64,000 nucleotides of DNA from Nitrososphaeria archaeon (GCA_050011875.1 JBEKIG010000015.1:56084-120083), one strand, 5' to 3'; shown: positions 1 through 64,000, counted from the first letter of the stretch. Notes: generated from the letters alone by a model not told the origin. Translations and numbers: made by a program.

Positions 1-545
1 AATCCTTCGACAGGACAGTACTGCTCGGGGCACACCCGGAACCTAAAGGGGACATCAGGGGGAAGCCTGAACTTATACCTGATATGAATCAGAGGGCATT
101 CAACTACGTGATCAAAACACCCTCCGGAACAGTCTACGATTCTGGTGACTCACACTTCGCAAACTTATACCTCAAACATGGAAGGGATCACAAGATAGAC
201 ATAGCGTTCTGCAGCTATGGAGACCCTCAGATCGGACTGACCGACAAAATGACGGCCGAAGACGCCTTGAGATTCGCCTGGAGCCTGAACACGAAGGTCC
301 TGATTCCCGTCCACTGGGATCTGTGGTCAACCCAGATACCTGACCCTCACATAATCTATGATATGCACAAGTCCTACAAGAGCAAACTCAAGAGTGAGGG
401 ATACGGTTTCAACCTATTCATCTGGAGGCCAGGCGGGAGGTACATGTGGCCAGACGACAAGAATCTGGAATGGTACACATATCCAAAAGGGACCGAGAAA
501 CTCGATCCGAACAGGGCAGTAATGTTCTACCCATCCTTCCTATAG
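1..545 (+). CDS. ulaG: L-ascorbate-6-phosphate lactonase UlaG-like metallo-beta-lactamase-fold protein (5'-truncated by window edge)
   Basis: Frame is open from the window start (SFDRTVL...). Motifs NYVIKTPSGTVYDSGDSHF, HKIDIAFCSYG, TDKMT, IPVHWDLWS and the terminal PSFL match the C-terminal half of UlaG. Confidence 0.85.
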   Translation, partial: SFDRTVLLGAHPEPKGDIRGKPELIPDMNQRAFNYVIKTPSGTVYDSGDSHFANLYLKHGRDHKIDIAFCSYGDPQIGLTDKMTAEDALRFAWSLNTKVLIPVHWDLWSTQIPDPHIIYDMHKSYKSKLKSEGYGFNLFIWRPGGRYMWPDDKNLEWYTYPKGTEKLDPNRAVMFYPSFL

Positions 546-893
546 AACAAAATTCCCTTTTTATATTCCAAAGATATTGCGATCCTGAGCCAAAATCTAA
601 GGTAATGTAACGGTTAGTGACCTGAATATATTGGAAGTATCCTTCATCTTTTTATCGGCTGCCATATTATACTTCTTTTTCAACAAGACCTATGCAATCG
701 AATGTACGATCAATAATCTTAGCTTTCAAGCTTATTTGCAGGGCGAGTGTAAAGGCTTATGTCGATTGTTTGATGTTTGAGTCCATAACAACTTTAGCCT
801 TTTATTAATTTATTACCTAAATGGGTATGGGTCCATATTACATCTTTTGCTGATAAAAAATTTGGTAAGGCCTCCCTTAAGAGACCTATTCCT

Positions 894-1210
894 TTACTTT
901 TTGAGAGACTTCAAGGCCGCTTGTACAATATTGCCGAATTCATCAGCTGAAAGTACAGCATGAACTTCGAACAGAATGTAGGGCTGGTATTCCATTAGGG
1001 CTGCGTAAAGCTCCTTTTCACCTAATTCGGTGATAGCATACCCCATCGACCCGTCAACGGACACCCCCCATTCCTTGATTCTTCCCTTGCTTAAGTCCCC
1101 TTTAATCGCCTGTGTCATGCCAAGAACCATTTTTAACATCGCTTCTTGCTCTGTAGGTAGCAGGTTTATATTCGGCTTCCAAATTATCAGATGGTATCTC
1201 TCTTGTTCAA
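894..1210 (-). CDS. small hypothetical protein (probable dimeric alpha+beta barrel); 5' end apparently frameshifted
   Basis: ORF 894..1139 stays open upstream (RYHLIIWKPNINLLPTEQEA). A GGAG-preceded TTG at 1210 is 2 nt out of frame across an AG repeat. Confidence 0.5.
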
Positions 1211-1439
1211 ATACTTCTCCCTTTAAAGTGCCTTTATTAAGCCAATTTCTGACTGTGCTTTCTGAAACACCTAATTCCTTACTTGCTTGGGAAACGGATA
1301 CGTAGTAGAAATTTTTTCTTCAATAAAGTGAAAACAGCCCCAGCAACCTTTGTAAATATATTCGTTTTCCCATATTATTTGTTTGTCTATGTCGCTTTGG
1401 CAGCTCAGCTTACGGTATATTTTTGCCGAACATTTTTGC

Positions 1440-2000
1440 CTAATTGTGAACTTTTTGGGAGAGTTCTTTCGCCCAGATTCTGATGACGTTCCAGTCTCTC
1501 GTATCATAAACTCCAGGCTGTATTGCTTTATAGACAGCTTCTATCTTCGGCCTTCCTCCCTCCAGCGCCCTTTTGGCCCACCATGGCACTTTATTGTAGT
1601 CGTAGATACCGCTAAATAAGCCCAAAGCGATGGGTTGCAGATTATACTTGGCGGCTTTTTCTTCAAGAAACTCCCCTCTGGCTCTAGCAATCATGTCAGG
1701 TTTTCCTTCATTTAGTGCTTGGCAGCCAGTGCCGCAGGAGACGAACAGTGCCACTTTCTTTCCTGCCAGCTCCTTCTGAAACCTTTTCAGGAACTCTTCA
1801 GGCTCACTGGTCCACCTCCTCATCTGGATTCCACTGCCAACAATGACAACATCATACTCAGCTATGTCTTTGATTTTTTCTTGTTTTGCGTTAACTACTC
1901 GGACTTCTAAACCTTCTTGTTGGAGTATGTTTGCAATCTCTTCTGATGTGCTTGCTGTTGCTCCATATCGGGTTCCATAAACAATCAATACTTTAGTCAT
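1440..2000 (-). CDS. flavodoxin-domain protein (HemG/Flavodoxin_5-like)
   Basis: KVLIVYGTRYGAT FMN-binding loop; YDVVIVGSGI; C-terminal DTRDWNVIRIWA. Confidence 0.85.
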   Translation of the reverse strand: MTKVLIVYGTRYGATASTSEEIANILQQEGLEVRVVNAKQEKIKDIAEYDVVIVGSGIQMRRWTSEPEEFLKRFQKELAGKKVALFVSCGTGCQALNEGKPDMIARARGEFLEEKAAKYNLQPIALGLFSGIYDYNKVPWWAKRALEGGRPKIEAVYKAIQPGVYDTRDWNVIRIWAKELSQKVHN

Positions 2001-2681
2001 GCGTTAATAGCTCCATGACTTGTCGCATTGCGGTTTAATAGTACGCCTACTATTCATGCTGTCATGCCTAATAATGGTGGGACGATGTTTAAGCACCTTA
2101 ATTTCTTTTGCCAACATGACAAAACACCCGATAATTAATAGCCTATGTCTATTATATATGATTTTAGCGTGTGCTACTGACAAGTCATTACTCACTAGAT
2201 AGCTCTAGCTTTAACAAAAATTAGCTTTAAACTAATCTGAGATCCACTCAACCTTAAGACTTAATTCAACCCCTTGGAAATCAGGCAAGCGCAGATGTTG
2301 CGACGGAATTAAAACCTAAAATAAATGACCTGTTGCGGAATATAAGAGGTTTGACGCTTTATAAAGAATATCAATAACAATTAAAGCAGAGAGTTCTTAG
2401 AAATGCTGAGGAAGAGCTTCGAAAATTGACTTTAATTGATGAAAAAGTATGTGATAGAGAAGAGTTGAATTTCATAGACATAGGTACGAGAGGTAAAAGG
2501 CTTTAAATAAATGTAAAAAGTTAAGATAACTGTAATGAGTAAAGGCACTAAAAAAATGCTTTCATGTAAAAGCGGAGACATGGAATAATTATTTTGAAAA
2601 TAACAGAAAAGGCTAGGAATAAACTAACTCAAATATCCTATGCGTTATAATATAAAAAAATGTTGTGAAGGTGTTTCTTGA

Positions 2682-2948
2682 TTATTCGATGAGTTTTCTA
2701 GCTTCTTCTGCGGGTACTGCGACGAGTGTCTCAGTTGTGATGTGTTCTCCCCTTCTCATCGCGACTTTCATAGCTGTTTTTTCATCAGGCGCTTCAATTA
2801 TGACGACATTGTCGTATCTGCCTAGTGTATAATAAAATCCAAGAAATTTCACTCCTTCTTTATTTTCTTTTTCCATGAGCTTCTTGTTTTCAGCAATCAT
2901 TTCCTTTGTTTGCTTGTGCCTTGACTTACATAACATGATAAAGATCAT
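2682..2948 (-). CDS. GYD-domain protein
   Basis: YYTLGRYDNVVIIEAPD and TTETLVA motifs; 88 aa. Confidence 0.85.
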   Translation of the reverse strand: MIFIMLCKSRHKQTKEMIAENKKLMEKENKEGVKFLGFYYTLGRYDNVVIIEAPDEKTAMKVAMRRGEHITTETLVAVPAEEARKLIE

Positions 2949-3096
2949 TTTATCACTTATGTGTTAGAAAGAACCTTCTCCCTTATAAGAGTATTTAACC
3001 TTCACAAATAGCCACAATCTATTTTTATTTTAAATGAGACCAACCTTTTATTTGTCCGAAAGAGTTTTTTTCATCGTTAGGTCTCCTAATGCGAAT

Positions 3097-4113
3097 TTAT
3101 CGGTTTGATGAGTGTATGAACCGGTTGATGGCGTCGGCTATCTGGGTAGGTTGATCGAAGTTGTCGAAGTGGCTGGCGTTCCTGACCCATTCCATCTGGA
3201 CATTGGGGCATTTAGTCGCAACATCCGCAAAGATGGATGGAGGTTGGGCCGGGTCGCTGTCGGCCTGCAGTTGCAGCACCGGGAAGGGGAAATTGTTTTT
3301 GCAGATTTTGCCAATGGCGGTGTCGAGGTCCCAGTTGCTGCTCAGGAAATATTTTGGGTTCATATTAGCCACTCCGGGGCGTGAAAACTCATAGACCAAG
3401 TAATCGCGGTCCTCCAGGTTGAAGGGGGTGGTCATGCGCCTTTTGTAGACAAAGTCAATGAACCAGCCGGAGTTCTGCATCATGTAAGTTGCTATCCAGT
3501 TGTTTTGGAATAGGAGCCATTGGGGTTTTTGAATGTAACCCGCTATCTTTCCCCTATTGTCTTTCCATTTTTGAATCAGATCCGCTTCCATGCGGACATA
3601 CCCCCGGATGCGTTCCGGATGATCGCTGACCAGCACGCTACCGATGATTGTCCCCCAATCATGAGAGACTAGGTAGAACTTTTTGATGCCCAGGCTGTCC
3701 ATCAATTTGACAGTTTGCTCGGCTACAACGTGCCAGTTGTAGTTTCTGTCTTTCAAGTCCGAACGGCCATAGCCCTTCATGTCAATGGCAATCAGTCGGT
3801 AGCTGTGGTCCACCTGCGGCAGCACATAGCGCCAAGAGTACCAGCCCTCGGGTAGGCCGTGCAGGAACAAGATCACCTCGCCATCGGGGTTGCCTTCGTC
3901 CACGTAGTGCCATTGTATGCCATTCACCACCCGATCTTGGTGATTGAACTGGGCGTCAATTTTGTCATGTGTGGCCTGGAAGTCCGCCCGAAATTTCTCA
4001 TATTTCTTGGATAGGTTCTTTGCGCGGAATGGGGCATAGATCCAGATGAATGCTGTCACTAGAAGTCCAAGGCCTACTAGAGTCAGAACGAACACTTCCA
4101 AAATAGCCCACAT
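3097..4113 (-). CDS. alpha/beta hydrolase (epoxide hydrolase-like) with N-terminal membrane anchor
   Basis: FLHGLPEGWYSWR, IDMKGYGRSD, nucleophile SHDWG, ASHF; hydrophobic N-terminus. Confidence 0.85.
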   Translation of the reverse strand: MWAILEVFVLTLVGLGLLVTAFIWIYAPFRAKNLSKKYEKFRADFQATHDKIDAQFNHQDRVVNGIQWHYVDEGNPDGEVILFLHGLPEGWYSWRYVLPQVDHSYRLIAIDMKGYGRSDLKDRNYNWHVVAEQTVKLMDSLGIKKFYLVSHDWGTIIGSVLVSDHPERIRGYVRMEADLIQKWKDNRGKIAGYIQKPQWLLFQNNWIATYMMQNSGWFIDFVYKRRMTTPFNLEDRDYLVYEFSRPGVANMNPKYFLSSNWDLDTAIGKICKNNFPFPVLQLQADSDPAQPPSIFADVATKCPNVQMEWVRNASHFDNFDQPTQIADAINRFIHSSNR

Positions 4114-4250
4114 CGTAATTGTTCTCCTCGTAGTATTATATGTTGTAAATTATACTTAGTATAAATGCTTTAGCGCGCGCTACAGGTTAAGGAAAATTTA
4201 ATTTCATACACCCCTTATTTCTTCTTGGATTCTGTCTTTTTTTTTACCAA

Positions 4251-4424
4251 CATGCCTTAGATCTCATTGAAGGAGTAAAAGCCTCTACTTCAGAGGCTCT
4301 AATCGCAGTTTTTGAAAGTCTAAAAAGCATGTACAGAAAAGACGAAGACTCAGACACCCATCCACCTCTACAAGATAGAATCAACCGATTAATGCACCTT
4401 TTAAACTCAGATAATCGAAGCTAA
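4251..4424 (+). pseudogene. C-terminal remnant of an M48/HtpX-like metalloprotease
   Basis: Translates to ...EALIAVFESLK...DSDTHPPLQDRINRL; no N-terminal part or HEXXH motif. Confidence 0.55.
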
Positions 4425-4765
4425 CATAATTATGTAACAATGAGATCACCAATTAATTAAGGTGGAAATCCTGTTAAAATAACTCCAAGCTCAGGCAGAC
4501 AAGGTGGTTTAAACCCTCTTTAAACCCTTAACCTGCACTATTTTGTAGTTAACACCCTGGTGCCGAGGCCTTAAACTGGTTCAGGTAACACCGACAATCA
4601 AGCTGGCTCAGCTATTTGGATCTGTTATTTTTTAATTTCTTGCCCATACATCATTAAAGCCATGTCAATCTGTCTTGCTGTTTTTCCATGCTTCTTTGCC
4701 AAATTGGTAAAAATCATAGCTGAACAAAATAATGATTTGAGCCGGAATTTTTTAAGGATATTTAT

Positions 4766-4942
4766 TTTGGCTCAATCAAAAAAAAATCGGAAACGCTATC
4801 GATAAACATTCTGCATGTTGGCTCTGCAAGATCCCCCTGTGCAATATCGTGCATCATATCGCTCTCATGCAGAACGCATTTAAGTTGAGCCAACAGGAAA
4901 TAGTTATCGATAGCATTTTGTTTTAAAACGTGTTGAGCCAAA
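4766..4942. repeat. 177-bp imperfect palindrome (MITE-like or origin-like)
   Basis: TTTGGCTCAA 4766 / TTGAGCCAAA 4933; GCTATCGATAA 4795 / TTATCGATAGC 4904; TGTTGGCTC 4816 / GAGCCAACA 4887. Confidence 0.7.
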
Positions 4943-5093
4943 CCAAATTTAGATGTTTGTCTTTAACATATCAGAAGCTCAGTTTAAGGTCATGTGCGGA
5001 AACCAAGAGGCCATGCAAAAGAACATTCAGGCCTCACTGAATGAGATAAAGAACCTGAAGCAGGACCTATATAGAAAGGGCAATATTTAGGAT

Positions 5094-5293
5094 ATAACCA
5101 AACTGGTTATATAACCAAACTGGTTATGTGCCCCTTACGTTTACCATATTAGTAAATGGCTCCCGAGCCAGGAGCCAGACTCGTTTCATAGCAAAAAAAT
5201 CGCATGTTTTATCACTATTTTTTTTAGGTAAATTTGGACTTGAAACGACCTTAAAAACTGTTTACCAATCTGGGAAATAACCAAATTGGTTAT
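5094..5293. repeat. cluster of five 17-bp palindromic sites (ATAACCA-N3-TGGTTAT consensus)
   Basis: Identical tandem copies at 5094-5110 and 5111-5127; near-identical copy at 5277-5293; degenerate copies at 5140-5156 and 5261-5277. Confidence 0.75.
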
Positions 5294-5631
5294 GACTTAT
5301 TCCTTACCGATAATATGAAGTATGCTATCTCACAGATAAGTACGACTACGGAACCAACCCCAATAATCCAGATGAATAATGTGATGGAATCATCATTCTT
5401 TTTAAAATACCTCATACATCTGCTCTATGACCTTGCGTAATGTGCCCTTATCGGGGTACATCTAACTTAGGAAAAATCGTAGCCGAGATTTTGGCTAAAT
5501 GAGTTGGGAATCTAATAATAGCCTCGATCGATCGGGTGCACCAAATTCCAATGTTTCACGACAAGTCTTGATTCATTCGAAATAGTTAACCTTTTAAATG
5601 CAAACAAAGTATTGATAAATGGGTAAGCACT

Positions 5632-6186
5632 ATGGATTTATTCGAAGTCATTGATAAAAGAAGGAGCATACGCAATTTCAAGAATGAACCTGTAGCTACA
5701 GAGCATTTGAGAAAGATTTTGGAGGCTGGACGTTTAGCACCATCAGGTGGCAACCGTCAACCATGGTATTTCATAGTAGTCAGAGATTTAGAGACAAAGA
5801 AGGCGGTATCCGCTTCAAGCAAGATGGAGAGGAATCAAAAGCTCCTTTCCAGTGCAGATACGATAATTGTATTGGTAAGTAACCCAGAATTGGAGAAAGA
5901 ACATAGGTCTCCGTTTGTTTGCTCAGAAAGATCTTGGTACAAACAGGATCCGATGTTAGCTGGAGAACATATGGTTCTAGCTGCGACTGCACTTGGGTAT
6001 GGGACGTGTTGGATCGCAGGTTTTAATGATTTTGAAGTTAAGAAGATTTTAAAGATTCCTGAAAATCTAGCAGTTATCGCGCTAATTGCCATTGGTATCT
6101 CAAATGAGAGCCCACCCCCAAGAGCTTTAAAAGCATTCAAGGAAACTTTCTTTAAAGACTCCTTTGGAATTCCATTAGAACTATAA
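5632..6186 (+). CDS. nitroreductase family protein
   Basis: RRSIRNF, APSGGNRQPWYFIVV and LAATALGYGTCWI motifs. Confidence 0.92.
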   Translation: MDLFEVIDKRRSIRNFKNEPVATEHLRKILEAGRLAPSGGNRQPWYFIVVRDLETKKAVSASSKMERNQKLLSSADTIIVLVSNPELEKEHRSPFVCSERSWYKQDPMLAGEHMVLAATALGYGTCWIAGFNDFEVKKILKIPENLAVIALIAIGISNESPPPRALKAFKETFFKDSFGIPLEL

Positions 6187-6214
6187 TTGGATAATTATCA
6201 TTGGTTCTTTATTC

Positions 6215-6562
6215 TTAATGTGTTGGCAGCCTTATTATGGCTTCATCCGTTGGCAGTTCTCTCACGTATTCCCACCCCTGCAGTATCCAGTTCCTAACCT
6301 CATTAGTAGGAACAATTTTTTGACGGGAATTGCCATTTAGTCCAAGTGACTGCATTGATTTCTTGTTGAATAGTTCCTATAGCTGCTTCGGTGAAAACTT
6401 CGACAAGTCCCCAAGCTCCTTAATTTCTTCTTCAGTATAGCCAGCTATCTTCAAAAATTGACGATTAAATGTTGCAATAACTTCGTCTTGGCTCAATGCT
6501 CCTTTATTGGTTGTAACAAGATACTTCTCAGCCGCCTTTGCATAGGCCTCCCGCATCTTCTC
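6215..6562 (-). pseudogene. C-terminal fragment of an archaeal tyrosine integrase
   Basis: EKMREAYAKAAEKYL...QL*ELF...RQKIVPTNEVRNWILQGWEYVRELPTDEAIIRLP with an internal TAG; lies about 20 bp from the tRNA-Ala 3' end. Confidence 0.7.
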
Positions 6563-6581
6563 CTAACAAATTTCTAATTAG

Positions 6582-6680
6582 TGGACCAGGCGGGATTCGA
6601 ACCCGCGACCTCACGGATGCAGTCCGGAAAACTTCTTTGGAAGTCTTTAACCGTGCATTCTACCCCTGAACTACCGGCCC
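6582..6680 (-). tRNA. tRNA-Ala(TGC) with 27-nt intron at position 33/34 (6622-6648)
   Basis: GGGCCGG/CTGGTCC acceptor with G3:U70; TTCGAAT T-loop; removing the intron gives the loop TT-TGC-AT; relaxed BHB motif. Confidence 0.88.
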
Positions 6681-6862
6681 ACATTTTAGGTAATCTGTTT
6701 ACCATATTTATACATAAATCTTTGTTCTTAAAAAGTTTGAAACTATATGTTAAGACACTAAATTCGATAATAATTCAATATTATTAATACTAGCACTTTT
6801 GAGAACGTCTTTTAAGGTAAAAATTTTGGAAGGGAATCCGACTGTCATGTTAGGTTCGAGAG

Positions 6863-8119
6863 CTAAAATATGGAGAGCCTTGAGGATAATAGTGGAACAA
6901 TTATTTCTTCTGCGGTCATTCCTCCATGAGCGCCCAGAAGCGGTCTACTTCTGTCTTCATCAAAGTAAGGATACTGCAGAGCATTGTTACTTCGACTAAG
7001 CGCAATCACATCCCCTACCGTTGTTTCAAGTGATTTCGAATTATCTACTTTTCCAAAAGCTCCCCGCATGATCAATTCTCTAGAATTGTGCAGGCTAAAT
7101 CCATCCATTTTCTTTTCAAAAGCGTCTTTGAGGAGTTCTATTTGTCCGTTTTTTGAAAATAAGAAAGTAGCTCTGCTATCTCCGACAGGGGGCAGTAAAA
7201 GGTTTTCAAGGATTTCAGGATAGTCTTTAAAGAAGTAAATACCTGATACTTCTGAAACTCCATGGTCTGCTGTTAAAAGGATCAGCGTTTTTTTCTTTGT
7301 ATCTTTGGATAATTTATTGAAAAGCGTGTTTTTTAAGTTGTATTCCAGTGATTGAAGCACAGAAGTAGCCTCCTCGGAGTATGGTCCATACCTATGTGCT
7401 AAAGCGTCGAAGCCGCTGTAATACATGACAACAAGAGCACGACTTGAATTTTCCAGTTCGTTCCTGCAACGTGTGAGCATATCCGACTCCAAAATGTAAG
7501 GAGCCACTTCTAGGTCTCTATGTATCACTCTGGACAAGCCACTTTCTACTATGGAACCCCTTGTCACAACCACGGCTTTAATGTTATAGTTTTTAAATGA
7601 GGACATCCATGGTTTGACTTTCTTTGAGTACTCTTCAGCGATGTCGATCCTATTGCTGACACCGTAGACCGGCTGCATACTTAAAGTGTTAAAGATTAAG
7701 CCATACTCTTTTGAAAACATCTGGTACCCTATTATGTTATGCTCCGACGGAGACATACCGGTAAAGATGCTTGTTAAAGAAGTTGACGTTGTCGCGGGAA
7801 ATGTGCTCGTTAAAGGCTTTGAAGTGCCTTTCTCAGCTAAATACGATAATACTCCCCTATTGCTAGCAATGTACATCAGAAAGCGGCTGTAACCTAAACC
7901 GTCAATTATCAGAAGGAGGACTTTATCAACACCTTGGAGATCATCTAGGTAATCCTCAGGAAACTTGAATGAGACGAGAGAGTCGATGCCGTAAATTCCA
8001 CCAATGATTGAAGAAATGTTTCTTACATTGAAGTTTTGGTAGTCCGGTAAAACGAAATCATCAAGAAAGGAATGGTGGCCTACAAAATCGGTCATTTCAT
8101 CTTTAAGTTTTGTGTCCAT
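6863..8119 (-). CDS. alkaline-phosphatase-superfamily nucleotide pyrophosphatase/phosphodiesterase
   Basis: LIIDGLG, TSTFPATTSTSLTSIFTG, DALAHRYGP, LTADHG, GAHGGMTAEEIIVP. Confidence 0.9.
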   Translation of the reverse strand: MDTKLKDEMTDFVGHHSFLDDFVLPDYQNFNVRNISSIIGGIYGIDSLVSFKFPEDYLDDLQGVDKVLLLIIDGLGYSRFLMYIASNRGVLSYLAEKGTSKPLTSTFPATTSTSLTSIFTGMSPSEHNIIGYQMFSKEYGLIFNTLSMQPVYGVSNRIDIAEEYSKKVKPWMSSFKNYNIKAVVVTRGSIVESGLSRVIHRDLEVAPYILESDMLTRCRNELENSSRALVVMYYSGFDALAHRYGPYSEEATSVLQSLEYNLKNTLFNKLSKDTKKKTLILLTADHGVSEVSGIYFFKDYPEILENLLLPPVGDSRATFLFSKNGQIELLKDAFEKKMDGFSLHNSRELIMRGAFGKVDNSKSLETTVGDVIALSRSNNALQYPYFDEDRSRPLLGAHGGMTAEEIIVPLLSSRLSIF

Positions 8120-8126
8120 ATGCTCT

Positions 8127-8447
8127 TCAATCCTCTGTCAGTGTCAATATTCTTTTAAAGGTTCCAATCTGTGCTATTAGCACTGATGTAGTCCTGCCTC
8201 TCTTATCTCCCGAAAGAAAGATTTTCCTCAGTTCATCCTTCGTAGGCACTCTTTCATCTTTGAGAGATGGCGTTTCTTGGACTCCTCTAATCTTCGGTCT
8301 AGTCTTTAAATCTCTATCGTTGAAAGAAAGACACGAGCGTACAGCCTTCACATTTTAGTTAACATATCCACTTGCAAAACCCTTTTTCTCCAAATCACTC
8401 ACAAAATCCATCAAAACAGCCTTAATCTTGGAATTCTCCGTTTTAGA
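8127..8447 (-). pseudogene. N-terminal fragment of an archaeal tyrosine integrase
   Basis: VLMDFVSDLEKKGFASGYVN*NVKAVRSCLSFN...TPSLKDERVPTKDELRKIFLSGDKRGRTTSVLIAQIG; breaks off just before the catalytic Arg motif; abuts the tRNA-Ile 3' end. Confidence 0.7.
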
Positions 8448-8448
8448 A

Positions 8449-8523
8449 TGGGTCCAGCCTGATTTGAACTGGCGACCTTTCGGTTATCAGCCGAACGCTC
8501 TAACCAAACTGAGCTATGGACCC
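8449..8523 (-). tRNA. tRNA-Ile(GAT)
   Basis: Cloverleaf GGGTCCA...TGGACCCA; anticodon loop CT-GAT-AA. Confidence 0.93.
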
Positions 8524-8812
8524 ATCATAGGTGCAAGGCAAATCTGACTAATATAAAATTTTTGTACGCTCTTGCCAATCATTGGAGCAATTTAAGAAAG
8601 CACATCATGCTCAGAAGAACTCCCTGATATCATTCGACTTATGCATCCTTCTTAAGAGTACCCATCTTCCAAGTGCATCAGCCGGAAGTCGCATTTTTTA
8701 ATTTGTTCGTTTAATGGAAATACTTTAAAATATTTACTGAAATCATTATTTTTGACTACTCAAGATTGATATCTAAAACGTCTAGATACCCTTAATTACT
8801 GCCCTAACGCGG

Positions 8813-9634
8813 ATGATGGAGAATATCATGGATGATGATATTAAGATAGATAAGAAGGTTAATCCTCGACAAGCTAACATGGTCATAGGTTTGAGCGGAT
8901 GGGGGAATGCAGGGGAGACTTCAACTTTTACTGTTAGGTATTTAGTGGATAAGCTGGGCGCCAAGAAATTTGGTGAGATTGCACACGATAAGTTTAATGA
9001 TTACTGGATTCAGAGACCGATTGTTTTGACACAGAAGGGCCTGATAAAGTCATACGTTCAACCCAGAAATGACCTCTTCTATTGGAGAAATAAGGAAAGA
9101 GGAGGAGATTTGGTACTGCTAATTGGATTTGAACCGCACCTAAATTGGTCGAAGTACACGGAAAACGTTCTCAAGCTAGCTGAGGAAATGAATGTAAAGA
9201 GGATCTATACAATAGGAGGATATCTTGCAGACATCCCACAGGGCGTTGAAACTCCGATAACATCTTCAACAAATAATAAGGGGCTCCTTCCTGAACTTGA
9301 AAAGGCTGGATTTGAACTTACAGACTATGAGGGCCCCACAAGTGTGTACAGTGAGTTGCTCTGGAAGGGTGGGGAGAAGAAAATCGATGTGGTGAGTCTC
9401 TGGTGTGTGGTCCCAGTTTACGTTAAGGGACTGTATCCTAAAGCTGCTTACGTTATACTTAACAAGATTTCAAAGCTTATCGGTTTAAAACTTGACCTAG
9501 AGGACCTAAAGGAAAAGGCTGAGTCCTTCAAAGTTGAGCTTGAAACCGATTCGACAGATCAATCTCAATCCGGCGACATCATGGAGAGCCAAAGTCAAAG
9601 TCGTCAAGAAAGAGAACCTACATATTTCGGCTAA
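8813..9634 (+). CDS. PAC2 family proteasome assembly chaperone
   Basis: GLSGWGNAGE, IGFEPHLNW, RIYTIGG, VPVYV...PKAA. Confidence 0.85.
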   Translation: MMENIMDDDIKIDKKVNPRQANMVIGLSGWGNAGETSTFTVRYLVDKLGAKKFGEIAHDKFNDYWIQRPIVLTQKGLIKSYVQPRNDLFYWRNKERGGDLVLLIGFEPHLNWSKYTENVLKLAEEMNVKRIYTIGGYLADIPQGVETPITSSTNNKGLLPELEKAGFELTDYEGPTSVYSELLWKGGEKKIDVVSLWCVVPVYVKGLYPKAAYVILNKISKLIGLKLDLEDLKEKAESFKVELETDSTDQSQSGDIMESQSQSRQEREPTYFG

Positions 9635-9796
9635 AATTCTAGCCTTCAAAGCATAGATTTTAATGATTGTAGCCAGTAAAACTTAAAACCAAGATCTGAT
9701 CCAAAAATGGCAGCAATAACTTCGAGTTTTTTGGCTAATAACACAATAGGTAGCCGTGGTCGTTTTATAGTCACTTCTTTCATATTCTAAAAGAAG

Positions 9797-9872
9797 TGGG
9801 CCGGCCAGGATTCGAACCTGGGATTTACGCCGTGTAAGGGCGTCGTCTTAAGCCGAGCTAGACCACTGGCCC
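9797..9872 (-). tRNA. tRNA-Val(TAC)
   Basis: Cloverleaf; anticodon loop CT-TAC-AC. Confidence 0.93.
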
Positions 9873-9946
9873 ACGCTGAAATATGCCTTATCCAAATTTA
9901 AAGCCTTTTGCATCAAATTTAAAGAGATTCAATTTAAGGTAACAAC

Positions 9947-10816
9947 TTAAATGGGGTTTCCAGGGAACAAAGGCCTGCAGCCTTCTTTTCTTGCGTACTC
10001 TACGACCTTCTTCTGATCATTTTCACCCAGTTTCTCGAATTTTTTCCCTGCCTCTAGGATCATAGGCCACAGTTTTATGTCACTGGCCAAGGAATATGTT
10101 GTCACGCCTTCTTGAGAGAGTGTGAAGTTTACAAACATTTCAATTTCTTCTTTAGTGTTGGATGGCAGGTACCATGTTTTGAATGTCCTTTCCCCGGGGT
10201 ATCTTCTACGGCTTACAGCCTTTATCGCAGTTATCCCAATATTATGGTCTCGAGCAGCCTTTAACACCGGTCTGAAATCGTTCTCCGGTGCAGGATGAGC
10301 CATAGCAGCCGCGTTTATCGGAAGCAGCAATCCATCGAAATCGAACATCTGTAAAGCCTTAAGATGAACTCTAACGTCGGCGTGGCCGGTTAAACCGATG
10401 TACTTTATCAATCCGGTTTCCTTTGCTTCCTTGAAAGCTTCAAGTGCACCATCTTTGCCCATTATCTTTTCAAGCTCTTCCATTGTGCTAACCGCGTGCA
10501 TTTGGTACAGGTCAAAATCCTTCACACCCAACCTTTCCAAGGAGCGTTCAAGCTCTTTGCGAGCGCCTTCCTTCGTTCTTTCTAGCGTTTTCTCTGCCAA
10601 GAAGAACTCGTTCCTATGCTTTTGAAGCATCTTCTTTAGCCTCAGCTCTGCGTCATGGTAGCTGGGAGCTACATCGATCATGTTTATACCATAATTTAAT
10701 GCCAAGGCTATAGCTTCATCAGCCTCTTCTTGCGATATTTTTCCTAAGCCAGCTCCACCCAAGGTTAAAACTGTAACGGGACATCCAGTTCTTCCATATA
10801 CTCTCTTTTGCAACAT
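9947..10816 (-). CDS. aldo/keto reductase
   Basis: GINMIDVAPSY, SLERLGVKDFDLYQMH, GLIKYIGLTGH. Confidence 0.92.
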   Translation of the reverse strand: MLQKRVYGRTGCPVTVLTLGGAGLGKISQEEADEAIALALNYGINMIDVAPSYHDAELRLKKMLQKHRNEFFLAEKTLERTKEGARKELERSLERLGVKDFDLYQMHAVSTMEELEKIMGKDGALEAFKEAKETGLIKYIGLTGHADVRVHLKALQMFDFDGLLLPINAAAMAHPAPENDFRPVLKAARDHNIGITAIKAVSRRRYPGERTFKTWYLPSNTKEEIEMFVNFTLSQEGVTTYSLASDIKLWPMILEAGKKFEKLGENDQKKVVEYARKEGCRPLFPGNPI

Positions 10817-10923
10817 TTAACCTAATACTTGGCATGTAGATATAAATTTTTGCTTGGACATTCCACCTATCTGGGATATCAAATCCTTCTTCTAAGACAT
10901 CAATGTTTAAAACTATGACAGTA

Positions 10924-12081
10924 CTATTTGAAGGGGAGAAGGTCTTTAGGGTTCTTTGAAATTGCCTTCGTCAATACGTCTTCTATTACCCCCCTATTTC
11001 CTTCAGGATCGTACATCGCCCTAAGTAGCCTTTCATTGTCCAAGTTGTCAACGATTTCGCAGAGCGTTCTAACACTGTTCATATTCAAAATCAAAGCCGT
11101 CTTAACTGGCATTCTCTCTGGATTGATGTCGATACCAAACCTTCCATCATACCCCTGTAGCTTTAATACGAAAAGCGTCGAAAGCTCTTCACTTAAAGAG
11201 AGCACCCCAACATTCAGGTCTTGATCATAATTCCCCAATGGTTGACTGTTCCAGTGCATATGGGCAAGTCTGCCTTCACGTAAAACAGAAGCAACTGCAT
11301 ACGCAAGATCTTCGTGACCCATAAGAACATGCCCTATTTCAGGGTTAAGTGCTACAAGAGCATGACCTTTCTCTAGTATTTTTCTGTTTTCAGGGTCCTT
11401 TAACCGTTTTTCCACATTCCTAGCCATAAGTAAGCCGTTTGCAGTGTTTCTGTAAATATTGTTTCCTCTAGGCTCATATGGTTTAGGTTCAACGGCAACC
11501 CTAACCCCTGGAACTTGATCCATTGCATTAGCTAATCCCGATTCAAACTTCTCCCACATACCAAAGAAATCCTGTCCAAACGGGTTTTCATAGCCGTCTG
11601 CACCTGGCCAGATCACCATGAATTCTGTATCTAACTCTTTGTTTAGCTTCAAGGTTTGTATAGTCCTATCTACTGCCTCTTTTCTCTTTTCAGTATTAGG
11701 ATTTGATAAAGAACCTAGTTCGAACCTTTTTTCATAGAATAGGTTGGGTACAACCGTAACAACCTTGATTCCAGTTTCCTTCTGAAGTTTTTTATAGAGG
11801 TCTATGTTCTTTGGATTTATCTCATTCGGGTAATGAGCTTCCAATCCGAAATCGTTACCGATCAATTTTTCATCGTACATTTGAGATATTATATGCAGTG
11901 CGTCCTCTATCCCGCCCTTTTCGATGAATGCTTCATGGAATCTTATTGCGCCTGGAAAAAAGAACCATACACCAGCGGAGAAGTGTGGCGACAGTCTTCC
12001 CCCTTTAAGGCGTTCCGATGCTTCCTTCTGATCTAGAATTTTAGTTTGGTTTCTGATATCCCTTATCATGGCCGTAATCAC
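10924..12081 (-). CDS. xylose isomerase-like sugar isomerase (TIM barrel)
   Basis: VEPKPYEPR, NPEIGH, HMHWN...YDQD metal-binding motifs; WPGADG. Confidence 0.82.
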   Translation of the reverse strand: MITAMIRDIRNQTKILDQKEASERLKGGRLSPHFSAGVWFFFPGAIRFHEAFIEKGGIEDALHIISQMYDEKLIGNDFGLEAHYPNEINPKNIDLYKKLQKETGIKVVTVVPNLFYEKRFELGSLSNPNTEKRKEAVDRTIQTLKLNKELDTEFMVIWPGADGYENPFGQDFFGMWEKFESGLANAMDQVPGVRVAVEPKPYEPRGNNIYRNTANGLLMARNVEKRLKDPENRKILEKGHALVALNPEIGHVLMGHEDLAYAVASVLREGRLAHMHWNSQPLGNYDQDLNVGVLSLSEELSTLFVLKLQGYDGRFGIDINPERMPVKTALILNMNSVRTLCEIVDNLDNERLLRAMYDPEGNRGVIEDVLTKAISKNPKDLLPFK

Positions 12082-12179
12082 TTAGTGCAGAAATTTAAGT
12101 TTTAGTTCTTTATACATTTTGCACGTTCAAGAGAATTACACAGACTGTCAATTGTTAATAAAGAATTTCTTCTACACAT

Positions 12180-12485
12180 TTATGGCAACTTAGCCTTTTT
12201 ACACCAGTGTCTTATCATGACTTTTCCCACAGGGTCATACTTCACGTTTTTGCCACATTTTTCACAGATCTTCTTTTCAGTGAATCTTTTGTCGTTATCC
12301 TCTTTCCAGTAAGTGAATTGTTCACTACAGCTACGCCATTCTTTTGTATTACATATCTTTTGAACGTACTCATCTGTGAGATAGTAGAAGCCGTCTGGCC
12401 GTTCCCCCCTCTTCCCTTCTACGAACCAACTCATCAATCGACACCTAGACTGGTAGGGACACTGCTGTGGAACCGATGATGGCAT
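12180..12485 (-). CDS. hypothetical Cys-rich protein
   Basis: Likely start at MPSSVP after a GGAG; seven Cys including CEKC. Confidence 0.55.
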   Translation of the reverse strand: MPSSVPQQCPYQSRCRLMSWFVEGKRGERPDGFYYLTDEYVQKICNTKEWRSCSEQFTYWKEDNDKRFTEKKICEKCGKNVKYDPVGKVMIRHWCKKAKLP

Positions 12486-12670
12486 ATTCTCCCCCTTTTC
12501 CAATGCTATTCTATATTTAAGGTTACGCCTTTTTTCTAAAAAAATAATGTTGTAATTGTGCAACTTTAAACGCTTCTTTAAGCCTTTCTTAAACACCCCA
12601 TCGAAGGCTAGACAACCTGAAGTAGCCTCTTTATTCTACCAATCGTGAAATTGAAGGTTTATCGTCCCAG

Positions 12671-13279
12671 TTATGCGGCCACAATGAAGTGTTCTAACCC
12701 GATTATTATGTACTGGACTGCTATCGCGGCTATAAACAATGACATGACACTTGCTATAACCAACGATCCTGTTTTGCCTAGGAATCGGTAGATTGAACCG
12801 GTGAATCTAAGAATAGCCCATGTGAGAATCAGTACAATAAACACCGCCATGGCTGTTACGATCACACCGTAGGCTTGAAGGTTGAGTATAGTCGTGGTAA
12901 TCGCACCTGGGCCAACTAGAAGAGGTATAGCTATTGGAACAGCACCGACGCTTGCGGGTGATTCTAAGTTTTCATGGAAACCACCAGAGAACAAAATTCT
13001 AATCGATATTATCAAGAGAAGAATGCCTCCTGCAATTTCAAAGCTATATATGGATATACCGAAGATAAGGAAGATTTCTTGTCCAGTAAAAGCGAAGACG
13101 AGCAGAAGAATGAAGCCTACAAGGGTAGCTACGTCAAACACTTTCCTCCTTTGGAGCTCCGTCATCTTCTCAGTCAACCCCATGAAAACGGGAATGTTTC
13201 CAAGAGGGTCAACTATGATAAAGAGCACTATTGCAGCCTTAGCGAGATTAAAGATGATGTCAAACAGAGATGAAAACAT
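12671..13279 (-). CDS. MarC family membrane protein
   Basis: VDPLGNIPVF, IAGGILL, VPIAIPLLVGPGAIT. Confidence 0.93.
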   Translation of the reverse strand: MFSSLFDIIFNLAKAAIVLFIIVDPLGNIPVFMGLTEKMTELQRRKVFDVATLVGFILLLVFAFTGQEIFLIFGISIYSFEIAGGILLLIISIRILFSGGFHENLESPASVGAVPIAIPLLVGPGAITTTILNLQAYGVIVTAMAVFIVLILTWAILRFTGSIYRFLGKTGSLVIASVMSLFIAAIAVQYIIIGLEHFIVAA

Positions 13280-13519
13280 AAATTCATCTTCCTCTCCAAA
13301 TCTCTATTTAAGAGCCACTTAAAATATTAACCGCCACAACTTTATTTTATTATAATATTTCCATAGATTTTTTATTTAACACATCATGTCAATGCTCTTG
13401 TTAGACGGAAACTATCAATGATTAAATGTAGAGTGTGATGAATATTCTCGAAGATCAAGAAAAATCACGTATAAGAACAAATAGCGCTGTAATAAATAAA
13501 GTCGACATGACCAGTAAAA

Positions 13520-13608
13520 TGGCGCCGGGAGTGGGACTTGAACCCACGAGTCCCGTGAGAGACGCAGGGTTAGCAACCCTGTGCCCTACCTAGCTGGGCG
13601 ATCCCGGC
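13520..13608 (-). tRNA. tRNA-Ser(GCT), CCA encoded
   Basis: Long variable arm; anticodon loop TT-GCT-AA; ends GCCA. Confidence 0.93.
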
Positions 13609-13664
13609 AAGATTCAAAGATGCCCGCTGACAAAGATTTGCTTTAAACCCTCTTTATATATTTT

Positions 13665-13985
13665 AATGGCGATAGACCCATTTGAGTTCGCGCCTAAACA
13701 GGGCCTATTAATCCTATCCAATCCCCCACGTAGACGTGGCAGCGTGAATGCCCCACCTTAGGACTGCTCCCTCCCGGACCTCGTCCAGTTCGATGGCTCA
13801 AAGTCAAAACCCCCCCTTCGGAGAGCTTGCTTTTTACACCCACCCACCACGGCGCGGGTTCGTCTTGGAGTTGGACTAACGGTTTCCTTGTTCAAGCGTT
13901 TTACCAAATGGTTGCTGACCTCCGTTGTAGCCGGCTACGGAATGAATAGGAGGCGGCTATTCTCCCGATCCTACCTATCGCCATT
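13665..13985 (-). ncRNA. ffs: archaeal SRP (7S) RNA
   Basis: Terminal helix ATGGCGATAG/CTATCGCCAT; helix-8 motif GAGGTCCGGGAGGGAGCAG; about 320 nt. Confidence 0.9.
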
Positions 13986-14002
13986 AAAAAATCTAACAAG
14001 TG

Positions 14003-14935
14003 CTATTTAACTTGTTTTGTCTGCTTTTTCTTCAGCTTATCCAACGTTGTGCATACAGAACACTTCTTTGAGAAGGTCGGATAGCCGCATCCTTCGCATC
14101 TATGCCCCTCCATTTTAGGCATTTCCATAAAGCTTGGGACGTTGACTGCGGAGTTGAAGAAGGAATATTTTATGCCAGGGTGGTTCTTTTCAAGAATGTT
14201 CATGATGTCTCTTATTTCGGAACGAATCCCCTCATGCATGTATGGACATGAAACCTTCTGAAAGCGCTCCTTATTCAAGAAGGAATAGACTGCCACCTCT
14301 TCTTCATAAAGTTCTGCAAGAGGCTTTATCCTCCTCTGACTAAAGAGTTCGGTTTCATTATGTAAGGGCAGATTCCAAGGCAAACGTTTCACGTCGTTGT
14401 TGAGCAGATTGATCAAAAACGTTTGGGCGATATCATCCAAGTTATGTGCTGTAGCTACTACGTGGACGTCCAACTTCTGAGCTATAAGGTCCATTGCCCT
14501 ACGTCTAAGTATACCACATATGCTGCAGGAGGATTCGTCGTCCTTTAGCAGTTCTATTTCATCCATCGAATAACCAAACAGATCCTTGAAACTGAAGATG
14601 TAATGAGGGATACCTAGAGCGGAGCAAGCGTCTTCAGCTATTTCGACAGCATCCTCCCTATAACCTCTGATACCTTCGTCAATAGTCGCAGCTATAATCT
14701 CGGACGCATGCGACCTCGCAATGTTATTCATTATTCTCAACATTGCAATACTGTCTTTACCTCCAGAAACCATGAGCAGAATCTTTTCCCCATAGTTCAG
14801 CATTTTAAACTTTGAGATTGTCCGGACAACCTTCTCCTCTAACGACATTTTAAAGCATCTGCTGCAGAGATATTCTCCCGAATAGAGTCGATTATACACC
14901 GCTAGGTCACCGCATTTGGAACATCTGTTACCCAA
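14003..14935 (-). CDS. tRNA 2-thiolation protein TtuA/Ncs6 (TIGR00269 family)
   Basis: PP-loop SGGKDS; CSICGILRR; TAHNLDD; N- and C-terminal zinc fingers. Confidence 0.9.
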   Translation of the reverse strand: MGNRCSKCGDLAVYNRLYSGEYLCSRCFKMSLEEKVVRTISKFKMLNYGEKILLMVSGGKDSIAMLRIMNNIARSHASEIIAATIDEGIRGYREDAVEIAEDACSALGIPHYIFSFKDLFGYSMDEIELLKDDESSCSICGILRRRAMDLIAQKLDVHVVATAHNLDDIAQTFLINLLNNDVKRLPWNLPLHNETELFSQRRIKPLAELYEEEVAVYSFLNKERFQKVSCPYMHEGIRSEIRDIMNILEKNHPGIKYSFFNSAVNVPSFMEMPKMEGHRCEGCGYPTFSKKCSVCTTLDKLKKKQTKQVK

Positions 14936-15438
14936 ACGTCTCCGCCTCAGCCGCCTACATATTTGCGACCGTAGCCATGTTTATAACAGTTATAGGAGTT
15001 AAGTCCCAATTAGCCTAATTGAAATTGAGGCTTAAAGCAAGCGTCTTACAAACTTATGCAATGCGATATTTGTGGTTAAATATATTGTTGGAGTAATTAC
15101 AGGACGTCAATGAAGAAATGGAATGGACTTTTTTCGTAATAATATTGGATAGAACGATATTAAGTAATGTCTTTGAGACGTCTAATAGCACTTCAATAGA
15201 AGGACCATTTTAGGAGCTTGCGAACAGGTTTGAAGCTTGTAGAAAGTATGATCATGATGCTTAGAGTGGTTTTCGCTCAAATCACCGAGCATAACATATA
15301 CACTCGTTGGGATGATAGGAGCGCTTCTCTTCTTTAGCAGGTTGAATAAAAGAATAGTAATAGATCTCATAAAAGGGGCCATAATAATGGCAGTAATAAC
15401 TGAAGTTATATTTCCATTTCTAGTATAATTGCGTAGGA

Positions 15439-16503
15439 TCACCTTATCCTGTATCTAAAGAGTGCTGCAACACCACCTATGGACTCCAGTTGGATGCCCA
15501 CATTCGTGTTGCTGTCTAAAAAATAGAGGGAGCTTTTATACCCCGTTAAAGTAGAAAAGATTTGAACAAGTTTCTCTTCGTCAACTGAAGATTTTGAGAG
15601 GTAGCCTTTTGAAATTAATAGCGAATCAACGGCCCCGTTAGCACACATATATTCGATTTCTTCTAAGGAAACGCTTGCCAACCCGTCACCTTTATAAAGC
15701 GAGCTTAACACCTTCGCCATAGCCTCTTTTGTTTTAGAGAAGAAGTTATATTGTAACACCTTAGAAAATCCTTCTGAATTCAACGCCATCCTTATACCAT
15801 CAAATCCGGATGTGTCAACACCTTCCAGTAGCACGACCTGCAGCTTATCTAGACCAAACGAAGATTCGACATAACCCTTAAAATTCGACTTTAGCGGGCC
15901 AGGACCAGTTACGATAAGCTTCTTAATATTTTCAAAAAAGGGGGAAACAACCTTCAAAATTTTATCGAAAAACACCGAATCCTTCTCCCTCTTTGTTTCA
16001 TAAAGCTTCCCCTGATAGTTTGACTGGACTTCAGCAACGTATTCAACTTTACTGCCCTTAACTTTACCGATACCGGCTGCCAAGGAATCGATGGAAACTA
16101 TGACGAACGCATCTTGTTTAACGCTCAATCCAAGAAGATTGAAATCGATTTGGCCCTCACATTTGATCAGCAGAAATTTGATTCCAGGTGTAACTTCAAT
16201 GGAGTGTCGTGACCCTTGAGAAATATTTTCGTCCGAGGCACCCTGTATCTCCCCCGTAATTCTCAGTAATTCGAAAGATTTTTCAAAAGACACTTTCTCA
16301 ACTTTGACCGTTATAACAACGCTCTTCCTGTCCTTTTCAACATGCCTTGAAAAAACCTTCTCTATCTTTATTGTCCTTACAGTTTTAGTAGAAACTAAAT
16401 CCCCTTTTCTTACGTATAATCTAATGAAGAGTATGTCTTCTATGGTTTCTGGAATAATTTCTGCGCTACTTTTTGTGAGCCTCTTAAACCACACATAACT
16501 CAC
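15439..16503 (-). CDS. pelA: pelota (Dom34) ribosome rescue factor
   Basis: IIPETIEDIL, LRITGEI, GSRHSIEV and C-terminal LESIGGVAALFRY. Confidence 0.88.
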   Translation of the reverse strand: MSYVWFKRLTKSSAEIIPETIEDILFIRLYVRKGDLVSTKTVRTIKIEKVFSRHVEKDRKSVVITVKVEKVSFEKSFELLRITGEIQGASDENISQGSRHSIEVTPGIKFLLIKCEGQIDFNLLGLSVKQDAFVIVSIDSLAAGIGKVKGSKVEYVAEVQSNYQGKLYETKREKDSVFFDKILKVVSPFFENIKKLIVTGPGPLKSNFKGYVESSFGLDKLQVVLLEGVDTSGFDGIRMALNSEGFSKVLQYNFFSKTKEAMAKVLSSLYKGDGLASVSLEEIEYMCANGAVDSLLISKGYLSKSSVDEEKLVQIFSTLTGYKSSLYFLDSNTNVGIQLESIGGVAALFRYRIR

Positions 16504-16518
16504 ATTAAAGGAACTTTT

Positions 16519-17655
16519 CTAGAAATCATCTAGAGTCAAAATTGCTACGGAAGCAGGCTTTTTGGATACCTCGCCTATTCTATGGCCAACAACTGTTACA
16601 ATACCCCTTCTTTCTGCGAGGTCGACTATCCTCTGCGATATAATACCGTCAAATATCAGGTATCTGGCGTTGTTTAGCTCTTCCGACTCAAGATGCTTAG
16701 CTAATTCGCTGACAGGAATCTTCTCAATTTCCTTTAGATTTACGTCCAAAAGCATGGCTTCCAGAGTATTATCTAAAGAGGGTTTCAACTGTTTGACCTT
16801 TTCTGCTACTTCTGGTTGAATGCTGACAGGCTCTTTCTTGGGAGGGGAGGGAGGCTGACTTACTCCACTAATCGATTCCACCACCTCTACCGGTGACAAT
16901 TCTTCAACTTCTCTGCCTGACGGAGCTCTGATTACCTTCTCAATCTTTGCGACCTGAGAAAGTTCCTTTAGAATAAGGTCTCCACCCCTATCGCCGTCGA
17001 GGAACGCAATTATCTTCTTGTTTTTACTTAACTCTATTACCGACTGCGGGATACCTGTGCCATCGATTCCGACAGCATTTTCTATGCCTGCACGCAAAAG
17101 GTTCAGAACGTCTGCACGTCCTTCAACCAGTATTACGGTATCCGATTTCTCGACAGCAGGACCTGCGGGAAGCTTTTCCTTACCAAAAGCGACGATCTTG
17201 GATTTGCCCATCGATTCACTGATATCCTTCAGTATTTTGTCGCCTTCGGTCATCACTCTCTTGGACCAGTCCCTAGCTATTTCTTTAGCTCTCTCTTTTA
17301 TCTGTTTAACCTTTTCAACACGTATATCCTCCATCGAAATCAGCTTGAACCTCCCAGTGCATGGACCTACGCGGTCAACGCTTTCAACCGTTGCAGCGAT
17401 CAAGCTCGTGGTCTCGAAATCTGTTGATGTAGGTATCATTACTTCACCGAATGTTCTATCGTTCTTTGATTCTAGGTTTATCTCTATTCGGCCGATCTTC
17501 CACGTCTTCTGTAATTCGTTTAGATCAAATTCTGGGCCGAAAAGGCCTTCAGTCTGACCAAAAATCGCGCCTACAACGTCGGCGCGTTCGACGACGCCTT
17601 CAATTTCAAATTTTAAACGTATTAAATATTTAGTTGGAGTTGACAATTTTATCAA
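16519..17655 (-). CDS. dnaG: archaeal DnaG (primase-like exosome subunit)
   Basis: DVVGAIFGQTEGL; TOPRIM motifs VEGRADV and FLDGDRGG. Confidence 0.96.
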   Translation of the reverse strand: MIKLSTPTKYLIRLKFEIEGVVERADVVGAIFGQTEGLFGPEFDLNELQKTWKIGRIEINLESKNDRTFGEVMIPTSTDFETTSLIAATVESVDRVGPCTGRFKLISMEDIRVEKVKQIKERAKEIARDWSKRVMTEGDKILKDISESMGKSKIVAFGKEKLPAGPAVEKSDTVILVEGRADVLNLLRAGIENAVGIDGTGIPQSVIELSKNKKIIAFLDGDRGGDLILKELSQVAKIEKVIRAPSGREVEELSPVEVVESISGVSQPPSPPKKEPVSIQPEVAEKVKQLKPSLDNTLEAMLLDVNLKEIEKIPVSELAKHLESEELNNARYLIFDGIISQRIVDLAERRGIVTVVGHRIGEVSKKPASVAILTLDDF

Positions 17656-17691
17656 TCGACTGTGTTTTAAAAAACTATTATTTAAGCTATT

Positions 17692-18066
17692 TTAGATGTA
17701 CCGTTTAATTAGAGAAGGAAACTCTTCTAAGTGAAGGACAGAGCCGCCGCCGATTTTATATACCTCCTTTCTATACCATAAATCATATTTTATACCTCTT
17801 ACACTGAACTTCGATACCAACCTCTTACAGATAGACCAACCTTCCCTATCATTATCAACCAATATTATGACCTTTGAGTAGGAACGAGCCAACTGAAAAA
17901 GGTCGACGTGATTTGATTTATGGCTGTATAAATATGGCTCCCCAACCACCCCTAACTCATCTAAGGCTTTCGCATCGTTTGGTCCTTCAACTACGATCAA
18001 CGCATTGCTCTTGATTTCATCATTAAGGGCCTTTATGAGGTCAATAAGCCTTTCTAGTTCAACCAA
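17692..18066 (-). CDS. small TOPRIM-domain protein
   Basis: IVVEGPND and ILVDNDREG. Start moved to TTG at 18066 because the upstream 38 codons overlap the structured RNA. Confidence 0.8.
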   Translation of the reverse strand: MVELERLIDLIKALNDEIKSNALIVVEGPNDAKALDELGVVGEPYLYSHKSNHVDLFQLARSYSKVIILVDNDREGWSICKRLVSKFSVRGIKYDLWYRKEVYKIGGGSVLHLEEFPSLIKRYI

Positions 18067-18094
18067 CTTTTTTCTGCTGAACTTTGGTCGATTA

Positions 18095-18262
18095 GAATGT
18101 ACCCCGCCTCTGAACGGTTTTGGACCATCTGAGCCTTGTAAAGGCATTTCACCAAACCTCTTTATGCGGGGCTTTGACATCCGTCTGTTGCGTCGCTGGG
18201 TTAACCCTATGCATCATTAGATCAGCTAGGGCCGTCGCCACGCTTTTACGACGGATGTCAAC
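18095..18262 (-). ncRNA. putative two-motif box H/ACA pseudouridylation guide RNA targeting 23S rRNA
   Basis: Two hairpins with internal pockets; K-loop CTGA...ATGATG; ACA box 14 nt after each pocket; pockets antisense to 23S at 60570-60587 and 61236-61248; TATA-like box at about 18283-18290. Confidence 0.75.
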
Positions 18263-18308
18263 CCTCTGAAACGACCTGATAGGATAAAAAGTTTTCTTAA
18301 TCATTTCA

Positions 18309-19946
18309 TCATTTCGAAAGTAACTTTGTCAGGTTGATTTCTAGTGCGGTTACAGGATTTCTTAAGGAAGACTGAGAAATGTATAGAGGGGACACCTCTC
18401 CGAGTACGCCGATATATGCGCCATCCTCGTAGATCGAGGCGCAGCGGCCGCTGATAAAGTAATCGTGTGATGAAGCATTCATCTTACAGTTCTTTACTCC
18501 CAAGTAATCAAGGATTGAAAAGGCGGTCGATTTAATTTCCGTAAACGTTGTCTCAGAATGAGATATCATAGAGGATACCTTAACGTTTTCTACTATTTCC
18601 TGACCTCCTTCCCTAAGTTCGAAGGAACGCCCTATCTCAAAAATTTTCTGAGGATACTGTTCATGAACGTTCGATGATAGTGTCTGCAAAAGTTGGGGGA
18701 TAACGGAACATCTGAGTACATTGTATTCTTGTGTCTTAGAGTACTCTACCTCTATCAGCGAAGACGAAAAAGGCTGCTGTAGTTCTTTATTTGAAAGATA
18801 AAAGTTCATGACTTCTATGAATCCTAAACCGATCAGACAAAGACGGACATCTTCAACCTTTTCTTTGGCTTTCAATGGCTTACCCTGCTGTGGCAGACGA
18901 AGTTCAAGCGGAGTGATTTTATCGTATCCGTAGCCGTAGCCAACCTCCTCTATAAGGTCAACTTCATGTAAGATATCGATTCTATACCTTGGAACGGACA
19001 CCTCTATCAGGTTTCCTTTCTTTAAAGAGCGCATGTTGACCTTTTTCAGCAAATTTATCGTTTCATCAAAATCTGTCGTAACGCCTAAGATTCGTCTTAT
19101 TTCGTCAATTTTAAGGTACATTTTTTTCGGAGCCAACACTGGGCTCTCGAATGATCTTTCAGGTCTGACTATCTTTATCTTATAGACAGAAGCACCGTAG
19201 TCTATTAAGGTTGTAGCCAGCAAGGCCAGCGCATCCTCAACCGGAGAAAGCTCGGTTCCCGTTACGTCGACAAAGAGGTTATTGGTTCTTTCGGTCAGAA
19301 CTGTTACATTTCCATTGATTATCGGCGGGAGTGAGAGAACCTGATCCAAGGAGTCCTTCAATATCGGAAAAATGTTTTTTAAAGAAAGAAGGTTTCCATA
19401 ATGAACACCCTGTTCCGTCTGTTTTAAGATTTCTTCGACTGACAAAGGGGAAGTGCCATTTAAGGGTGTAAACTTGAAACCTGCATTTTCAGTTGTGTAA
19501 TAGATTGGTGGAACTATTCTTGACGCATCATGTAAACCTATGGCAAATTTTCTCCTTTTTCTCCCAATACCGTTGTGAAGGTCTTCCTGGAAGGATATGA
19601 GCTCCTTCAGGATAGATTCGGAGAAATCTAGCTTAGCAAACAGTCCAAGTATATACGGTCTAATCGCTTCTACACTCTTATCTACATTTACTCGGATATC
19701 GTAAGCTGGTAAATCGTATTCCACCTTCGTCTCTTCTCCAAAGTTAAGATAATTCAATGCCTTAGCGATACCGGCAGGAGACCCATAATCGGGACGATTT
19801 GGGCTGTATTCGACCTTGACTTCGTCATTATTCGAGTCTTCGATATCTAATCCGATATAAGGTAAAAGCTCTAAGATTTGGCCGCTCGAAAGAGACTTCT
19901 TTAGGAATGAATTAAACCTGTCGTATCTAATAGTTAGTACGGGCAT
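18309..19946 (-). CDS. pheT: phenylalanine--tRNA ligase beta subunit
   Basis: EYSPNRPD, QEDLH, SLPPIING, YRIDILHEVDLIEEV. Confidence 0.96.
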   Translation of the reverse strand: MPVLTIRYDRFNSFLKKSLSSGQILELLPYIGLDIEDSNNDEVKVEYSPNRPDYGSPAGIAKALNYLNFGEETKVEYDLPAYDIRVNVDKSVEAIRPYILGLFAKLDFSESILKELISFQEDLHNGIGRKRRKFAIGLHDASRIVPPIYYTTENAGFKFTPLNGTSPLSVEEILKQTEQGVHYGNLLSLKNIFPILKDSLDQVLSLPPIINGNVTVLTERTNNLFVDVTGTELSPVEDALALLATTLIDYGASVYKIKIVRPERSFESPVLAPKKMYLKIDEIRRILGVTTDFDETINLLKKVNMRSLKKGNLIEVSVPRYRIDILHEVDLIEEVGYGYGYDKITPLELRLPQQGKPLKAKEKVEDVRLCLIGLGFIEVMNFYLSNKELQQPFSSSLIEVEYSKTQEYNVLRCSVIPQLLQTLSSNVHEQYPQKIFEIGRSFELREGGQEIVENVKVSSMISHSETTFTEIKSTAFSILDYLGVKNCKMNASSHDYFISGRCASIYEDGAYIGVLGEVSPLYISQSSLRNPVTALEINLTKLLSK

Positions 19947-21444
19947 ATTTTACACCTCTCAACCAGTCCAAGTTATTTTTATACAGAAACCTGATTTCTT
20001 CCACATCGTAAGCTAACATTATCAATCTTTCAAGCCCGCCTCCCCAAGCTAGAACAGGGTTCTTTACGCCAGATGGTAGAGTTACTTCTGGCCTAAAAAC
20101 ACCCATACCACACAATTCTATCCACTTCCCTAATCTATCGACGTAAGCGACAGCTTCAAGTGAAGGTTCAGTGTACGGAAAGAACGTAGGCCAAAACTTG
20201 ACCTTCTCAAAACCGAGCTCTTTGTAGAAGGAACTTAAAACCCCGATCAGATTTCTCAGCGTGACGTTGCGACCTGTAACTATCCCTTCATATTGATAGA
20301 ACTCAAATAGGTGCTTATTGTCCAAGTTTTCATTCCTGAACACTCTGTCGATGGAGAAAACCTTTGCTGATGAGGGCTTGTGATCGTAAAGATATTGTAC
20401 AGTAATCGGTGTAGTATGGGTTCTTAGCACCATCTTTTTGGCTTCTTTCAGAGACCACTTATAACCCCAGCCAGTTGAACCTGTGTCACCACCATTCTCG
20501 TGTACGTCTTTTATGGCGTCCACTGGAGCCTCCTTTTCAAGATCCTTTGCCAATACATCCCTTAAATAGAAGGTGTCCTGCATTTCTCTTGCAGAGTGAT
20601 CTTGAGGTATGAAAAGTGCATCAAAATTCCAAAATGAAGGAAGAGCAATGGGTCCTTCGATTTCTTCAAACCCAAGACACAAGAAAATTTCTCTGGCCCT
20701 GTCAATAAAATCCTGAACCGGATGCTTTTTTCCAGGATACAGTGTTGGGACAGGACTCCCTATATCATATGGTCTAAAGACGACTTCCCTCCACCTTCCC
20801 GTTAAAAGTAGTTCAGGAGTAAGTTTGTCTTCATACGACTTCGTCTCATATTCATCCAATATCGCCAAAGCCGGGGAGGAAACCTTTATCGTAGTTTGAC
20901 TTACTTCTTTTGATAAGATATAATCAGGTCTCTTCTCCAGTTCCTCAAGCGCTTCCTTTTCATCCTCGCTCAGTGCTCTAACATCAACTTCTTTAAGAGA
21001 AAAAATTTTCTTGATAAGGGACTCCGTCGACAGCGTTCGATCACTTTCAGCTTCAAGAAGTGTTTTGCCGTCCTTTGTCAGTTTAACTAAACCCTTCCTT
21101 GTTGAGATACCTAGGGCTGCTGAAAACTCCTTTTCACCCATCTTCAGTTCCCTTCTTACATCCTCCAATGGGGTTTTCCCCCCTTTATTCATCAAAAGCA
21201 ATTGAATACGTTTCTCCGGAAGCCCGTCTTTAACGCTTCTCTCACCGGCTGAACCCAACCCTATAAGAACCTTCGAATCCTTTTGCACTTCGATAAGATT
21301 CTTTTCCTTTAGCCACTCTATACCGCGTCGAACCTGATCTAGAGAAAGACCGGTAATTGAAGGGAGAAGTTCAAGGTTTACACTTTCTTTCGTCCTTAGC
21401 ACGCTGAGGATCTTGACTTCGATCGGATGTAGTACGATGCCCAT
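19927..21444 (-). CDS. pheS: phenylalanine--tRNA ligase alpha subunit
   Basis: WNFDALFIPQDHSAREMQDTF, LRTHTT, FPYTEPS, GGGLER. Confidence 0.97.
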   Translation of the reverse strand: MGIVLHPIEVKILSVLRTKESVNLELLPSITGLSLDQVRRGIEWLKEKNLIEVQKDSKVLIGLGSAGERSVKDGLPEKRIQLLLMNKGGKTPLEDVRRELKMGEKEFSAALGISTRKGLVKLTKDGKTLLEAESDRTLSTESLIKKIFSLKEVDVRALSEDEKEALEELEKRPDYILSKEVSQTTIKVSSPALAILDEYETKSYEDKLTPELLLTGRWREVVFRPYDIGSPVPTLYPGKKHPVQDFIDRAREIFLCLGFEEIEGPIALPSFWNFDALFIPQDHSAREMQDTFYLRDVLAKDLEKEAPVDAIKDVHENGGDTGSTGWGYKWSLKEAKKMVLRTHTTPITVQYLYDHKPSSAKVFSIDRVFRNENLDNKHLFEFYQYEGIVTGRNVTLRNLIGVLSSFYKELGFEKVKFWPTFFPYTEPSLEAVAYVDRLGKWIELCGMGVFRPEVTLPSGVKNPVLAWGGGLERLIMLAYDVEEIRFLYKNNLDWLRGVKYARTNY

Positions 21445-21510
21445 TAAATCTACTTGCCGCATATGTTTCTCATAATGTTTTTAAATCTTTTCAAAGAACC
21501 TTTCTCGAGA

Positions 21511-22659
21511 ATGGAAAAGACAGAAAACAACGGCAACGAAGTTACGCCATGGACAGTTGAAGGAGAAGTGGACTACGATAGGTTAGTGGAAGAGTTTGGC
21601 ACAAGGTACATAGACGATGGTATACTGGAGAACTTCAAGAAGTTTACTGGGGAAGTTAACTTTTTTATAAGAAGAGGCTTCTTCTTCAGCCACCGCGATC
21701 TTGACTGGATATTTAAAAAATACGAGGAGGGTGAAAAGTTTTATCTTTACACGGGAAGAGGCCCGTCTGGAAGGGTTCATCTCGGCCACCTCCTACCATG
21801 GTTCTTTACAAAGTATCTTCAGGAAAAATTCGACGTCCAGCTATTGTTCCAGGTTACGGATGACGAAAAGTTTCTCTATAGAGATCAGCTCTCTCTCGAG
21901 CAAGTCAACGAAATGACCGCAGACAACCTGTTGGACATTATTGCCGTCGGTTTTAATTCAAAAAAGACGCAGATTCTAGTAGACACCGAGGGTATAAGAG
22001 AACTTTACCCTCTATCCATTAAAATAGCTAAGGCAATAACCCTCTCAACCGTTAAGGCGGTCTTCGGGTTCCAAGACTCAACCAACATTGGAATGGCCTT
22101 CTTCCCATCGATTCAGGCAACCCCTTCCTTTCTATATTCCTACAAGCTAAGGAAGAAAGTGCCTTGCCTGATACCGGCTGCGATAGACCAGGACAACTTT
22201 TGGAGAATGACACGGGACGTGGCAGAGAAACTGGATTACTATAAACCGGCGCAGGTACACTCTAAGTTCCTCCCAGCGCTAAACAAGGAAGGGAAGATGT
22301 CATCGTCTTCACCTGAGAGCGCGATCTACACAACCGATAAACCTAAGGAGATAGAAAGGAAGATTAAAAACGCGTTCACCGGAGGGCAGCCTACGATAAA
22401 GGAGCAGAGGGAAAAGGGAGCAAACCCCAATATTTGTCCCGTTTTCTGGTACGAACAATACTTTTTTGAGCCCGACGACAGAAAATTGGAGGAAATAAGA
22501 CACGATTGTATATGCGGAAAACTCTTATGTGGCGAACACAAGTTGTCCCTTATAGGAAAGATCAAGAAGTTCCTAGAAGATTTCCAAGCTAAACGTGATG
22601 AGGCAAAGGCAGAAGTTAAGGAGTTCCTTTACGACCCGAGCAGAGAAGTTGTCCTTTAG
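21511..22659 (+). CDS. trpS: tryptophan--tRNA ligase
   Basis: VTPW, YTGRGPSGRVHLGH, KMSSS, AFTGG. Confidence 0.97.
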   Translation: MEKTENNGNEVTPWTVEGEVDYDRLVEEFGTRYIDDGILENFKKFTGEVNFFIRRGFFFSHRDLDWIFKKYEEGEKFYLYTGRGPSGRVHLGHLLPWFFTKYLQEKFDVQLLFQVTDDEKFLYRDQLSLEQVNEMTADNLLDIIAVGFNSKKTQILVDTEGIRELYPLSIKIAKAITLSTVKAVFGFQDSTNIGMAFFPSIQATPSFLYSYKLRKKVPCLIPAAIDQDNFWRMTRDVAEKLDYYKPAQVHSKFLPALNKEGKMSSSSPESAIYTTDKPKEIERKIKNAFTGGQPTIKEQREKGANPNICPVFWYEQYFFEPDDRKLEEIRHDCICGKLLCGEHKLSLIGKIKKFLEDFQAKRDEAKAEVKEFLYDPSREVVL

Positions 22660-23107
22660 AATCAATTTCCCTGTTTCTTATCTTCGTAGAGGAGATTCTC
22701 TCACCATCTTCGGCGTAAACAAGAGGGACAACAACCTTCACTAATGGAGTTAATCCCATAGAAAATCTTATCAAGTTACATTCGTCTGCAAAGATCTGCG
22801 TTTCTTCGCTGACAACAATAGTAACTGACTTCGGAAACAATGCAGGACCATAACGATCTTTGAGTTCAAATATCGAGCACCTTCCTAAAGCACCCTTTGT
22901 TTTCAAGTAAGATCGCAGTAGCTCAAATCTCTGTTTGTAGTTATGGTCCACACATTTACCAATTTCCTCTAAGAAGGAGTCTGAAGACAACCCAATTATC
23001 ACTTTGTTACCCAAGCTAAGAACACAATCCAATAGAAGAACGTGTCCCTTGTGTATATAATCAAAGGTACCACCAACAACTACTTGTTTAAAAAGACGCT
23101 TTGACAT
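22616..23107 (-). CDS. coaD: phosphopantetheine adenylyltransferase (archaeal type)
   Basis: GGTFDYIHKGH, YGPA, IVVSEET, RISSTKIR. Confidence 0.9.
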   Translation of the reverse strand: MSKRLFKQVVVGGTFDYIHKGHVLLLDCVLSLGNKVIIGLSSDSFLEEIGKCVDHNYKQRFELLRSYLKTKGALGRCSIFELKDRYGPALFPKSVTIVVSEETQIFADECNLIRFSMGLTPLVKVVVPLVYAEDGERISSTKIRNREIDSKGQLLCSGRKGTP

Positions 23108-23206
23108 TCGTATTCGCCTTTTTTTGATACATCTTCTGCCCTCTTACTAAATAAAGATTTAACTAGAGAAAGTTGTGTAGAAATAAGACAAGAAAATATA
23201 GTTGAG

Positions 23207-24118
23207 ATGAAAAACTTGAGTGTAGAAGAGCAGGAATCCTATTTCAAAGCCGGGAAGATAGCTTCTCAGATCATAAAGGAAGCTAGGAGTAGAATAAGAC
23301 CAGGAACCAGCTTCCAAGAGATCTGTAGAATAGTGGAGGATAGAAGCGCTGAACTGGGAGGAGAACAGGCTTTCCCAGCAAACATATGTATTAACGAGGT
23401 AACAGCACACGATACTGCTGGAATAGACGACATAAGAATAATAGGTGAAAGAGACCTTGTCAAATTGGACATCGGAATCCATGTGAACGGCTTTATAGCC
23501 GACACGGCTATAACAATCAATTTTAATGAGGAATATGCTGACATGACCAGAGCTAATCTTGAAGTGCTTAATACGGCTCTCAAGAAGGTGAAGGCAGGGG
23601 AAAGTATTAATGAAGTAGGCAGAACGATATATAATGCGACAACTCAAATGGGGTACAAGACAATCTTCAATCTTTCAGGACATTCTCTTGGACAGTTTCA
23701 GATTCATTCAGGCCAGTCGATACCCAATACCCCTGTCAAAGGATTACTGGGGAGATTCGGTGAAGGGAAAGGTTATGCGATAGAGCCTTTTCTTACAACA
23801 AAGAGCGCAGCGGCCTTCGTTGATGAGACAGATAGTGTTCACATTTTCAGCGTAATCAGAAGAAAGCGACTTAAGGACAAGGTGGCAGATTCCCTTTTAG
23901 AAAAAATCTGGGAGAGAAGAAAGACGTTACCCTTTACCATCCGATGGTTTACTGACTTATATGAAAAAAAGGAACTGCAAAATGCAATAGTATACCTTGT
24001 CAAGAACAAGATGATAAGGGAGTATCCTGTTTTGAAGGAGGCGACCAATCAAATCGTCAGCCAATACGAGCATACGGTGCTAGTCATGAAAAACAATACG
24101 ATTATTACGACAGCGTAA
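23207..24118 (+). CDS. map: methionine aminopeptidase type II
   Basis: AFPANICINEVTAH, DIGIHVNGFIADTA, LSGH, AIEPF, QYEHT. Confidence 0.96.
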   Translation: MKNLSVEEQESYFKAGKIASQIIKEARSRIRPGTSFQEICRIVEDRSAELGGEQAFPANICINEVTAHDTAGIDDIRIIGERDLVKLDIGIHVNGFIADTAITINFNEEYADMTRANLEVLNTALKKVKAGESINEVGRTIYNATTQMGYKTIFNLSGHSLGQFQIHSGQSIPNTPVKGLLGRFGEGKGYAIEPFLTTKSAAAFVDETDSVHIFSVIRRKRLKDKVADSLLEKIWERRKTLPFTIRWFTDLYEKKELQNAIVYLVKNKMIREYPVLKEATNQIVSQYEHTVLVMKNNTIITTA

Positions 24119-24125
24119 ATGGAAG

Positions 24126-24326
24126 TTATTTTTTGATAAGCTCTTCTTTGTAGATCGCGTCCATCATCGTCTTTGAGCCGCACTTTTGGCACTTACTGCC
24201 CTCTTTAAAGATGAAATCACCAAACTGGAACGGTCTTTTCATCTTTAGACCGCAGGATGAACACCCCTCCACGGTAACGATCCTGAAAGGCTTTTTGTCC
24301 TGACCTTTAAACAGTAGGTTCGCCAT
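24126..24326 (-). CDS. small zinc-ribbon protein
   Basis: CSSC...KRPFQFGDFIF...CQKC; coupled to the upstream DUF1512 gene. Confidence 0.75.
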   Translation of the reverse strand: MANLLFKGQDKKPFRIVTVEGCSSCGLKMKRPFQFGDFIFKEGSKCQKCGSKTMMDAIYKEELIKK

Positions 24327-25447
24327 TACTGCCCAACCCCCAAAGTATTTCCAACACCTACAATTATAACTGTGTCTCCTTCCTTCGTCCTATCTTCAAG
24401 CAGGTTGTCAAGTCTTGCCTGAACCTTGGCTGCCGCGTCAATAATATCCTTGGTCATAGCAGTTATTGCTTCAGCAAGAGTTTCCTTGATGATTATCGCG
24501 TACAGCGGGGTACCGGTTTTCGAAGACACTTCTTCTATCTTGAACTTATCCACACCTATGCCGCCAATAGCTGCACCTACACCTTCGGAAATTTCCCCCG
24601 AAGGCTCACCCTCTAACTTCAAGGCGGCATCGATCATTACTATTAAAGAAGGCTTCAACCCGTAATCGTTGATTAAACGCTCTACCGCATTACCTACTGC
24701 TCCAACATTTCCTGCAGGCCCTTCAGCCTTCATTGCGTAAATGTCCCTATTTTTGTAACTGACTTCCGCGAACACCGTATCACGGGCTATTGTTTTCTTC
24801 TCATTATTTAGCATCAGCTTTGCAGCCACCATCGCACCTATCCCATCTCCAAGAGGCTGGACATTACTTACCGGTTCGATCGATGCCAACAGAGCCTCAA
24901 TTTCTTTTAAGACTTCGGGCAAAATCATCTGTAACTGCATAAGGAGGTAGATGTTTGATGTCTTCTTACCTAAAAGATAGTAGTGGCGGAGAACTTTATA
25001 ATAATAATTTAATGCAGAGGACGTATCCAATAGATTCTCAACTACAGATGTTGTTATGACATCTTTGTTAGGTAGAAGCCTCTTGACCTCCTCCCTTACC
25101 CTTTCATCTCTTACACTTAGAAGGTGCTCTATCTTCCTCACCAGACCCGCTGGGTCTATGCTTACAGGAGCTATTGTAAAAAATTCTAGAAGGTCATCGA
25201 CCTGTTTAGATGGGTCACCTTTGTATCCATTCTTCTGTAAGTAGTCTAAGAGTTCTTTCTTGGATTTATCATTAGCATTTTTAACCTTATTCAATGCCCC
25301 CGACAGGGACATAAGAATCCTCTGGGTTTGAATATAATTTCCGAAGAACAGGTAAAGGAAGAAGAACGCATAGAAGGCAAGCGACAATATTGTTTGGAGC
25401 GTAGTGCTGGTTACGGGAAAGAGTTGCAGTATCTGAGTTTGCATCAC
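24326..25447 (-). CDS. DUF1512 family membrane protein
   Basis: PVSIDPAG, IDAALKLEGE, GVGAAIGG, GVGNTLGVGQ. Confidence 0.88.
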   Translation of the reverse strand: MMQTQILQLFPVTSTTLQTILSLAFYAFFFLYLFFGNYIQTQRILMSLSGALNKVKNANDKSKKELLDYLQKNGYKGDPSKQVDDLLEFFTIAPVSIDPAGLVRKIEHLLSVRDERVREEVKRLLPNKDVITTSVVENLLDTSSALNYYYKVLRHYYLLGKKTSNIYLLMQLQMILPEVLKEIEALLASIEPVSNVQPLGDGIGAMVAAKLMLNNEKKTIARDTVFAEVSYKNRDIYAMKAEGPAGNVGAVGNAVERLINDYGLKPSLIVMIDAALKLEGEPSGEISEGVGAAIGGIGVDKFKIEEVSSKTGTPLYAIIIKETLAEAITAMTKDIIDAAAKVQARLDNLLEDRTKEGDTVIIVGVGNTLGVGQ

Positions 25448-25470
25448 TTTTTTTCACTTTTTTACTGTAA

Positions 25471-25589
25471 GGCGCCAGCACCACTGCTTCGCGACGGCTT
25501 CTGCACATCACTAACGCAATGGCGTGATATGGTTTGACTTCTGGGATCTGACGAGACCAGGTCGAGCCCATAACACTATGGCCGGCTAA
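25471..25589 (-). rRNA. rrf: 5S rRNA (unlinked from 16S-23S)
   Basis: GCCGGCCATAG...ACCTGGTCTCGTCAGATCCCAGAAGTCAAAC...GCTGGC; about 120 nt; ends approximate. Confidence 0.88.
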
Positions 25590-25680
25590 ACAATACCGCC
25601 CAAATAACTACTAATTAAGCTTTCGTTTTTAATATAAAAAACGTTTATTTTCCTTTCCTATGGTAGCATGACTTGTCGGA

Positions 25681-25810
25681 GGGGCTGTCGTCCAGCTAGG
25701 GAGGACAACGGGCTCCAGAACATATATGGTATATTGACTACAAGGATGATGTAGTTTTGGAGCTGGGTGAAGAAACCCGTAAGCCGTGGGTTCAAGTCCC
25801 ACCAGCCCCA
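25681..25810 (+). tRNA. tRNA-Trp(CCA) with 56-nt intron at 37/38 (25719-25774)
   Basis: Anticodon arm ACGGG-CT-CCA-G[intron]A-CCCGT; canonical T-arm and acceptor stem. Confidence 0.92.
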
Positions 25811-25933
25811 CCTCATTTTGAATTAAAGTCTATGTTAAAAGTGACAGTGACCCTTTTATTTGTTCGAAAGAAATGGAAACTTAGCAACATGATTGCCAGT
25901 CAAAGAACAACAATAAATACTATAAATGGAAAG

Positions 25934-26287
25934 TTAGCTCTCTAAAACTTCCTTTAACACTACAGCATTGTTGTGTTCAGTATCCTTAGCAGCATAGACC
26001 AGAGTCAGAGTTCCCTTCATCGAAATCTGCTTAAGTTTGTCCAACATATCACCCTTTGCCTCCAACTGCTTTTTGTACTTCTGCTTAAACTCTAACCATT
26101 TAGCAGGATCGTGACCAAACCATTTAATCAGCTCAACAGTTGGAGCAATATCCTTCATCCATTCCTCTACTCTTAGGGCTTCCGATGTCTTACCTCTAGG
26201 CCAAAACCTATCAATAAGAACCCTTATACCGTCCCTTGTCTCAGGCTCTCCGTAAGCTCTCTTAATCTTAACCACCGTAAAAGTCAA
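25934..26287 (-). CDS. DUF488 (YeaO-like) protein
   Basis: IKRAY...DGIRVLIDRFWPRG, IAPTVELIKWFGHDP, HNNAVVL. Confidence 0.92.
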   Translation of the reverse strand: MTFTVVKIKRAYGEPETRDGIRVLIDRFWPRGKTSEALRVEEWMKDIAPTVELIKWFGHDPAKWLEFKQKYKKQLEAKGDMLDKLKQISMKGTLTLVYAAKDTEHNNAVVLKEVLES

Positions 26288-26398
26288 TTAAATATAATGA
26301 TAAAACATCTATAAATAGATTAGCATAACTATTCATATTTTTAATGATCTCATCAGAATAATTATTTTTTCATTAAAATCAATATCAATATAGATAAA

Positions 26399-26545
26399 GT
26401 GAAGGTTGTCGTGACTCAGTTCTATTGGAACGTTAGCTATGAATTACCAGTGGGGGTCCCAATCGAGTTCGATGTTACTTCTATGTTGTTTTCAGGCCCA
26501 TTAATCTACGGTTTGGCCGCCGTTCTATCCCATAAAGAAGGATGA
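26399..26545 (+). pseudogene. remnant resembling the cupredoxin domain of heme-copper oxidase subunit II
   Basis: In-frame VKVVVTQFYWNVSYELPVGVPIEFDVTS; similarity ends before the Cu ligands. Confidence 0.45.
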
Positions 26546-26710
26546 TTGTTAAGAAAAACCTCTAAAAATGTCAATCAAGTCCATTACATAATGAAAAAAG
26601 AGATGCCAACAATTAACTTATGGTCATCAATAGAGAAAATGGAGTCTACTAAATCAAGATGTACAAAAGTAACTAAGCTCAATACAAGCAGGTGTGAAAC
26701 AGAAGATCAT

Positions 26711-27712
26711 CTAAATTTTTAGAACCGCTGACCCCGTTATTGAACCCTGTTTCAAGTCTTGAAGTGCTCTATTGGCTTCCTCTAAGCTGTAAACATGTAC
26801 GTCCGGTTTTATGTTAGCTTTGACCGCTTCCTTAAGATATTCTTTTACATCATCCCTGGTAACGTTTGCCACCGACTTTATTTCCCTTTCAAGCCAAATG
26901 AGATTGTAGTCGAGTCTCTCAATTGGACTCATGTGAATCTCTCCGATCACCACCCTCCCAGCCTTGTCCAACTTTTTCAGAGCTTCGATAACTATCCATC
27001 CTGCTGGTGCGAAGACTACTGCAGCATCCAATTTGACACCCGGATCATCTGTAGGCTGACCTATCCACTTAGCTCCAAGTTCCCTAGCGAGCTCCTGCCG
27101 AGAAGAGCCTCTGGTGAAAACGTATGTTTCTAAACCCTTCCCTATTGCAACAGGAGTTATTAGGTGGGCTGCCGAGCCAAATCCGAATACGCCTAGTTTT
27201 CCTGACCCTCTATCGAGGAGCCCTGTGAGCTTTAGTGCCCTATATCCTATGGCTCCTCCGCAGAGAAGAGGAGCGACGTGAGCGTCGTCGAACTCATTTG
27301 GAAGCTTGTGGACAAAACCGTCCCTAGCCAGCATGTATTCTGCGTATCCGCCGTTAACGCTGTACCCTGTAAAAAGTGCACGATCGCAGAGGTTTTCAAG
27401 CGAAGACCTACAGTACTTGCATGTTCCGCAGGACCAGTAAAGCCAGGGTACGCCAACTCTCTCCCCTATATGTACGTCCGTCACCTTGGGTCCTGTATCT
27501 TCCACTGTTCCAACAGCCTGATGTCCGAGTATCAAGGGCATCTTTATCACCTGCAGGTCTCCTTCCAATATATGTAGGTCTGTCCTACACACCGCACACG
27601 TGCTCACCTTTATGAGAACGTCATCGCCCTTTGGATCGGGTTTATCAACATCCTCCATCTTCAAAGGCGACGTTTCAGCCGATGCCTGTTTGTAAAGAAT
27701 AGCCGCATTCAT
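26711..27712 (-). CDS. zinc-dependent alcohol dehydrogenase
   Basis: CRTDLH, GHQ, CGTCKYC...ENLC, LLCGGAIGYRAL, GFGSAA. Confidence 0.93.
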   Translation of the reverse strand: MNAAILYKQASAETSPLKMEDVDKPDPKGDDVLIKVSTCAVCRTDLHILEGDLQVIKMPLILGHQAVGTVEDTGPKVTDVHIGERVGVPWLYWSCGTCKYCRSSLENLCDRALFTGYSVNGGYAEYMLARDGFVHKLPNEFDDAHVAPLLCGGAIGYRALKLTGLLDRGSGKLGVFGFGSAAHLITPVAIGKGLETYVFTRGSSRQELARELGAKWIGQPTDDPGVKLDAAVVFAPAGWIVIEALKKLDKAGRVVIGEIHMSPIERLDYNLIWLEREIKSVANVTRDDVKEYLKEAVKANIKPDVHVYSLEEANRALQDLKQGSITGSAVLKI

Positions 27713-27926
27713 CGCATCAATAACCGATTATCTTACCCCTATTTTTGTTATTAACCAGTCTGTAATTATTTAATTTTTTTGTGTATATAATTTCTCTTTA
27801 ATAATATTTAAATCAAACTTTTTAAAATAAGTTAATAGTTTTTATTAAGAATAATATCATATATTGTTAATTGGACTAGATTTAAAGAAAAACTTATTAG
27901 ACAGAATTTTTTGTCTTTAATCAGTC

Positions 27927-28262
27927 ATGTCTAAGTACGTGCTCATAAGAAAAGAAGGTGGGGTTTTAATATCTAACCATAGACTGTCAGCACTTAATCC
28001 TGAGTCTAAAATATCAGATAGAATACTTCTAAAACCCAACACGACACCTTGTAAAGACGATTTAATTAGTCTGGCTATATTCGGATGCGGTATAAAAAAT
28101 AATGGGCAAAAGTACCCGGAAGGTTATAGGTGTCCTGTTTCCACTAGGTCCTATAACTACCCGATGTCTATACAAGAAGCTAGATATAGAATACTACCCT
28201 ATTGCAGAAGCTGCCCCCTCTGCCCTGTGAACTTGAGCGACTCCATGGACAACAATTGCTAG
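27927..28262 (+). CDS. hypothetical Cys-rich protein
   Basis: 111-aa ORF after an AT-rich promoter-like region; CRSCPLCP motif. Confidence 0.5.
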   Translation: MSKYVLIRKEGGVLISNHRLSALNPESKISDRILLKPNTTPCKDDLISLAIFGCGIKNNGQKYPEGYRCPVSTRSYNYPMSIQEARYRILPYCRSCPLCPVNLSDSMDNNC

Positions 28263-28343
28263 AGTTAAATATTCACCCTAATTGTAAGCCAAATACGCTC
28301 TAATGTAGAATGCTTTATTTATAGTTGTTCGGTCTGCACGTGC

Positions 28344-28895
28344 ATGGAATCTTCTTCTCAAAGACCGGATAATTCTAATTTTGTTTACCAAGGAAAGAGA
28401 ATCTCATTTAAAGTTACGAATATTAGCCTTCCAAATGGGAAAATTATTAGAAAGGAAATCGTTGAACACCCCGGTGCGGTTGTTATTTTACCGTTTTTAG
28501 ATGACAAAATTGTTTTTTTAAAACAGTTCCGTGCATCTATTAATAATTGGATCTACGAGCTTCCCGCAGGAACCTTAGACAAAAAAGGGGAAAGCTTAGA
28601 AGAGTGTGCTTTAAGGGAACTCAAAGAAGAAACAGGTTATGTCGCTGATAAAGCTACGGAGATGTTTAGAATGTACCCTTCACCGGGATTCAGCACCGAA
28701 ATAATATACTCTTTTTTCACCGACAAGCTGAAGAAGGGTACTGCTTCTCCAGAAGAAACAGAAATTATACAGACAATCGTTCTACCATTCGAAGATGCAT
28801 TAGAATTAATTAGAAAAGAAGCTGTAGTAGACGCTAAGACGATTGCAAGCTTATTTTATTACGATAGGTATCTCAGAACTTTAAAAGAAGTGTAA
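28344..28895 (+). CDS. NUDIX hydrolase (ADP-ribose pyrophosphatase-like)
   Basis: HPGAVVILP, QFR, ELPAG...ALRELKEETGY, DAKT. Confidence 0.92.
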   Translation: MESSSQRPDNSNFVYQGKRISFKVTNISLPNGKIIRKEIVEHPGAVVILPFLDDKIVFLKQFRASINNWIYELPAGTLDKKGESLEECALRELKEETGYVADKATEMFRMYPSPGFSTEIIYSFFTDKLKKGTASPEETEIIQTIVLPFEDALELIRKEAVVDAKTIASLFYYDRYLRTLKEV

Positions 28896-29057
28896 ACAAA
28901 GGAATTGATGAACCTATTCTGTTATAATAAAATTATTTAACCCTCAAAGCTTTAAACAAGAGAACTGCTTACTCGCCTCATCTGCGCGAACTCTAATACA
29001 TTGAAGAAACTTGAAACTTTACGTTACACTAACTGTATTGAAGCCCCTCTTCGTTTT

Positions 29058-29666
29058 TTATCTCCACAATTTTTCCTTTTTTTCCAAGGGTAGAATCTTC
29101 AGTTTTTGAACGTAATATTTCTGCAATTTGTTAATCTTTGGGGTTATGATTATCCTGCAATAGGGTTGCTCAGGATGACGTTTGAAGTAGTCTCTGTGGT
29201 ATTCCTCTGCTGCATAAAATGCCTTAAACGATTCAACCTGCGTTACTATCGGTGCACTGTAAGTTTTTTCTGAATCAAGCTCTTGTATGACCTGCCCTGC
29301 GATCGATTTCTGTTCATCGTTGTGGTAAAGTATGATTGAACGATACTGGGTTCCTACGTCGTTTCCTTGGCGGTTCGGTGTAGTAGGGTCATGTGTGGCA
29401 AAAAAAATATCTAAAATTTCTTTAAAGGATATTACGTCAGGATCAAACCTAACCTGTACAACTTCTGCGTGCCCCGTAGTACCAGACGATACCTGCTCGT
29501 AAGATGGATACTCCAGATTTCCACCAGAGTAACCCGATTCCACCTTTACCACACCCTTTATCTCGTTGAAAACTGCCTCCATGCACCAGAAGCAGCCTCC
29601 GCCGAGTGTAACAACCTCTTCCCTTTGGGGTCCACTAATTTTTAGTTGTTCCGGGTTCATAATCAC
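29058..29666 (-). CDS. msrA: peptide-methionine (S)-S-oxide reductase
   Basis: GGGCFWC, GHAEVV, HDPT...[17 protein letters not shown]. Confidence 0.97.
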
Positions 29667-29956
29667 ACCTCTTTTTTTTACAAGGGTAAGGTAGTCTAAT
29701 CTTCTTTATCTAGTTTTAGGTTTTTCCAGCTGAATTATGTTCTCCCCTATCCTGCCAACATACTATAGTAAACTGGCAATTTCATGAAAACTTCCGATCA
29801 TTTTGGCCTTGACCGGCATCCCTTTCTGACACTACTTCGTCTTCTGCTTTTGAGGGCGAACTTAATTTTTTGTGTCCCTAACACTTAGAGTATTGAACCC
29901 TACATAATATTTTTCATAGCATTATATGTTCATGGCTGGGAAATATATTGAAAGCA

Positions 29957-31177
29957 TTATTCCACATTCGGCTTAGGACCAGTGTTTTTGACCTGAGCGA
30001 CTAAAACGATTATTCCTGTTGCACCAAGAACTCCCATAAGAATAAAGGCAGGCAGAAAAGAAGAATAGATATCAATCATGTAGCCCATAATGGCTACCCA
30101 TAAGGAATAAGCTGAAAAGAGGCAAGTAAAATAGATTCCTACAGCCAAATCTCTTGAAGATTTTGCTGTTATCTGAATCAGATGAGATTGGGCAAGGGTT
30201 GTGAAAGAGAAACAGAAGAAGCCCAATAAGAAGAGATGGACTGCTAAAACCAAATTAGCTGAGGAATAAAAGGAGAGAAGTACGACACTAGTGACTGCAG
30301 CGGTCGTAGAAAATACAGCGGTCTTAATGTATCCACGTTTAGCTCCAATCCTTCCGAGGATAAGGGGCCCAAATATTCCTCCTGAAAGTTCGATCGTATA
30401 AAAGATGCCGCTTCCAACGGTATTTAATTTTAGGACGCTAGTGAGAAATATGGGGGTGTAAGTTGTTAGGAGGTTTATGTCTATCGCTCCTGCGAAAAGA
30501 ATCTGCGCTAAGAGTAGCGATAAGACTCCCTTCGTTTTCAAAATCCCGACAACGTCGGACTTTAAGGAAGTAGTGTTACTTTCCTTGCCGTAAGTCATCT
30601 TTTTGCCTTCACTCAGGTACCAGATCATCGTTATGCCTACAATCAAGCAGGGAACAGAGAAAACAAATAATGAAACCCTCCAGTTAAATGCAACAGCCAG
30701 AAAGGTCATAAGTAGTGGTCCTATGATGTTACCGATGTAAGCTAGCCCGTAGTGAATGCCTATCGCCCAACCAATTTTTTCGTCTTCAAACTTGCCAGAA
30801 ATAATAGCAGTTCCCATTGGATGTGTTGGCGAGGTTCCAACATTCGATAACGTCCTAGCACCTAGGAAATCCAAAATACCATGTGAAATCCCTGTTAGGA
30901 AAGTTCCAACAGACAAGAGAATGTTTCCAACTCCAAGAATGACATGTCTAGCCACCCTTCTACTGATAATGCTTGGAACCAGCTGGAAAAGGCCACCGAT
31001 AAATGTAGACAGGGCTACAGCAAGCCCGAATTCGGCGTAACTGAGTTTCAGTTCAGAAATTATTAGAGGGAAAAGGACGGATGTGCCCAAGAAAATATGC
31101 TGCATCATATGTGACACCGTTACGATGGCCAGCGTGCTGTTTGCAGATCTAGTCTTCTGCTTATTACCAGCCTTCAA
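29957..31177 (-). CDS. MFS transporter
   Basis: About 12 hydrophobic segments; 406 aa; HP motif of FSR-like MFS proteins. Confidence 0.88.
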   Translation of the reverse strand: MKAGNKQKTRSANSTLAIVTVSHMMQHIFLGTSVLFPLIISELKLSYAEFGLAVALSTFIGGLFQLVPSIISRRVARHVILGVGNILLSVGTFLTGISHGILDFLGARTLSNVGTSPTHPMGTAIISGKFEDEKIGWAIGIHYGLAYIGNIIGPLLMTFLAVAFNWRVSLFVFSVPCLIVGITMIWYLSEGKKMTYGKESNTTSLKSDVVGILKTKGVLSLLLAQILFAGAIDINLLTTYTPIFLTSVLKLNTVGSGIFYTIELSGGIFGPLILGRIGAKRGYIKTAVFSTTAAVTSVVLLSFYSSANLVLAVHLFLLGFFCFSFTTLAQSHLIQITAKSSRDLAVGIYFTCLFSAYSLWVAIMGYMIDIYSSFLPAFILMGVLGATGIIVLVAQVKNTGPKPNVE

Positions 31178-31327
31178 TCTTCGTCATAAACCACCCAGAA
31201 AATACACAGATAAAGATTATTGATTAAAAAGGTCAAGCAGGCCTTTACACCAGAACAAAAAATGCAGAGGTGCCTGTCCAGTTAGCGTGATAACCGTCAC
31301 AGAAATTTAACGATTTTAAAACTCCAA

Positions 31328-32587
31328 CTAGTCTTCCCAGTCCAGAAGCCTTTTTTGCCCCTCTAACTTTTTAATGTCCGTCAAATCCTGCGTCACTTCT
31401 AAGGTCCCCAAGTATTTCCCATTCTTATCCCTTATAGCGAAGTACCTGATATGAACTAGTCGATCGTTCATTTGGATCCAAAATTCAGCAACATCCTTCT
31501 TGCCAGTCTTAAAAGATTCTAGGATCCGATTCACTATGTGAACACTTTTCTGAGGATGACATAACTGTACTTTTCTTCCGATAACGGCCTTAGTTCGCAG
31601 GAAGATCCTCTTCTCTGCCTTGTTGAAGTATCTTACCGTGTCGTTTTTGTCAATGAATGTGAGGTCTATTGGAAGAGAGTCCAAGACGGCCCCTATCTCC
31701 TTCTCTGATAGGCTACCGTTTTCAAACCGCAGAATGCCCTCGATTGCGGGTGTAATTTTAGTTTCTTCAATATGAGGCTTTCCTATTAACTGCTGCGGAG
31801 TAAAACAGCAGTAACCGATGTCATCAAACTCCCTTCTAGCTTCTTCCCATTCTGCCTCTGTAACCATTTTTACCGTCGTTGGAAAAAGCACACTATTCTC
31901 CTTGAAAAAGTGGCTTGAGACGATTTCGCAGAGGGGTTTAACTATTTGGATTATTTGTTTCTTGAAGTACTGAAAGTCCATGGTCTCCACCGTATATTTG
32001 TAGTAGAGTGTACTCCATTTTTCGAGAAAATTAAAGAACTGCTTCTCCTTCTCCCTTATTTTCACGTGTTCCATCCACATTATCGCAGGCGGCTCCGTAA
32101 TCCCATGCTTTTCCAGAAGAGGGAAAAGCACGTTTTCCTCTCTCAAAAAGTGTTTGTCTGAGTCCCGAAAATCCTTTGCTATGTCCTGCATCTCCTTTAA
32201 CGCTTCACCAACATGGATCATGTCGCATCTTTCACATGCCTGCTCGGTTTCACTCACTAAACCTTGCAGCCTTTTTAGCCGTTCCAATAAAATTTTATGT
32301 TCTTCCATCAAGATGTTAATCGGATGGCCGGAAGGAACCTGAAGCTGATTTTTTTCCAGGCGTTCGGCAAAAACGGTCATATGAACATCGCAAAGGCTTT
32401 GGAGCTGTTCCCTCGGAATTCCCTCTTGGACAAGCTCCTGTTCGATCTTCGCGATATCTTCAGGGTTCACGTCCTCCAAAGCCTGTTTGAACTTTTCTTT
32501 GACTTCCTGCGGCGATGCCCCGCTGTGTAGCTGCCTGATCACTTCTTTCAATATTTTCTTCTTGGTTTCAAGAGAGTCTTTTGGCAT
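31328..32587 (-). CDS. DUF438 / hemerythrin / PAS domain protein
   Basis: LCDVH, GHPINILMEEH, HFLREENVLFP, CHPQKS in the PAS domain. Confidence 0.9.
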   Translation of the reverse strand: MPKDSLETKKKILKEVIRQLHSGASPQEVKEKFKQALEDVNPEDIAKIEQELVQEGIPREQLQSLCDVHMTVFAERLEKNQLQVPSGHPINILMEEHKILLERLKRLQGLVSETEQACERCDMIHVGEALKEMQDIAKDFRDSDKHFLREENVLFPLLEKHGITEPPAIMWMEHVKIREKEKQFFNFLEKWSTLYYKYTVETMDFQYFKKQIIQIVKPLCEIVSSHFFKENSVLFPTTVKMVTEAEWEEARREFDDIGYCCFTPQQLIGKPHIEETKITPAIEGILRFENGSLSEKEIGAVLDSLPIDLTFIDKNDTVRYFNKAEKRIFLRTKAVIGRKVQLCHPQKSVHIVNRILESFKTGKKDVAEFWIQMNDRLVHIRYFAIRDKNGKYLGTLEVTQDLTDIKKLEGQKRLLDWED

Positions 32588-32678
32588 CTTTCCTCTTCCA
32601 TCACTAAAATAAGAATTACACTTAGATAAATGATTTTATTGTCTTCCTTACAATTCTGAACTTTAATCTAAAACGAAG

Positions 32679-32753
32679 TGGACCGAGCGGGATTTGAACC
32701 CGCGATCTCTCGCGTGCGAGGCGAGCGTAGCTACCGAACTGTACTATCGGCCC
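32679..32753 (-). tRNA. tRNA-Ala(CGC)
   Basis: G3:U70; anticodon loop CT-CGC-AC. Confidence 0.92.
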
Positions 32754-33123
32754 ACGTTTTCTCGGCATACGGTAATGTTATCTTCATCCCTTGTAGGTCG
32801 GTTTGCCCGTCAAACTACCGTATCCCTTTAAGCCACTCTAGCAATGAATAGGTACTTTAAATTAACTTTTCTAAAATCTACGATAAAATAAGAGGGCCAT
32901 GAATATGATTACTTCCGATTTTTTCTTGAACGGCATAAACTAAGGAATCTACAAGAGAATAGGTATTCTATTTGACTACGAACTCAGGAGAATCGTTCAT
33001 AGCGCGCTCAAAGTTCAATGCACAACCACCGGAAGGCTGTTAACCTAAGAACATAAACTTATGTTTACAATATTACTATGTACTTAATGGCTTTTAGGAA
33101 AGTTAATTGAGCCCAAAAATAAG

Positions 33124-33197
33124 TGCCGAGGGCCGGGTTTGAACCGGCGACGGCTCGGTCTTCAGCCGAGTGCTCTCCCAGGCTGAGCTACCTCGGC
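33124..33197 (-). tRNA. tRNA-Phe(GAA)
   Basis: Cloverleaf; anticodon loop CT-GAA-GA. Confidence 0.94.
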
Positions 33198-33300
33198 AGC
33201 TCTAGCCAAGTCATGTTCCTTAACAAGATGTTATAACTTTTATGGCCTTGAATGGCTCTTAGAAGTAGAACTAAAACATGACCGCTGATTTTAAATTTCT

Positions 33301-33915
33301 TTACAGTACTGCCCTTAATGTGTCAAGCTCAAATTTGGTGTTTGCACAACCGTTCTTCGTTAAAGGTATCCCTTGCCCAGAAATTTTTAACGCATCTAAG
33401 GGGGACGTGGACATCTTCAGTTCTTGGCTGCAGGCCACTCCTATCATACCATCATATCCTCTTTCCTTCAGTATTTTTGGTATGCATGATCCACCCGGAA
33501 CAACAAATACATCATACATTTTACTTCTCGCAATCTTTGTAGCCTGATTTACAAGACAGTCCTCCGAACAGGAGTTACACATGTAGGCTGGTATTGCTGG
33601 ATCAAAGGTAGCCTTACATCTTCCATCCATATACTTCCTTGAACAATGGGGCAAAAAGACGGCCCTCCTGTTGGTAGACTGGAATGAAGGCTGGTATTCA
33701 ACGTTCTTAGCGTACACCGTTATAAGGTCTTCAACAAGTGTTATCGCATCCCCGAAATCTACGCCGGTAAGTTCATTTATCTTGAATTTTTTAACCAGCG
33801 TTTTAGCCCGTGTGCCAAGCTTTGCATGAACATTACCCTTGTAAGCGACGAGCACCAATTCCTTGAAGAAAGTTTTTGGAATTCTGTTTAGATCAAAGTT
33901 GAATTCGTATGGCAT
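33301..33915 (-). CDS. DUF116 family protein
   Basis: FLPHC, CNSCSEDC, VVPGGS, IGVAC, GCANT; probable start MPYEF. Confidence 0.85.
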   Translation of the reverse strand: MPYEFNFDLNRIPKTFFKELVLVAYKGNVHAKLGTRAKTLVKKFKINELTGVDFGDAITLVEDLITVYAKNVEYQPSFQSTNRRAVFLPHCSRKYMDGRCKATFDPAIPAYMCNSCSEDCLVNQATKIARSKMYDVFVVPGGSCIPKILKERGYDGMIGVACSQELKMSTSPLDALKISGQGIPLTKNGCANTKFELDTLRAVL

Positions 33916-34037
33916 TACGTTATTGCCACTTAAGGATGGTATATATAATTTTAAACACTCGATTAAGCCCAAAACGTGAAGTTCTTATGAATTTTTACTA
34001 TGAGTTAAGGATACTAATTTTTGCAGATGATTTAGGA

Positions 34038-34112
34038 TGCGACCGCCGGGATTTGAACCCGGGTCAGAAGCGTGGCAGGCTCCCGTCCTAGACCAGACTA
34101 GACTACAGTCGC
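34038..34112 (-). tRNA. tRNA-Gly(GCC)
   Basis: Cloverleaf; anticodon loop CT-GCC-AC. Confidence 0.93.
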
Positions 34113-34650
34113 ATTTGTCCCTAGTTTCTTATTTTTCCTCGCTTTAGACAACATTGTTGGCCTATGACTCACTTTAAATATTTTTCTGCAAAATTTTTTA
34201 CATTAGTTATTCTGTTACGTGGTATTGAAATAGTTAAGCTCTATTAATTAAAGTTGTGAAGGCAATAGATTTATTAACAATAATATAGCTGCTGTTATGC
34301 TTTTATCGAATGAGTCGCTGAATATTTATTCGATTCCTATCCGAGACTTAAGTGCGAGCAATTTATCTGCACCGAGGACTTCCTTTGCTAGTTTACTTAT
34401 AGCTCGGAAAGCTTCTGGAGGTTTAGCGTTTTTTATATCGTTAGTAACTTGATCTGATCATTCAAATTCATGGCGGGAAACTTGTTGAGGTACAACTATA
34501 TTGTTGAAATAGTTATTTATATAAATACTCGTACGGGGAATAAAGGAATAGTATTTTAGACTCAATCGTGTTTAATTTGGTAAAGTAAATGATTAAAAAT
34601 AGTAAAATCTATTAAGTATTTTAGACCGCCTATAAGTTATAAAGCGCTAT

Positions 34651-34725
34651 GGGCCGGTAGTACAGGTTGGTAGTTATGCTCCCTTGGCATGGGAGAGGTC
34701 GTGGGTTCGAGTCCCACCCGGTCCA
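34651..34725 (+). tRNA. tRNA-Ala(GGC)
   Basis: G3:U70; anticodon loop TT-GGC-AT. Confidence 0.92.
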
Positions 34726-35490
34726 CTTCCGTTTAGTTTTATATTAGATTGACAAGTGAGAAACTAATATTATTCAGGTATACTCTTATCAAATATTCGA
34801 TAACAACAGCGCGGAATACCTTACATTGGGATAAAGTAATTGCTTTAGGGTTCATAGTTAAAACGGCTTGGTAACTAATTGAACTATATCTATCCCGATT
34901 CTACGACATCTATAAATGTTCAAAAAGTACATTTAACGACTTTTATGATTAAAGAAACTTTATTGAATCATTATTATTGCTATGCCTAATGTCTGTATTA
35001 ACCCTTGGAGGAATACTTAATGTCATTAATAATCTATTATTATTTTGCTTATTTACCAAATTATTTGAAATAAAATCATAATACTCAGAAAATTAATTTG
35101 GCTCGAATTTATAAGTTGAGAAATGAAAAAATTTGCCGAGTAACGGATAATTACAGCGATATTAGGGTAAGTTGATTATCTTAACAATGGGAATGAGATA
35201 AATTTCGCTAGACGGCTTCAATTTACATAGTAAAAAAATGTTTCTCAGAAAAAGATTTGAACACATTCAGTAAAATCGTACGTTCATGTATTTAGATTCG
35301 AACAGAACCAAATAGATTGGACAATGCTATCATCCGATAAACGATGGAGATTTCTATTAAATGGCCTTTTATCAATTTTTTAAATTAGCATTAATCGAGG
35401 AACACTTATCTAAACTGATTCACATCTTGCTTCATAAAAAGATAAATTTTACCGTTAGTTTAAGTCCAAGCGGAGTAAAATGACCTGAAT

Positions 35491-36675
35491 ATGTCAGCAA
35501 TAGAAATTTTAGAGAACATCTTCTGGGTTGGTGTTGTAGACTGGAACGCCAGAAACTTCCATGGTTTTACTTATTCAACCCATAGGGGAACTACCTACAA
35601 CGCCTACTTAATAGTCGATGAAAAGGTTACATTGGTCGATAGCGTCTATGGACCATTCTCAGAGGAAATGATAGAAAGGATAAAGGATGTTATTGAACCT
35701 TCCAAGATAGATTACATCATAGCAAACCATGTTGAGACAGACCACTCCGGAGCCATAGGCGAGGTGCTAAAATTAGCTCCAAATGCCAAGGTTATAGGAA
35801 CAGCGAAATGTAAGACTGGTCTGGAAAAACATTATTTTGGTAACTGGAACTTTCAAGTTGTAAAGACGGGCGATCAGTTAAACCTTGGAAAACGGACACT
35901 AACGTTTCTTGAAGCCCCGATGCTTCACTGGCCTGATAGTATGTTCACCTACGTGGAGAAGGACGAGTTATTGCTTCCGAATGATGCCTTTGGCCAACAT
36001 CTTGCGACTTCAAAACGTTTTGATGATGAAGTTGACGAAAGAATACTGATGGAAGAAGCTGCCAAATATTATGCTAACATACTATGGCCCCTTAGCCAAC
36101 TGGTAAAGAGGAAGATCGAAGAAGTACAAAGGATAGGGTTGAAGATTAAGATGATAGCCCCGAGTCATGGCATTATCTGGCGTAGCAACCCAATGAAGAT
36201 AATTGAAGCATATCTTAGATGGGCGAACGGAGAATCGAACAAGAAGGTAATTGTTGTATATGATACGATGTGGGGTAGCACGGAGAAGATGGCTAAAGCC
36301 ATAGTAGAAGGTTTAGAGCATGAAGGCGTGGTAACCTCTCTATTCAGGCTTCCGTATTCTGACAGAAGCGACATCTTCATGGAGCTTCTTGAATCAAAGG
36401 GAATAATTATCGGTTCATCGACGATCAATAACGGTATATTACCAACGTTGGCCCCATTCCTTGAAGAATTGGAAGGGTTTAAGCCCCTCAAGAAGGTCGC
36501 AGCAACCTTTGGCTCCTATGGATGGGGAGGACAGGCGACTAAGATAATAGAAGAAAGACTCGGAAAGGCAGGAATAGAAGTTGTTGCTCCACCACTAAAA
36601 GTTAATTGGGCGCCTAACAAAGAAGAGATTAAAAGGTGCTTTGAATTAGGTCAAGAGTTCTCTAAAAAACTCTAA
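35491..36675 (+). CDS. fprA: flavodiiron protein (FprA, O2/NO reductase)
   Basis: GTTYNAY, NHVETDH, LHWPD, DAFGQH, PSHG plus a flavodoxin domain. Confidence 0.95.
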   Translation: MSAIEILENIFWVGVVDWNARNFHGFTYSTHRGTTYNAYLIVDEKVTLVDSVYGPFSEEMIERIKDVIEPSKIDYIIANHVETDHSGAIGEVLKLAPNAKVIGTAKCKTGLEKHYFGNWNFQVVKTGDQLNLGKRTLTFLEAPMLHWPDSMFTYVEKDELLLPNDAFGQHLATSKRFDDEVDERILMEEAAKYYANILWPLSQLVKRKIEEVQRIGLKIKMIAPSHGIIWRSNPMKIIEAYLRWANGESNKKVIVVYDTMWGSTEKMAKAIVEGLEHEGVVTSLFRLPYSDRSDIFMELLESKGIIIGSSTINNGILPTLAPFLEELEGFKPLKKVAATFGSYGWGGQATKIIEERLGKAGIEVVAPPLKVNWAPNKEEIKRCFELGQEFSKKL

Positions 36676-36796
36676 TCGTTGAAATCCTTCCCATATTCTC
36701 TTCTAAACGTTCAATGCGAAGTTGACTCAGCTGATGTAGACTCGTCTTAGGATAAAATCTAATTCGATACGTTACAACAGAAAGAAAGTCGTATTG

Positions 36797-37468
36797 TCAG
36801 CTTCTTTTTTCAAAGGATGATTCCTTTAGTATGTAGATACAGGATGGCTTTTTAGTGAAGAGACCAACTTCAATTACTCCTGGTTGGGCTTTTATCCTAT
36901 GTTCCAAATCGATGGCATCAGATATTCCATTAAAGGAGACATCTATAATCATGTTACCACCTTCAGTGAACATGGGAAAGCCCCTCTGATCTTTCCTCAG
37001 TTCTGAACTTGCACCTAATTCCTTCATATAATTTGTTACGAAAGATGAAGCGAAAGGCGACACTTCAACTGGAACTGGACATCCTGTTCCCAATCTCTCT
37101 GCTACCTTTTTTTCCTGAAGGATAAAAACTGTCTTCTCAGAGTTATTCATCAATATCTTCTCCTTTTGAAGTGCTCCACCGCCACCTTTTATTGCAAAAT
37201 GACTCTTCTCTTCGATCTGATCCACACCATCGATGTATAATTCAATTTTTTTAATGTGAGGGAACATTTCGACTTCGAAATTCTTTTCCTTTAGTTTAAG
37301 AGCGATCTGGTAAGAAGTAGGGACAAATTTTTGTTCATTCTTTATCTTAAAGCTGGCTAGGGCGTCGACAAAATCGGACATAGTACGGCCACTTCCCATA
37401 CCTATGTATCTAATCTTGTTTATCTGTTCAACCAGATCCCCGGCAATCTTTTTAATTGGGGAATCCAA
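36797..37468 (-). CDS. rpiA: ribose-5-phosphate isomerase A
   Basis: GMGSGRT, DGVDQ, KGGGGALQKEK, PVEV, GVIEVGLF. Confidence 0.94.
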   Translation of the reverse strand: MDSPIKKIAGDLVEQINKIRYIGMGSGRTMSDFVDALASFKIKNEQKFVPTSYQIALKLKEKNFEVEMFPHIKKIELYIDGVDQIEEKSHFAIKGGGGALQKEKILMNNSEKTVFILQEKKVAERLGTGCPVPVEVSPFASSFVTNYMKELGASSELRKDQRGFPMFTEGGNMIIDVSFNGISDAIDLEHRIKAQPGVIEVGLFTKKPSCIYILKESSFEKRS

Positions 37469-37469
37469 G

Positions 37470-38120
37470 CTACTGTCCCTCTTCTAAATCTATTTGCTCT
37501 AGCTTATCAAGTGCCTCCATTATTTCTTCCCTGTACTGCTTGAGTTCTTTGTCAACTGATGATTCGAGTATTCGTTGTTGTCTCTTCTCAACCTTTGGGA
37601 CCGTAGCTTCCTTCGCTTGCTGACCCTTACTTTGTGCAGTTAAAGGAGGGCTTCTGATTTTCTGAGCGTCCAAGCGAATCAATGCTTTTTCAAGTTTCTT
37701 ATCAACATCGTCTAGCTTTCTTGTGATCAAAGTGACTAATTCATTTCTAAGATGCTCCAGCTCACCTACTTCGATTATAAGCTCAATATCGTCTAGTTTG
37801 CTGTCAACTTCTTGGAGTCGATCCTTGTATCTTTTAACAAGAATATCGCGTTCTTCCTTAGAAACCTGTCCTTGGGCTTCTAACTCAAAAACCCGGGTTA
37901 TGGCATTGCCTAACAAGTCCTTCTCTAAAAGTAAAGTCTTCAATTCCTGTCTTGCATTCTTCGCTTCTTCGGGAGGAATGGTTGATGGCTTAACTTCAAG
38001 CTGCTTTGGAGGAGTAGCCTTAGTCAGAGGCTTAATCATATACTTTGAGACAAGAAAACCGAAGATGGCGCCTAATGAAAGGCCGAAGGCAACGCCAATC
38101 AGGATATCAATGAGGGACAT
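37470..38120 (-). CDS. hypothetical membrane-anchored coiled-coil protein
   Basis: N-terminal transmembrane helix followed by long heptad-rich helices. Confidence 0.75.
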   Translation of the reverse strand: MSLIDILIGVAFGLSLGAIFGFLVSKYMIKPLTKATPPKQLEVKPSTIPPEEAKNARQELKTLLLEKDLLGNAITRVFELEAQGQVSKEERDILVKRYKDRLQEVDSKLDDIELIIEVGELEHLRNELVTLITRKLDDVDKKLEKALIRLDAQKIRSPPLTAQSKGQQAKEATVPKVEKRQQRILESSVDKELKQYREEIMEALDKLEQIDLEEGQ

Positions 38121-38171
38121 CTTTTAATAATCCTTTCTCAGCCTATAATTAAACGTATTGGTACAGGAAAA

Positions 38172-38318
38172 CTACTTCCTAAGCTTCTTTGACGCACCAA
38201 AACCACAGAATGAACATCTTTTCTTACTCACATGAAAAGAAGGTTTACCGCATCTTCGACATATCATATGAGTTCTTGGCCTCTTTCCCTTTGGCCCACT
38301 AGAAGTAGTACCTTTCAT
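38172..38318 (-). CDS. rpl37e: 50S ribosomal protein L37e (not in the ORF track)
   Basis: MKGTTSSG...[26 protein letters not shown]; directly downstream of the Sm gene. Confidence 0.93.
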
Positions 38319-38327
38319 TTATGTCAC

Positions 38328-38555
38328 CTATGGAGAAGGTGATATGAGTATAACGTTGTCACCGCGTACAACAATAGTACCAAGCGGGGAGGCTTTACCA
38401 TCGTCTATGATTTCTTCTGACTGTTCAAGCAAAAAGTTCATATGCTGATCATAACCTTTCAAAACGCCTCGGATCGCACGTCCACCCTTTAGCTTAACGA
38501 GCACAATCTTACCTAAGCTTGTTTCCAACATCTTTACAGCTAAATCGAGTGACAA
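38328..38555 (-). CDS. Sm-like (LSm/SmAP) protein
   Basis: [11 protein letters not shown] and VRGDNV Sm1/Sm2 motifs. Confidence 0.95.
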
Positions 38556-38649
38556 ACGAGTCGCCTACTGATACCAACTCTAAAACACCTCTTTATTTAC
38601 CTTACCTTTTTGACAAAGTTTAAGAAATAAGATGTAGGAGAAAAATGGT

Positions 38650-39141
38650 GTGCGCGAATTTTACCTTTCCAAGACGGATACAAAAAACGTGCTAGAAGAA
38701 ATCAAAAAACAGCTGAAGGTAGATCTCCCAGATGTAAAGGAAAAAGGTAATAGGGTAATAGAAATAGAAAAAGACGTGCAGGTTTTATTACTTGACAAAA
38801 TTGTACTAATAAAAGAAAAGGAAGAGATCTTCCCCTCGCTTGTTTGCGAAGAAGGTTTTCTTGGAAAACTTCCTTACATAAAAGTGGATAAAGGCGCAAT
38901 ACCTTATATATGTAAAGGTGCGAAAATCATGAGACCTGGAATAGTCGCCTTTGAAGGAGAATTTTCTAAGGGCGATGTCGTATGCGTAAAGGATGCGATT
39001 CATGGTAAGTTTATCTCTATAGCACGAGCACTTGTGGAAAAAAGTGAGGCTGAGAAGACAGTAAAGGGAGTAGTACTGGACAACCTGCACTATGTTGGAG
39101 ACAAGTATTGGGACACCATGAAGGATATAAAACTGTCCTGA
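38650..39141 (+). CDS. PUA-domain RNA-binding protein (Tma20/MCT-1-like)
   Basis: VDKGAIPYICKGAKIMRPGI, LHYVGD. Confidence 0.9.
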   Translation: MREFYLSKTDTKNVLEEIKKQLKVDLPDVKEKGNRVIEIEKDVQVLLLDKIVLIKEKEEIFPSLVCEEGFLGKLPYIKVDKGAIPYICKGAKIMRPGIVAFEGEFSKGDVVCVKDAIHGKFISIARALVEKSEAEKTVKGVVLDNLHYVGDKYWDTMKDIKLS

Positions 39142-39142
39142 G

Positions 39143-39670
39143 CTACCTTTGCAAATAGGAAAGCCTTTGAAGAACAATCCGAGCACATTCTTCAGGTGAA
39201 TGCAGGTCGGTATCTATCATAATACCGTTCATAGGATATTGAAATCTGATCCAGAAGCCGGTAACCGTTCTATCAGGCACATGTTCCTCGGATGAGCGAC
39301 TCTTGTTCCTTTCTATCAAGGTAGCCAGATTCGCTTTTAATCCAACTATCAGATAACGCTTTCTGAAGTATCTTGCAATCTGAATAGCCCTTAGCCTATA
39401 ACTATTATTAAGGAAAGTGCCATCCAATATAACGTTATAGTTTTGCGGCAAGAGCTTTCTTGTGATTCCGTATAGTAGAGAGTACACAAAGTGGCTTTCA
39501 CTCCTGCTATACGATGGTTTAACGAACATCTTCCTTATCGAATCAGTTTGTACATGAATTGTTGGAGTGCTCCCCGCCAGGTCTTCTGAGACCATTCTCG
39601 CAACCGTAGTCTTACCAGCGCCTGATGGACCACAAAAAACTATCAGAACATTCTTAGAAACTTCTTCCAT
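39143..39670 (-). CDS. P-loop kinase (AAA_33-like)
   Basis: GPSGAGKTT, VILDGTF, ERNKSR. Confidence 0.85.
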   Translation of the reverse strand: MEEVSKNVLIVFCGPSGAGKTTVARMVSEDLAGSTPTIHVQTDSIRKMFVKPSYSRSESHFVYSLLYGITRKLLPQNYNVILDGTFLNNSYRLRAIQIARYFRKRYLIVGLKANLATLIERNKSRSSEEHVPDRTVTGFWIRFQYPMNGIMIDTDLHSPEECARIVLQRLSYLQR

Positions 39671-39801
39671 CGACTAGGACTTCACATACGCTAATAAGAG
39701 TTTTATCGCAATTTTTATATTAAAATTTTTTATCAAAATGATTAACTTATGCTAACGTTTAAAAACAAGGATGTAAAGGTTCTACAATAGGGCGTTAGAC
39801 C

Positions 39802-40089
39802 TTGGCAAGCGAGTTGATCAATAATGAGAAGCGTCAAAGTGTACGGATGCTGCTAAAGGCATATGCGCTTAGGTCGGCGACCGAAGTTGAAAAAGTAAAG
39901 GAAGATATAGAAAACAATACGATAGTCATACTAAGGATAACCCCGCTAGCTCAAAAAAATATTGAAGAACTTAGAGAGGCCGTAAGCAGACTTTACGAAA
40001 TCGCAACAGCAAATGGTGGTGATATTGCTAGACTCGGAGAAGACAGGATAATAATTACACCGCCCACCGTCGGCATATGGAGAAGTTAG
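39802..40089 (+). CDS. sepF: SepF-like cell division protein
   Basis: GGDIARLGEDRIIITP. Confidence 0.85.
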   Translation: MASELINNEKRQSVRMLLKAYALRSATEVEKVKEDIENNTIVILRITPLAQKNIEELREAVSRLYEIATANGGDIARLGEDRIIITPPTVGIWRS

Positions 40090-42017
40090 ACAAACCTAAG
40101 CGTTTCCAGGCTAGCAGGCGCTGTGACTGGCAAACGGAAAAGTCTACTTATGTTATTGCTTATACTAAGAGTCTTTGCCTTCTCACCATGATTAACCACG
40201 ACATTCCTGAGTTTTGGTCTAAGTTTCGCAATAAACTTCATGATCTGATTGTAGTCACTGTGGCCGCTGAATCCTACAACCTTGTCTATTTCGCACCTTA
40301 AATCCATTATCTTTATTTTACCATCGTCGTCAATTATACTTATCTGTTTAGCTCCATCTAGAACACGGCGGCCGAGTGTGCCATTAATTTGATAGGATAC
40401 AAAAAGCACCTTGTTTCGTTCATCTCCGGAGATCTCTTCTAAGTATCTTATTGCCGGACCTCCTTCAAGCATGCCAGATGTAGCCATTATGATCGCCGGA
40501 CCTTGTTGCAGCGCCTCTTCTCTCTCATCAGGTTTATTTATCACAGTAAAGTACTCAGATTCGAACGGGTTAATTCCTCTCTCAACAATAGACGACCTTA
40601 GTTCAGAAGCAAGATAGTCTGGAAATGCTATATGAATGGCTGTCGCATCAGTGATCATACCTTCAATAAACACAGGACATTCGATAATTTCCTTTGACTT
40701 CAAATAAGAGTCTAAGACTAACATGATTTCCTGTGCGCGCCCTACAGCTGGAACAGGAATCAACACCTTACCCCCCTTAGAAAGAGAACTGTTTATCGAA
40801 TTTACAAAGTACCGTTCTACATCCAGTCTAGAGGGCATAATATCCTCTTTAGAGCCGTAAGTGCTTTCTATAATAACGGTCTCTACGCGTGGAAAACCGT
40901 ATTGAGCAGCATCTAGTAACTGGGTCTTTTCGAACTTGAAATCGCCTGTATACACGAGATTATATACGCCTTCTCCAAAATGCAAGTGAGCCGATGCTGA
41001 GCCCAATATGTGGCCCGCGTTGTTAAGTATAAGTTTGGTGTCAGGAGAAATATCAGTGACAGAACCATAAGGTAAGGGTATGCAATGCTGTATTGTTTCC
41101 CTCAAATCTCTCATATCAAATAAAGATATCGCATTTTCAGAAGAAGAAATTTTTATGAAGTCGGTCAATAACAGAGCCATAAGGTTGAGGGTTGGTTCAG
41201 AACAATAAACTGGCCCATCATATCCATATTTGAAAAGCACAGGAAGAAAACCACAGTGATCAAGGTGAGCGTGACTTATTATTACAGCATCAAGCTCGTC
41301 TATATTCTTTGAATACATGTCCAGTCTTGGGTACATATCCAAAGGGTCATTTGCACCAGGGTTTATACCACAATCCATCAGAATATTGCTCTCGTTAGTT
41401 CTTACTTGTACACATGAACGTCCGACCTGTTGGGATCCGCCCAAGAAAGAGGCGAGCACTTCTATTTTCTCAGTAAGCTTTTGCCTAAAAATATATTCTC
41501 CGACATCTTTTAGTATACGCTCTCTATCATTCGAGTCGGTTTGTAGTACATGATAGACCTGTTCTAAACCTTCAGATCTCAATGAGGAAGTCTTTCTGAA
41601 CTTAGGTCTCCATCCTGTCTCAGAAAAGATATTCTGGTTAAGTTCTGCTATCTTAGAATAAATTTTGTACAGATCTTTCAGTTCGACAAAAACTTCTCCC
41701 AGTACCTTATCGAAAACAAAACGTTCTATAACAAGATCCGAAGGAAGCCTTTTAGAGATAATTTCTTTTGTCTGCTCCTCTGTTTTTCTTATTGATTTAT
41801 CAGCTCTAATAACCACTCTCTTTTTAAGACTCGAGACAATATCAGATATTACGAAGTTATTCTCTACGAAGAACTTCGGATTCTTTGTGTAAATGGCAAA
41901 TCTTGGACCTTCATATTCTATATTCGTGACCTCTGCTTGGGGAGGAATGCTCTGCAGAAAGACCGTGCCAGAGGCTTTGTCAGAGTTGTTTTTATGTTGC
42001 AAGTTACTGTCTACCAT
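40086..42017 (-). CDS. beta-CASP ribonuclease aCPSF1/FttA
   Basis: N-terminal KH region (EYEGP), VGRSC, SHAHLDH, AGHILGSA, GFSGHSD, NHGE. Confidence 0.96.
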   Translation of the reverse strand: MVDSNLQHKNNSDKASGTVFLQSIPPQAEVTNIEYEGPRFAIYTKNPKFFVENNFVISDIVSSLKKRVVIRADKSIRKTEEQTKEIISKRLPSDLVIERFVFDKVLGEVFVELKDLYKIYSKIAELNQNIFSETGWRPKFRKTSSLRSEGLEQVYHVLQTDSNDRERILKDVGEYIFRQKLTEKIEVLASFLGGSQQVGRSCVQVRTNESNILMDCGINPGANDPLDMYPRLDMYSKNIDELDAVIISHAHLDHCGFLPVLFKYGYDGPVYCSEPTLNLMALLLTDFIKISSSENAISLFDMRDLRETIQHCIPLPYGSVTDISPDTKLILNNAGHILGSASAHLHFGEGVYNLVYTGDFKFEKTQLLDAAQYGFPRVETVIIESTYGSKEDIMPSRLDVERYFVNSINSSLSKGGKVLIPVPAVGRAQEIMLVLDSYLKSKEIIECPVFIEGMITDATAIHIAFPDYLASELRSSIVERGINPFESEYFTVINKPDEREEALQQGPAIIMATSGMLEGGPAIRYLEEISGDERNKVLFVSYQINGTLGRRVLDGAKQISIIDDDGKIKIMDLRCEIDKVVGFSGHSDYNQIMKFIAKLRPKLRNVVVNHGEKAKTLSISNNISRLFRLPVTAPASLETLRFV

Positions 42018-42658
42018 AAATCTTTTATCAGTTCATTTTTTGCCTCTGAATCAAGTTCACGATAACCATTCGAATCAATTATGCCCACATCAAGACTTTC
42101 TCCAGTAGCAGTATCCCTTTTCATCGCAGCGAGAACTGATTTAGCTGCTATCTTCGCCCCTTCTTTTGTATTTAGACTAGGAGAATATGACGATTCTAGG
42201 ATAGAATACGCTATAGGCGAACCACTCCCAGTTGAGAAAACCTTCTCTTCTGTTAGAGATCCAAAGAAGTCTATCTGAAATAATGAAGGCACACCACCGT
42301 TGACGCCGCCCATAATTACTTGAGTTATCAGCGGAAACATACGATTTGCAGAAAAAATATTTGACGTCAAACTGGCTGCCGCCTTTATTGGAATCTGTAT
42401 TTGATGTTCAAGTTCATATTTTTTTACATAGAAACGTATTATGTCTATCACATTTTGCGCGTCAGCAACCGTTCCAGCGATCGTCATGGCAAGGTTGTCT
42501 GCTATCTTGTACAGTTTCTTCCCTTTCTTGTGGGCTACATAACCATCTGCCGTAACCCTAGTATCAGTAGCGAATACTACACCATCGACACACACTAAGC
42601 CGACGGTTGTTGTCCCATGATATATCTTAGGGACTTTGCCATTAGAATTTGTAATCAA
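42011..42658 (-). CDS. psmB: proteasome subunit beta (catalytic)
   Basis: Propeptide followed by GTTTVG; TGSGS; RDTATG. Confidence 0.95.
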   Translation of the reverse strand: MITNSNGKVPKIYHGTTTVGLVCVDGVVFATDTRVTADGYVAHKKGKKLYKIADNLAMTIAGTVADAQNVIDIIRFYVKKYELEHQIQIPIKAAASLTSNIFSANRMFPLITQVIMGGVNGGVPSLFQIDFFGSLTEEKVFSTGSGSPIAYSILESSYSPSLNTKEGAKIAAKSVLAAMKRDTATGESLDVGIIDSNGYRELDSEAKNELIKDLW

Positions 42659-42745
42659 ATTTATTCATCGCTCCTTTAAGAGGCTTCTGCTTTATCGCAG
42701 GTATTTAATTAGGGTTTAAATAAATGTTTCCTAAACCTATAATTA

Positions 42746-43792
42746 ATGAACTCACATTTTATGGAGTTCCCCAGAGCAATTCTTGTTGGAGATAGGATAA
42801 TAGTCAATATTGGAGAATTCATAGCCAAGCTCTGTGGCACAAGGAAGGTTCTTATTGTAAGCGATGAATTCATAAGAAGCCAGTACGGGGGAAGGGTTGA
42901 GAACTCCCTAAAAACTTGTAACATAAAATATTATTGGAATATTATTAAGACGGCTGATTTTTCAAATGTAAAAGAAACCATCGAAGAGATAGTTAAAGAA
43001 AATGTAGACGGTGTTATTGGCATGGGAGGGGGAACCTGTATAGATGTCGCGAAATTGAGTTCATATAAAAGTAGTAAGCCTTTCATTAGTCTGCCGACAA
43101 ATGCCGCACACGATGGTATAGCAAGTCCGTTTGCTTCGATAAAGGATAGCGGAAAGCCCTACTCTATCGTTTCTTCCTCACCTCTGGGATTACTTGCTGA
43201 CATTCAAATAATCTCTTCAGCCCCTCAAAAATACATTCGAAGTGGATGTGGTGATCTGATAGCAAAGGTCACTGCGGTCAAGGACTGGCAATTGAGTAAA
43301 GAAGAGACGGACGAATATTATGGGGAATATGCCGCCAATTTAGCCCTTCTAAGCGCTGAAGTTATTCTAAAGAATTCTAAGAAGATAGGTTCTAATTTAG
43401 TTACGAGCACTAGGGACGTTGTTGAAGCACTTATTAGTGCTGGTGTTGCGGCAGGTATAGCGGGCAGTAGTAGACCTTGTAGTGGTTCCGAACACCTTTT
43501 CAGTCACGCGCTAGACATCCTCGCCCCAGGAAAGGGCTTGCATGGAGAGAAGTGTGGGATTGGGACAATCCTCATGGCAAAGTTACATAATTTGGACTGG
43601 GAGGAAATAAAGTCTGCCTTAGAAAACATAGGCGCGCCAACATATCTTCCAAGTTTAGGAATTACCAAAGAACAGGCAGTTGAAGCCCTGTTATTAGCAC
43701 CTAAACTACGAGATCGATTTACAATCTTGAATAAAGTCAAGCTATCAGAAGAAGATGCTATTCAACTTATTGAGAGCACTAGTATTGCTTAG
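42746..43792 (+). CDS. egsA: sn-glycerol-1-phosphate dehydrogenase
   Basis: GGGTCIDVAK, PTNAAHDGIASP, SRPCSGSEHLFSH, LHGE. Confidence 0.96.
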   Translation: MNSHFMEFPRAILVGDRIIVNIGEFIAKLCGTRKVLIVSDEFIRSQYGGRVENSLKTCNIKYYWNIIKTADFSNVKETIEEIVKENVDGVIGMGGGTCIDVAKLSSYKSSKPFISLPTNAAHDGIASPFASIKDSGKPYSIVSSSPLGLLADIQIISSAPQKYIRSGCGDLIAKVTAVKDWQLSKEETDEYYGEYAANLALLSAEVILKNSKKIGSNLVTSTRDVVEALISAGVAAGIAGSSRPCSGSEHLFSHALDILAPGKGLHGEKCGIGTILMAKLHNLDWEEIKSALENIGAPTYLPSLGITKEQAVEALLLAPKLRDRFTILNKVKLSEEDAIQLIESTSIA

Positions 43793-44127
43793 GCGTACAT
43801 TCTCCAAGTATGACCGCACTTTGTACACCTATAGAACTGAGTGGGAGGCTCGTCTCCGCTTCTTGTCTGCAAAAGCCACCAGTAAGACTTATCATTTCCA
43901 CATTTAGGGCATTCGATTTCAATGGTCGGCATGGTTTCTAGCTTGGATTCTGCGTCACTTAATATCTTTATTGGACGACTCTCCTCTTTTTTAACTTCAG
44001 AGGAACCAAAATTGGTAGGATCGTAAACCTTGTTGCATTTAGGGCAATAATATCGAAGCACGGTCTTCCCTTCCTCTTTAAACTGTTTAACCTTCAAGCG
44101 CGAGCCACATGTATCACAGAATTTCAT
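43789..44127 (-). CDS. tfs: transcription factor S (TFS/RpoM)
   Basis: Two zinc ribbons; QTRSGDEPPTQFYRC. Confidence 0.95.
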   Translation of the reverse strand: MKFCDTCGSRLKVKQFKEEGKTVLRYYCPKCNKVYDPTNFGSSEVKKEESRPIKILSDAESKLETMPTIEIECPKCGNDKSYWWLLQTRSGDEPPTQFYRCTKCGHTWRMYA

Positions 44128-44128
44128 A

Positions 44129-44413
44129 CTAACTTACTCCAGAAGATTTTTGTAATGAGGATGAAACTTCATCAAAAATTGCACTTATTGCAGCCTTAAC
44201 TTCTCTTGCAGCATTCATCAAACACAATTCAGGGGATTTCTTCTTGGTTAAAATTTTTATGGAAACTTTGCCAAAGAGGGGATGTGGAGGCATAACACCT
44301 GTAAAGACAACTTCAGTATTTTTTAATAGCATAGAACACAGAGCGTCTGCGATACTTACATCTATCGTTCCGAGATCCAATTCCTTTGCAGATTCAATAT
44401 GACTAGATGACAT
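44129..44413 (-). CDS. rpoL: RNA polymerase subunit L (Rpo11)
   Basis: VVFTGVMPPHPL; position between csl4 and tfs. Confidence 0.8.
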   Translation of the reverse strand: MSSSHIESAKELDLGTIDVSIADALCSMLLKNTEVVFTGVMPPHPLFGKVSIKILTKKKSPELCLMNAAREVKAAISAIFDEVSSSLQKSSGVS

Positions 44414-44415
44414 TT

Positions 44416-45000
44416 CTAATTCTGCCCCTTTGTTTCTACATTTTTAAACCTTCCGAAATCTACTGCCAACTTTCTTTCATCTACTATCTTACATTGGGTG
44501 CATAAGATTCTACGCCCGATCTGTTGAACTTGGCCACCACAAAAACTACATACTGTACGAAGGACTCCATAAGGTTCTCCATCAATAGAAAGATGTATTA
44601 CGTTATTCAACAAGCTGATGACCTTTGCGCGAACAATATCACTAGACTTTATGACTATTCTTCTTTCCCTATCGGACTGTTGCTCGCGAAGTATGATTAA
44701 TCCCATGAAATCAGATTGCACCGGCTTTTCATTGATTTCCTTTATTCTTATCATGACAAGCCCACTCTGTGACTGCTCTACGACTCCCACAACCGCATCC
44801 CCAACTTTGGGGATGCCCTTAAGTGGAGCCTTTGGAATAATTGAAACAGCTCTCGTCTTTTGGTCAACCTTTATTTCTCCCAATACCTTTGACCTTATGT
44901 TATAGTTCTCTTGGTAGACGTTAGAAGATGGGGTGAATTCTTCTATCACGCCAACCAGGTCTCCTGGAATGTAGTAGGTTTTCTTCTTAAGTATATTCAT
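44416..45000 (-). CDS. csl4: exosome RNA-binding protein Csl4
   Basis: PGDLVGVIEEF, S1 domain DIVRAKV, C-terminal zinc ribbon ERKLA. Confidence 0.93.
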   Translation of the reverse strand: MNILKKKTYYIPGDLVGVIEEFTPSSNVYQENYNIRSKVLGEIKVDQKTRAVSIIPKAPLKGIPKVGDAVVGVVEQSQSGLVMIRIKEINEKPVQSDFMGLIILREQQSDRERRIVIKSSDIVRAKVISLLNNVIHLSIDGEPYGVLRTVCSFCGGQVQQIGRRILCTQCKIVDERKLAVDFGRFKNVETKGQN

Positions 45001-45042
45001 ATCCTACTTAGGCTCCTAACTGAGTGCATATAATTCTATCGT

Positions 45043-46014
45043 TTATGTCTTAGAACTTGTTCCAAAGTATTCTAAGAGTTTATGACCGTATTCTAATGGA
45101 ATCACTGGTTTATCAAAGTGATCATCTCCAATTCGTGGACAAGCAGTCTCTATGAAAGCTTCAACATTCTGAAATTCATTTAGCTTATCATTCGTAATCT
45201 CTCTCATGACTATCATGAAGATATTCTTTCCGATCTTGCTTAATTCTCTGTTCAGAAGGAAGGCTTCTCTCTTTTTCAACTGACCTTCTTTTAAACCGAT
45301 TATTATTCCGATATTTTTTGCTTCAACTGCTTTGTAGAAATTAAAGATCAATCGCTTTTTTACAACCAAAGCTTCCTTTTCTATCGGGATAACTTCCATC
45401 ATATAAGGATCAAGCATTATAACTGGTTTTTGCAAACAATTGTAAAGACCGATCGCATGAAATCGACTTGATCCTATAAAGATGAAAGCATCTACATTAG
45501 ATAGAATTTTTGAACATGTAGTGAAGATGCATCCATAAATTTGTCCACTCTTTAAAGGCGGGCTTTCTTCTCCAATAGAAACGTCGAAATTCTTGGATTC
45601 TAAATAGAGTTTAGCGTCATTTAGCTTAGAAAGGTGTGGGCCAATAGTGCAAAGACCCACGTTCTTATAGTTCAAAAGGCCTGAAGTTATAGCTTTTTCT
45701 ATGACAGGAACAACGTCTACATCATCGTTGGCTTCGATTAAGTATGTAAAGTGCCCAATCTTGTTCGATGATGATGTATGACCTATATGAATTGACAGAT
45801 CCACGCCCAGAATGGAAACGTCATTCTCAGTTAAATCACATATGCCATAACACGGTTCCCCTGAGAATATGACCTCAAAATCGTACTTCGAAGCCAAAGA
45901 GGAGACAAAGTCTATACATCTAACTATGACGCCGGATGGACAGCTCACCAGAACCCGTTTAGGCTTCTTCTCTTCTATCAATTTTGTTAGTGAAAGCTTA
46001 TCTATTTCAAGCAT
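45043..46014 (-). CDS. dph2: diphthamide biosynthesis enzyme Dph2
   Basis: CYGICD, GQIYGC, ETACPRI (three Fe-S Cys). Confidence 0.93.
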   Translation of the reverse strand: MLEIDKLSLTKLIEEKKPKRVLVSCPSGVIVRCIDFVSSLASKYDFEVIFSGEPCYGICDLTENDVSILGVDLSIHIGHTSSSNKIGHFTYLIEANDDVDVVPVIEKAITSGLLNYKNVGLCTIGPHLSKLNDAKLYLESKNFDVSIGEESPPLKSGQIYGCIFTTCSKILSNVDAFIFIGSSRFHAIGLYNCLQKPVIMLDPYMMEVIPIEKEALVVKKRLIFNFYKAVEAKNIGIIIGLKEGQLKKREAFLLNRELSKIGKNIFMIVMREITNDKLNEFQNVEAFIETACPRIGDDHFDKPVIPLEYGHKLLEYFGTSSKT

Positions 46015-46083
46015 CTAACTTACCACCTTCTGCTCTTAAAAAGGTAAAATTTAATATGTTTGTTTAACAGCGGTGAGTTGGTC

Positions 46084-46488
46084 ATGTACAAACAAATAAG
46101 ACAGACTTGGAGAAAGGTGTACAAGGATAACAGATCAGTAATTAAGGTTAGAGCCGAAAAGTGGAGGAAAGAACATTCAATAGTTAGAATAGAAAGACCA
46201 ACTCGATTGGATAGGGCCAGGTCTTTAGGGTACAAAGCAAAGCAGGGTTATATAATTGTTAGAACAAAGTTGAGCAGAAGTGGAAAGAGAATAAAGAGGC
46301 CCACATCGGGTAGAAGACCAAAGCATCTTGGTGTTCTCAAAATTAAAACTAAGGTAAATTATAGGAAAACAGCGATTAACAGGGCTAAAGAGAAGTATCC
46401 AAATATGGAGGCTCTGAATGCATATTATGTTTATAAAAATGGAAAGAGCATCTGGTACGAAGTTATATTAAAAGAAAGCAAAAATTAG
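46084..46488 (+). CDS. rpl15e: 50S ribosomal protein L15e (short form)
   Basis: RPTRLDRARSLGYKAKQG, GRRPKHLG, WYEVIL. Confidence 0.95.
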   Translation: MYKQIRQTWRKVYKDNRSVIKVRAEKWRKEHSIVRIERPTRLDRARSLGYKAKQGYIIVRTKLSRSGKRIKRPTSGRRPKHLGVLKIKTKVNYRKTAINRAKEKYPNMEALNAYYVYKNGKSIWYEVILKESKN

Positions 46489-46748
46489 ACTTTTGTTGAA
46501 GCAATAGCTTCTAATTCTCCTACATTTTTTATTCCTTTTATTACCGATTCAATGACATCTACGTTTGCTTTGTCATCCATTCGAACGTCTAAGATCATAG
46601 CATTTAATCCAAAAGCAATAGGTTCACTCTTGAACTGTCCAATTTCGGCTTTCCCTTCTAGTTTTTGTTTGATTTCGTTGTAAAGACTTTGCAGGTCTAT
46701 GCTAATGTCGTCGGGAAAAATCTTGTACCTGATAACCATTTTACCCAT
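46485..46748 (-). CDS. ef1b: elongation factor 1-beta
   Basis: KIFPDD, EPIAFGLNA. Confidence 0.92.
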   Translation of the reverse strand: MGKMVIRYKIFPDDISIDLQSLYNEIKQKLEGKAEIGQFKSEPIAFGLNAMILDVRMDDKANVDVIESVIKGIKNVGELEAIASTKV

Positions 46749-46759
46749 TAAAAAAACAC

Positions 46760-46936
46760 CTATGGACCTTCAAAGCCGCAGTTTACGCATTTATAAAATC
46801 GTGCAAATGCCCTACATTTTTCACAACGCCATATTTGAACTATGCCGCAGTTTGGGCAATTAAACTTTACAACATTTTCTCCAAAGGCTATAGGCCTATT
46901 ACAGGAAGTACACTTAGGGTATTTTACGGAGGACAC
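46760..46936 (-). CDS. small zinc-finger protein (HVO_2753/DUF1610-like; not in the ORF track)
   Basis: MSSVKYPKCTSC...FNCPNCG...IWRCEKCR...YKCVNCGFEGP; upstream of EF-1beta. Confidence 0.9.
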   Translation of the reverse strand: MSSVKYPKCTSCNRPIAFGENVVKFNCPNCGIVQIWRCEKCRAFARFYKCVNCGFEGP

Positions 46937-46983
46937 ACCACGCAGTCCCTTCTTATAATAAATAAAGTTTACCTTTTAAAACG

Positions 46984-48147
46984 TTATAGGTTAGCGACTT
47001 TCTTTAAGGAATTCTTTACTGAAGCACCAAATATGTTTATAGCAATAGAAAGAAAGGATTTAACACCAAGACTCTTAATCAGAGAGGAAATATGAAAATC
47101 ATAGTCCATTTCGAAGTTAATTTGATCCGAATATGTTCTTTTAACCGTTGTAAAAAGTTTTTCCATATCATGATTTTCCATTTTCTCAAAGTATATTCGG
47201 GCAAGCTTCATATATTCGATTTCCCTGTTAAATTTAGAGAACCATTTCTTTTCATAGTCTTTGATAAGGGAACTATCTTGATTTTGTAACGTATTTTCGA
47301 AAGCCTCAGAAGCTAATGAAGACGCCACTCCACCAAAATAGATTCCACCACCAGTAGTTGGTTTCGTTTGACCAGCAGAATCTCCAACATAAAGTATACG
47401 ACCCCTAACAAAATGTTCAATTGGACCACCTACAATTATTGGGGCAATATTGCGACTAAACAAAGTTCTTACGTTTATTTTGCTCAGAAAGCGATCAAAT
47501 GATTCTATTGGCTGTAATCTTGTTCCTAAACCAACTTTTGCCACGTATTCGTCTATTGGAATCAGCCACGCAAAGAAGCCCGGAGCGATACTTGTGTCAA
47601 AGAATACATGCATGCAGTCTGGCTCGAAATTCTTGTAGAGGGCGTTAGACTGAATACCATTATAGGTTCCTTCCTTATTCTCATATGAGGCTATGCCCCT
47701 TGTGTCAACCAAGTATTTAGAAGAAAACATATTTTCATCTACTAACTTGACCTTTACTAATGAGACATCTTGGTAAACGTTTGTTATTTTAGAAGAAATG
47801 CAAAGCTCTGCGCCATTTTTAGCAGCTTCCTCAGCAAGGAAGTTATCCATTTCATAACGATTCAATACCAAAATATCTGGGGAACTGAAGCTTAGTAGGA
47901 TTTTACCATTGCTCGGTGAATGAAACATGATTTTGGAGAAATGATTTTGAATATACCTTTCTGTTGGTAAGATGCCCAACTCCTTCAATGAATTTATTGA
48001 TACTACCCCACTGCATCTGTTCGGATAGCCTATTTCGTTGTGTTCTTCAAAAACCTTAACAGTAAACCCCTTTTTGGACAGCTCCTTAGCAGAAAATAGT
48101 CCTGAGAAACTACCACCTGCAACAATAACGTCGCAATCCATAGACAT
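46984..48147 (-). CDS. geranylgeranyl reductase family flavoprotein
   Basis: N-terminal FAD fold, PGFFAWLIP, GDSAGQTKPTTGGGI. Confidence 0.88.
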   Translation of the reverse strand: MSMDCDVIVAGGSFSGLFSAKELSKKGFTVKVFEEHNEIGYPNRCSGVVSINSLKELGILPTERYIQNHFSKIMFHSPSNGKILLSFSSPDILVLNRYEMDNFLAEEAAKNGAELCISSKITNVYQDVSLVKVKLVDENMFSSKYLVDTRGIASYENKEGTYNGIQSNALYKNFEPDCMHVFFDTSIAPGFFAWLIPIDEYVAKVGLGTRLQPIESFDRFLSKINVRTLFSRNIAPIIVGGPIEHFVRGRILYVGDSAGQTKPTTGGGIYFGGVASSLASEAFENTLQNQDSSLIKDYEKKWFSKFNREIEYMKLARIYFEKMENHDMEKLFTTVKRTYSDQINFEMDYDFHISSLIKSLGVKSFLSIAINIFGASVKNSLKKVANL

Positions 48148-48180
48148 TACGTAATGCTTTTACAGACTGTTTAATAAGAA

Positions 48181-48543
48181 TTAAAGTAGTTTTAACTTCC
48201 CTGTTATCTTCTCTATCTTCTCTTCTTCATCGGGCCCGATCCCAACGCAGGTTATAGTTCCAGGAGGGATTTGCGTCAATCCTTTGTCCTCAATGATAGA
48301 ATAAATGATATCATTCCTTTCAGCTATTTGTGTTATTCCAAATATCTTATCTAAACTATCGACTTTTAAAACAACCTTCTTTTGTCCGCTCTCCCACCAT
48401 TTTCTGAATAGCTCAGGTTTATCCTTCTGGGTCTGTTCTGCACTCGTCAAAGAGGCGTGAGCAACTTGGGCTGCAATCTTTCCTTTTTGCATCTTTAAAT
48501 CGCTTCTCACGACAATCGCCTGTTTGTACTCCTTTTGTAGCAT
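48181..48543 (-). CDS. pth2: peptidyl-tRNA hydrolase Pth2
   Basis: KQAIVVRSDLKMQKGKIAAQVAHA, DKGLTQ, IGPD. Confidence 0.96.
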   Translation of the reverse strand: MLQKEYKQAIVVRSDLKMQKGKIAAQVAHASLTSAEQTQKDKPELFRKWWESGQKKVVLKVDSLDKIFGITQIAERNDIIYSIIEDKGLTQIPPGTITCVGIGPDEEEKIEKITGKLKLL

Positions 48544-48640
48544 TTTCCCAATTAAGAGTCAATCAAAGTAAGAATATTAATCTTTGGTCGAAAGAAGGGC
48601 CATTTATTTTTTTCAATAAGTTAAAGATTAAGGTAATCCG

Positions 48641-49189
48641 CTAACCGTATACACCTGTAGTTATATTAACTTCGGCAAAGATCTCCCTCTTCGCCTTACA
48701 TACTGGGCAAATGTAAGGGGGTTCTTCCCTAAAGCACATGAATCCGCACTGTCTGCAATACCACACCTTCTTTTTCCCCTTCTGTGTCTCTGTAAGGGTA
48801 TTAATAGGCAGAAATGGTTCGCTTTGATTTATGTTTTTTAGATTCTCTCCGGGTGTAGAAATCTGCTTATCTACTGGTCTCCGCTCTGGAATAGAAGATA
48901 TCTCCTTCCTCCCCTCGTAAACATCTTTACTTACAAAAAGCGCACAATAGCAGCACCCATATTCTTCCACATCCGGGTCTCTATAATCACAGGGACATAT
49001 TATGTCCCTATCCAAATCAAACTTTCCTGTAGCCAGTCTACATGGACAAGAGGGATAACCGTAGCGTTCTTCATTTTGTCTGAGTCCTTCAAGAAGATCT
49101 TTTAAAAAACTGCTGTTGTGATTTAAGAAGTAGCCGTGTGTCTTGGCATCACTTTCTGCCCTCCGTTGCACTTTTTCTAAAGTTATCAA
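48641..49189 (-). CDS. ferredoxin:thioredoxin reductase catalytic subunit fused to a rubredoxin-like domain
   Basis: CPCR, CPC and CYCALF motifs, plus C-terminal CRQC...CPVC. Confidence 0.9.
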   Translation of the reverse strand: MITLEKVQRRAESDAKTHGYFLNHNSSFLKDLLEGLRQNEERYGYPSCPCRLATGKFDLDRDIICPCDYRDPDVEEYGCCYCALFVSKDVYEGRKEISSIPERRPVDKQISTPGENLKNINQSEPFLPINTLTETQKGKKKVWYCRQCGFMCFREEPPYICPVCKAKREIFAEVNITTGVYG

Positions 49190-49470
49190 ATCTCTAAGGC
49201 CTCTTTTATTTTGTCGGCAACAAAGCCAGTTATCAAAATTTTGTTGTCCACGATCATGGTTGGAAATGCTACAGCTCCACCTCTATCACGGATATCTTTC
49301 CTTATCTTTTCGCGATCTTCTTCTTTACATAAATCCATGTCAATATATTCATACCCGATATCATTATCGGACAGAAACTTCTTCGTTCTCTTGCACCATG
49401 CACATGTGCTTAGCGTATACATCAGAACTTTATGCTTTAAATTTTTCCCTTGGACTTTAATGGCTTCCAT
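49186..49470 (-). CDS. glutaredoxin-like protein
   Basis: TCAWC, AFPT, ITGF. Confidence 0.9.
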   Translation of the reverse strand: MEAIKVQGKNLKHKVLMYTLSTCAWCKRTKKFLSDNDIGYEYIDMDLCKEEDREKIRKDIRDRGGAVAFPTMIVDNKILITGFVADKIKEALEI

Positions 49471-49656
49471 TTCCTCCTACCTATTTTTCTGGAAAGGAAA
49501 GTTTTAATATAAACGTTCCCTATTCCTAGCAACCCAATATTAGAAAACAAAATAATAATATGATAATTAAGAAGCATTTAATCAAACAAATTAATTCAAA
49601 TTAATTCTGGCTGCAAAAAGATAAAAAGAGAATTACTTTGATATAAGTGGAGCAGA

Positions 49657-49887
49657 TTGAAGACAAATCTTAAGCATATCATCATTAATAAATTGAACGC
49701 TAAAGGGGCTTTAACGGATAAGGAGCTAGTAGATAGTCTGAAGAAAGAGAATTTGGAGTTCTCGTTAAGAGAAATAAATGATGTATTACTTGACCTTGAA
49801 ATAAACGGATTAATTATAACAAAATGGATAGGAAAAGATAAAAAGAGAATAGAGAAAGTAAATTTGCGCGAAAAGGAAGAAAGGTAA
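49657..49887 (+). CDS. small winged-helix protein
   Basis: LLDLEINGLI; directly upstream of fen. Confidence 0.7.
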   Translation: MKTNLKHIIINKLNAKGALTDKELVDSLKKENLEFSLREINDVLLDLEINGLIITKWIGKDKKRIEKVNLREKEER

Positions 49888-50922
49888 ATGGGAGTTGATA
49901 TAAAGGATATTATTAGCCCTAAGAAGATATCGCTAAACGAATTAGGAGGAAAAATATTAGCAATTGACGCATACAATGCGTTATATCAATTTTTATCCAT
50001 AATTAGAGGCAGAACTGGGGAGCCTTTAAGAGACTCTAAGGAAAATGTGACAAGTCATCTAAGCGGATTATTTTACCGTACTATGAACTTGTTAACTTTA
50101 GGAATAAAACCTGTCTACATTTTTGATGGTGCACCACCCCAGATGAAGAGCTTAGAAATCAGTAGAAGAAGAGTGGTTAAGGAAGAAGCGAAGATCAAGT
50201 ACACGACAGCATTAGAAAGAGGCGAAATTGAGACAGCGAAAAAATACTCAAAAATGACATCTTATCTGACAGATGTAATGGTCAATGACGCAAAAAAACT
50301 TCTAGACCTTATAGGAATTCCTTGGGCTCAAGCACCATCAGAAGGAGAAGCAACTGCTTCATATTTTTCAACTATAGGCAAGGCTTACGCCGCAGTCTCG
50401 CAAGATTATGACGCCCTCCTTTTTGGAGGAAAGAGATTATGCCGAAACGTAACTATTTCAGGAAAAAGAAAGTTGCCGGGTAAAAACATATATCAAGAAA
50501 TAGAGCCGGAAGAGATATTGTTGGACGGGGTTTTAGGCAGTCTAAACATAACTCGAGAGCAGTTGGTTGATATAGGAATTCTTGTCGGAACCGACTTTGA
50601 TCCGGATGGATTCAGAGGCTATGGACCTGTGAAAGCTCTAAAGGCTATTAAGCAATATGGAAGCTTAGATAAGATACCGGATATAGAAAAAAACTTGAAG
50701 ACAATCGATTATAATACTATCCGAGAGATATTCTTGAAACCGAAGGTTCTAGAAGACTTTGATATATCTTTTAGGAGCTTAGACGAAGAAGGATTACTAA
50801 GCTTTTTATGTGACGTGCACGAATTTTCTGAAGAACGTATCTTGAATACGATAAAAAAATTAAAGGAGACTGAAGCTGAAAAGAAAGAGAAGGACTTCTC
50901 TTTAGATCGGTGGTTTCAATGA
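49888..50922 (+). CDS. fen: flap endonuclease-1
   Basis: MGV, IDAYNALYQFL, APSEGEA, SQDYD, GTDF, PIP-like SLDRWF. Confidence 0.97.
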   Translation: MGVDIKDIISPKKISLNELGGKILAIDAYNALYQFLSIIRGRTGEPLRDSKENVTSHLSGLFYRTMNLLTLGIKPVYIFDGAPPQMKSLEISRRRVVKEEAKIKYTTALERGEIETAKKYSKMTSYLTDVMVNDAKKLLDLIGIPWAQAPSEGEATASYFSTIGKAYAAVSQDYDALLFGGKRLCRNVTISGKRKLPGKNIYQEIEPEEILLDGVLGSLNITREQLVDIGILVGTDFDPDGFRGYGPVKALKAIKQYGSLDKIPDIEKNLKTIDYNTIREIFLKPKVLEDFDISFRSLDEEGLLSFLCDVHEFSEERILNTIKKLKETEAEKKEKDFSLDRWFQ

Positions 50923-51620
50923 TCAGAACCCTTGAGGAACAGAGAAAGATACTGGTTAAAGGATTAAAAGATGATAATATTATTAAAAGTAAGGAAGTTG
51001 AATCCGCCTTTCTAAATGTGCCCAGAGAAACTTTTGTCTGGCCAAACATGATTGATAAGGCCTACTTTGATGTACCTTTACCTTTAGGCAATACCGGTCA
51101 AACCATATCTGCACCGCACATGATCGCTATTATGTTAGAGGAACTCGATCTAATGAAAGGGAAAAGCGTACTTGAAATTGGGACCGGAAGTGGTTTTAAC
51201 GCAACCTTGATGGCATATATTGTAAGTGATGGAAAAAAAGATTTAACAGGTAAAGTGATTACCGTAGAAAGAATTCCTAGTCTTGTCAGCTTCGCTAAAA
51301 GTAACATCGATAAGGCCGGCTACTCAGACTATGTTCAGGTTGCGAGAGGAGATGGTAGTTTAGGATACCCACCTAAAGACGAGGGAGAACTCTACGATAA
51401 GATAACGATTACAGCGGCTTCACCAAGATTTCCAAAAGCTCTTGTTAAACAACTAAAAGTCGGAGGAGTCATCCTAGCGCCGATTGGTGGAGTATTATTT
51501 CAAACACTGATCAAAGGAAGAAAGTTGGTAGATGGTGGACTAAAGATAGAAAAAAAGACTGAATGCGTCTTTGTTCCCCTAATAGGAGAGGACGGATACC
51601 CAATTAACGGGGTATCATAG
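50919..51620 (+). CDS. pcm: protein-L-isoaspartate O-methyltransferase
   Basis: GQTISAPHM, VLEIGTGSG, CVFVPLIG; ATGA overlap with fen. Confidence 0.95.
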   Translation: MIRTLEEQRKILVKGLKDDNIIKSKEVESAFLNVPRETFVWPNMIDKAYFDVPLPLGNTGQTISAPHMIAIMLEELDLMKGKSVLEIGTGSGFNATLMAYIVSDGKKDLTGKVITVERIPSLVSFAKSNIDKAGYSDYVQVARGDGSLGYPPKDEGELYDKITITAASPRFPKALVKQLKVGGVILAPIGGVLFQTLIKGRKLVDGGLKIEKKTECVFVPLIGEDGYPINGVS

Positions 51621-52086
51621 CTTCCAAAATAATAACCCCGCTCCTATCCCTTCTTTTCAACTCATTAATCATGGATCTTGGAAGATCGTAGGCCGATGAC
51701 GATGCTCTTATGGCAAGAGTGCGTGGGCAGATAAAATTACTGGTTCTAATGACCATACTTTTATTGTCCAATAAAGTCAACTGTTTAGAGCCACGTGCAG
51801 AAATCTTGAAAAAACGTTCTTTAATCATTAAAGTCAATGTGAATTTAGCGTCATCGTTTTTCAACATCTTCTTGAGTAAAGGATCCAAGTCGTAACACGA
51901 TTTAGAAGCGTTAATTCCAATAATACAATCTCCTTTAGGTCCAAGGAAATCCTCTGTAGTTATTTCAAAGGTAGACCTATGCGTCCCTTTTATCAACTCA
52001 TGCCCGTAGAAGACAACAACATCTCTAGCGACTAACACGTAAAGGATTACTCTTGACTCGATATAAGAGTAGTTCCAGTAAAGCAA
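51604..52086 (-). CDS. DUF371 family protein
   Basis: GHELIKGTHRSTFEIT, GDCIIG, MVIRTSNF; true start probably about 15 codons downstream. Confidence 0.88.
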   Translation of the reverse strand: MLYWNYSYIESRVILYVLVARDVVVFYGHELIKGTHRSTFEITTEDFLGPKGDCIIGINASKSCYDLDPLLKKMLKNDDAKFTLTLMIKERFFKISARGSKQLTLLDNKSMVIRTSNFICPRTLAIRASSSAYDLPRSMINELKRRDRSGVIILEAMIPR

Positions 52087-52087
52087 G

Positions 52088-52161
52088 CGGGCCTGGTGGG
52101 AGTTGAACCCACGACTTACTGGTTAAGAGCCAGCCGCTCTGCCTGGCTGAGCCACAGGCCC
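52088..52161 (-). tRNA. tRNA-Lys(CTT)
   Basis: Cloverleaf; anticodon loop CT-CTT-AA. Confidence 0.93.
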
Positions 52162-52273
52162 AATCCATCTAAACCATTTTTGGTGCCTTTTGGACGTTTT
52201 TAACTTTTTACTCAGAACCAACTTTTTTATAAAGATTAAAAGAAGTGTCGACGACGATAAAGGGGTTAATGAC

Positions 52274-53326
52274 ATGTTCGCGCTTGTTGGACTTGGAGTC
52301 AACGGAATTAATTCAATAAATTTGCACGGAATGGATGTCCTTAAAAAAAGCGATTTAATATATCTTGATGGATACACTACACCAATTCCCGCTAACTTTG
52401 TCAAGGCTTTAAGTTTGCAGATTGGTAAAGAAGTTACTGTTCTCAAGAGAGCTGAGCTCGAGGATAAAATAGATAGTATTTTGAACAGAGCCAAAACAAT
52501 GAACATCAGCCTAGCGGTCCTTGGGGACCCACTCCTAGCGACAACTCATATGAATTTCGTTGTTGAATCAAAGAAAAGTGGCGTTCTTTACACAGTTGTT
52601 CATAACACTTCTATAGTTTCACTTTTAACTAGCTGCTGTGGCCTCCATCCATACAAATTTGGGCGGGTTGCGACTATCATACGGGAAAGCGGTACGCCTG
52701 CGACTTCCGTATACTTTACGTTATATGATAACTTAATAAAAGGAATGCATAGTATCTTCTTGCTAGAATTTAACACAGAAAGTGGGGAGGGTGTTTCACC
52801 CACGTCTGCATTCAAAATATTAGAAAATGCCGAAAAAGTTTACAAGCTTGGCGCATTCTCGGAGGACACATTTTTGATTGTGGCGTGCAGGATTGAAAGA
52901 GATGACCAGAAATTTTATGCAGGAGTAGTATCAGAATTAGAAGGAATCGATTTTGGAGATCCACCTTACTCTATCGTAATTCCATCAAAGTTACATTTCA
53001 CTGAAGAAGAAACCATACAGGTTCTTTACAATATAGAGAAGGACAAAGTTAAAGATAATACCAAGAATATGAAAAAAAGGGTGGAATACTTAGTAAATAA
53101 GTACGTTAACAAGACAAGAGACACATTGAAAGAGGCTAAAGATAAGATATCACACGGAAAAAGTAAAGATCTTGACGAGCTTTTTGAAAATGTTGAATGC
53201 TACTTAGACGACTCGATCAGATTTTTAAATTCAGGAGAGGAACATCTTGCTATGCTAAGTGTTGGCTATGCTGAAGGACTTTTAGACTCTTTAAGATTCC
53301 AGAAAATTCTTGACCTAAAATGGTGA
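52274..53326 (+). CDS. dph5: diphthine synthase Dph5 fused to C-terminal DUF357
   Basis: VGLG, GDPLLATTH, YKFGR, LHFTE; tail CYLDDS...SVGYAEGLLDSLR. Confidence 0.92.
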   Translation: MFALVGLGVNGINSINLHGMDVLKKSDLIYLDGYTTPIPANFVKALSLQIGKEVTVLKRAELEDKIDSILNRAKTMNISLAVLGDPLLATTHMNFVVESKKSGVLYTVVHNTSIVSLLTSCCGLHPYKFGRVATIIRESGTPATSVYFTLYDNLIKGMHSIFLLEFNTESGEGVSPTSAFKILENAEKVYKLGAFSEDTFLIVACRIERDDQKFYAGVVSELEGIDFGDPPYSIVIPSKLHFTEEETIQVLYNIEKDKVKDNTKNMKKRVEYLVNKYVNKTRDTLKEAKDKISHGKSKDLDELFENVECYLDDSIRFLNSGEEHLAMLSVGYAEGLLDSLRFQKILDLKW

Positions 53327-53332
53327 AAATTT

Positions 53333-53962
53333 ATGTTAAACCCCAAAATAGAAAAGGAATTCATAAAAAATATTCTTGTAGAAAAACTGAAAAACCCCAA
53401 AATTTCCTATAACAAAATTATAGAATCTTTTTCACCCTTCCTCGAAGAAAACAGGAAGGTCGCAGAACAACTTATCAAAAAAGGTAAAATTAAAACAACT
53501 AGTAAACAGGTTACAGTCACAGAAAGTGGGAGAAAATCTGTCAAAGTTGTTCTATGCGGTGGTACCTTCGACATAATACATCCCGGACATCTGTTAACTT
53601 TGGAAATGGCAAAAAGTTTAGGAGACATCTTAGTAGTTATAGTAGCAACAGACGAGATAGCGGAAAAAAATAGAGGAAAGAAGACGTATAATAACGAAGA
53701 AAAAAGACTTGAACTGGTCAATTCGTTAAGAATAGTGGATTTCGCGATGATCGGGGAAAAAGGTAACATATATAATACCCTCATTAAAATCAACCCCGAT
53801 ATCGTCGCATTAGGATATGATCAAATACACAACGAGAAGGAGATCAAAGAATTCGCTAAATCCAAAGGGAAGAAAATTAAAGTCATTCGATTCACTAAAA
53901 GTATAGGAGGAATAAAAAGTTCGTCCCTCCTCAAAGACGATAACTTAATCAATGAGACATAG
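53333..53962 (+). CDS. ribL: FAD synthase RibL with N-terminal wHTH-like extension
   Basis: GGTFDIIHPGH, PDIVALGYDQ; about 65 extra N-terminal residues. Confidence 0.85.
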   Translation: MLNPKIEKEFIKNILVEKLKNPKISYNKIIESFSPFLEENRKVAEQLIKKGKIKTTSKQVTVTESGRKSVKVVLCGGTFDIIHPGHLLTLEMAKSLGDILVVIVATDEIAEKNRGKKTYNNEEKRLELVNSLRIVDFAMIGEKGNIYNTLIKINPDIVALGYDQIHNEKEIKEFAKSKGKKIKVIRFTKSIGGIKSSSLLKDDNLINET

Positions 53963-54668
53963 AACGTATACTTTTTTCCGAGAAGTATACCTTAAGGCGA
54001 ACTCTGTCACCATCTTTGAGCTTTAATCGTTCTCTAAGATTCATTGGAGCAATGAATTCTAGGACGGATTCGTCATAGAGGGTCCTTCTTGTCATAACTA
54101 TTGCACCTTCTACGCTGTCGTTCAAAATTGCTGGAAAACATTTTGCACCACCGTACGTTCTGTATCCATCTTGGAAACCTTCCAATGGTATACCAGTGTA
54201 ATATTCGAGTTCCTTCTTTTGCCGTCTTTCCAAAGTTGATGTTAGACGAATATTCAGTGTACCAGGGTAGGGGTTGAATCCAAGTTTCTCGATAAATTGA
54301 CTATTGTAACCCTTAATCGTAACATAGTACGAACCTTCACCCATTCCAGAGAAGACTTCTCCGTTGAATTCTATAACATTTGGAACTTCTTCAAAGATTT
54401 CTCTCAGAGTGGAGTAAAGGCTTAGCAAAACGGAGTTTCCATTTACTGTAAGCTTAATACAGGACCTTCTTTTTTTATGGGTAACTTCGATGAGACCAAG
54501 TTTTTCTAACTCTAAAATATGAGTTGAGACAGCTTGTTGCGATTTTCCTAAACGTTTACTTAATTCTATCGAAGATATTTCGATAGAATTATTCTTAGCA
54601 CCTATGCATAGTAATTCTAGGAGCGTGGGAAGCAATGATGATTTTATGTCCCTAAATGACAACGACAT
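53949..54668 (-). CDS. ribK: CTP-dependent riboflavin kinase with N-terminal wHTH (RbkR-type)
   Basis: SQQAVS helix-turn-helix, SGMGEGSYY, PYPGTLN, LKLKDGD. Confidence 0.93.
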   Translation of the reverse strand: MSLSFRDIKSSLLPTLLELLCIGAKNNSIEISSIELSKRLGKSQQAVSTHILELEKLGLIEVTHKKRRSCIKLTVNGNSVLLSLYSTLREIFEEVPNVIEFNGEVFSGMGEGSYYVTIKGYNSQFIEKLGFNPYPGTLNIRLTSTLERRQKKELEYYTGIPLEGFQDGYRTYGGAKCFPAILNDSVEGAIVMTRRTLYDESVLEFIAPMNLRERLKLKDGDRVRLKVYFSEKSIRSMSH

Positions 54669-54695
54669 AATTTTACCCAGATGGTATTCGAAGAT

Positions 54696-55352
54696 TTAAG
54701 AATTAAGTGTTTTTGATAGCAAATGAGCTTCTTGGATCAAATCTGTTCCTTGCGCTAAAAGATTAGTAACTATTTCTACTGCCTTCTCGAGCTTCATTTT
54801 ATACCCTACGCTAACATAATATCTTCTATTGAGATTGGGAGCAAAGATCATCTGCCCAAGAACCTTGTTTTCGTAGACTACTTCTGAAACATTCTGTTTA
54901 ATATTCGAAACTTGTCCAACATAAAGAGTCTTTGCTACACCTAAAGTTGGCTTATCAAAAAAAACACCTACGTAAACAGCTAAACCGCTTCTTCTGGGAT
55001 GTAGACGGCCATGACCCTCAACTAAAATAAGATCAGCTCTTGAATGCACTTTCTTTAACACTGAAACAATAGGTGGAAGTTCTCTAGCAAAAAAGTAACC
55101 TGGAACGTAAGGAAGGGGATTTTGTGAAATAATTGTCTCCTTTTCAACTATTCTCCTAGAGATACAATCATATAATACCGCAGCAGCTATCGCTGATCGC
55201 CTTCCTTTTGTTTCATGATATGCTACATCGCATGCACAAATATACCTGTAAGCTTTTTGGTCAGCAAATTTAGGAAATCGTATTTTCGAAATTATATCAT
55301 GAAGTTTATCTATTTCCTTTATTTTACCATACGAAATTAGGGACAAAGACAC
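54696..55352 (-). CDS. nfi: endonuclease V
   Basis: CDVAY, PYVPGYFFARE, EGHGRLHPRRSGLA, GVAK, YVSVG. Confidence 0.9.
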   Translation of the reverse strand: MSLSLISYGKIKEIDKLHDIISKIRFPKFADQKAYRYICACDVAYHETKGRRSAIAAAVLYDCISRRIVEKETIISQNPLPYVPGYFFARELPPIVSVLKKVHSRADLILVEGHGRLHPRRSGLAVYVGVFFDKPTLGVAKTLYVGQVSNIKQNVSEVVYENKVLGQMIFAPNLNRRYYVSVGYKMKLEKAVEIVTNLLAQGTDLIQEAHLLSKTLNS

Positions 55353-55354
55353 AA

Positions 55355-55939
55355 TCAGATCTTCAAAGTCTTCATTTTTGTTATATCTATATAGGTTTCT
55401 TCGATCAGCCTTCTAGCCAAATCAATCTTACGCCTTAGAGATGGAACAACGTTATCGAAGTAGGAAAATGGGGAGATATTCTCAAAGATAGTCTTCATTG
55501 AATCGAAGAAAAAAACCGCTTTATCATAATTTTGTTCATTCACCTTGTCGTAAACAGAACGCCTTAGTTCGCCTATACAGTCAAGTAAGCCTAGTAAGTA
55601 AGCTTCTATTTCAGAGTCAAGTTCCTTTTGGGAAGGAATACGTGATTCCCCTAAAACTGTTAGGAAAACGGTTGCCTCAATATACTCGATCTGTGCAGGA
55701 AGAAGATATTTTAGCCACCTTACATCAGCCTTTAACCTTAATTCGTATAATTTTCTTTTAAGCTCTTCAAGTATTTGTTTGGCTTCATCTATCCTACCTT
55801 CATGCAGAAAGGTGAAGACTTTTGGAAAGGAGACGAGTACCGATCTGCTTTCTTTATATATGAACTCTCTTTCTGAGTCCAAGGACTCGAGCTTTTTTAA
55901 CAGCTCTCCATAATCTATATCATTTTGTATCGACTCCAA
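55355..55939 (-). CDS. translin family protein
   Basis: QIEYIEA, YLLGLLDCIGELRR, LRRKIDLAR. Confidence 0.88.
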   Translation of the reverse strand: MESIQNDIDYGELLKKLESLDSEREFIYKESRSVLVSFPKVFTFLHEGRIDEAKQILEELKRKLYELRLKADVRWLKYLLPAQIEYIEATVFLTVLGESRIPSQKELDSEIEAYLLGLLDCIGELRRSVYDKVNEQNYDKAVFFFDSMKTIFENISPFSYFDNVVPSLRRKIDLARRLIEETYIDITKMKTLKI

Positions 55940-55970
55940 AGGCTATCACTATTTGCTCTAAATGGAACAA

Positions 55971-56951
55971 TCAGTTAAACCTTTGCGGCGACGACAATTT
56001 CTTGGAAAGCAATACGACACGACTATCCTTCGACTCTCCAACTATCTTATAACCTGTCAACGAAGATAAAATGATAGCAAATGATCTTACATCCTCGTGC
56101 GATGGCATGTTTTCCTTCTGCAACCGATAAATTGAGTATCCAACATTCATGTAACCTTTAGTCTCCACATACAGGGGCTCATACCTGTTGATTATCTCAG
56201 CGAAAGCTTTAGGCGTCCCCATATTCAGCCCTTTTATTGAAGTTATTCGTAAAACCACGGGACATTCTAATGAGCTAATTAGTTCAAGTGACTTGAACAC
56301 AGAATCCCACAAAGACGCTAGCATAGGGCGGTTAAGTTTACTGAATGATTCACGGTCATAAGCAGTTAATGAAATATAGATTTGAGTAGGCAAAGAAGAT
56401 AGATTACATAAAGAATTAGGTAAAGTTCCATTTGTTACCAAAAAGACTGTAAAACCATTTTTCTTGTAGATTTGTATCAACTCGCTTAACCTAGGATAGA
56501 TTGTTGGTTCACCCGTAAGAGATATCGCCACCTGGGAGGGGTTCAGCGCTTCTTGATATTTTTTTGCAGGCACCTTCCCCTTTAGAACAAGCGATTTATA
56601 GCCGGAAAGTATCCTCCTCTGAGCTAAAATAGATTCTTCATAGATTTTTTCAGGCTCGTCCCAACCTTTCTTAGGAGGCGAAAGCTCATCCCACAATAGA
56701 CCTATATCTTCTGGCATAACACGCCAACAATGTAGACATCTTAGATTGCAGTGGAAAATGGAGGGAGACATCTGCAGACAGCGATGGGAGCTTATCCCAA
56801 AAAATTTTTCTTTGTAACAAACTCTGTTAGAGACTAGGCTTTTATGGAGCCAACTACATTTTTTTACGGCAGAGTGGGAACCTGCTAAATGATAATGTTG
56901 TTTCTTTAGAGTTTGAGATAGTTGTGTAGGATAAGAACCCATATTCATCAT
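55971..56951 (-). CDS. taw1: 4-demethylwyosine synthase Taw1 (radical SAM)
   Basis: HSAVKKCSW, CYKEKFFGISSHRC, CNLRCLHCWR, ISLTGEPT. Confidence 0.96.
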   Translation of the reverse strand: MMNMGSYPTQLSQTLKKQHYHLAGSHSAVKKCSWLHKSLVSNRVCYKEKFFGISSHRCLQMSPSIFHCNLRCLHCWRVMPEDIGLLWDELSPPKKGWDEPEKIYEESILAQRRILSGYKSLVLKGKVPAKKYQEALNPSQVAISLTGEPTIYPRLSELIQIYKKNGFTVFLVTNGTLPNSLCNLSSLPTQIYISLTAYDRESFSKLNRPMLASLWDSVFKSLELISSLECPVVLRITSIKGLNMGTPKAFAEIINRYEPLYVETKGYMNVGYSIYRLQKENMPSHEDVRSFAIILSSLTGYKIVGESKDSRVVLLSKKLSSPQRFN

Positions 56952-56970
56952 TATAACAAGGACGAGGAGA

Positions 56971-57585
56971 TTATAACTTAATTTCTTCTTGTCTAGTTTC
57001 GTTCGACTTAATTATCAGCAGGTCTATTCCATCCCCGCTTGCAGCATCTCTTAGCATAGCTGATTTCAAAGATTTAACCGTAAGTTTTACCGCTGACTCT
57101 TCATCCATATCTTTCTTATACTCACTTTCTATAACACCGATTGCGATTTCCGTACCAGAACCTACGGCGGCGTATTCATCAGGTATAATTGAACCCAATG
57201 GGTCAAGAACATAAACTGATGGAACACCATCAACACCACCCACTATTACCTGAGTAAGAAGCGGATAAAGTCTCTCATTGAACATTATCGCAGACATAAA
57301 TTTTGCTACAGAGTTTGGAGGAACAGGTCTTCTAATTTCAAGTTCTCTTATCTTTGCTTCAGCTTCAACACGTTTAATCAGGGTCTGCATATCGGAGATC
57401 ATTCCTGCACATGCAGCACCGACATTATTATTAATCATAAACACTTTTTTAGAGTTTCTGCTCATTATGAAGTTGCCATAAGCAAATCGTTTGTCAGCAC
57501 CCAAAATCACGCCGTCTTTGAACACTATTCCTACAGCTGTTGCACCCGGAATATACAATCTATTCACCTTTCCTAACCAATCCAC
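56971..57585 (-). CDS. psmB: proteasome subunit beta (second paralog, Thr1 replaced by Ala)
   Basis: PGATAVGI, GSG, RDAASGDG. Confidence 0.92.
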   Translation of the reverse strand: MDWLGKVNRLYIPGATAVGIVFKDGVILGADKRFAYGNFIMSRNSKKVFMINNNVGAACAGMISDMQTLIKRVEAEAKIRELEIRRPVPPNSVAKFMSAIMFNERLYPLLTQVIVGGVDGVPSVYVLDPLGSIIPDEYAAVGSGTEIAIGVIESEYKKDMDEESAVKLTVKSLKSAMLRDAASGDGIDLLIIKSNETRQEEIKL

Positions 57586-57620
57586 TATTAATAGGTTAAT
57601 TTAGATGTTTCTATAGTTAC

Positions 57621-58661
57621 TCATGTATTTGACAAAATGTCCAACACTACGCTACCGTCCTTTTGTTTTATAAGAGAGTATTCCCTTCTAATGAAGAGTG
57701 ATGAAACAAACAGATTTGTTTCTAGGTGCCGAGTGATCCTTGATATCTTGACCTTGGAAGCATAAGGGGAAAGGAAAAGATAAGGAATGACCATATCGCT
57801 TAAGTACATGTCTACGTCTGGGGAGGATGAAAATTCATTTAAAAACGAAAGTGCTGCCTCTTCACCGACTTTTTCAGCAGGTTTACCCTTTTCACCAATC
57901 GAGTCAGAGCCGATAAAAGGACCGAATTCTCCCGTTGAATAAACTAAAACAGATGTTCCTGGCGAAAGAGCTGTTTCATCTGCTACAAATGTCTTGGTGT
58001 TTAAATGAAGATCCGACTTCTGCAGTACGCTTAATGCTGCTGAAGCTTGTCGTTCAGCAACGTTCTTAGGCAGATTTGAGCAAACACTTCTTACAACTAC
58101 TTCCTTACTGATTTTATTAAATTTTAGGGCTTTGGGAAATGAGACGTTCTCCACTTCAAAAACGACTCGACCTCCGCCTCTAGGGTAATATCCACGTCTC
58201 CTAATTTCCATATACAACTTTATCCCAATAATTTTCAAGAAAGGAGAAAAGATATATTTAATGTAATCTACTGTGGGACTCCATTTAACATCTGTTCCAC
58301 CAACAAGTTCAATCGGATATCGTAACCTTGATGTTACGAGAGAGGGAATTAAAGTCTGCAAAACAAGAGGAATACTTCCAGCCGTACCAATGTCGATGCT
58401 TGATATTTTATTGGAAACTTTCTGTGGTTCAAAAAAGATCAATTCAGAAGAAAGTTTTAAACCTGTAATTTCAGCATCAGAAATAGCGGCAGCAGCCTTT
58501 AATGCCATATAGTGTTGTGGCTGAATTCCAGGATTTGGCCGCTTACTTCGGATATTATAAATATTTACAGCAGTATTTGTTGCCATAGACAAAGATATCG
58601 ATGTTCTGAGTATCTGTCCTCCACCTTCTCCTATCGAACCATCAATTTTTATTATGGGCAT
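57621..58661 (-). CDS. rtcA: RNA 3'-terminal phosphate cyclase
   Basis: DGSIGEGGGQILR, GGTDV, RRGYYPRGGG, HLETN. Confidence 0.95.
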   Translation of the reverse strand: MPIIKIDGSIGEGGGQILRTSISLSMATNTAVNIYNIRSKRPNPGIQPQHYMALKAAAAISDAEITGLKLSSELIFFEPQKVSNKISSIDIGTAGSIPLVLQTLIPSLVTSRLRYPIELVGGTDVKWSPTVDYIKYIFSPFLKIIGIKLYMEIRRRGYYPRGGGRVVFEVENVSFPKALKFNKISKEVVVRSVCSNLPKNVAERQASAALSVLQKSDLHLNTKTFVADETALSPGTSVLVYSTGEFGPFIGSDSIGEKGKPAEKVGEEAALSFLNEFSSSPDVDMYLSDMVIPYLFLSPYASKVKISRITRHLETNLFVSSLFIRREYSLIKQKDGSVVLDILSNT

Positions 58662-58743
58662 ATGCCTTTTTTTGATACTAGCCGATTGAATTAAACCTTT
58701 AAGCTCAAAAGACTTTAATCAGTCCCATAAGGAAACAGAATAG

Positions 58744-59262
58744 ATGAAGAAGTACCAGCATGGTTTGTTTATCGGAAGATTTCAGCCGTTACATAATGGG
58801 CACGTATTTGCTATCGAATATGCTTTGAATAAAAGCGAATTTCTGTACATAGGTATAGGCAGTTCCGATAAAAGCCATGAAGAAAGAAATCCTTTCACAG
58901 CTGCTGAGAGGATAGTTATGATAAAGGCAACGTTAGATGAAATGAAGATTAACCCTAGAACGTGGATGATTATTCCGATACCTGACACGACTTCCCATTA
59001 TTTGTGGACAAAAATGGTAAAGATGTTAATCCCTAAATTTGATGCCGTATTCTCGAATGACGAGCTTACATTAAGACTCTTCGCAGAGGAAGGAGTTACA
59101 ACAATAGAGGTGCCATTGCAAGAAAGAGAAAATCTGGCAGCTACTGAGATTAGAAATAAAATTTTAATCGGACAACCATGGGAAGATCTTGTACCCAAAA
59201 CGGTGTCGAAACTTGTTAAGAAAATTGGCGGCGAAGAGAGAATAAGAAAAATAAATAGGTAA
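58744..59262 (+). CDS. nadM: nicotinamide-nucleotide adenylyltransferase
   Basis: IGRFQPLHNGH, RNPFTAAER, ATEIR, WEDLVP. Confidence 0.94.
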   Translation: MKKYQHGLFIGRFQPLHNGHVFAIEYALNKSEFLYIGIGSSDKSHEERNPFTAAERIVMIKATLDEMKINPRTWMIIPIPDTTSHYLWTKMVKMLIPKFDAVFSNDELTLRLFAEEGVTTIEVPLQERENLAATEIRNKILIGQPWEDLVPKTVSKLVKKIGGEERIRKINR

Positions 59263-59318
59263 ACAAAAAAAATAAAATGTATAAATCTTATTAACTTGAT
59301 GGACAGGGGATTGGCTAT

Positions 59319-60065
59319 ATGACGTTTGAAAAAGATAGTCTAATTTACTTGAATCTCACATCCAAAGTCAAAGAAACAAATGAACTTATTGAAACGACCT
59401 TGGAAGAGAAAGCAAAAGAACACAATGTTTACGATCCGACTAGGAAGTATACCAGCAGACTGGTCGCAATTGGAGAGGGATGGGTACTGGAGGGATTAGA
59501 CAGCAAATTAAAAGAAATGTCTGTTGGTGAAAAGGCGACGATGGAAATACCCCCTGAAAAGGCTTTTGGAACTTGGGATCCATCGAAGGTAAGAATTTTA
59601 CCTCTTAGAAGATTTGGAGAGAAAGCAGCTCAACTAAAGGTTGGAGACGAAATAGAATTGGATAACAAGATATGTTATGTTAAGCTTATAGGATCTGGAA
59701 GGGTTCATGTTGATTTTAATCATAAACTAGCAGGTAAAACTATCATATACGAAGTTGAGGTTCTCGAAGAACTGAAGGGAGATGAGGAGAAAGTTAAAGC
59801 GCTACTTTCCAGACGGATACCCATAGACAAAGAGAAACTCAAGTTTCTTATTCAAGAAAGCATAATAACCTTTGAACTACCAGAGGATATATACCTTGAA
59901 GAAGGATTACAAATTGTGAAAAGGGCACTTTCAAACGACATCTTTAAGTTCCTACCAGCCATAAATCAGGTTATATTCCAAGAAAACTATGAGAAACCCA
60001 AGACAGAAAAAGAACCAGAACCTCAAACTGAAAAGGAAGAAATCAAGCAAGAGACCCAAAGTTAG
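59319..60065 (+). CDS. long-type FKBP peptidyl-prolyl isomerase (SlyD-like)
   Basis: IPPEKAFG, VDFNHKLAGK, archaeal C-terminal domain. Confidence 0.92.
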   Translation: MTFEKDSLIYLNLTSKVKETNELIETTLEEKAKEHNVYDPTRKYTSRLVAIGEGWVLEGLDSKLKEMSVGEKATMEIPPEKAFGTWDPSKVRILPLRRFGEKAAQLKVGDEIELDNKICYVKLIGSGRVHVDFNHKLAGKTIIYEVEVLEELKGDEEKVKALLSRRIPIDKEKLKFLIQESIITFELPEDIYLEEGLQIVKRALSNDIFKFLPAINQVIFQENYEKPKTEKEPEPQTEKEEIKQETQS

Positions 60066-60092
60066 TCGAACCCCAAAATTTCTTGGGATAAA

Positions 60093-60121
60093 TAGTAGAC
60101 GATACATTAACACGTCTACTA
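60093..60121. terminator. hairpin between the convergent FKBP gene and rRNA operon
   Basis: TAGTAGACG / CGTCTACTA 9-bp inverted repeat. Confidence 0.4.
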
Positions 60122-60242
60122 TTTTATAGAATTACTTCTAAAAGAACAATTATAATATATACAATAGAAATAGGAAATGTATTCATAAATAAGCGTAGGA
60201 CATTTTTTATCGTGCATAGATTTTGCGGCCAGAACAGTATTC

Positions 60243-63325
<3,083 letters not shown>

Positions 63326-63328
63326 ATC

Positions 63329-63363
63329 AGGAATACTATTCTGGCTGTCGCAACTATGCACGA
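63329..63363 (-). other. 5' arm of the pre-23S processing stem with bulge-helix-bulge (partner arm at 60210-60243)
   Basis: TCGTGCATAG-TTGCG-ACA-GCCAGAATAGTATTCC pairs with GGAATACTGTTCTGGC-CGCA-AAA-TCTATGCACGA. Confidence 0.8.
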
Positions 63364-63471
63364 CAATCATTGAGGGAATATAGCCCTCTATGTCCTTCAT
63401 CCATGATCGTCTAGATCACGAATTGCATCTACGGCGTTAATCATGCTACTCGTCAGTTAACCAACATTCAA

Positions 63472-64000
<529 letters not shown>

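Follow-up and report, generated by a model that had tools for sequence, protein, structure and literature searches.

A putative two-hairpin H/ACA guide RNA with predicted targets in 23S rRNA, conserved in the class Nitrososphaeria

The locus described here very probably gives rise to a real small guide RNA that has not been catalogued before and is conserved across the class Nitrososphaeria. It occupies positions 18097-18260 on the minus strand of the window, i.e. of the whole 64,000-nt stretch of DNA that was analyzed, and we hold with high confidence that it specifies a stand-alone, two-hairpin box H/ACA pseudouridine guide sRNA, about 165 nt in length, for which targets are predicted in 23S rRNA. 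The host is, to judge by the relatives of its PheT, a Nitrososphaeria (thaumarchaeal) MAG from peat, and the best DNA matches are found in peat and soil metagenomes. Nitrososphaeria include ammonia-oxidizing archaea, which rank among the most abundant microbes on Earth. A guide RNA at this place had been proposed in a first-pass annotation of the same DNA, and that interpretation is largely upheld by the anatomy of the RNA, by covariation, by the protein genes present in the genome and by contigs from RNA libraries. Over this region, Rfam 15 returned no family at gathering thresholds and no H/ACA family even at E values up to 10. The RNA represents a family absent from Rfam 15, and with a covariance model at hand it can be annotated throughout the class. 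A literature search yielded neither an H/ACA guide RNA nor an rRNA pseudouridine map for Nitrososphaeria, a weak result as the string 'H/ACA' cannot be matched and earlier predictions may exist.

Architecture of the RNA

The fold and the covariance model termed R1, which scores the copy in the own genome with 195.5 bits, both delineate an RNA composed of an outer helix (P0), a first stem-loop (SL1) with its ACA box and a second stem-loop (SL2) followed by another ACA box. The minimum-energy fold (-67.7 kcal/mol, z = -4.27) reproduces P0 and both hairpins, and none of 200 shuffled sequences is equally stable. In this single-sequence fold as well as in the RNAalifold consensus, SL1 and SL2 each appear as a hairpin with a lower stem P1, an internal pocket and an upper stem P2. 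The elements listed in the first-pass annotation can all be read off the sequence where it had placed them. Its two motifs are present and its pockets correctly located; as written, however, the pockets share 1-2 nt per side with the top of the lower stem, and the 11-bp outer helix was overlooked.

SL1 (18190-18243, minus strand like all parts of the RNA) is backed by sequence, fold, RNAalifold and covariation. Its P1 (GCGUGGC/GCGACGC, 18243-18237/18196-18190) contains one G.G mismatch and leads into a pocket with GACGG (18236-18232) as the 5' and UUAACCCA (18204-18197) as the 3' strand. P2 (CCCUA/UAGGG) together with the K-loop CUGA-UCUAAU-GAUG occupies positions 18231-18205. Past a bulged A, P2 continues with G-C, C-G and U.U and then with two sheared G.A pairs (G18223/A18222 with G18215/A18214) that close a 6-nt loop, amounting to a canonical K-loop. 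ACA box 1 (18186-18188) belongs to the internal loop that separates P1 from P0, 14 nt from A18201, the last base pairing with the target.

SL2 (18102-18171) is backed by sequence, fold and the class-wide alignment. It consists of P1 (CCCCGC/GCGGGG, 18171-18166/18107-18102), a pocket with the strands AUAAAGA (18165-18159) and GUUCAGAG (18115-18108), P2 with one bulge (GGUUUGG/CCAAAACC, 18158-18152/18123-18116) and a K-turn, in which G18150 and A18149 face G18126 and G18125, topped by a short distal stem (18145-18143/18135-18133); ACA box 2 lies at 18098-18100. The K-turn is correctly positioned within P2, but its second sheared pair, normally A.G, is replaced by G.G. Throughout the class, the 5' GA is found in 29 of 30 aligned rows and the 3' UGA in 27 of 30, with the window among the three exceptions. 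The K-loop/K-turn is thus fully formed in SL1 and in the family, and weakened in SL2 of the window.

According to Majumder et al. (PMC7075261), archaeal H/ACA RNAs obey a spacing of n+15 ± 1 between target and ACA and carry the K-turn or K-loop at positions 9-10 of P2. In both stem-loops of the window RNA, the last base to pair with the target is followed by 14 nt before the ACA begins, in line with the 14 nt given in the first-pass annotation; in SL2 the count starts at a base that is a paired G in relatives and part of a U.C mismatch in the window. The tenth position of P2 is the distal sheared pair in SL1 and SL2 alike. All features of H/ACA membership that are open to computation are present, and the identity as a guide is supported because every testable feature of an archaeal box H/ACA RNA was found.

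The outer helix encloses SL1 and its ACA box. Its 5' strand (UGACAUCCGUC, 18250-18260) pairs over 11 bp with a 3' strand (GACGGAUGUCA, 18175-18185) that doubles as the hinge between SL1 and SL2. Two-sided changes affect six of the 11 pairs in an alignment of the window's family and all nine modelled pairs class-wide. The textbook archaeal H/ACA motif has no helix directly after the ACA box, unlike the arrangement here, and we know of no described H/ACA architecture in which an outer helix ties the 5' end to the hinge, with the ACA left in an internal loop. P0 may have a role in defining the RNA ends or in stability, and it might also act in end protection, processing or RNP geometry; the read-length contigs from RNA libraries described below stop short of the P0 5' strand. 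A bulge-helix-bulge processing motif or a further K-turn in the internal loop between P0 and P1 was considered and rejected, the loop being 6 x 4 nt in size, rich in A and devoid of G.A pairs.

A BRE/TATA-like element (AGAAAAC plus TTTTTAT, 18284-18297, minus strand) precedes the RNA, some 25 nt ahead of the base at which pairing begins. The TTTTTAT box at 18290-18284 is the TATA-like box already pointed out at that distance in the first-pass annotation, and in all nine members of the family the same alignment column holds an A/T-rich box. Judged by its sequence, the element may well serve as the guide RNA's own promoter, and the 5' end of the RNA was provisionally placed from the promoter spacing.

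Predicted targets in 23S rRNA

The window contains a 23S rRNA gene (60239-63333) and the 3' part of the 16S rRNA gene (63472-64000), both on the minus strand and identified with Rfam. With 3095 nt, the 23S rRNA exceeds the 2987 positions of the archaeal Rfam model, which implies insertions of about 100 nt. The two sites for which the first-pass annotation had claimed antisense complementarity in 23S rRNA, 60570-60587 and 61236-61248 on the minus strand, were recovered exactly as proposed. Position equivalences given in the following are based on alignment to the annotated 23S rRNA of E. coli.

The site matched by SL1 resides in the peptidyl-transferase loop. Here, AACCCA(GC) would pair with 23S positions 2747-2754 and (C)GACGG with positions 2759-2764, giving 6-8 plus 5-6 bp (11-14 bp) and exposing U2755 (position 60579, E. 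coli U2586), which is the last U in the UUU following GGG, as the predicted pseudouridine. It falls in the region around E. coli 2584-2586 that had been named before. Four nucleotides (UAGA) stay unpaired in place of the canonical two (UN). According to work cited in the introduction of PMC7075261, more than two residues of a pocket can be left unpaired (De Zoysa 2018), and 8 bp of pairing between guide and target suffice.

SL2 is directed at helix 69, where UCAGAG would pair with 23S positions 2086-2091 and AAGA with positions 2095-2098 (6 plus 4 bp, and 7 plus 4 in relatives), such that U2093 (position 61241, E. coli position 1921) is presented. Helix 69 had been named correctly; the target uridine, however, is located on the 3' strand of the helix and is not one of the classical pair 1915/1917. 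The single mismatch that had been noted in this duplex is real: it is a U.C beside the target U, at which relatives have G-C. A target scan that requires unbroken pairing beside the U misses the helix 69 site due to this mismatch and returned only wobble-rich matches of 9-10 bp for SL2, and patterns derived from the class consensus were used instead. The scan of 16S rRNA covered its 3' 529 nt, up to the point where contig and window both end, and the genome-wide pattern search covered every assembled contig. On both strands of the 2.64-Mb genome, the family-specific SL1 target pattern occurs once, within the 23S rRNA. The looser SL1 pattern of the class occurs four times in the genome and the SL2 target pattern twice, one of the latter matches being in 23S rRNA. 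Every pattern match outside rRNA is contained in an open frame of 419-1097 codons, with no tRNA nearby. In five genomes from four other families, all of those inspected, the two target stretches have the same sequence as in the window. Where families carry CACCCAG in the SL1 pocket, the second U would be mismatched, and the target uridine could be the equivalent of either E. coli 2585 or 2586. A side observation concerns the 23S rRNA of one member of family f2 (locus L058, G010:C1), which is interrupted by about 395 nt at positions 657-660 of a query comprising window positions 60500-61320, i.e. some 70-80 nt 5' of the target site in the peptidyl-transferase center; an rRNA intron or an expansion could account for the interruption.

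Some of these features would also fit an RNA that is genuinely part of an H/ACA RNP and yet is an orphan or acts on something else, be it as a chaperone of rRNA folding or by modifying a neighboring nucleotide or another RNA. The SL1 pocket is atypical in leaving four nucleotides unpaired, other families would mismatch U2754, SL2 of the window combines a mismatch with a degenerate K-turn, and adjacent uridines can be modified under atypical pairing, as shown by Majumder et al. (PMC7075261). We nevertheless judge this improbable: both complementarities are nearly unique in the genome and fall into 23S rRNA, both stem-loops comply with the n+15 rule, and the pockets stay invariant throughout the class as the stems drift. 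In addition, PMC7075261 reports the SL1 site as a proven H/ACA-guided pseudouridine in Haloferax and, citing De Zoysa 2018, allows for pockets with more than two unpaired residues.

A guide RNA directed at the two 23S sites finds its closest counterpart in sR-h45 from Haloferax. Compared by targets and order of stem-loops, and from the published description in PMC7075261, the window RNA is a functional analogue of sR-h45: in both, the 5' stem-loop serves the peptidyl-transferase loop and the 3' stem-loop helix 69. SL1 of sR-h45 forms Psi2605, which corresponds to E. coli U2586 and is the same nucleotide that SL1 of the window is predicted to address; in Haloferax it is found two residues past m3U (m3U2603), the equivalent of position 2619 in Haloarcula. 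In both SL1 elements, two A residues of the pocket 3' strand pair with the two U residues preceding the target, and both RNAs share K-turns with sheared G.A pairs and an ACA/ANA after each stem-loop. Differences have to be stated as well (same source). sR-h45 is about 200 nt long, possesses an H box and has a linker of 56 nt, whereas the hinge of the window RNA is the P0 3' strand. SL1 of sR-h45 leaves the typical UA unpaired as opposed to UAGA here, and its SL2 leaves UNUN unpaired and produces Psi1940/1942, the equivalents of E. coli 1915/1917, whereas SL2 of the window would modify position 1921 on the other strand of helix 69. The H/ACA sRNAs of Pyrococcus (Pab/Pf) share the architecture of P1, pocket, P2, K-turn or K-loop and ACA; they contain one to three motifs per RNA and their targets are concentrated in 23S domains IV and V, and pseudouridine sites are reported to be poorly conserved between archaeal orders (Muller et al. 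2008, PMC2377435).

The 3' strand of thaumarchaeal helix 69 resembles that of eukaryotes in having U at E. coli position 1921, where E. coli has G. The equivalent of this position is, we presume, one of the helix 69 positions that are pseudouridylated in yeast and human. Yeast helix 69 contains four pseudouridines according to a review (PMC7991803). Eukaryotic H/ACA snoRNAs differ from the window RNA in featuring an H box and Nhp2 and in lacking a K-turn. Two precise predicted pseudouridine sites emerge, one in the catalytic center and the other in an inter-subunit bridge. The combination of a guide for the peptidyl-transferase center and one for helix 69 in a single RNA, found in Haloferax and now predicted in a distant archaeal phylum, bears on the age of these modifications.

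Conservation, protein machinery and traces in RNA libraries

When a 221-nt query was compared with 61 related genomes by BLAST, the element was found in 10 of them (own genome included) with 73-98% identity, and it is present in eight of the nine other genomes of the window's family. A 19-nt match in one further assembly (L010 in G023, E 0.006) was regarded as spurious and left out of all alignments. In the resulting family alignment of nine sequences, 92.7% of the pair cells are paired compared with 33-44% when the partners are slid against each other; 11 pairs exhibit two-sided changes, and not one of 500 shuffles attains the covariation score. RNAalifold independently arrives at the same helices. 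The two-sided changes within the family are all confined to P0 and SL1, SL2 being almost invariant there.

Under strict filters, R1 matched 34 of 151 genomes of the class and thereby eight of 12 families (f1, 8/9; f2, 3/9; f5, 11/81; f6, 4/8; f7, 1/17; f10, 2/2; f11, 3/3; f12, 1/3); among these 151 genomes, no matches came from f3 (0/14), f4, f8 and f9. The matched assemblies include the complete genomes G016, G034, G025 and G116. The class alignment of 31 R1 matches is fitted to the model and biased toward the model's structure; in it, 92.4% of the cells are paired as compared with 31-45% in slid controls, and two-sided changes occur in 34 of 39 pairs, among them all seven of SL2 P2. As there are no two-sided changes in SL2 within the family, covariation of this stem-loop derives solely from the class alignment. 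The guide elements, in turn, hardly vary: in SL1, GACGG is kept in 24 of 25 rows and ACCCA and ACA box 1 in 25 of 25 each; in SL2, UCAGA is kept in 29 and ACA box 2 in 30 of 31 rows. Invariant pockets and ACA boxes combined with drifting stems are, as far as alignments can tell, the pattern expected of a guide RNA. The first-pass annotation had made its reading dependent on such conservation, and both pockets and structure are indeed kept in relatives, with covariation.

A phylum-wide model search matched six of 151 genomes, four of which belong to the window's own class. In the approximately 131 genomes outside the class it produced two weak matches, one a convincing SL1 with P0 (L059) and the other unconvincing (L060). 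This scarcity reflects the limited sensitivity of the model and not absence of the RNA. Some loci depart from the two-hairpin layout. In three loci of f2 (L023, L032 and L039) and one of f6 (L040), SL2 alone was matched, directly upstream of a Toprim gene and dnaG, with neither pheT nor a match to SL1 (E ≤ 0.01) within 1.5 kb, which suggests that some families have single-hairpin versions or carry the two guides separately. Two loci of f11 (L027 and L031) contain an extra insert between SL1 and SL2, pointing at a variable hinge length in this family; in the model alignment of L027, SL2 is placed inside a long insertion.

The genome encodes the protein partners of an H/ACA RNP, all matched by Pfam above the curated cut-offs: TruB_N/Cbf5 (PF01509, 78.8 bits), Nop10 (PF04135, 79.6 bits), Gar1 (PF04410, 33.9 bits) and L7Ae (PF01248, 106.7 bits). 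The Cbf5 candidate, in a frame of 346 codons, is the only TruB_N protein in the genome.

Parts of a 1.6-kb stretch around the RNA are represented in 24 sequencing runs, two of which are metatranscriptomes that carry two different study codes and stem from the same year and habitat. Each of the two provides a single contig of 151 nt on positions 18097-18244, which is read length and as such conveys nothing about ends, strand or level. These contigs end 1 nt past ACA box 2 and are about 97% identical to the window (four differences), indicating a related strain as their source. Elsewhere in the 1.6-kb stretch, pheT, the Toprim ORF and the beginning of dnaG, as far as sampled, are free of metatranscriptome contigs, and DNA contigs from two other samples cross both boundaries of 18097-18244. 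We take the RNA-library contigs as a weak hint at expression of the guide RNA.

From these components, the following course of events can be proposed, with assembly and catalysis as in the established H/ACA mechanism (introduction of PMC7075261). Transcription of the RNA would begin just downstream of pheT and be driven by the guide's own BRE/TATA element. L7Ae would bind SL1 at its K-loop and SL2 at its K-turn, and Cbf5-Nop10-Gar1 would settle on each lower stem and its ACA box. Each open pocket would then pair with 23S rRNA, and the U that stays unpaired where the upper stem begins, U2755 (E. coli U2586) presented by SL1 and U2093 (E. coli position 1921) by SL2, would be isomerized by Cbf5. 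The pseudouridines are inferred, as are the assembly of the RNP and the precise ends of the RNA.

Gene context and overlap with a Toprim ORF

The upstream neighbor in the window is pheT, encoding the beta chain of phenylalanyl-tRNA synthetase (18309-19946, minus strand, Pfam), and among 22 loci inspected, there are 16 in which pheT directly precedes the RNA. On the other side lies a small ORF (17692-18147, minus strand) with a Toprim domain (Pfam, E 5.6e-10 at amino acids 50-117). A Toprim gene and dnaG follow the RNA in eight of the 22 loci, which belong to families f1, f2, f6 and f10. The ATG of the Toprim ORF at 18147-18145 forms part of the SL2 apex and is kept in all nine family members, three of which offer no other in-frame start ahead of the Toprim domain. 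On these grounds, translation of the Toprim gene in the window's family probably starts inside SL2, and a coding sequence and an RNA would overlap over the first 50 nt of the ORF (to 18098, about 16 codons). The first-pass annotation had spoken of an over-extended ORF. This holds for the start of the longest ORF at 18180, an ATG kept in only four of nine family members, but not for the invariably kept start at the SL2 apex. The overlapped 50 nt are probably constrained mainly by the RNA. Inside the RNA, the entropies of the three codon positions are flat (0.38/0.43/0.47); just downstream of it they become coding-like (0.86/0.54/1.19, then 0.51/0.34/1.17) and indels are in frame. The probable overlap of a guide with a coding start, together with the 4-nt pocket and the enclosing P0 helix, makes this RNA a source of natural variants for the study of the H/ACA mechanism.

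The overlap brings up the question of translational control. Positions 18149-18160, comprising the 5' strand of SL2 P2 and the K-turn (AGAGGUUUGGUGA), resemble a Shine-Dalgarno sequence with complementarity to the 3' end of 16S rRNA (...GGAUCACCUCCU) and sit just upstream of the AUG conserved in the family. L7Ae-binding K-turns are known from archaeal mRNA leaders. As in these, the K-turn in the window's family is placed beside an ORF start, which L7Ae binding could occlude; as opposed to these, it belongs to a complete H/ACA stem-loop that is also found where there is no ORF. One could accordingly regard the element as a cis-acting leader of the Toprim-dnaG operon, in which a K-turn over the start codon exerts translational control and the likeness to a guide is secondary. 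The position of SL2 directly upstream of or overlapping with the Toprim ORF in eight of 22 loci from four families would agree with such a role, as would the GGUGA of the K-turn strand adjoining the AUG in the window's family and the lack of a T-rich terminator after ACA box 2. We consider it very improbable all the same. In f5, the RNA is present with no Toprim gene adjacent to it and is followed by an unrelated ORF of 146 amino acids (L026 1708-2148, G016), which shows that it is not a Toprim-specific leader; in f5 and f11, no Toprim gene occurs within 1.5 kb of the two-hairpin RNA following pheT. SL1 is unrelated to the ORF, a leader would need neither ACA boxes at n+15 nor invariant pockets antisense to rRNA, and the RNA-library contigs stop 1 nt past the ACA and do not extend into the ORF.

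A leader role could coexist with guide function. Taken further, this would be a dual-use locus with a class-wide P0 clamp and with SL2 physically coupled to the Toprim-DnaG operon in four families, such that RNP assembly and translation are mutually exclusive. The Shine-Dalgarno-like GGUGA of the SL2 K-turn and the start codon are both located inside SL2 in the window's family. We deem this scenario conceivable, albeit rather unlikely. If it were true, L7Ae on the K-turn and Cbf5 on the ACA would compete with the ribosomes that translate an RNA-processing operon on one and the same transcript, and the capacity for ribosome modification would be linked to expression of the exosome-associated DnaG.

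Conservation of the element could in principle also result from protein coding, the RNA structure being incidental to an N-terminal extension of the Toprim protein, given that a frame is open from the SL2-apex ATG in all nine family members and yields similar peptides with in-frame indels downstream. As a sole explanation, coding is already contradicted and deserves next to no credence. The frame covers only the 3' third of the element, and the codon positions vary equally inside the RNA (0.38/0.43/0.47), unlike downstream of it. Of seven loci in other families, five do not permit a start of the Toprim frame inside the RNA; there it begins 19-70 nt or more past the RNA. Finally, f5 has the RNA without the gene, and compensatory changes occur in 34 of 39 pairs.

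The hallmark of box C/D sRNAs are terminal C (RUGAUGA) and D (CUGA) boxes around guides of 10-12 nt. The CUGA...UGAUG motif and a weak Rfam match of the K-loop to the C/D family sR49 (18.8 bits, E 0.19) might bring a methylation guide of this type to mind, an idea of negligible probability that is contradicted by the anatomy, since terminal C and D boxes are absent, the motif caps a 5-bp stem in a hairpin with a pocket, as the K-loop of an H/ACA RNA does, and the score of 18.8 bits compares with a gathering score of 50. Further sub-threshold Rfam matches to ceN44 (plus strand, 18272-18332) and snoZ102 (18253-18311) are regarded as noise.

Elsewhere in the window, Rfam identifies a 5S rRNA gene with no linkage to the 16S-23S operon (25470-25589) and a gene for the SRP RNA (13670-13980). 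Matches to tRNAs at 25681-25810 (plus strand, 130 nt), 6582-6680 (minus strand, 99 nt) and 13523-13608 (minus strand, 86 nt) point at intron-bearing tRNA genes.
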